NCBI GenBank assembly: GCA_028275885.1
Contig: JAPWTW010000002.1
Coordinates: 53,256-85,255 of the forward strand
Length of the DNA: 32,000 nucleotides
Direction of reading: 5' to 3'
DNA from: Candidatus Nanopusillus sp.
Lineage (GTDB): Archaea > Nanobdellota > Nanobdellia > Nanobdellales > Nanobdellaceae
Shown: positions 1 through 32,000 of the stretch, in pieces
How positions within the stretch are numbered: position 1 is the stretch's first letter
How the letters are laid out: each line of letters begins with the position of its first letter
Made by a program: the position numbers and the translations under genes
The notes under the pieces: model-generated
Seen by the model: only the letters and a program-made list of their open reading frames with translations
Databases searched by the model: none
What the model was told of the DNA's origin: nothing

Positions 1-2
1 AT

Positions 3-86
3 ATAGATAACAATAAGAAAGAAGAAACAATATTTGATTATTCAATTGTAATAGGCGAAGACAAACCTTTAATTACTGTAAGATGA
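3..86 (+). CDS. rps4e: ribosomal protein eS4 (S4e), C-terminal end only; the 5' part lies outside the window
   Basis: Frame 3 from the window edge reads IDNNKKEETIFDYSIVIGEDKPLITVR*. The TGA at 84-86 overlaps the L5 ATG (ATGA). Its position directly upstream of L5 and the VIGxxKPxI-type C-terminus fit S4e. Only 27 aa are visible. Confidence 0.45.
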   Translation: MDNNKKEETIFDYSIVIGEDKPLITVR

Positions 87-613
87 ACTCAAATAAAAAT
101 AATATAATGAGAAGAATTATTATTGATAAGGTGACAATAAATATTGGAGTAGGTAAACCAGGTGAACCTTTGGAAAAGGCAGAAAAACTATTAAAAAAGA
201 TGTTTCCAAATCTTAAACCTGTTAGAACAAAGGCAAAGAAAAGGGTACAGGCTTGGGGGATTAGACCAGGATTGGAAATTGGAGTTAAATTAACAATAAG
301 GGGTAAGATGGCTGAAGAAGCATTAAAATGGTTATTGAAGGCAGTAAATAATACATTAAAAGAATCTCAATTTGATAAATATGGAAACTTTGGATTTGGA
401 ATAAAGGAATATGTATGGATACCTGGTATGAAATATGATCCATCAATTGGTATATATGGTATGGATGTTATAGTAACTGTTAGGAGACCTGGATATAGAG
501 TAATGTATAGAAGAATTAAGAGATCAAGAATACCTGAAAGACATAGAACTACAAAAGAGGAAGTTATAGAATATTTAAGAAATAATTTTGGTGTAAATAT
601 TGTAAAAGAATAA
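83..613 (+). CDS. rpl5: 50S ribosomal protein uL5 (L5)
   Basis: 176 aa. The sequence KVTINIGVGKPGEPLEKAEKLL...GIRPGLEIGVKLTIRG...GNFGFGIKEY...GMDVIVTV is typical of archaeal L5. The neighbours are r-protein genes. Confidence 0.93.
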   Translation: MNSNKNNIMRRIIIDKVTINIGVGKPGEPLEKAEKLLKKMFPNLKPVRTKAKKRVQAWGIRPGLEIGVKLTIRGKMAEEALKWLLKAVNNTLKESQFDKYGNFGFGIKEYVWIPGMKYDPSIGIYGMDVIVTVRRPGYRVMYRRIKRSRIPERHRTTKEEVIEYLRNNFGVNIVKE

Positions 614-644
614 TTTTTAATATTTTTTATAATATAAAGATAAA

Positions 645-1178
645 ATGAGAGTTCCAATTATGATAGATTATGTAGAAATACCGAATGGTGTAAATATATC
701 AATAGAAGATGGAAAAATATATATAAAAGGACCTAAAGGAGAAAAATATAGAAAGATAAATAATAGAAATATTATTGTTGAAATAAAAGAAAATAAAATA
801 ATATTTAAGGCATATTTTCCATCAAAGAAAATAATTAGAGATATGAATACAATGGTTGCACATATAAAAAACGATATTGAAGGTGTAACAAAAGGTTTTG
901 TATATAAATTAAGAGGTGTTTCAATACACTTTCCATTGAAATTAAAATTACAAAATAATAAATTAATAATTGAAAATTATATGGGTGGAAGGGATATAAA
1001 AGAGATAGAAATACCTAAAGGTGTAAAAGCTACATTGAATGAAAATGAGATTACATTAGAGGGATATGATATAGAAGTATTAGGAAATTTAGCAGGATTA
1101 ATAGAAAATTCAGTAAAGCCAAGAGAAAAGGATTTAAGAAAGTTCCAAGATGGAATTTATATTGTTCAAAAACCATGA
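645..1178 (+). CDS. rpl6: 50S ribosomal protein uL6 (L6)
   Basis: 177 aa. Matching segments are VEIPNGVNISIEDGKIYIKGPKGE, HIKNDIEGVTKGFVYKLRGVSIHFP, IENYMGGRD and DLRKFQDGIYIV, an archaeal L6 pattern. Confidence 0.93.
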   Translation: MRVPIMIDYVEIPNGVNISIEDGKIYIKGPKGEKYRKINNRNIIVEIKENKIIFKAYFPSKKIIRDMNTMVAHIKNDIEGVTKGFVYKLRGVSIHFPLKLKLQNNKLIIENYMGGRDIKEIEIPKGVKATLNENEITLEGYDIEVLGNLAGLIENSVKPREKDLRKFQDGIYIVQKP

Positions 1179-1552
1179 TGAATAAATTATTAAAATTAAG
1201 AAAAATAATTAAGAGGAAAAAACCAGATTATTTTAGATATCAATGGTGGAAAGTAATAAAATTGAGAAATAAAAAAGAATCTTGGAGAAGACCAAGGGGT
1301 ATACATAATAAGGTAAGAAAGAAATTAAAAAGCAGAGTTTCTATGGTAGAAGTTGGATATGGTTCTCCAAAAGAAGTAAAGGGGTTATTGCCAAATGGTA
1401 AGAAACCTATATTAGTACATAATATAGAAGAATTAGAAAAAATAGACAAAGAAAAAGAATGTGCAATAATTGCTTCTAATGTTGGAAAAAGAAAAAGAGA
1501 ACAAATAATAAATAGGGCAAAAGAACTAAATATTGAAATTTTTAATATCTAA
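1175..1552 (+). CDS. rpl32e: 50S ribosomal protein eL32 (L32e)
   Basis: 125 aa. It carries the WRRPRGIHNKVRKK motif of L32e. ATGA overlap with L6. L32e follows L6 in the conserved archaeal order. Confidence 0.9.
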   Translation: MMNKLLKLRKIIKRKKPDYFRYQWWKVIKLRNKKESWRRPRGIHNKVRKKLKSRVSMVEVGYGSPKEVKGLLPNGKKPILVHNIEELEKIDKEKECAIIASNVGKRKREQIINRAKELNIEIFNI

Positions 1553-2091
1553 TATTTATATAATTTGAAGTAATCTAATATAAAATTCTTTATTTTTTCA
1601 GAACTAATATATAAATCTCTTCCAGACATATCTATTAATTTCTTTTTTCCTCTAACTTTTTCTAAATTATGTTTCATTAAATTTAATACTTTTGAAAATC
1701 CAAAACTCAATAAAATTTTTTCAGTTCTACTAGCTTTACTTATATCAAAATCTTTAAATTCTTCTACATTATGAGAGCTTTCTATACTTATATCTAAATC
1801 ACCAACAGATGTATTTATATTATAAGCATTAATTAATATTGTTAATTCAATTTTCCAATCAATCTTTGGTTCTTCTTTCCAATAATTTTTGTAAGCTTCC
1901 CATTTAGCTTCTACAAATAATAAACCTTCTGGAGTTAATCTATGAAAATAATATTTTTCATATCTATCTTTTTTAAATATTCCTTCCCATCCATTAGCCT
2001 CAAGGAATTTTTTAAACTTTTCATAAAAATCTTGTGGAATAAATTTTATTTTTGATCTTACTCTTGTTTTATATATTGTTTCCCAGGTCAT
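1549..2091 (-). CDS. hypothetical protein, tandem paralog 2 of the 2088-2573 gene
   Basis: 180-aa ORF in about 20% GC DNA. ATGA overlap with the upstream gene. It shares FYxxFKxFxxxxGW plus a following W-containing strand pattern with its neighbour. I recognise no family. Confidence 0.6.
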   Translation of the reverse strand: MTWETIYKTRVRSKIKFIPQDFYEKFKKFLEANGWEGIFKKDRYEKYYFHRLTPEGLLFVEAKWEAYKNYWKEEPKIDWKIELTILINAYNINTSVGDLDISIESSHNVEEFKDFDISKASRTEKILLSFGFSKVLNLMKHNLEKVRGKKKLIDMSGRDLYISSEKIKNFILDYFKLYKY

Positions 2092-2573
2092 AACTTAAAT
2101 GAAGCTGTAAGATCCTTTGCTAAATTTAAAAATTCATCTGCAATTTTTCCAACATTTTTTTTATGATCTTTTAATTCACTGTCATATAAATATTTTTCAA
2201 ATAATCCCCTAAGAAATATATTAAATGGCTTATCCCCAAAATATTTCTGATAATCTGTTATTAGATCTCCATTTATTTTTATATTTAAATTTTCTGCATA
2301 TTGTTTCATATTGTCAACTAATTTTAAACTATCTACGCTAATAATTATATCATAACTATATGTTACATAGTCAGTTATTTTCTTTTCTGTGTGCCACTCT
2401 AGATTTATAGATCTGGAACCATCATCTTTTACCTTTTCTTCATGCTTATTTTCAAGGAAGTCAAATCCTTTATTATCCCAAAATTCTTTCAATGATTTAT
2501 AGAATTTTTGAAAATCAATTAGTCCGGTATATGAGAATGTTTTACCATCAACAATTCTTTCCTTTGGTGGCAT
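2088..2573 (-). CDS. hypothetical protein, tandem paralog 1
   Basis: 161-aa ORF. FQKFYKSLKEFWDNKGF aligns with DFYEKFKKFLEANGW of the downstream gene, and both have similar helical K/E/L-rich C-termini. Confidence 0.6.
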   Translation of the reverse strand: MPPKERIVDGKTFSYTGLIDFQKFYKSLKEFWDNKGFDFLENKHEEKVKDDGSRSINLEWHTEKKITDYVTYSYDIIISVDSLKLVDNMKQYAENLNIKINGDLITDYQKYFGDKPFNIFLRGLFEKYLYDSELKDHKKNVGKIADEFLNLAKDLTASFKL

Positions 2574-2617
2574 AATAAATAAAAAAACTTTAATAATTAA
2601 AAGTTAAACCTTTTATA

Positions 2618-3004
2618 ATGTATAGGGTAATATCTTTTTTACAAAGGTTAAGAGAGAAAAAGGGTTCTATTATAATTGTAGAAGGTAAGAGAGATAAAGA
2701 AGTATTAAAAGAATTTGGATTTAATAATGTATATACAATATATGAATTAAGAAAGAATGATAATATATCCTTAAATTATAGAGAGGCAATTATATTAACA
2801 GATAATGATAATAAAGGGAAAATTTTATATAAATATGTAAGAAATTTATTAGAATCTGATGGAATAATTGTAAATGATATTGAAAGGAAAAAATTCTTTA
2901 AATATTTTAGGGTAAAGAGTGTCGAAGATTTAAGAAAGCATATTGAGGAAATAAAATTCTATATTAATTATTTTGAGAATCCTGAGAAGATTTTATACTT
3001 TTAA
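2618..3004 (+). CDS. small Toprim-domain protein (COG1658 / RNase M5-like)
   Basis: 128 aa. IIIVEGKRDKEVLKEFGF provides the conserved Glu and AIILTDNDNKGK provides DxD, giving the Toprim signature. The size fits the stand-alone archaeal Toprim proteins. Confidence 0.75.
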   Translation: MYRVISFLQRLREKKGSIIIVEGKRDKEVLKEFGFNNVYTIYELRKNDNISLNYREAIILTDNDNKGKILYKYVRNLLESDGIIVNDIERKKFFKYFRVKSVEDLRKHIEEIKFYINYFENPEKILYF

Positions 3005-4355
3005 TTTTTTTAATTGGATATGATAAAGGGTTTTTAATTAATGAACAAATATTATCTGGGGTACATACTCCAATATCTTTATAATATATTTCATTATTGC
3101 AATTTGGTGTTAAATATTTTTTATTATTTTTATATAATTTTTTATGCCATTCTAATTGATATTCTATATATCTATCCTTTAATGGATCTTGCAAATTTTC
3201 ATTCCACTCTTTTATATATCTTTCAATTTTATCCCAATTCCATCCAATATTTGCAAAGAAATTTATTAATATAAATAAAGATCTTTTTCTTCCATCATCC
3301 ATTTCTTTATTATTCAATATATTTTTTATACATGGAGGGAATAAATCTTCATTTATTTCTATTTTTCTTTTCTTTATTTCTTCTATATCTTTTTTTGCCT
3401 CTTCAATCCATTCTTTATTTTTATAATTTTCTGCTAATTGGCTAAACTTTATTACCTCAAATTCATTTTTTATTTTCCATAGTAATGAATCATTAATTAA
3501 TTTTCTTAATTCTTTAGATTCTTTTCTTTCTAAATCTTCGGTTAAATATGGTATACCTTCATATGAATAATTATTTATATTAGAATCTTCAGGATTTAAT
3601 TTTTCTATATAATTTTCTTTTATTGGTATAGATAAATTTCCTGTTTTTTCATTTATTGAATATAGACATCTAATCAAATGTCTTGATGATATTAATATTG
3701 TATCTATTTCAATTATATCATATGGATTTAATTTTTCTATATCATTTACTCCATATTCTTTCAATTCACCTTCACTAAATTTTAATAATATTATTTTCTT
3801 TAATTTCTCTTCTATTTCCTTTGATATATATAATGCTAATATCCTTGCAAGATCTGGAAATAATTTCCTTGTTTCTTCTTCTACAAGATTATCCTTTTTG
3901 TATATATTTATTGTTTCTGGAAATATTTCCCATGGGATTGCTATATGGAATCCTTTTCCTCCAGAATATTTTATATAAATTGGTTTAATATTTTTTTCTT
4001 TTAAATAATCAAAAATAATTCTTGCAGCAACTTTTGATAAATCTAAAGATTTTGCATCTATATCTATTATAAAATCCCATCCCAATCTATATTCATTTAA
4101 ATCTTTTTTTGAAACTTTCTCACTCAAAATATTTAAATCAATCCATCTTTCAATTGATATATGAAATGAAATAGCACCCTTTTTAATATAATTTATTATA
4201 TCATCTTTTGTTTCTATTTTTGATGGTCTATGTCCAAAATTATTATTTGATAATAAATATCCAACTTCCCTATTTTGTGAAATTTTTACCATATCTTCTA
4301 AAATTTCTTTATTATTTTGATAGAATTTAATTAAATTATTTACCATTATACTCAT
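2964..4355 (-). CDS. pri: archaeo-eukaryotic DNA primase: PriS catalytic domain fused to a PriL-CTD-like Fe-S domain
   Basis: 463 aa. PriS motifs are FIIDIDAKS (DxD), YSGGKGFHIAIPW (SGxxGxH) and IDTILISSRHLIRCLYSINEKTG. The C-terminal 130 aa carry FPPCIKNIL...GRKRSLFILINFFANIGW...TPNCNN...GVCTPDNICSLIKNPLSYP, the PPC/4-Cys pattern of the PriL C-terminal domain. Confidence 0.85.
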   Translation of the reverse strand: MSIMVNNLIKFYQNNKEILEDMVKISQNREVGYLLSNNNFGHRPSKIETKDDIINYIKKGAISFHISIERWIDLNILSEKVSKKDLNEYRLGWDFIIDIDAKSLDLSKVAARIIFDYLKEKNIKPIYIKYSGGKGFHIAIPWEIFPETINIYKKDNLVEEETRKLFPDLARILALYISKEIEEKLKKIILLKFSEGELKEYGVNDIEKLNPYDIIEIDTILISSRHLIRCLYSINEKTGNLSIPIKENYIEKLNPEDSNINNYSYEGIPYLTEDLERKESKELRKLINDSLLWKIKNEFEVIKFSQLAENYKNKEWIEEAKKDIEEIKKRKIEINEDLFPPCIKNILNNKEMDDGRKRSLFILINFFANIGWNWDKIERYIKEWNENLQDPLKDRYIEYQLEWHKKLYKNNKKYLTPNCNNEIYYKDIGVCTPDNICSLIKNPLSYPIKKIKSIKSSQDSQNN

Positions 4356-4423
4356 AATAATTTTTTATTGCAAAAAAATAAAAATTACAAAGATTTATAA
4401 AAATTTATAAAATCATTCTAATA

Positions 4424-4969
4424 ATGTTTTATGAAATTCAAATATATGATGTAGTAAGAGTACCACCAAATGAAATAACAGATAATGTAAATGAAATGAT
4501 AGAAAAAATATTATTAAATAATTATGTTGGAATGGGTGGAAAAGAATATGGAATAATTGTAACAATAAAATCTATAGATGAAATATCTGAAGGTATAATG
4601 GTTTTTGAAGATGGAGGGGTATATTATAAAGTGAAATTTACTGCAATTTCATATTTACCAATTATTTCTGAATTAACATATGGATTTGTGTCATCTATAA
4701 CAGAATTTGGGGCTTTTATAAATATAGGACCTATAGATGCATTGGTTCATATTTCTCAAATAATGGATGATGAAGTATCAGTTTCTGGAAAGGAGGCTTT
4801 AGTTGGAAAAAATAGTAGAAGAGTATTAAAAGTAAATGACATGGTAAAAGCAAGAATAATTACAGTAAGTTATAAGGGTGTATCAAATGTAAGAATTGCA
4901 ATGACAATGAAACAACCAGGATTGGGAAAATTGGAATGGCTTGAACAAAAGAAAAAATCTAGTAAATAA
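4424..4969 (+). CDS. rpo7: DNA-directed RNA polymerase subunit Rpo7 (E')
   Basis: 181 aa. The N-terminal Rpb7 fold is followed by an S1 domain (GFVSSITEFGAFINIGPIDALVHISQI). Spt4/E'' follows, as in most archaea. Confidence 0.88.
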   Translation: MFYEIQIYDVVRVPPNEITDNVNEMIEKILLNNYVGMGGKEYGIIVTIKSIDEISEGIMVFEDGGVYYKVKFTAISYLPIISELTYGFVSSITEFGAFINIGPIDALVHISQIMDDEVSVSGKEALVGKNSRRVLKVNDMVKARIITVSYKGVSNVRIAMTMKQPGLGKLEWLEQKKKSSK

Positions 4970-5172
4970 TGGCATATAGAAAACCAAAAAGAAAGATTTG
5001 TAGAAATTGTAAAGCAATAATTGATAAAGATGTAGATAGATGTCCATATTGTGGTTCTACAGATTTATCTGAAGATTATTCTGGATTTATTATAATTGTA
5101 AATCAGAATAATTCTGAATTTTCTAAAAAATTAAATTTAAAAGAAGGTAAGTGGGCAATAAGGGTATTATAA
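4969..5172 (+). CDS. spt4: transcription elongation factor Spt4 (RpoE'')
   Basis: 67 aa. Zn ribbon CRNCKAIIDKDVDRCPYCGS followed by SEDYSGFIIIV...GKWAIRV. TAATG overlap with rpo7. Confidence 0.85.
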   Translation: MAYRKPKRKICRNCKAIIDKDVDRCPYCGSTDLSEDYSGFIIIVNQNNSEFSKKLNLKEGKWAIRVL

Positions 5173-5173
5173 G

Positions 5174-6886
5174 ATGGATATAAATAAATTAATAAAAAAA
5201 TGGATTTTATATAATAAATATAAATATGGAAATGTAGATTTAAATTCTGTTGTATCAAAAATAGTATATGAAAATCCAGATTTAAAGAAAAATATAAAAG
5301 AAATAATTCCAAAAGTAAAAGAAGAAATAAATAACTTAATTAATATATCTAGAGAAGAAGCTTATAATATATTATTAAAAGAATATCCAGAATTATTAGA
5401 AGAAAAGAAAAAAGATGAAAGAAAAGGATTGCCAACATTAAAGAATGCAATAGAAGGTAAAGTTAGGACAAGATTTGCTCCAAATCCCTCAGGATATTTA
5501 CATATAGGTCATGCAAGAGCAATTATATTGAATTATGAATATGCAAAAATGTATAAGGGAAAATTTATATTAAGGATTGAAGATACTGATCCAAAGGTTA
5601 AAAAGCCAGATCCAGATGTATATGAATCAATAATGGAAGATGTTGAATGGTTAATAAATGATAAAGTAGATGAATTTTATATACAATCAGAAAGATTAGA
5701 TATATATTATAAATATATAAAGGAATTAATTGAAAAAGGATTTGCGTATGTGGATCTTTCTTCAAAGGAAATAATATCAAAATATAGAATGGAAGGAATT
5801 CCTACAGAATATAGATTGAAAGAACCTGAATGGCATTTAGAACAGTTTGAAAAAATGTTAAATGGATATTATGAAGAAGAAAAGGCGGTAATAAGGATTA
5901 AAACTGATCTAAATCATCCAAATCCATCTGTAAGAGATTGGATTGCATTTAGAATTGTTGATCCAAATAAAAATCCTCATCCATATTTATTAAAAAAATA
6001 TGGAAAAAATTATGTAGAAAGATATTGGTTATGGCCGACATATAATTTTTCTGTATCTATAGACGATCATTTAATGGGAATAACACATGTTTTAAGAATG
6101 AAGGAACATGAAGTAAATACATATAAACAAAAATATATTTATGAATATTTTGATTGGGAATTTCCAACAGTAATAAATTATGGAGCATTATTAGTAAAAG
6201 ATTTACCATTGCATAAATCTGAAATAAGAAAATTAATAAAGGAAGGAAAAATATCTGGATGGGATGATCCATTTTTACCAACATTAAAAGGATTGAAAAG
6301 AAGAGGAATTGATAGAGAAGCAATAAGAAAATATATTTTAGAAATAGGCCCAAATCCTGTAGATGTAATTATAAATTGGGATAAAATATATACATATAAT
6401 AGAGAGATATATGATAAAAAGGCTAAAAGATTTTTTATAATAAGAGATCCAATAAAAGTTATAATAAATGATTTACCATTAAATAAAATAATAAAAGTTA
6501 AAAATCATCCAGAAGTAGATTTAGGATATAGGGAATTTATAATAAAGTCTAATATAATTTATATAGATAGAAATGATATAAATAATAAGTATTTAAGATT
6601 ATTTGAAGGATTTAATATTGAAATAATAGATAAAAAGGATGATTATGTTATTGCTAAATATTTATCAGATAGTATAGAAGATGCGAAAAAATTGAATGCA
6701 AAAATTGTCCAATGGATACCTGAAGAATATAAGATTAATATAAAAATATGGGAAAAAGATGGTATAATAAATGTAATTGCTGAAAAATATGTATTAGAGT
6801 TAACAAAAGATGGAGAAATAATTCATGGAATAAGGTATGGATTCTTTAAGAGAGAAAAAGATTATTTAATATATATGCATAAATAA
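5174..6886 (+). CDS. gltX: glutamyl-tRNA synthetase, archaeal type (probably non-discriminating)
   Basis: 570 aa. RFAPNPSGYLHIGHARAIILN provides the HIGH motif. The class I Glu/Gln catalytic core is present (RIEDTDP, WPTYNFSVSIDDHLMGITHVLR). GatD in the same window fits the indirect Gln-tRNA route. Confidence 0.92.
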   Translation: MDINKLIKKWILYNKYKYGNVDLNSVVSKIVYENPDLKKNIKEIIPKVKEEINNLINISREEAYNILLKEYPELLEEKKKDERKGLPTLKNAIEGKVRTRFAPNPSGYLHIGHARAIILNYEYAKMYKGKFILRIEDTDPKVKKPDPDVYESIMEDVEWLINDKVDEFYIQSERLDIYYKYIKELIEKGFAYVDLSSKEIISKYRMEGIPTEYRLKEPEWHLEQFEKMLNGYYEEEKAVIRIKTDLNHPNPSVRDWIAFRIVDPNKNPHPYLLKKYGKNYVERYWLWPTYNFSVSIDDHLMGITHVLRMKEHEVNTYKQKYIYEYFDWEFPTVINYGALLVKDLPLHKSEIRKLIKEGKISGWDDPFLPTLKGLKRRGIDREAIRKYILEIGPNPVDVIINWDKIYTYNREIYDKKAKRFFIIRDPIKVIINDLPLNKIIKVKNHPEVDLGYREFIIKSNIIYIDRNDINNKYLRLFEGFNIEIIDKKDDYVIAKYLSDSIEDAKKLNAKIVQWIPEEYKINIKIWEKDGIINVIAEKYVLELTKDGEIIHGIRYGFFKREKDYLIYMHK

Positions 6887-6915
6887 TTTTTAAATGAAAT
6901 TTATAATATATAAAA

Positions 6916-7272
6916 ATGGTTAGTGAAGAAGAAATTGCATCAAAGTATGAAGAGTTTGAAAATTTAAGACAAGCATATTTATTAATAGAAAATAAAAGAC
7001 AGAAGGTTTTACAAGATTTAGCTGAGACAGAAAATGCATTAAAAGAATTATCAAACTTACCAGATAATAAAAAGGTTTATTATATGATAGGAAATATATT
7101 AATAGAAAAAGATAAAAAAGAACTGATAAATAAGTTAAATGAAGATAAAGAAATATTAAAGGTTGAAGCTGAAAAGTTAAAAAAACAGTCTGAGATATAT
7201 AAAGAAAAATTAAATTCTTTAACGAATGAATTAAATGATTTATTAAAGAGATCTAATTTACAATCTAAATAG
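6916..7272 (+). CDS. pfdB: prefoldin beta subunit
   Basis: 118 aa. Coiled coil - beta hairpin (KVYYMIGNILIEKDKKE) - coiled coil architecture. The size and pattern are those of archaeal PfdB. Confidence 0.8.
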   Translation: MVSEEEIASKYEEFENLRQAYLLIENKRQKVLQDLAETENALKELSNLPDNKKVYYMIGNILIEKDKKELINKLNEDKEILKVEAEKLKKQSEIYKEKLNSLTNELNDLLKRSNLQSK

Positions 7273-7341
7273 ATAATATCATAAAAGATAATCAAAAATA
7301 TTAACCAAAGGCATAAAAATGATAGAAAAATATATATTTAT

Positions 7342-7731
7342 ATGGTATTAGGAAACATATTTAAGTCAAAGAAGAAAGAAGCTTCTGATCAGTATGTAGA
7401 GGTAATACCTACTCAGAAGGCTGAGGAGGTAAAGATTTATGTTAGAGTATTTAGGATAAAAGATCCATCAGAAGTTAAGGCTGTTGTAGACTCTCTAAGG
7501 GAAAGAAATTATATAGTATTTGTAGATATATCAGGATTAAATGTAGACAAAGATCTTGTAGAAGTAAAGAAAGTTGTGTCTAGAATAAAATCTGTTGTAG
7601 ATGCAATTGGTGGAGATATAGTTGCTGTAAATAAAGATTGGATTATTGCTACACCACCATATGTAAGGATTTGGAGAAGACATCAAATGTCTTCTATTGA
7701 AGAAGTAAAACAAGAAAATCTGCAATCTTAA
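7342..7731 (+). CDS. sepF: SepF-like cell division protein (DUF552)
   Basis: 129 aa. VRVFRIKDPSEVKAVVDSLRERNYIVFVDISGL...RIKSVVDAIGGDIVAVNKDWIIATP matches the SepF core pattern. FtsZ is present in the window. Confidence 0.75.
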   Translation: MVLGNIFKSKKKEASDQYVEVIPTQKAEEVKIYVRVFRIKDPSEVKAVVDSLRERNYIVFVDISGLNVDKDLVEVKKVVSRIKSVVDAIGGDIVAVNKDWIIATPPYVRIWRRHQMSSIEEVKQENLQS

Positions 7732-8216
7732 TATATTTTTGATAATCCTTTTTCATCTTCTATTATTATAGTTAATTCTTTTTTATTATTTAATACGTCT
7801 TCTATATAATTTATTTTTTCTATTATTTTATTATATTTTTCTTTATCATCAAAATATAATATCTTAAAGCTTTCTAAGTTATTTTTTATATTCATTAGAA
7901 AATCATCTATCGTTCTAATTTCAAATTTCGATTCAATACCAGGAGTTATTTCTATTTCAATTTCTTTTAAAATTACCTTTGCATAAGGAGATTTTAAAAG
8001 TAACTTTCTTGTTTTTTCTATATTATCTATTTTATATTCTATTTTTATATAACCCTTATCTTCTAATGGTATTATTTCAAATGTTTTATAGTTGCAAGAA
8101 TTACATTTAAATACATAAAGTAATGACTTACCTAATTCTGGAAAATCATATTCAATTGTTTTTACTTCAATATCCTTTGAATTACAAATTGGACAATAAT
8201 CTGTTAAGATTATCAT
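7728..8216 (-). CDS. ZPR1-type zinc-finger protein (COG1779)
   Basis: 162 aa. CPICNS...x21...CNSCNYK zinc ribbon followed by a ZPR1 A-domain-like region (LLLKSPYAKVILKEIEIEITPG...IRTIDDFL). Confidence 0.8.
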   Translation of the reverse strand: MIILTDYCPICNSKDIEVKTIEYDFPELGKSLLYVFKCNSCNYKTFEIIPLEDKGYIKIEYKIDNIEKTRKLLLKSPYAKVILKEIEIEITPGIESKFEIRTIDDFLMNIKNNLESFKILYFDDKEKYNKIIEKINYIEDVLNNKKELTIIIEDEKGLSKIY

Positions 8217-8382
8217 ATATTTTTAATAATCTAAATATTAAGTTCATCTGAGCTCTTACCTTCGATATATCTTTTTTATCAATTATTATACTATTATTTT
8301 TAATTTTTATTCCTTCTTGAGATTCCAAAAATTTCAGTATATCTTTTAAATCTTTATCTTCAATATTAATTATTATTTTCAT
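8182..8382 (-). CDS. pcc1: KEOPS subunit Pcc1-like protein
   Basis: 66 aa. IIIDKKDISKVRAQMNLIFRLLKI aligns with the Pcc1 signature I.I.A.D..ALR...NS.LRWIK. It lies in the L37ae-RpoP neighbourhood where archaeal Pcc1 is typically found. ATGA overlap with rpoP. Confidence 0.55.
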   Translation of the reverse strand: MKIIINIEDKDLKDILKFLESQEGIKIKNNSIIIDKKDISKVRAQMNLIFRLLKIYDNLNRLLSNL

Positions 8383-8519
8383 ACAGCTTTTATTTTTTTA
8401 ATTGTATTTGGTCTTAATTTTACTAATATTTTTGATCCACAATATATACATTTAACTTTTTTTAATGCAGTTTCTCCATCTATTATTCTTTTACAATTTA
8501 TACAAATATATTGGGTCAT
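8379..8519 (-). CDS. rpoP: RNA polymerase subunit Rpo12 (RpoP), 46 aa; absent from the supplied ORF track
   Basis: My translation of the minus strand is MTQYICINCKRIIDGETALKKVKCIYCGSKILVKLRPNTIKKIKAV*. The CxxC-x13-CxxC ribbon followed by ILxKxR is the RpoP/Rpb12 pattern. ATGA overlaps occur at both ends (8516-8519 and 8379-8382). Confidence 0.8.
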   Translation of the reverse strand: MTQYICINCKRIIDGETALKKVKCIYCGSKILVKLRPNTIKKIKAV

Positions 8520-8734
8520 TGTATACTATAAGCTTTTCCAGTAAATTTTTTGCCACAATGTGTACAATACCATATTCCATAAGATAATCTCTTTACTGAT
8601 ATATTATTACAAAATGGACATTTTATTTTTTTATTTTTATATTTTTTCTCAATCTCAGCCAAATTTTCTCTTATTCTTTTTCCATATCTGGAACCAAATC
8701 TTGCAGCAGGACCTAATAATTTAGTATGACTCAT
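8516..8734 (-). CDS. rpl37ae: 50S ribosomal protein eL43 (L37ae)
   Basis: 72 aa. GPAARFGSRYGKRIR...CPFCNN...VKRLSYGIWYCTHCGKKFTGKAY is the classic L37ae zinc ribbon. Confidence 0.93.
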   Translation of the reverse strand: MSHTKLLGPAARFGSRYGKRIRENLAEIEKKYKNKKIKCPFCNNISVKRLSYGIWYCTHCGKKFTGKAYSIQ

Positions 8735-8777
8735 AATTTACATATATTTTAAAAATGTTTTATAAATATTGCATATT

Positions 8778-9287
8778 ATGGTATCTGTAAGAGATGTAAA
8801 TGGTCAAATGCTTGTAGAAAGATTAGCTAAATATTTATTTGAAAATTATAAAGATATAATAAAACCACCAAGTTGGGCATTTTTTATTAAAACAGGACCT
8901 GATAAAGAGAGAAATCCGGATTTTCCTCCAGATGTAGATTATAATGGTGGACCTGGATGGTGGTATTATAGAGCAGCATCGATTTTAAGAAAAGTATATT
9001 TATATGGACCGATTGGAGTTTCTAGACTAAGGAGAAAATATTCAGGATTAAGAAAAAGAGGAATGGAACCTGGAAAGGTTGTAAGAGGATATGGAAAACT
9101 AATAAGGGAAATATTACATCAATTAGAAAATGCTGGATTAGTTATGAAAGTTACTGAAGGAAGGAAAAAGGGAAGAGTTGTAACAAATAATGGAAGAAGT
9201 TTATTAGATAAATTAGCTAATGAAATATATAAAGAATTAAGTAATGAAAATAAGAATTTAATTGATTATATAAAGTCTATTTCATGA
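8778..9287 (+). CDS. rps19e: 30S ribosomal protein eS19 (S19e)
   Basis: VSVRDVNGQMLVERLAKYL...PSWAFFIKTG...WWYYRAASILRKVYLYGPIGVSRLRRKYSG matches S19e. The ORF track start at 8769 is a TTG, so I prefer the ATG at 8778. Confidence 0.9.
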   Translation: MVSVRDVNGQMLVERLAKYLFENYKDIIKPPSWAFFIKTGPDKERNPDFPPDVDYNGGPGWWYYRAASILRKVYLYGPIGVSRLRRKYSGLRKRGMEPGKVVRGYGKLIREILHQLENAGLVMKVTEGRKKGRVVTNNGRSLLDKLANEIYKELSNENKNLIDYIKSIS

Positions 9288-9754
9288 GGGGTATAAGTTT
9301 ATGGATTGAATTTTTAATATATACTGCATTTGCCCTTTCTATATTATCTTTAGTTATATATTTTGTTCATCTAACAATTCAAAACCAACAAGATGAATTA
9401 AACTTAAAATATATTGTAAATTTATTGACAAATTTAAATTATCAAATAGAAACAGTTGGATCTTGTTATTCATGTAATTATAAAGCTTATAATAATTTAC
9501 CATCAAAAACAATCATATATATTTATCCAGGAGAAATAATGTGTATATATTATTCTACTATAAATTATTCTTTACAAGTTCCACCATATATAAATTTAAA
9601 TATAACTAAATTATCTCTATATAATTATAAATACAATTTTACTATTAACACAATTCCATTTAATTTATTAAACAGTTCTAATATTACAGTTACAAATAAT
9701 TTATGTTTATTATTAAATAAAAATCAATCAGGTCTATATATTAGTTTATGTTAA
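9284..9754 (+). CDS. prepilin-like small surface protein (N-terminal MRG-ISLWIEF + hydrophobic helix, N/Y-rich, sequon-rich)
   Basis: 156-aa ORF in under 20% GC DNA, which cannot be chance. ATGA overlap with rps19e. The N-terminus MRGISLWIEFLIYTAFALSILSLVIYF resembles archaeal class III signal peptides ([KR]-[GAS] then a hydrophobic stretch). The ectodomain has several N-x-S/T sequons and 5 Cys. Confidence 0.6.
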   Translation: MRGISLWIEFLIYTAFALSILSLVIYFVHLTIQNQQDELNLKYIVNLLTNLNYQIETVGSCYSCNYKAYNNLPSKTIIYIYPGEIMCIYYSTINYSLQVPPYINLNITKLSLYNYKYNFTINTIPFNLLNSSNITVTNNLCLLLNKNQSGLYISLC

Positions 9755-10191
9755 ATACAAAAGAAATTAATATAATAACTATCAGAATTGCTTACATTAT
9801 AACAAAAACAAATCCAATTTGGTGGATTATATAAAATAAAGTTTTCATTACAATATTTTAATATACTTTTATTTACAACAAAATATCCATTAAAATAATA
9901 ACAACAATTTATATTATTTCCAGTACATTTTTGAATTGATAAATTATATGAAGATATACAAATAAAAGAAAAATTGTAATTAATATATTTTGTATAATTC
10001 TGAAAATATATTGTATAATTAGATATATAATTATACCCAAAATTTTGATATATGTATGTTATTTGATCTTCAAAATTTTTTCCTATTAAATTTGGATTAA
10101 TATTCTTTATTGGGGAAAGATTGTAATATGTAATAAAAGATAAGATAATAATAATTGCAATTGTTGCTAGTAATATATACTGTGATTTCAT
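9751..10191 (-). CDS. prepilin-like small surface protein (last gene of the ATPase operon)
   Basis: 146 aa. The N-terminus is MKSQYILLATIAIIIILSFITYY, followed by an N/Y/C-rich domain with N-x-S/T sites. ATGA overlap with the upstream gene and a TTAA stop shared with 9284-9754. Confidence 0.6.
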   Translation of the reverse strand: MKSQYILLATIAIIIILSFITYYNLSPIKNINPNLIGKNFEDQITYIYQNFGYNYISNYTIYFQNYTKYINYNFSFICISSYNLSIQKCTGNNINCCYYFNGYFVVNKSILKYCNENFILYNPPNWICFCYNVSNSDSYYINFFCI

Positions 10192-10508
10192 TTAAATATA
10201 ATCAATATATATGGATCAAAATAATTTTGGCCTGCATATAAATATTCAAATATTGGTTCATAATTTTGTATATATGTTGAATTTACTTGTTTTCCAAAAT
10301 AGCATATTGTAATATTGCTGTTTGTTAGATTTATTATTTCATAGATATATAGATTATTGTTACATGAAGTATTTAAGTAAATTAAATTATTTGGATCAAA
10401 AGTATAAATATTATAATTGTTAGATTTACTATAATAAGTATATAAAAAGAAAAATGTTAATAATATTATTGAAAATGCCAATTCTATTAGAATTATCCAA
10501 CTTCTCAT
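10188..10508 (-). CDS. prepilin-like small surface protein
   Basis: 106 aa. The N-terminus is MRSWIILIELAFSIILLTFFFLY, followed by an N/Y-rich domain (NTS, NLT, NIT, NST). ATGA overlaps on both sides. Confidence 0.6.
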   Translation of the reverse strand: MRSWIILIELAFSIILLTFFFLYTYYSKSNNYNIYTFDPNNLIYLNTSCNNNLYIYEIINLTNSNITICYFGKQVNSTYIQNYEPIFEYLYAGQNYFDPYILIIFK

Positions 10509-12718
10509 TTTATATATATTGTTAATTGATCTTTATATAATGTATTTACCATTGTATTATTTAAGATATATACATTAAAGTTTTCTGAATATATATAATT
10601 ATTTAAGATATTTCCTTGATATATTGTTCCATTAAATATTGTTATATTCAAATTACTAAAATAAAAATATGCATTTTGATAATTTTTTGATAAATTAATT
10701 AAATTATTTAAATTTATTGCATTTACTGTTTTAATATAATTTATTTCAATATATGGAATTTGGGTAGAAAATGCTAAATACAATGCTGTTTGTTTATCTA
10801 AATTTGGATTCGAATATAAATAGAAATAATAATCTAGATAATTATAATTATTATTCAATGTTGTATTTAAGAAATAAAGGTCATTATAGTTATCATATTG
10901 GGAGGCATAGGAAATATTTATTATAGAATTATAATTTGTATATAATATAGAATTTAAATACTTTGAGCAAAGAAAATTTTCAAAATATATTCTTAATATT
11001 ATACCATTTTCATATTCATAATAAAAATATCCATTATTTAAATTATTTATATCGAATATTTTATTATAAATATTAGTTGAGTTTAAAACAAAACCATAAC
11101 TATGTTGAGAAGTATTCCAAAATATCATATTATTTGAATTATAGTATTTTTGTGTACTAAATATATACCAATAAGTATTAGAAAATATTATATCCTTTAT
11201 TGATAGATTTGTAGAATTATATAAATATAATAAAGCTAATGAATCATTATAAACATAAGAAGTTAAATTATAAGGCTCATATTCAGAAGTATAAAATGAA
11301 AATCCAATTATTACATATGAAAGGCATTCATTTAGATAAGTCATTGGAATGGAGTAATATGTATTACCACGGATATTTATTAGATAAGAAAAATATGATA
11401 AATTATTATTATATATTGCAAAGTTATTGATGGAATTAGTTAATAAAATGCTTCCACTACCTAAATCATTATATTGAGAAAAATCATAAGTTATATTTGG
11501 ACCTATGATAAATTTATAATTATTAGTAAAATTTGGTTGATAAATTATTTTTATATTTGGTATTACATTATATGGAATTAAATTTATATAATATGCAGTA
11601 ATATTTCGACCGGATATTTGCAATTTAGCGTTGTTGTCATCATTATGACAATAATAAATATATAAAGAATTCGGATTTCCAGAAGATGGTAAATTTATAT
11701 TACAATTATCTCCTAATTTTATATAAGTATTATTAGATGACATTAAATTATTTTGAATATTAAATAGTATTAAATAGTTACCTTTAGGAATGTTATTATT
11801 GTAAGTAATTATAAAATTATTATATTGTATACATGAGCCTAAAAGGTATTGAGAACAAGAATAAATATTATCTCCAGGATTCATATATGAAATATTTATA
11901 GGAGTATTATTTGTCCAATATTGGCTAAACTGTTGATAATTTTGATAACTAAAATTATCATATACTGGAAATATTCTTTTTCCATCAATTGAATAACTAT
12001 TTGTCTCATTTATTGGAGAAATATTTAATATTATATAACCATATGGAGATATATTTAAACTAACCCAAATTCCATAAGAATTATTATTAAAACTATTGCA
12101 ATTTAAATTATTGTTTAAATAACAAAAATAATAATTATTTCCCTTCAAATCTTTTATAGATAGATTATAACCATTCTGTAGCCAATAAAAAATATCAGTA
12201 GAAGTTATAAATATGGGATAATTAGTTAAATTTTGACTTGACGGATTTGAAACATTTATTAAAATATATTGAGGTTGATTATTGCTTATATTAAAATTTA
12301 GAAAATTTGCATAAAAAAATATTCCAACATTTGGATCTAAATATGTATTATTTGTATTATTTAATACTCCAGAATAATTTGTTAAAAAAGATATATTTAA
12401 TGGATAATAGATTGGAAATGATGTACAAAAATCATTATATGCATTTTTATCAATTAAATCATCATATATTGAAGAATTTGGTAAACATTGATAATACATA
12501 GATAATGGTATTGAAACATTTAATGACAATAAATAATATTCACTTTCAATTGAATTTAATATATTATTTATATAGATATTATAATAATTTATTTGATCAT
12601 AATTATTAATATTATTTATTATATATTCTCTATACATTGTCAAATAGAATGTTAAAAATGAAATAAAAATTACTATTGCAATTATACCTTCTATTTCTTT
12701 TACTATCCCTCTAACCAT
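10505..12718 (-). CDS. large secreted/surface protein, Asn/Tyr/Ile-rich, with about 34 N-x-S/T sequons
   Basis: A 737-aa uninterrupted ORF in about 15% GC DNA. The N-terminus is MVRGIVKEIEGIIAIVIFISFLTFYL (signal anchor or class III-like). The rest is almost free of K/R/E/D and is dominated by N, Y, I, S, L. My manual count gives about 34 sequons. The start overlaps the ATPase gene by 16 nt. Confidence 0.65.
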   Translation of the reverse strand: MVRGIVKEIEGIIAIVIFISFLTFYLTMYREYIINNINNYDQINYYNIYINNILNSIESEYYLLSLNVSIPLSMYYQCLPNSSIYDDLIDKNAYNDFCTSFPIYYPLNISFLTNYSGVLNNTNNTYLDPNVGIFFYANFLNFNISNNQPQYILINVSNPSSQNLTNYPIFITSTDIFYWLQNGYNLSIKDLKGNNYYFCYLNNNLNCNSFNNNSYGIWVSLNISPYGYIILNISPINETNSYSIDGKRIFPVYDNFSYQNYQQFSQYWTNNTPINISYMNPGDNIYSCSQYLLGSCIQYNNFIITYNNNIPKGNYLILFNIQNNLMSSNNTYIKLGDNCNINLPSSGNPNSLYIYYCHNDDNNAKLQISGRNITAYYINLIPYNVIPNIKIIYQPNFTNNYKFIIGPNITYDFSQYNDLGSGSILLTNSINNFAIYNNNLSYFSYLINIRGNTYYSIPMTYLNECLSYVIIGFSFYTSEYEPYNLTSYVYNDSLALLYLYNSTNLSIKDIIFSNTYWYIFSTQKYYNSNNMIFWNTSQHSYGFVLNSTNIYNKIFDINNLNNGYFYYEYENGIILRIYFENFLCSKYLNSILYTNYNSIINISYASQYDNYNDLYFLNTTLNNNYNYLDYYFYLYSNPNLDKQTALYLAFSTQIPYIEINYIKTVNAINLNNLINLSKNYQNAYFYFSNLNITIFNGTIYQGNILNNYIYSENFNVYILNNTMVNTLYKDQLTIYIK

Positions 12719-14001
12719 AATCTCTTTCTAATTAAAGTTGGATCTGCACCTCCATGCCAAGAAACCCTTGGTTTTATTTGAACGGGATATATTTTTTCAG
12801 ATTTATCATCTAAAATTAAAGCAGCACCTTTTCTCTTTGGTAAATTTTCATTCATGTATATATCAATCTCCTGTGCAGTAAAATTCTTCATTATTTCATT
12901 TAAAGATTTTAAATCTCTCTCTGCAGTTACTCTATGTGATATAACTATATCGCTTTGAGTAATTACATCTGTATGCATTTTACTAGGTTGTTGCGTTGCT
13001 AATACCAATGTTATACCTGGTTGTCTTCCTTCTCTTATTATTTGTATTAAGGGTTCTGTTGCTGGTGTAACTGAATCATTTGGAATTGCTTCATGAGCTT
13101 CATCAATTGCAATCCATATTAATGGAAACTCTCTTGTACCTAATTCTTTTGAAATATATATTTCTTCTAATTCTTCTACTTTTCTATATATTAATCTTTG
13201 GTAAAATATTTTCTTAGATACTAATCCAATTACTAGATTTTTTACTGACCATCCACCAGTTATTGTAGTATATAATGATATATCTAATATATTTATATAA
13301 CCTGGTTTTGTTAAATTTCTTATATTTTCAGCTTTTTCAGAAAATATCCCCCAGCTATCCGCATTTTCGAAATATGTAGTTATAGCATTTTTAATATTAC
13401 TATCTATATCTAATTTTTCTGTATAACTTATTATATCCTGTATAGAATATCCATTATTATTTTCTTTCATCCTTTTTATAATTTTTTGTATATATAATGC
13501 AATATTTGATGTTGGATCCAAATTAAATGTTAAAACCCATTCAATTCCCGATAGATCTGAAGGATTTAATTGAAAAACATTATCTATAGGAACATTTATT
13601 TTTCTATATTCTTCTAACAAACCTTTAGGAACCAATATTCTGCAATTTTTTATTGATTTTGGCTTTAAACCCCATTTTTCTAATAATTCAGCATCTCTAT
13701 AATTCGGAAACTTCATTGTCCAAAATATCCCTGCTGTATCAAATATTAATCCAGAGAAATTATTTAATAGATCTTTTTCAAGATCTGATAAGCTTTCAAA
13801 TATTGAAGCCAATGTATAACTTTTTCCTTGTCCTCTTTTTCCTGCAATTAATATTAAATGTGGGAGATTTATATCTAAATAAACTGTATTTGCTAAAGAT
13901 AAAGCGTTTTCCATTTTTATATATTCTTTACCTATGAAAATTGAACCTTTTAATCCATATTTTTCTAAATCATCTAAAGATCTTCCTATAATAATATCCA
14001 T
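12703..14001 (-). CDS. FtsK/HerA-superfamily P-loop ATPase (COG0433/DUF87-like), with no predicted TM segment
   Basis: 432 aa. Walker A is LILIAGKRGQGKSYT and Walker B is LIWIAIDEAHEAI. LVLATQQPSKMHTDVITQSDIVISHRV matches the ATQRPS-type motif of FtsK/HerA pumps. The C-terminus is KGAALILDD...VQIKPRVSWHGG. Confidence 0.75.
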   Translation of the reverse strand: MDIIIGRSLDDLEKYGLKGSIFIGKEYIKMENALSLANTVYLDINLPHLILIAGKRGQGKSYTLASIFESLSDLEKDLLNNFSGLIFDTAGIFWTMKFPNYRDAELLEKWGLKPKSIKNCRILVPKGLLEEYRKINVPIDNVFQLNPSDLSGIEWVLTFNLDPTSNIALYIQKIIKRMKENNNGYSIQDIISYTEKLDIDSNIKNAITTYFENADSWGIFSEKAENIRNLTKPGYINILDISLYTTITGGWSVKNLVIGLVSKKIFYQRLIYRKVEELEEIYISKELGTREFPLIWIAIDEAHEAIPNDSVTPATEPLIQIIREGRQPGITLVLATQQPSKMHTDVITQSDIVISHRVTAERDLKSLNEIMKNFTAQEIDIYMNENLPKRKGAALILDDKSEKIYPVQIKPRVSWHGGADPTLIRKRLWLEG

Positions 14002-14038
14002 AAATTTTATGTAAATTTTTATAATTAATAAATTAATA

Positions 14039-14647
14039 ATGCAAAGTAAATATACAGCTTTATTAATTGGTAGATTTCAACCATTTCATATTGGTCATTT
14101 GAATAGTTTATGGAAAATTCTAGAAAAATATGATGTAAATAATATAAAAATTATTGTTGTTAGAAATGAAAATTCTAGATTAGATAGTAATCCAATACCA
14201 TTAGATGTCACAATAGATAATATATTAAAAGGTTTAGAGATGATATATGGAGAAAAATATAATATTGAAGTATATGGTATTTGCTATAAAAATTTAATTG
14301 ATCTCTTTGTTAAAATTGGAAATATTCTTAATTATAATAAATGTAAAGTAGATTACATAATAAATACTGGCGATATAAAGCGTTTAATAATGTTTAAAAT
14401 AGTTAGAATATTTTATAAAATAATTTATGATATAGATCTTAAGGTTATTTATAGTCCTAGAATTATTAGTGGAAAAGAAATTAGGGAAAATCTAAGAAAT
14501 GGAAATATAAAATATGTTAAATATATAGTTTATCCAGAAAAAGAAATAATAAATTATATTATGCACCCGCCGGGATTTGAACCCGGGTCGCGGGCTTGGA
14601 AGGCCCGCATCCTGCCACTAGACGACGGGTGCAATATATATTCTTAA
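14039..14647 (+). CDS. nadM: nicotinamide-nucleotide adenylyltransferase (archaeal NadM type); the last ~28 codons run antisense through tRNA-Gly
   Basis: ALLIGRFQPFHIGHL provides the (H/T)xGH cytidylyltransferase motif as in archaeal NMNAT, and ISGKEIRENLRNG is also present. There is no in-frame stop until 14645-14647. Confidence 0.8.
   Translation: MQSKYTALLIGRFQPFHIGHLNSLWKILEKYDVNNIKIIVVRNENSRLDSNPIPLDVTIDNILKGLEMIYGEKYNIEVYGICYKNLIDLFVKIGNILNYNKCKVDYIINTGDIKRLIMFKIVRIFYKIIYDIDLKVIYSPRIISGKEIRENLRNGNIKYVKYIVYPEKEIINYIMHPPGFEPGSRAWKARILPLDDGCNIYS
14562..14632 (-). tRNA. tRNA-Gly (anticodon UCC), no encoded CCA
   Basis: The reverse complement GCACCCGTCGTCTAGTGGCAGGATGCGGGCCTTCCAAGCCCGCGACCCGGGTTCAAATCCCGGCGGGTGC-A folds as a cloverleaf. 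It has a 7-bp acceptor stem, anticodon loop CU-UCC-AA, T arm CCGGG/TTCAAAT/CCCGG and discriminator A. It is about 71% GC. Confidence 0.92.
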
Positions 14648-14785
14648 ATAAAGTTAATATTATTAAACTTTGTAACCCCATTACATAATATTTTAATAAT
14701 GTAGAATAATGATGATTTTAGGTATACAATTCTTTAATTATTAAAGTATTTTATACTTTATAAAACATATTAAATATAATTAGTT

Positions 14786-15500
14786 ATGAACGATATTCCA
14801 AAACATATAGTAGTTATACCGGATGGTAATAGAAGATATGCAAGAAGATATAATTTACCTATATATGAAGCCTATAAAATAGGTTCTGAAAGGACTTTAG
14901 AATTTCTAAATTGGTGTATGGAATTTGGTATAAAGGTTGTTACATTTTTTGTTATTTCATATGATAATTTCCTAAAAAGATCAAAGGAAGATGTAGATGC
15001 TGTATTAAGATTATTAAGAGAAAACTAAAAAAAGATAAGAGAATATAATAATATTATTGAAGATAATGTAAAAATAAAAATAATTGGTAGAATGCATCTT
15101 TTACCAGACGATATTCAAAAAGAAATAAAATTAGTAGAAGATTTAACAAAAAATAATTCTGGATATTATTTAAATTTAACAGTTGTATATGGGAGTAGGC
15201 AAGAGATAATTGATGGTATTAAAAGATTATTTGAAGATTTTAAAAAAGGTATTATAGATATTAATAACTTGGATGAATCATTATTTATGAGATATTTATA
15301 TTTTGGTGATGAAATTCCATACCCAGAGCCAGATTTAATAATAAGGACAAGTGGAACATAGAATAAGTAATTATCTATTATATCAATCCGCATATTCTGA
15401 ATTATATTTTATAGAAAAATATTGGCCAGAAATTACAAAAGAAGATTTTATAAATGCAATCGAATGGTATAAGAAAAGAGAAAGGAGATTCGGTAAATAA
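14786..15500 (+). pseudogene. uppS: undecaprenyl/di-trans,poly-cis-polyprenyl diphosphate synthase (UppS family), broken by one in-frame TAA and one frameshift
   Basis: There are three collinear pieces. HIVVIPDGNRRYA...LLREN stops at TAA 15026-15028 and continues in the same frame as KKIREYNNIIEDNVKIKIIGRMHLLP...DLIIRTSG. The frame then shifts near 15353-15356 to [19 protein letters not shown]...RERRFGK* (stop 15498-15500). All UppS signature motifs are intact. Confidence 0.8.
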
Positions 15501-15572
15501 TGGACCCGCCGGGATTTGAACCCGGGATCTCCGGCTAGCCAGGCCGACATCCTACGACTAGACTACGGGCCC
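15501..15572 (-). tRNA. tRNA-Ala (anticodon GGC), no encoded CCA
   Basis: The reverse complement GGGCCCGTAGTCTAGTCGTAGGATGTCGGCCTGGCTAGCCGGAGATCCCGGGTTCAAATCCCGGCGGGTCC-A folds as a cloverleaf. It has the G3:U70 Ala identity pair, anticodon loop CU-GGC-UA and discriminator A. Confidence 0.92.
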
Positions 15573-15597
15573 AATAAATTTTAAATATCCTTTAAGT

Positions 15598-16848
15598 TTA
15601 TATATAATATGCTGGAATAATATATACTTTTGTGTTATAAATTTCTTTTATCTCAAATTCATTTAAGGTTACTATTAATCCCTTTTCAGGATTATATCTC
15701 TTAATAAACGTATAAAAACCTTTATTAATTCTTCTAGATGTTTTTACTTCTATTAGAATAATTTTATCCCCTTTTGTTAAAATAAAATCTATTTCTGCCT
15801 TTCCAGTTGTCCTCCAATAATTTATTTTCCAATCTGAAAAATTTTTTAGCAATTCAATATAAACAAAATTTTCTAATAATTGTCCTTTATCCGTTCTTTT
15901 ATCATATTCTAAAAAATTATCTATAACAGAATTTCTTAAGCCTAGATCTATAAAATATATTTTCTTAGCTTTCTTTAATTCTGTTATAATATTTTTATGA
16001 AAGGGTTCAATTAAATCTATTATGTATGTATGCCTTAATATTGTTATATAATTTTCAGTTTTTCTATAACTTATTTTTAATTCTTTAGAAATTGAAGAAA
16101 TATACAAAATGTTTCCTATTATAAAGGATAAATATCTAGTAAGATCTATAAATTTTGAAGAATCATAGATGTGGAAAAAGTTTATAATATCTTTTTCAAT
16201 ATATAAATTATATAGATTTTTTAATAATATTTTCTTTTCTTCTAAATCTTTTGCTATAACAACTTCTGGATATCCTCCATATATTAAATATTCTTTTAAA
16301 TATTTTATTATTTCTTCATTAAAAGAGGGCTTTTTAATTTCATTATCATTTTCTAAAAATTCTCTTAAAGATTCTCTCTTTTCTTTTACTAAATTTGCAA
16401 GTCCTTTATCTTTTGATAATAAAAATTCATAGAAATTAAAAGGATATAAAGTAAATAATATTAATCTTCCAACTAAATCTGGAAGTATTTTCGTATTAAT
16501 TTCTAATGTTGAAGATCCAGATATAAAAATTTTAATATCGTTAAAATTATCATATATTATTTTTAATATTTTTCCACCATCCTTTAATTTTTGAATCTCA
16601 TCTAAAAAAAGAAATAATTTCTTATCATTTTTATATCTTTTAATAAAATCTATATAATTTTCTTCAAAATTTTTTCTATACTCATCTATATACATATCAA
16701 TATATACTTTATTTTCATTGATTTTTTCGTAAATATTTTTTAATAATGTTGTTTTCCCAGCTTATCTAGGTCCTCTTATTCCAATTATTTCCTTTCTTCT
16801 AATAAATTTATTTATTTTTTCTTCTATTTCTCTATTTATGTATTTCAT
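15598..16848 (-). pseudogene. COG1373-type AAA ATPase (AAA_14 + DUF4143 + C-terminal nuclease-like fold) with an in-frame TAA inside the Walker A motif
   Basis: The minus strand from ATG 16848 reads MKYINREIEEKINKFIRRKEIIGIRGPR*AGKTTLLKNIYEK... and runs in frame into the listed 365-aa ORF. The stop is at 16762-16764. Downstream motifs are LFLDEIQ, ISGSSTLE, YGGYPEV and EIDFILTKGDKIILIEVK. Confidence 0.75.
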
Positions 16849-16953
16849 AATAACTCTATTATTTTTTCAATCTTTATAAAAATAACTCTATTATTTTGTC
16901 AAAATATAATTTAAATATTAAATATTTTTTAAGTATGAAAATAACTATTATTT
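16849..16953. promoter_or_regulatory. divergent promoter region with a perfect 17-nt direct repeat AATAACTCTATTATTTT (16849-16865 and 16881-16897) plus a degenerate third copy (16940-16953)
   Basis: Read directly from the sequence. Each copy contains the inverted half-sites AATAA-N5-TTATT. The TATA-like TTTATAAA (16873-16880) sits between copies 1 and 2. Copy 3 abuts the AOR start codon. Confidence 0.55.
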
Positions 16954-18858
16954 ATGGTTTATGGATATATGAGAAAAGTTTTAAGAGTGAATTTAACTGA
17001 GGAGAAAGTTTCTATAGAACCTTTACCTTCAGAAGATATATTAAGAAAATGGTTGGGGGGTAGAGGGATTGGCACATATTATATAATAAAGGAAGTACCA
17101 CCCAACATAGATCCTTTAAGCCCTGAAAACAAATTAGTTATTGCTACAGGACCTGTAACTGGAATTGCTGGAATTCCAACTGCTGGAAGATGGTCTATTA
17201 TTACAAAATCTCCAATAACAAACACAATTTATGAAGGAAATGCTGGAGGTAAATTTGGTGCAGAATTAAAATTTTCAGGTTTTGATTTTATAATAATTGA
17301 AGGAAAAGCAAATAGACCAGTATATTTATGGATATATAATGGAAAAGCAGAAATAAGAGATGCAAAACATCTATGGGGAAAAACAGTTTACCAAACTGTA
17401 GATTTAATCAGAGAAGAATTATCATCAATTGTAGGAAAAGATGATGCAAAAAATATTAAGGTAATTAGCATAGGACCTGCAGGTGAAAAATTAGTTAAAA
17501 TAGCAGCAGTAATGGAAGATAAAGGAAAAGGTGCTGTTGGAAGGGGAGGAATTGCAGCAGTATTTGGAAGTAAGAATTTAAAGGCAATTGCTGTAAGGGG
17601 GAATTTAAAACCTCAAATTGCAAATCAAGAAAAATTTAGAGAAGTTATCTTAAAATCTTCACAATTTGTAAGAAATTCTGCTATTACATCTGTAATATTG
17701 CCAAAATATGGAACTGCGGGATTCTTAGCAAAGGCTTTAGGAGAAAAAGGTATGATACCTGTAAAAAATTATCAAACAAATGTATTTCCAGATTTTAGTA
17801 AATTATCTGGAGAAACAATTGTAAAAGAATATTTGGATCAAGAAAAAACAAGAGAATCAATATGCTGGGGATGTCCAATAGGATGTAAAAAATATACAAA
17901 GGTCGATAAACCACTATTTACTACAGAGGGAGATGGTCCAGAATATATGGGTATATGGGGATTTGGATATAATCTAAATAATGATAATTTACCTTCTGTT
18001 TTAAGAGCTTATCATTTATGTAATGAGTTAGGTTTAGATATAGTTGGAACAGGTCATGTTATTGGAACATTTATTGAATTGGTTGAAAAGGGAAAAATAC
18101 CAAAAGAAAAATTGGAAGGATTAAAAGTTAATTGGGGAGATCCAGAATTAATTATTGAATTAATATATAGAATTGCAAATAGAATTGGAATTGGAGATGA
18201 TTTATCAGAAGGTACAAGGGAATTTGCAAAAAAATATAATTCGGAAGAATATGCAATGGTAAATAAAAGGGGAATGCCTTTATTTGGTTTTGATCCTAGG
18301 GGAGCACAAGGTTATGGATTATGGTATGCAACAAGTAATACAGGTGATTATGATCAACTTGGATTATTTAAAGAAGTTACAGAACCAACGTATTTAGGAA
18401 ATAATAATATTAATAGATTTGAAACAAGAGGAAAGGGAGAATTAATAAAAAAAGAGCAAGATTTAGCTGCAGTAATTGATAGTATGATTTTATGCAGATT
18501 TTCAAGATATGCATTAAATGAGGAAATATATGCTGAACAATTATCTTCAATTACTGGATGGAATATTAACTCCCAAGAATTATTAAAAATTGGGGAAAGG
18601 ATATGGAATGCAGAAAGAGTATATAATATTTTAGTATTTGGAGATAACTCAGAATATGATAATTTACCAAAAAGATTCTTAGAGGAACCATTTAAAGAAG
18701 GACCTTCTGCGGGTTATGTAGTAAAAATTGGCGAAATGTTACCTGAGTATTATAAAGCAAGGGGTTGGATAAATGGAAGACCTACAAGAGAAAAATTAGA
18801 AGAATTGGATTTAAAATGGTTAGCAGATATTTTAGAGGAGAAACATCTATTACCTTAA
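16954..18858 (+). CDS. aor: tungsten-type aldehyde:ferredoxin oxidoreductase (AOR family)
   Basis: 634 aa, collinear with Pyrococcus-type AOR. Matching segments include VLRVNLT...KWLGGRGIGTYY...DPLSPENKLVIATGPVTG, GGKFGAELKFSGFDFIIIEGKA, GPAGEKLVKIAAVM, CWGCPIGC, EGPEYMGIWGFG, LPKRFLEEP and YYKARGW. Confidence 0.92.
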   Translation: MVYGYMRKVLRVNLTEEKVSIEPLPSEDILRKWLGGRGIGTYYIIKEVPPNIDPLSPENKLVIATGPVTGIAGIPTAGRWSIITKSPITNTIYEGNAGGKFGAELKFSGFDFIIIEGKANRPVYLWIYNGKAEIRDAKHLWGKTVYQTVDLIREELSSIVGKDDAKNIKVISIGPAGEKLVKIAAVMEDKGKGAVGRGGIAAVFGSKNLKAIAVRGNLKPQIANQEKFREVILKSSQFVRNSAITSVILPKYGTAGFLAKALGEKGMIPVKNYQTNVFPDFSKLSGETIVKEYLDQEKTRESICWGCPIGCKKYTKVDKPLFTTEGDGPEYMGIWGFGYNLNNDNLPSVLRAYHLCNELGLDIVGTGHVIGTFIELVEKGKIPKEKLEGLKVNWGDPELIIELIYRIANRIGIGDDLSEGTREFAKKYNSEEYAMVNKRGMPLFGFDPRGAQGYGLWYATSNTGDYDQLGLFKEVTEPTYLGNNNINRFETRGKGELIKKEQDLAAVIDSMILCRFSRYALNEEIYAEQLSSITGWNINSQELLKIGERIWNAERVYNILVFGDNSEYDNLPKRFLEEPFKEGPSAGYVVKIGEMLPEYYKARGWINGRPTREKLEELDLKWLADILEEKHLLP

Positions 18859-18895
18859 TTTTTAAAAATTTAAAATAAATAAAAACTTTAAATTT

Positions 18896-19090
18896 TTATG
18901 CTTGTAATTTATCTCCTACTTTCTTTATAGATCCTTCTCTTAATAGTCTTGATACTAATGCTTTTATAACTCTAACTCTTGTTCTTGGTCTTTTAGATTT
19001 TACTGCTTTTATTACTTCATCAACAGTTTTTGGAGTTTTTAATAATTCCAATAAAAGTTCTTTTAGTGTTTTTCTTCTTCTAGCTGCCAT
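18896..19090 (-). CDS. small basic protein, probably winged-helix DNA-binding
   Basis: 64 aa, R/K-rich: MAARRRKTLKELLLELL-KTPKTVDEVIKAV...LVSRLLREGSIKKVGDKL looks like a helix-turn-helix plus wing. I recognise no specific family. Confidence 0.45.
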   Translation of the reverse strand: MAARRRKTLKELLLELLKTPKTVDEVIKAVKSKRPRTRVRVIKALVSRLLREGSIKKVGDKLQA

Positions 19091-19179
19091 ATATTAATAT
19101 TGTTAAAATTAATTTATAAATTTATATCAATAATTTTTAAAATATTTTTTTATTTTATATTTCTAAAATATTTTATATT

Positions 19180-19914
19180 ATGGATACTAAAATAAAAGAA
19201 TTAATAAATAAATCTAATATATTGCTTGAAATATTGGATGCAAGGTTTCCAAAATTATGTAGAATAAGATATATAGAAAAATATATAAAAAATAAAAATA
19301 AAGACCTAATATTAGTTCTGAATAAATCTGATTTAGTAAGTGAAGATTTTCTAAAAAAAGTGGTAGAAGAATTTAGCAAGGAATATACAACAGTATATAT
19401 GTCAGCAATATATAGAAAAGGAAGTAGAAAGTTAAGAGAAGCAATAAAAAAAGTTGGGAAAAAATATGAAAAAGCATATATTGGAGTAGTTGGATATCCA
19501 AATACTGGAAAATCTTCAATAATAAATATATTGGTTGGAAGAAGGAGTGTTGGTACTTCTCCAAAACCAGGATTTACAAAACATTTACAAATAATTAGAT
19601 TATCTAGAAAATATTATTTAATAGATTCTCCAGGTATTGTTGAAACAAAAAATAAATATCTATTGACAATTTTGGGAGCATATGATGTAGATAAATTAGA
19701 ATATCCTGAAAAAGCAGTTTTATATTTATATAAAAAGATAGGTAAAAAACCATTTGAAGAATATTATAATATAAATATAGAAAATATAAAAGATTTATTT
19801 ATTAAATTAAGAGAAAAATACAATATAAAGAAAGATTCTGATTGGATAAAAAGGGTTTCAAGGATTATATTATATGATTGGCAAAAAGGAAAAATAAGAG
19901 CTTTTTTCTTTTAA
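19180..19914 (+). CDS. circularly permuted GTPase (YlqF/RbgA / nucleostemin-like ribosome biogenesis GTPase)
   Basis: 244 aa. G4 (LVLNKSDL) precedes G1 (GVVGYPNTGKSSIIN), and G3 is LIDSPGIV. This permuted motif order is characteristic of the YlqF/YawG family. Confidence 0.8.
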   Translation: MDTKIKELINKSNILLEILDARFPKLCRIRYIEKYIKNKNKDLILVLNKSDLVSEDFLKKVVEEFSKEYTTVYMSAIYRKGSRKLREAIKKVGKKYEKAYIGVVGYPNTGKSSIINILVGRRSVGTSPKPGFTKHLQIIRLSRKYYLIDSPGIVETKNKYLLTILGAYDVDKLEYPEKAVLYLYKKIGKKPFEEYYNINIENIKDLFIKLREKYNIKKDSDWIKRVSRIILYDWQKGKIRAFFF

Positions 19915-19966
19915 CCGCGGTGTCACCAGCTTCATACTCAGAGTCCCTCATTGATCTGGAGGTGCG
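19915..19966 (+). other. GC-rich island (about 58% GC over 52 nt) of unknown function; possibly a structured RNA
   Basis: CCGCGGTGTCACCAGCTTCATACTCAGAGTCCCTCATTGATCTGGAGGTGCG starts directly after the GTPase stop codon. A 9-bp helix (19920-19929 with 19956-19965) has three G:U pairs, which are only possible in a plus-sense transcript. A T6 run follows at 19984-19989. Confidence 0.3.
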
Positions 19967-20006
19967 ATAATAATTATATATATTTTTTGAAATTATAAAA
20001 TTATAT

Positions 20007-20055
20007 ATGAAGAAATCGGTGTCGACTGAAAGATGATGAAAAGAGGGTATTCAGA
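20007..20055 (+). ncRNA. candidate box C/D sRNA (49 nt)
   Basis: The layout is ATGAAGA (C) - 12 nt AATCGGTGTCGA - CTGA (D') - AAG - ATGATGA (C') - 12 nt AAAGAGGGTATT - CAGA (D). The spacing matches the archaeal 12-nt guide architecture exactly. The two deviations from consensus (C position 5 U>A and D position 2 U>A) fall on the two bases that oppose each other in the K-turn. Confidence 0.45.
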
Positions 20056-20997
20056 TTATAAAAATTCTGATATAATTATTGGCAATATAATTGTTATATC
20101 TCCCCATATATTTACATGTTTTGCATTTTTTTTAATTTTTTTCCAAGTTATTGCTTCTTTTGTTTTTGCTCCAGATAAACTTCCATCTAATTCATTTGCA
20201 GAACTAATATATATTGCATATTCTAATCCTCCAGCAAATTGAGCCCACCATATTGTATGATGTTTTGATATTCCTCCTCCTAAAATTAATGCTCCTACCT
20301 TTTTTTCTCCAAAGAATTTTGATGCTAAAAATTTTTCATCTTCCCATACAGATACTTGTATGTCGGGATAGTCATATTCTTTCATTAATATTTGTGTTCC
20401 AACTGCACCATCTGTAATTCCAGGTACAATTATTGGTATATTATTTTTATATGACCAATATATTATACTTTCCCCCTTCTTATCAAATTTCTCTAATCTT
20501 TTCCCAATTTCGAATATTAATTCATAAGTAGATATTAAATTTTTATTTTTATTTTTTAATTCTCTAAATATATCATCTAAAATTGGTCTTAATGTATTTT
20601 CAATTGCTATACCATAATTTTCTTCTGGTATATAAATATTTCCTAACCTCAATATACCTTCTTCCCTTAATTTTATATCGTCAGAGTCAAAATATCCTAA
20701 ATAATAATCCTTTGTTAATCTTGCAATATCATGATCTAATGTTCCAGCTGTTGTAATAATTATATCAAATAATTTATTTTTAATAATATCTTTAATTATA
20801 CCCCTTATTCCAGTTGCAATAATATCTGCAGGAAAACTTAATACTTTAATTACATTCTTATCGTTTAGCATTTCTTTTAATATTTCATATCCTCTATATA
20901 ATTCTTGAGCTTGAAATCCTCCTATATATTTAAATTGCTCTATTAAGTCTCTTATTTTCATATCTTTATTTATTTTTAAATCTCTTACTGGATCCAT
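20056..20997 (-). CDS. dys: deoxyhypusine synthase
   Basis: 313 aa. IGGFQAQELYRGYEIL, ITTAGTLDHDI and LGGGISKHHTIWWAQFAGGLEYAIYISSANELDGSLSGAKTKEAITWKKI give a strong DHS pattern. Confidence 0.9.
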   Translation of the reverse strand: MDPVRDLKINKDMKIRDLIEQFKYIGGFQAQELYRGYEILKEMLNDKNVIKVLSFPADIIATGIRGIIKDIIKNKLFDIIITTAGTLDHDIARLTKDYYLGYFDSDDIKLREEGILRLGNIYIPEENYGIAIENTLRPILDDIFRELKNKNKNLISTYELIFEIGKRLEKFDKKGESIIYWSYKNNIPIIVPGITDGAVGTQILMKEYDYPDIQVSVWEDEKFLASKFFGEKKVGALILGGGISKHHTIWWAQFAGGLEYAIYISSANELDGSLSGAKTKEAITWKKIKKNAKHVNIWGDITIILPIIISEFL

Positions 20998-21025
20998 TTA
21001 TAAAATTTAAATAAAAAATTTTAAA

Positions 21026-21355
21026 ATGGATTATATAACAATAGATGAATTTTCAAAAGTAAAATTGGTTGTTGGAAGGATTATAGATGTACAAGATCAT
21101 CCAAATGCAGATAGGTTATATATATTAAAAGTTGATTTGGGAAATGAAATAAGACAAATTGTATCTGGAATAAAACAATGGTATAAAAAGGAAGAATTAT
21201 TAAATAAGAAAATAATAATTGTTTATAATTTGCAACCAAAAAGTTTTAGAGGAGTAGAATCTCAAGGAATGCTATTAGCTGCAGAGGATGGGAATGGTAA
21301 TTTATCATTATTAACTGTTGATAGAGATATAAAAGAAGGATCTTATGTTCATTAA
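21026..21355 (+). CDS. stand-alone tRNA-binding domain protein (Trbp111/CsaA / MetRS C-terminal-like)
   Basis: 109 aa. VGRIIDVQDHPNADRLYILKVDLG...QIVSGI...LQPKSFRGVESQGMLLAAED is the EMAP/OB tRNA-binding fold signature. Confidence 0.85.
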   Translation: MDYITIDEFSKVKLVVGRIIDVQDHPNADRLYILKVDLGNEIRQIVSGIKQWYKKEELLNKKIIIVYNLQPKSFRGVESQGMLLAAEDGNGNLSLLTVDRDIKEGSYVH

Positions 21356-21361
21356 TAAAAT

Positions 21362-22642
21362 TTAATCATTATTAAAGTTAAAGAATTCGTAAGAACTTCT
21401 TTCATTTATTTCTCCAGCAATGTTTGTTAAAAACATTTTTTTAACTTCTTCATAATTTTCTGTATGTCCCAAAACATACATTAATTTTACATATGCTGTC
21501 TCTGGATGCATATCTTCTGCATATATAACTCCCAAATTATATAATAATCTTGCATTACTATATACAAAAGGATTTGTCCTTCCAAATATTGTTTGAGATG
21601 TCATAACAAATATTGTACCTTTTTCTATTCCATATTTTATATTTTCGATCCATGAATATTTTTTATCTGTTGGATTTGTTGGTACATGTCCAAAACCAGT
21701 CCCTTCTATTACAATTCCTTTGTAATTTTTATCTACATAATATTTTATTATATCAGGGTCTGAACCAGGATATGTTTTTATTAATGCAACTTTTTTACAT
21801 AATTTATCATCTAAATAAGGATTATTATTATTCCTTTTTCTATAATTATTGTCAATTATTTCAATCTTTTTATTATATGGAAATATCTTTGCTAATGGTA
21901 AAGAATTTATTGATTGAAATGCATCTCTCCTTTCTGTATGCATTTTTCTAACCTTTGTTCCTCTATGTGCATATGAAAAACTATCAGAACTACTTCCATG
22001 CATTACAACTGCTATTTCTGCTATATCAGAATTATCATATACTGCAGAGGATAATAAATTAAAAAATGCATCTGAAGATGGTCTATCAGAAGATCTTTGT
22101 GATCCAGTAATTGAAACTGGTTTATTTAAATTTTTTACAATAAAAGATAGTGCTGCTGATGTATAGTGCATAGTATCAGTTCCATGTAAAATTGTTACTC
22201 CATTTACATCATCATTTAATAATTTTATCAATATTTTTCCAATTTCTATCCAATTATCTGGTATCATATCTTCTGAAGCGATTGAAAATGGTATCTCTAT
22301 ATTTTTAATTTCAACATAATCTAATAGATCTGGTGCAAGATCGATTAATTCTTCAGGTTTAGTTAACATATGGACCCCGCCAGTTCTATAGTCTATCTTT
22401 GATAATATTGTTCCACCAGTAGCCAATATTGATATTTTATTATTCTTATTTTCTAATTTTTTATATTCTCTATTTTCATATTTTGATTCTATTTCTTCTT
22501 TATTTAATTCTAGAATATCGTCATTCTTTATCCCAATATTATAACCATTCTTTAATTTTATTATTATAAATTCTGATGTTTCATTTACTAAATAACCCTC
22601 AAATATTTTGTTATCTTTTGTCTTTATTCTTGCATATTTCAT
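21362..22642 (-). CDS. gatD: Glu-tRNA(Gln) amidotransferase subunit D (GatD)
   Basis: 426 aa. An N-terminal GatD-specific domain is followed by an asparaginase-like domain (ISILATGGTILSKIDYRTGGV, TILHGTDTMHYT, GIVIEGTGFGHVP). Confidence 0.9.
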   Translation of the reverse strand: MKYARIKTKDNKIFEGYLVNETSEFIIIKLKNGYNIGIKNDDILELNKEEIESKYENREYKKLENKNNKISILATGGTILSKIDYRTGGVHMLTKPEELIDLAPDLLDYVEIKNIEIPFSIASEDMIPDNWIEIGKILIKLLNDDVNGVTILHGTDTMHYTSAALSFIVKNLNKPVSITGSQRSSDRPSSDAFFNLLSSAVYDNSDIAEIAVVMHGSSSDSFSYAHRGTKVRKMHTERRDAFQSINSLPLAKIFPYNKKIEIIDNNYRKRNNNNPYLDDKLCKKVALIKTYPGSDPDIIKYYVDKNYKGIVIEGTGFGHVPTNPTDKKYSWIENIKYGIEKGTIFVMTSQTIFGRTNPFVYSNARLLYNLGVIYAEDMHPETAYVKLMYVLGHTENYEEVKKMFLTNIAGEINERSSYEFFNFNND

Positions 22643-22701
22643 AAAAGATTTTATATAAAAAAAATATTTTAACTTTTTATAAAAACAATATTAACAAAAA
22701 T

Positions 22702-22995
22702 TTACCCTAGAGGATATATATAATTAGTTCCATTTATATTACATATAATGTTTGTTAAATTATAATAGCAATTTACATATGGTTGATTTATACTATTCAA
22801 ATAACATTGAGAGAAATTATAAACCTGTCCAAGAAATGCATAATTCATCATATTTTGTGCACAATCTGCATATGCAATAATATTTGAATCCATATGAATA
22901 ATATCTGTTGATAAATATTGAGTAGTAGCTACTATTGATGCTGCTATAATTAATGCTGGTAATATAAACATTGGCAAGGTAGATTCTAACTTCAT
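22702..22995 (-). CDS. small secreted/membrane-anchored Cys- and N/Y-rich protein
   Basis: 97 aa. An N-terminal hydrophobic segment (LPMFILPALIIAASIVATT) is followed by an N/Y/C-rich domain with NFS, NLT and NGT. Its composition resembles the small proteins at 9284-10508. Confidence 0.5.
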   Translation of the reverse strand: MKLESTLPMFILPALIIAASIVATTQYLSTDIIHMDSNIIAYADCAQNMMNYAFLGQVYNFSQCYLNSINQPYVNCYYNLTNIICNINGTNYIYPLG

Positions 22996-23281
22996 AATAA
23001 TAATAGTTATAGTAATTTTTATAAATCTTATATTTTTTGTTTATCTTATAATTTACTTAATAGTAATTGTTTATATAATACTTAAAAATTTATCTATTAA
23101 TGATTATCTTAACATGATTTTTTTTACTATTTAGAGAAATCTGTTAGATATTCATATAATTTATATATTTAATTATTTTATGTTAAAAACTATCTTAAAT
23201 TTATGAAAATTCACTAAAATCTTCAAAAAACACTATTTTTTTATAGAAATATTTTTAATATATGAAATGCCATAACTATAA

Positions 23282-24367
23282 ATGGCAGAGGTTAATAGTA
23301 AAATGGAAGATGAAATAATAGGAGTATCGCCAGGGGAGGAGTTTAAATTGTTGCCAACAATAAAAATAATAGGCGTAGGTGGGGCTGGATGTAATATGGC
23401 AGATTGGTTATATAGAATGAATATAAAAGGTGCAGAAGTAATTGCAGCAAATACAGATTATGCTCATTTAAAGATAGTTAGAGCTCATAAAAAAGTTCTA
23501 TTGGGTAAAGAAGTTACAAGAGGATTGGGTGCTGGAGGATTACCATCAAAAGGAATGGAGGCTGTTAGATCTTCTCAATCAGATATAAGGAAGTTATTAG
23601 AGGGTGCAGATATGGTTTGGATATTATTAGGTTTGGGAGGGGGAACTGGAACAGGAGGAGCACCAGTTGTTGCACAAATAGCAAAAGAAGTTGGAGTACC
23701 ACTTGTAGTAGCAGTTGCAACATTACCTTTCTATAATGAAGGTGTAGTAAGAAGAGAAAAAGCAGAAGAAGGTCTAGCACAATTAAGAAAATATGCAGAC
23801 AATGTTATATTAATTGATAACAACAAAATATTACAATATGCTGGTAATTTGCCATTTACACAAGCATTTGGATATGCAAACAATTTAATAGGACAAATGA
23901 TAAAAGGTTTGGTAGAGACATTTGATAAAGCTTCTTATATTAACTTAGATTTCGCAGATGTAAAAACAGTATTAGGTGTAGGTGGAGCTTCAATAGTAGG
24001 TATTGGAATTGCAGATGATGAAAAAAGAGCAGTAACTGCAGCAAAAAGAGCATTAGAATTACCATTATTAGATGTTGATTACAATGGTGCATCTGGTGCA
24101 TTGGTACATGTTGAAGGCGGATCAGATATGACATTGAATGAAATAAATGAAGCAATGGAATATATAAAGCAACATCTTGGAGAAGATGCATTAACAATAA
24201 TGGGTGCAAGACAATCTGAAGAAATGAAAGGAAAGATAAAGGTTACAGTAATTATATCTGGAGTTAAGAGTCCATATATATTAGGAAGATGGAAGGAAGA
24301 ATGGGAATCTGGAGAATTAACAAAAGTAAAGAAAGATGTAAATTTAGGTATTGATATACTACAATAG
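23282..24367 (+). CDS. ftsZ: cell division GTPase FtsZ
   Basis: 361 aa. IKIIGVGGAGCNM, GLGGGTGTGGAPVVAQIAKE (tubulin signature) and ANTDYAHL are present. Confidence 0.95.
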   Translation: MAEVNSKMEDEIIGVSPGEEFKLLPTIKIIGVGGAGCNMADWLYRMNIKGAEVIAANTDYAHLKIVRAHKKVLLGKEVTRGLGAGGLPSKGMEAVRSSQSDIRKLLEGADMVWILLGLGGGTGTGGAPVVAQIAKEVGVPLVVAVATLPFYNEGVVRREKAEEGLAQLRKYADNVILIDNNKILQYAGNLPFTQAFGYANNLIGQMIKGLVETFDKASYINLDFADVKTVLGVGGASIVGIGIADDEKRAVTAAKRALELPLLDVDYNGASGALVHVEGGSDMTLNEINEAMEYIKQHLGEDALTIMGARQSEEMKGKIKVTVIISGVKSPYILGRWKEEWESGELTKVKKDVNLGIDILQ

Positions 24368-24395
24368 TTTTTTAATTTAATTTTATATATTTTTT

Positions 24396-26090
24396 ATGGA
24401 GTTTTCAAAGCTGGCTGAGGTGTTTAGAAAATTAGAATCTGTTTCTGAAAAAAATCAAAAAACAGAAATATTGGCAAGATTCATTAAAGAAATAGATAAG
24501 GATTCTTTAAAAGAGACATTTATGTTATTACAAGGAATGATTTTTTATCCATGGGAAGATAAAGATATAGGAATAGCTGAGAAATTTACTATTAGAGCTT
24601 TATCTTTGGCTACAGGTTATGATAAAAATTATATTGAAAGTTTATTTGTAAAGACAGGTGATCTTGGAGTAGTTGCAGAAAAATTGGTAAAGGAAAGAAA
24701 ACAAAAATCAATGTTTACAAAAAAATTAACTGTAAAAGATGTATATAATACTTTTAGAACTATAGGAGAATTGGAAGGAGAAGGAACACAAGAAAAGAAG
24801 ATTAAATATTTGGCTAATTTATTTATTTCTGCATTACCAATAGAAGCAAAATATATTGCAAGATTAACGTTAGAGGATTTGAAAATAGGGGTTGGAGAAG
24901 GGATTATAATAGATTCTATAGCTATGGCTTTTGGTCTACCATCAGAAAGTGTAGAAATTGCATATTCAATTTTGAATGATTTTGGCGAGCTGGTAAAACA
25001 AATTCTAGAAAAGGGAAAAGATATTGTATTTAAATTGGAACCAATATTGGGAAATCCAATTAGAGTAATGCTAGCAATAAAGGCGGAGAGTGCTAAAGAT
25101 GCTTTAGATATTGTCGGAAGACCTGCACAGGTTGAATATAAATATGATGGATTTAGGGTTCAAATACATAAAAAAGGTGATCAAATATCTTTATGGACAA
25201 GAAGACTAGAAAATGTAACAAAGCAATTTCCTGATGTAATAGAATATATTAAAGAATGTTTTCCAAAAGATAAAGATTTTTTAGTAGAAGGAGAAATTGT
25301 TGGATATGATAAAGAAAATAAAAAATATTTACCATTTCAGAGAATTTCAAGGAGAATTAGAAGAAAATATGATATAGAAAAGATGGTAAGAGAAATACCT
25401 GTTGTTGTTAGGATTTTTGATATAATTTATTATGATGGAAAATCTTTAATAAATACGCCATTTAAAGAGAGAAGAAAAATATTGGAATCAATAGTAAAAC
25501 AAGATATAAATAAAATATCTTTATCAGAAAGTATAATAACATCTTCAGATGAAGAAGCTCAAAGATTTTTTGAAGAGGCAGTTAATAATGGTTTAGAAGG
25601 TGTTATGTTTAAAAAATTAGATGCACCATATCATCCTGGTAGAAGGGTTGGTTATATGGTTAAATTAAAACCTGTAAAAGAATCTTTGGATGTTATAATA
25701 GTTGGTGCTGAATGGGGGGAGGGAAAGAGAAGTGGATGGTTGACATCTTTTGTAGTTGCTGTTAGAGATGAAAAAACAGGGAAATTATTGGAAGTTGGAG
25801 AAGTTGGAAGTGGATTTAAAGAGAAAAAAGAAAGCCCAGATGATGTAACATTTGAAGAAATGACAGAAATGTTAAAAGATTATATTGAGGAACAAAGTGG
25901 AAAATATGTAAAAGTTAAACCAAAAATTGTAATAGAGGTATTGTATGATGAAATAGAGAAAAGTCCTAAATATTCTTCAGGTTATGCACTAAGGTTTCCT
26001 AGATTCGTTAGGCTAAGACCTGATAAATCTATTGAAGATGTTGATACCATTGATAGGTTGGTAGAACTATATAAAAGCCAAAAAAAGTAA
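24396..26090 (+). CDS. lig: ATP-dependent DNA ligase
   Basis: 564 aa. The adenylation motif is VEYKYDGFRVQIHK (KxDG). EGEIVG, EGVMFKKLDAPYHPGRR, KLKP and the C-terminal OB domain (LRFPRFVRLRPDK) are present. Confidence 0.93.
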   Translation: MEFSKLAEVFRKLESVSEKNQKTEILARFIKEIDKDSLKETFMLLQGMIFYPWEDKDIGIAEKFTIRALSLATGYDKNYIESLFVKTGDLGVVAEKLVKERKQKSMFTKKLTVKDVYNTFRTIGELEGEGTQEKKIKYLANLFISALPIEAKYIARLTLEDLKIGVGEGIIIDSIAMAFGLPSESVEIAYSILNDFGELVKQILEKGKDIVFKLEPILGNPIRVMLAIKAESAKDALDIVGRPAQVEYKYDGFRVQIHKKGDQISLWTRRLENVTKQFPDVIEYIKECFPKDKDFLVEGEIVGYDKENKKYLPFQRISRRIRRKYDIEKMVREIPVVVRIFDIIYYDGKSLINTPFKERRKILESIVKQDINKISLSESIITSSDEEAQRFFEEAVNNGLEGVMFKKLDAPYHPGRRVGYMVKLKPVKESLDVIIVGAEWGEGKRSGWLTSFVVAVRDEKTGKLLEVGEVGSGFKEKKESPDDVTFEEMTEMLKDYIEEQSGKYVKVKPKIVIEVLYDEIEKSPKYSSGYALRFPRFVRLRPDKSIEDVDTIDRLVELYKSQKK

Positions 26091-26124
26091 TTCTATTTTT
26101 AAGCTTTTTATTATATAATAAATT

Positions 26125-26961
26125 ATGGTTATAAGTGAAGAGCTTGTAGAGAAGATAAAGTCGTCTTTTAATTTGAATACTTATGAAGCTAGGATATGGT
26201 TGGCCCTATTAATGAAGGGTGTTGCAACTGCTGGAGAATTGGCAGATATTGCAGATATACCAAGGTCAAGAGCATATGATGTTTTAGAATCATTAGAAAA
26301 GAAAGGATTTGTAATCATGAAACTTGGTAAACCAATAAAATATCTTGCTGTTCCACCTACAGAAGTTGTTGAAAGAGTAAAAAAAAGATATGAAGAAACA
26401 ATGACAAGAAAAATTAATGAATTGGAAAAAGTAAAAACTTCAGATTTAATAAGAGAATTGGATGCATTGCATAAATCTGGTGTTGGATCAATAGATGTTT
26501 CTGAAAAATCTGGTGCAATAAGAGGACAGCAAAATATAATAAGTCATTTAGAATCAATGTTAAAAGAAGCTCAAAAGCATGTAAATATTGTTACAACCCA
26601 ATTAACATTCGTTAGAGATGCAATTGCATTAAAACCAATATTTTATGAATTAAAAGAAAGACAAATACCAGTTAGAATTATAACACCAATAGATGAAGGA
26701 AATGCAAAATATGTCCAAGAATTGATGAGTGTAGTTGAAATATATGATGCTGGAGATTATAGAGGAAGGATTGTTACAATTGATTCTGAAGAAATATTAA
26801 TGATGTTATTTGATGAAAAAGAAGTTCCATCTTCAATGGATGTTGCTGTTTGGTTGTATGCACCAGCATTAGCAAAGTTTATAGATGAAATGATTGAAGT
26901 ACTATTACCAAAATTAAAACCAGCACAACAAAGTTTGGTTGAAAAGAAATTAATAATATAA
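26125..26961 (+). CDS. trmB: TrmB-family transcriptional regulator
   Basis: 278 aa. YEARIWLALLMKGVATAGELADIADIPRSRAYDVLESLEKKGFV is the TrmB N-terminal wHTH. A coiled coil and a C-terminal sensing-like domain follow. Confidence 0.8.
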   Translation: MVISEELVEKIKSSFNLNTYEARIWLALLMKGVATAGELADIADIPRSRAYDVLESLEKKGFVIMKLGKPIKYLAVPPTEVVERVKKRYEETMTRKINELEKVKTSDLIRELDALHKSGVGSIDVSEKSGAIRGQQNIISHLESMLKEAQKHVNIVTTQLTFVRDAIALKPIFYELKERQIPVRIITPIDEGNAKYVQELMSVVEIYDAGDYRGRIVTIDSEEILMMLFDEKEVPSSMDVAVWLYAPALAKFIDEMIEVLLPKLKPAQQSLVEKKLII

Positions 26962-26966
26962 TATAA

Positions 26967-27572
26967 TTATATATTTTCAAATACCTTCTTAAAATAATCT
27001 GTTATACTTTTTATATTTTTAAACAAAGGATAAAATTGTGGTTTATATACTTTATTTCCCCACTTTTCAAAGAATGTTATATCGTATAAATTTGGTCTAA
27101 TAGATTCTTTTGGTTTTTCATTTGGGTATCCCATTGCAATTATAATATGTATATTCTTATCTTTTGGTATTTCTAATAGATTTTTTATACTTTCTTCATC
27201 AAAAGAACCTATCCAACATGTTCCAATATTTTTATCAGTTGCAGCTAATAATATATTTTCTGCTATTGCTGCAGTATCTTGTATTGCAAATATTTGTCCT
27301 TTTTCTCCATATAATGATTTTAATTTATTATCGTCTGATATAATTATTATTAATGTATTTGCATCTTTTATAAAATCTTGGCCTGCAAATTCAGAAATTT
27401 TTCTTATCTTTTCAGGATCTTTTACAATGATAAAATAATAATGTGATATGTTTCCTGCTATAGGTGCCAATATTCCTAAAGATAATATTTCTAATATATC
27501 TTCATATGAAATATCTTCATCTAAATATTTCCTAATACTTCTTCTATTTCTTATGGCATCTCTTAATTCCAC
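26967..27572 (-). CDS. nitroreductase-family flavoprotein
   Basis: 201 aa. AIRNRRSIRKY..D.IS.EDILEIL..G..AP...N and a later TCWIG are the typical nitroreductase fold signature. Confidence 0.8.
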   Translation of the reverse strand: MELRDAIRNRRSIRKYLDEDISYEDILEILSLGILAPIAGNISHYYFIIVKDPEKIRKISEFAGQDFIKDANTLIIIISDDNKLKSLYGEKGQIFAIQDTAAIAENILLAATDKNIGTCWIGSFDEESIKNLLEIPKDKNIHIIIAMGYPNEKPKESIRPNLYDITFFEKWGNKVYKPQFYPLFKNIKSITDYFKKVFENI

Positions 27573-27605
27573 AATATATATTTATTTTTTGCTTTATAAA
27601 AAATT

Positions 27606-27968
27606 TTATTTTTTATATGAAAATGAAGAAACTATTGTGAATAGCAAAAGTAGTGAAAACTCATAATAACTATTTATAATATTTAATAATGATAAAAATA
27701 ATATTGTTGAGATCTGAAATATAATAACAAGATATCTATGATATTTCTTATAATAAGTTAATAGATAACTAAAAACAAATATTATTACATAATAATTGAA
27801 ATAAACAAGAGAAACTAATATTATTAATGAAATAATTTGCATTTTCTTATAATATTTCTCAATATCATCTTCTATATATCTTCTTGTATATGTAGATATT
27901 ATTAGTGCAAATAATAATATTAAAAATATTAATATTTGACTTACTGATGGGATTATGTAATTTTCCAT
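27606..27968 (-). CDS. small integral membrane protein (3-4 predicted TM helices), unknown function
   Basis: 120-aa ORF. Hydrophobic stretches include ILIFLILLFALIIS, IISLIILVSLVYFNYYVIIFVFSYLL and LVIIFQISTILFLSLL. I recognise no family. Confidence 0.5.
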   Translation of the reverse strand: MENYIIPSVSQILIFLILLFALIISTYTRRYIEDDIEKYYKKMQIISLIILVSLVYFNYYVIIFVFSYLLTYYKKYHRYLVIIFQISTILFLSLLNIINSYYEFSLLLLFTIVSSFSYKK

Positions 27969-27982
27969 TTATATTATATTCT

Positions 27983-28867
27983 ATGGACAATAATTATAAT
28001 ACTTTGCTTATAACTGAAAAAGGTTTAGAAAATATTACAATTAAAGAGATAGAAAAAATATTAAATAGAAATATTGATTATAATATGATTGAAAAGAAAA
28101 ACAAAATTTTAATTTATGTAAATTTAGATTTCGAAGAAAGATTGAATTTATTATTTAATTCTAGAACAATAGATAATATATTATATAAGAAAAAAGACAA
28201 ATATGGGTATTTTCTATTAAAAAATCTATATGAAAGAGGTTATCAATTGAAAAAAATTGAAAAAATAAAATCAACATTAGTAAACAAAATTATATATTAT
28301 TCTGATATAAGGGAAAATGAAGAAATATTAAATATAATGGATGATGGTTCTTTTTCTATAGAGCAGGGTATATATATAAAGAATATATCACCAATATTCT
28401 GGAGGAGAAAAGAAATCTTCAAATATATGAATTATCTTGAAAAATACATGAATATAAGGAAAAAAGTTAATATAAAAATATATTGTGTTAATAAAGATAA
28501 AAATAAATTATTATTAATAGAAAGAAATTCTGAAAATGCTTTAGTAAATGATATAATATTTTTTAGAAGGTTGGATATAGAATGGATTGATTTAAAATTT
28601 AAAGAAGGATCAATTGATAAAATATTTACCTTTAGAATAAAGAAAAATTTGGAATTAAATATAAAGGATAAATATATTTTCTATCATTCAAATAAATTAT
28701 TAAAAGATAATGGAAAATTATATCTTTTATTATATAGTTATGATTATAAAAAAATCTTAGATAATATAATAAATTATATTAAAAAGTATTCTTTAGTATA
28801 TACTGATTCATTCTATCTATATAATTATAATAAAAGATTACTTTTAATTGTATTTGAAAAAATTTAA
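27983..28867 (+). CDS. divergent Trm14/RlmL-like (COG0116-type) methyltransferase-fold protein with degenerate SAM and catalytic motifs
   Basis: I prefer the ATG at 27983, since the track start at 27905 overlaps the membrane gene. LLITEKGLENITIKEIEKIL...LFNSRTIDNIL resembles the N-terminal domain of these enzymes. ERGYQ...STLVNKIIYYSD...ILNIMDDGSFSIEQ sits where RGYR...LDPMCGSGT is expected. There is no NPPY-type motif. This is a weak call. Confidence 0.3.
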   Translation: MDNNYNTLLITEKGLENITIKEIEKILNRNIDYNMIEKKNKILIYVNLDFEERLNLLFNSRTIDNILYKKKDKYGYFLLKNLYERGYQLKKIEKIKSTLVNKIIYYSDIRENEEILNIMDDGSFSIEQGIYIKNISPIFWRRKEIFKYMNYLEKYMNIRKKVNIKIYCVNKDKNKLLLIERNSENALVNDIIFFRRLDIEWIDLKFKEGSIDKIFTFRIKKNLELNIKDKYIFYHSNKLLKDNGKLYLLLYSYDYKKILDNIINYIKKYSLVYTDSFYLYNYNKRLLLIVFEKI

Positions 28868-28880
28868 AAATGATTTACCT

Positions 28881-29066
28881 ATGAATTTTATTATGGATAT
28901 AACTGAATTAGAAAAAACAAATGTATTGAAAAATCTAATAGTAAGCGATACAGTAGTAAAATTTGTATGTCCAAATTGTGGTCAGGGAATAATAATAAGG
29001 AGCAATAAAGAAAAGAAGATGGGTCTAGAATGGAAATGTCCAGTTTGTGGTTATACTGGACCATAA
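28881..29066 (+). CDS. Zn-ribbon protein (COG2888-like, commonly linked to aEF-1beta)
   Basis: CPNCGQGIIIRS...x...WKCPVCGYTGP. It sits immediately upstream of, and overlaps, the EF-1beta gene, a conserved archaeal pairing. The start could be 28848, 28881 or 28893. Confidence 0.55.
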   Translation: MNFIMDITELEKTNVLKNLIVSDTVVKFVCPNCGQGIIIRSNKEKKMGLEWKCPVCGYTGP

Positions 29067-29067
29067 A

Positions 29068-29346
29068 ATGGGAAGATATGTAGTTATAACATTAAAAATA
29101 TCTCCAACTGATGTTGATGTAGATTTAGAAAAAATAAATGAAAAGGTAAAAGATATAATAAAAAATTTTGGTGGTCAATATTTGTCCCACGAAATACAAC
29201 CAATAGCATTTGGATTAAATTCCTTAAATGTTAAATTTTTATATCCAGATCAGGAATTTAGAGAAGAAGAATTATTAAATCAAATAAATAGTATAGAAGG
29301 TGTAAGTAGTTCTGAAGTTATTTCTGTATCTCTTGCTCAGTTATAA
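29068..29346 (+). CDS. ef1b: translation elongation factor aEF-1 beta
   Basis: MGRYVVITLKISPTDVDVDLEKI...EIQPIAFGLNSLNVKFLYPDQE...IEGVSSSEVISVS is collinear with archaeal aEF-1beta (about 90 aa). Confidence 0.9.
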   Translation: MGRYVVITLKISPTDVDVDLEKINEKVKDIIKNFGGQYLSHEIQPIAFGLNSLNVKFLYPDQEFREEELLNQINSIEGVSSSEVISVSLAQL

Positions 29347-31250
29347 TGTATATTTTTAAAGAATTTTCAGAAATAAATATAAAAGAATTAAAAAAAGAAA
29401 TAGAAAATGAAAGACAATTAATTAAGGATATAAAAGCTGGAAAAATATATAGGGAACAAAAAGAATTAATGAAGGTTGTTTTATTTATTGTAGAGTCACC
29501 AAATAAAGTAAAAACAATTTCCTCATTTTTTGGAAGACCATCAATAAGAAATGTTGGAGGATTAAAGGTTTATGAAGTTTCTTTAGGAAATATTTATTTA
29601 CTAATTACAGCATCAAAAGGTCATATTTTAGAATTAACAACAGATAATATTGGTCTATTTGGTATAGAAAGAAAAGATGGTGTATTTTATCCGTATTATA
29701 ATACAATTAAAAAATGTTTATCTTGTGGAAATCAATTTACTGAATATAAAGATGGAAAATGTCCATATTGTGGTTCTACAAATGTTGAAGATTCAATAAA
29801 TAGGATAAGAGCTCTGCAGGAATTGGCTATGGAAGTTGACCAGATTATAATTGGAACAGATCCGGATACAGAAGGTGAGATGATTGCATATTCTTTATAT
29901 TTAGTATTATATCCATTTAATAGAAATATTAAAAGAGCGGAATTTCATGAAGTTACAAAAACAGCAATATTAAATGCTTTAGAAAATTTAAGAGATATTG
30001 ATTTAAATTTAGTAAAATCCCAAGTTGTTAGAAGAATTGAAGATAGGTGGTTAGGATTTAGTCTATCTCAAATTGTTCAAAAATATTTTAATAAAAATTG
30101 GTTATCTGCTGGGAGAGTGCAAACTCCAGTTCTTGGTTGGATAATTAATAGATTTAATGAAAGGAATAAATCTAAATCATATATTTTAGAATTAAAATTG
30201 GAGAATGATAGAAAATTATATATAGATACTGAAATAAAGAATAGAAGAGAGATAAATAAAATTATAAAGAATATAAAAGATAAAGAAATAAATATAGTTG
30301 ATTATAAAGAAGAAAAAGAAGAAATACAACCTTTACCTCCATATATTACTAGTACAATTTTACAAGATGCAAATAATATATTAAAAATTGGTGTAGATAG
30401 AATAATGCAAATATTACAAGAATTGTTTGAATCTGCATTAATAACTTATCATAGAACAGATTCCACAAGAATATCTCCTTTAGGTATATCAATTGCAAAA
30501 GATTATATAAGTCAAAAATTTGGAGAAAATTATTTTGTAGCAAGATCATGGGGAGAAGGGGGGGCACATGAAGCAATTAGACCTACAAGACCTTTAGATG
30601 TAGATATGTTAAGAAATTCTATAGAAAATGGAGAAATTGAAGTATATATTAATATGACAAAATATCATTATATAATTTATGATTTAATATTTACTAGGTT
30701 TATTCAATCGCAAATGAAACCTGTTTCTGTAATTAAATATATAGAAAAGATAAAAATACCAGAAATAAATAAGGAAATTGAATTAAGTGGGGTAAAAGAT
30801 GTGATAGATCATGGATGGGATTTAATATTTCCATTTAGAATTAATATTATGAAAATACAACCAATACAGAATGGAATAAAAATTGTTGAAGCTATAGGTA
30901 AAAAAGTACCAAAGGTTAGATTGTATTCTCAGGCAGATATCATTAATTTAATGAAAGAAAGAAAGATAGGTAGGCCGTCAACATATGCAATAATAGTAAA
31001 GAAAGTAATGGAGAGGGGCTATGTAATAAATAAAAGCAATAATCTAATTCCAACAAAATTGGGAATAGATGTATATAATTTTTTAGAAAAAAATTTTGGA
31101 GACTTTGTTTCTGAGAAAAGAACAAGAGATTTAGAAGAAATTATGGATAAAATTTCTGAAAATAAGGAAGATTATAGAAAAGTGCTTGAAAGTATATATG
31201 ATGAGACAAATCTGATAATTGAAAAAGGAAAAAATATACAAAAAGAATAA
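29346..31250 (+). CDS. rgy: reverse gyrase, topoisomerase (type IA) half only (split reverse gyrase subunit)
   Basis: 634 aa. VVLFIVESPNKVKTISSFFGRPS...ITASKGHILEL is the start of the reverse-gyrase Toprim region. An inserted Zn ribbon is present (CLSCGNQF...CPYCGS). GTDPDTEGE, the active-site region LITYHRTDSTRIS and GRPSTYA follow. No helicase-like domain lies upstream; the preceding gene is ef1b, with a TAATG overlap. Confidence 0.8.
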   Translation: MYIFKEFSEINIKELKKEIENERQLIKDIKAGKIYREQKELMKVVLFIVESPNKVKTISSFFGRPSIRNVGGLKVYEVSLGNIYLLITASKGHILELTTDNIGLFGIERKDGVFYPYYNTIKKCLSCGNQFTEYKDGKCPYCGSTNVEDSINRIRALQELAMEVDQIIIGTDPDTEGEMIAYSLYLVLYPFNRNIKRAEFHEVTKTAILNALENLRDIDLNLVKSQVVRRIEDRWLGFSLSQIVQKYFNKNWLSAGRVQTPVLGWIINRFNERNKSKSYILELKLENDRKLYIDTEIKNRREINKIIKNIKDKEINIVDYKEEKEEIQPLPPYITSTILQDANNILKIGVDRIMQILQELFESALITYHRTDSTRISPLGISIAKDYISQKFGENYFVARSWGEGGAHEAIRPTRPLDVDMLRNSIENGEIEVYINMTKYHYIIYDLIFTRFIQSQMKPVSVIKYIEKIKIPEINKEIELSGVKDVIDHGWDLIFPFRINIMKIQPIQNGIKIVEAIGKKVPKVRLYSQADIINLMKERKIGRPSTYAIIVKKVMERGYVINKSNNLIPTKLGIDVYNFLEKNFGDFVSEKRTRDLEEIMDKISENKEDYRKVLESIYDETNLIIEKGKNIQKE

Positions 31251-31281
31251 ACTTATATATAAGTTATTTTAATATTAATTA

Positions 31282-31509
31282 ATGGCTGTTAGGGGGATAA
31301 AAGTTGGAGATGTATATGAAGTAGAGATAAAGAGTTTGACACAAAGGGGAGATGGATTTGCTAGGATAAAAGGGGTTGCGACTTTTGTAAAGAATGTAAA
31401 TGTTGGTTGGAAAGGTAATGTAAAAGTTATTAAAGTTGGTCCTACTTATGTAATTGCTGAACCTACTACAACTGGAGAATCTAAAGACTCAGACCATAGT
31501 AATTTTTAA
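31282..31509 (+). CDS. stand-alone TRAM-domain protein
   Basis: 75 aa. VGDVYEVEIKSLTQRGDGFARIKGVATFVKNVNVGWKGNVKVIKVGPTYVIAE is the TRAM/OB pattern of the small archaeal COG3269 proteins. Confidence 0.8.
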   Translation: MAVRGIKVGDVYEVEIKSLTQRGDGFARIKGVATFVKNVNVGWKGNVKVIKVGPTYVIAEPTTTGESKDSDHSNF

Positions 31510-31547
31510 AGATTTATAAAATGTTTTTTAAAATATTTTTTATCTAA

Positions 31548-31565
31548 ATGATGATATCATGATGA
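31548..31565 (+). promoter_or_regulatory. tandem C-box-like ATGATGA-TATC-ATGATGA element covering the L7Ae start codon (possible K-loop / L7Ae autoregulatory site)
   Basis: Read directly: ATGATGA at 31548-31554, TATC, then ATGATGA at 31559-31565. The second box contains the two candidate start codons of rpl7ae. Confidence 0.35.
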
Positions 31566-31951
31566 CAGCTCCATATGTAAAATGGCCTGAGGATGTATTG
31601 AATACATTTATACAAAATTATGAAGCAAAAGTATATGAATTATTTGAAAGAGCAAAGCAAAGTGGGAAAATTAGAAAGGGGGTAAATGAAACTACAAAGG
31701 CAATAGATAGAGGACAGGCAAAACTGGTAGCAATTGCGTTAGATGTAGATCCTCCAGAAATAGTAATGCATATACCAGCATTATGCGAAGAAAAAGGGGT
31801 AACTTATGTATATGTTTCTTCTAAACAAAAATTGGGACAATCTTGTGGTATAAATACACAGGCATCAACGGCTGCAATAATAGAACCTGGTGAAGGAAAG
31901 CAAATTATGGATGAAATAGTAAAGGCACTTAATACGTTGCTAAAGAAATAA
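31559..31951 (+). CDS. rpl7ae: 50S ribosomal protein L7Ae (eL8), K-turn binding protein
   Basis: 130 aa. KIRKGVNETTKAIDRGQAKLVAIALDVDPPEIVMHIPALCEEKGVTYVYVSSKQKLG is near-consensus archaeal L7Ae. Confidence 0.93.
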   Translation: MMTAPYVKWPEDVLNTFIQNYEAKVYELFERAKQSGKIRKGVNETTKAIDRGQAKLVAIALDVDPPEIVMHIPALCEEKGVTYVYVSSKQKLGQSCGINTQASTAAIIEPGEGKQIMDEIVKALNTLLKK

Positions 31952-32000
31952 ACTTTATAAATTTTTTTATTATTATATGTAGATTAATATAAGTAAAGAA

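Follow-up and report, generated by a model that had tools for sequence, protein, structure and literature searches.

Nanoarchaeum equitans reportedly encodes its reverse gyrase in two pieces, a helicase subunit (NEQ434) and a topoisomerase subunit (NEQ318), an arrangement said to have been described by Waters in 2003 and by Capp in 2010. In the single-chain enzymes of A. fulgidus (1GKU) and T. maritima (4DDT), the same domains occur in the same order as in the two halves considered here, but on one polypeptide. Reviews state that the N. equitans subunits associate into an active heterodimer. In Podar et al. 2013 (PMC3655853, Table 1), N. equitans and Nst1 share a reverse gyrase split at the "same site"; for TopA, a split is listed for N. 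equitans and none for Nst1; the shared splits are held in that study to predate the divergence of marine and terrestrial Nanoarchaeota. Split nanoarchaeal sequences were also handled in the survey of Catchpole and Forterre 2019. Methanopyrus kandleri likewise has a naturally two-subunit reverse gyrase, but according to reviews its break falls inside the topoisomerase domain, which is whole in the locus described here. With an ancestral split already in print (Podar 2013), our locus is an ordinary member of a published oddity, and its topoisomerase half brings no new kind of enzyme and no new mechanism.

The window, by which we mean the whole 32,000-nucleotide stretch of Candidatus Nanopusillus DNA that was analysed, has a GC content of 24%, and the topoisomerase-half gene one of 25%. 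On the plus strand, a methyltransferase-like ORF, a zinc-finger protein, aEF-1beta, the topoisomerase half, a TRAM-domain protein and ribosomal protein L7Ae follow one another head to tail. The features of the locus are:

28848..29066, plus strand: HVO_2753-type small zinc-finger protein (PF07754, 46.2 bits)
29068..29346, plus strand: aEF-1beta gene (ef1b), the upstream partner (TIGR00489, 67.7 bits against a cut-off of 61.2; PF00736, EF1_GNE)
29344..29348, plus strand: TAATG, holding the ef1b stop and the topoisomerase-half start (sequence)
29346..31250, plus strand: predicted reverse gyrase topoisomerase subunit of 634 aa, counterpart of NEQ318 (TIGR01054, 1GKU, tree)
29346..29477, plus strand: N-terminal 44 residues, corresponding to the helicase-to-Toprim joining stretch of unsplit enzymes (G025 residues 581 onward, 1GKU 473–510)
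29478..29951, plus strand: Toprim domain (PF01751; DPDTEGE at window 29859–29879)
29715..29777, plus strand: zinc ribbon inside Toprim, residues 124–144 (motif scan, 1GKU alignment)
29997..31187, plus strand: type IA topoisomerase core, Topoisom_bac (PF01131)
30447..30464, plus strand: active-site YHRTDS (motif scan, 1GKU alignment)
31282..31509, plus strand: TRAM-domain protein, downstream (PF01938; position kept in family relatives)
31559..31951, plus strand: ribosomal protein L7Ae (PF01248, 101 bits)

The topoisomerase-half ORF starts with ATG and contains 0 internal stops. By Pfam it comprises a Toprim domain at residues 45–202 (73.9 bits) and a Topoisom_bac domain at residues 218–614 (291.7 bits), and the same scan found neither DEAD nor Helicase_C in the ORF. 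The Toprim signature begins at residue 48, which leaves 47 residues ahead of it, close to the 45 or so estimated in an earlier, sequence-only reading of this DNA. The Toprim glutamate is residue 50 and the acidic motif DPDTEGE occupies residues 172–178; both align to 1GKU, as do the CxxC pairs of the zinc ribbon, at 124–127 and 139–142, which fall on the cysteines of the A. fulgidus enzyme. Catalytic Tyr 368 opens the YHRTDS motif (residues 368–373), aligned to an identical motif in 1GKU. The sequence-only reading had described a stand-alone topoisomerase ORF with a zinc ribbon, an acidic motif, YHRTDS and a type IA core but no helicase-like domain, and ORF, Pfam matches and motif positions agree with it on every count.

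A Toprim domain joined to a type IA core with a catalytic tyrosine is also the make-up of archaeal TopA and Topo III, but the window protein is set apart from both. The NCBIfam reverse gyrase equivalog TIGR01054, whose curated cut-off is 471.7 bits, matched it at 782.1 bits (E = 8e-235), residues 4–622 covering positions 562–1170 of the 1172 in the model. Scores for topA_bact (314.8 bits), topA_arch (174.4 bits) and topB (106 bits) lay below the respective cut-offs of 456.4, 458 and 516. Among solved structures, A. fulgidus reverse gyrase (1GKU) was matched over its residues 473–1051 at 513 bits (E = 1e-152), TopA at about 165–181 bits and Topo III at 78–91 bits. We also built a maximum-likelihood tree by a quick search from 12 split-type topoisomerase halves, the topoisomerase parts of 22 single-chain enzymes and 4 archaeal TopA proteins, this genome's own included; the unsplit G025 enzyme entered it with 260 residues, and nothing is drawn from where that enzyme fell. 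The window protein sits inside the reverse gyrase clade, separated from archaeal TopA by a long branch with an SH-aLRT of 100, so that the placement with ordinary type IA enzymes named beforehand as grounds for giving up the assignment was not seen. The genome's own archaeal TopA is intact (G000:C11:24813-26546, L036; topA_arch 566.6 bits against a cut-off of 458), so the topoisomerase half must be something other than the ordinary type IA enzyme of this cell. Among named proteins, the nearest is a "reverse gyrase" of Nanobdella aerobiophila, which shares 74% identity; JGI data contain a protein of the same name at 96% identity. Together these results support the prediction that the window gene is the topoisomerase half of a split reverse gyrase. 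TopA or Topo III identity is ruled out by the sub-cut-off scores, the tree and the separate TopA gene, and a split of the M. kandleri type by the completeness of the topoisomerase module in one ORF.

A helicase-like half, which the earlier reading proposed to look for elsewhere in the genome, is present on another contig. A search of the assembly (531 kb, 13 contigs, 85% complete) with TIGR01054 returned a second piece of reverse gyrase at G000:C8:52435-54183 on the minus strand, the topoisomerase half being on contig C7. Helicase and topoisomerase thus come as two ORFs on contigs C8 and C7 and not as one polypeptide. The second ORF is a clean one of 590 aa (L002 1489-3261) that matches model positions 3–555 at 468.1 bits, barely under the full-length cut-off, as half a protein would be expected to score. 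Its domains are zf_Rg (the N-terminal reverse gyrase zinc finger), DEAD and Helicase_C, and its motifs include a Walker A at residues 115–121, DDVD at 217–220 and motif VI at 550–557. The genes around it are unrelated, with TmcA downstream and GINS and L44e on the opposite strand. A separate full-length reverse gyrase, which would have counted against a split, was not found by the model search in the 85%-complete assembly, and the complete genomes of congeners hold two halves only. Randau 2012 reports that C/D box sRNAs flank NEQ434; an Rfam search at E ≤ 1, in which suitable models may be lacking, gave none at either half-gene locus.

For the position of the break, we used as reference the unsplit 1240-aa reverse gyrase of G025, a more distant genome of the same class. 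Helicase-half residues 6–589 of 590 correspond to G025 residues 15–576, and residue 4 of the topoisomerase half to G025 residue 581. The 4 reference residues in between equal the 1 and 3 unaligned terminal residues of the two halves, and with all junction residues accounted for, the cut is clean: nothing has been lost and no docking sequence gained. The comparison with the N. equitans split that the sequence-only reading had proposed was made through G020, a single-contig genome of about 0.5 Mb and about 31% GC from the same order, with TopA in two pieces; these traits fit N. equitans, whose TopA is NEQ045/324. The G020 halves cover reference residues 16–580 and then start at 583, which puts the break at the same place give or take a few residues, and the N-termini of the topoisomerase halves of the two genomes are plainly homologous in the junction alignment. 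Compared with the G020 proteins, our helicase half lacks about 8 C-terminal residues and our topoisomerase half has about 3 residues more.

The likeness to N. equitans extends to two distant genes, the same break site within a few residues and intact catalytic motifs, and L7Ae is a downstream neighbour of the topoisomerase half here and in the N. equitans-like G020. The topoisomerase half is 48% and the helicase half 42% identical to its G020 counterpart. TopA is one intact gene here and two pieces in G020 (39903-41090 and 288896-289369, G020:C1). Local GC is 24% here as against 31% in G020; Nst1 is reportedly also very AT-rich. The difference in TopA follows the pattern given by Podar 2013. 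Nst1 ('Nanobsidianus stetteri', Nst337/Nst402) resembles our organism, by its entry in the published Table 1, as a nanoarchaeon of terrestrial hot springs with a same-site split and an unsplit TopA, but is a different lineage.

As judged from sequence, the two genes very probably encode a heterodimeric reverse gyrase in which the partner of the window protein comes from the other contig, the split was inherited from one event, and the topoisomerase half is expressed as part of the ef1b string. The topoisomerase subunit would bind the helicase-like subunit non-covalently, through the interface that the two modules share in single-chain enzymes, because no extra sequence occurs at the break. The helicase-like subunit would drive local unwinding with ATP, and the type IA core would raise the linking number by passing a strand through a break that Tyr 368 makes. 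By analogy with the N. equitans pair, the paired halves would introduce positive supercoils in an ATP-dependent manner; we infer both assembly and supercoiling by carrying them over from that enzyme. Gene structure, family membership, the partner gene, the break point and its distribution, and the ef1b overlap are read directly from sequence. The split itself would go back to a single event in an ancestor of the order to which N. equitans, Nanopusillus/Nst1-type organisms and Nanobdella belong, and would have been inherited since. Expression of the topoisomerase half would take place in a tight string of zinc-finger protein, aEF-1beta, topoisomerase half, TRAM and L7Ae, with its translation probably starting by re-initiation at the ef1b stop.

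The sequence-only reading placed ef1b directly upstream with a TAATG overlap, which TIGR00489, EF1_GNE and the sequence confirm: the ef1b stop TAA (29344–29346) and the start ATG (29346–29348) share one base. The stop/start overlap with ef1b is kept in all 17 of the 17 family loci, across four genera; it reads ATGA in one genus and TAATG in the others. Three more genera of the family have ef1b, the topoisomerase half and L7Ae in this order, and among family relatives any frame of 70 aa or more seen between topoisomerase half and L7Ae is a TRAM gene. In G020, L7Ae is the sole retained neighbour of the topoisomerase half (L007, frame 3590-4018), and no ef1b-sized frame precedes the half on the same strand; the immediate proximity of ef1b is a difference between the two genomes. 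Such conservation of the overlap suggests that the two genes are probably coupled in translation, with re-initiation at the ef1b stop. Among hot-spring metatranscriptome contigs, derived from relatives about 90–95% identical, some from organisms at about 93% identity span the ef1b/topoisomerase junction; these are contigs and not reads, may include DNA, and carry no meaning in their uncovered bins, so they are compatible with co-transcription and are no proof of a single transcript. This stretch of DNA occurs almost entire in one hot-spring metagenome, which is probably where it came from, and partially in others. The family-wide overlap with ef1b is a small addition to the known split, as are the inteins in the topoisomerase halves of some relatives. 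Two further observations concern this stretch: the zinc-finger gene (28848-29066, plus strand) overlaps the methyltransferase-like ORF with its 5′ end, in an order shared with a family relative (L021), and the C-terminal tail of TRAM (window 31464–31483) bears in-frame insertions of 18 nt and 27 nt in metatranscriptome contigs of relatives, so that its length varies.

This setting raises the question of whether the topoisomerase half has a life of its own. It might work also, or mainly, alone, as an ATP-independent relaxing enzyme, in an amount set apart from that of its partner by the ef1b operon. The two halves do lie apart in the genome, each among other neighbours, the topoisomerase half belongs to a strongly expressed string of translation-factor and ribosomal-protein genes, and the title of Capp et al. 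2010 calls the activities of the two N. equitans subunits 'separate and combined'. We nevertheless regard independent action as unlikely, given that a separate intact archaeal TopA is available for relaxation, that nearly every relative searched has kept both halves together, and that the N-terminal stretch by which unsplit enzymes join the helicase module is still present here and conserved in all split relatives. A related proposal, which strikes us as rather doubtful, is that the ef1b overlap ties synthesis of the topoisomerase half to the translation operon, so that the subunits would be made in unequal amounts and a surplus of topoisomerase half would have its own role; if this were true, the surplus might serve relaxation, or RNA topology beside TRAM and L7Ae.

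Returning to the heterodimer with one inherited split, we surveyed related genomes for the break. Of 18 other family members searched, 17 gave matches, broken at model position ~556/562; in one of these (G012), the topoisomerase half alone was found. The break is also present in one genome from each of two further families of the order, G020 and G019. In G019 the topoisomerase contig begins within the gene, and the helicase half ends at the common break site. Three closed genomes of the same genus have their halves 114–141 kb apart. By contrast with these split forms, G025 has a single unsplit frame of 1249 aa, and in G027 a fragment spans model positions 339–730 with no stop, so that two sister lineages of the class are unsplit at the site. 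Reverse gyrase was not found, at the threshold used, in nine other class-level genomes.

These data also bear on whether the split is that of N. equitans or, as the sequence-only reading allowed, an independent one in an AT-rich lineage. A convergent cut would have had to fall by coincidence at the N. equitans domain boundary, although the boundary between helicase and topoisomerase modules is the likeliest point at which a split would be tolerated. The ends also differ somewhat, with the G020 helicase half ~8 residues longer and its topoisomerase half ~3 shorter, and split forms grouped together in our tree with an SH-aLRT of just 71. However, in all three families searched within the order the break falls at one position, give or take a few residues, the split forms do form one group in the best tree with no well-supported branch that speaks against a single origin or forces more than one, L7Ae lies downstream of the topoisomerase half in our genome as in G020, and Podar 2013 infers shared ancestry from common split sites in several genes. 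Convergence thus seems highly improbable to us, and the comparisons favour a single ancestral split, the same as in N. equitans, with an independent origin disfavoured. Of the two alternatives offered by the sequence-only reading, the break point favours the 'same ancient split', as already published for Nst1.

We give next to no credence to an artefact, be it a frameshift, an assembly break or a decaying pseudogene: the assembly does comprise 13 contigs at 85% completeness, but both halves are clean ORFs with conserved starts and stops of their own, they lie on different contigs among unrelated flanking genes, the layout recurs in more than 17 genomes, three of them closed, and the catalytic motifs are all intact.

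Under a single inherited split, the split would be a fixed trait of a thermophilic nanoarchaeal order and not a quirk of N. equitans. Its presence in three families of the order and absence from two sister lineages would make it a marker for the clade and for a thermophilic habit. The earlier description of the topoisomerase half as a marker of hyperthermophily holds for thermophily but is overstated for strict hyperthermophily: reverse gyrase excludes mesophily and is found in thermophiles as well as hyperthermophiles, some of its holders having a growth optimum of 55–60 °C, and Nanobdella aerobiophila, the closest cultured relative, was grown at 65 °C.

Several relatives depart from the plain two-piece layout. 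In another family of the order, the topoisomerase half lies in a 1295-aa frame (L028:3-3887, G019:C27) with an intein, recognised by two stretches of Intein_splicing and a LAGLIDADG endonuclease inside the Topoisom_bac core; PF14890 is likewise present in the database proteins P0020 and P0022. G016 has its topoisomerase half spread over two contigs, with model positions 556–918 on one (L025, C64) and 917–1170 on the other (C60:2927-3700), and the first frame continues at the contig end into sequence unlike topoisomerase. A further intein, combined with a break in the assembly, probably accounts for the two pieces; a second split is possible. Database proteins P0025, P0030, P0052, P0085 and P0097, of the reverse gyrase topoisomerase type and 647–730 aa long, come from other lineages or phyla, some on contigs of more than 100 kb; they start in or just past helicase motif VI, 20–60 residues upstream of the nanoarchaeal break, and are probably partial or miscalled genes, though they may include other splits nearby.

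Elsewhere in the window, a 463-aa ORF on the minus strand (2964–4355) matches both PF01896 and PF04104, the small and large primase subunits, and is therefore read as a fused PriS-PriL primase. Such a fusion is the opposite trend to the gene splits; a PriS-PriL fusion is reportedly known in N. equitans as well. Also on the minus strand, a 737-aa ORF (10505–12718) without a Pfam match at a threshold of E ≤ 1e-5 shares its border with the end of a gene for a HerA-like (DUF87) ATPase at 12703–14001, the two overlapping.
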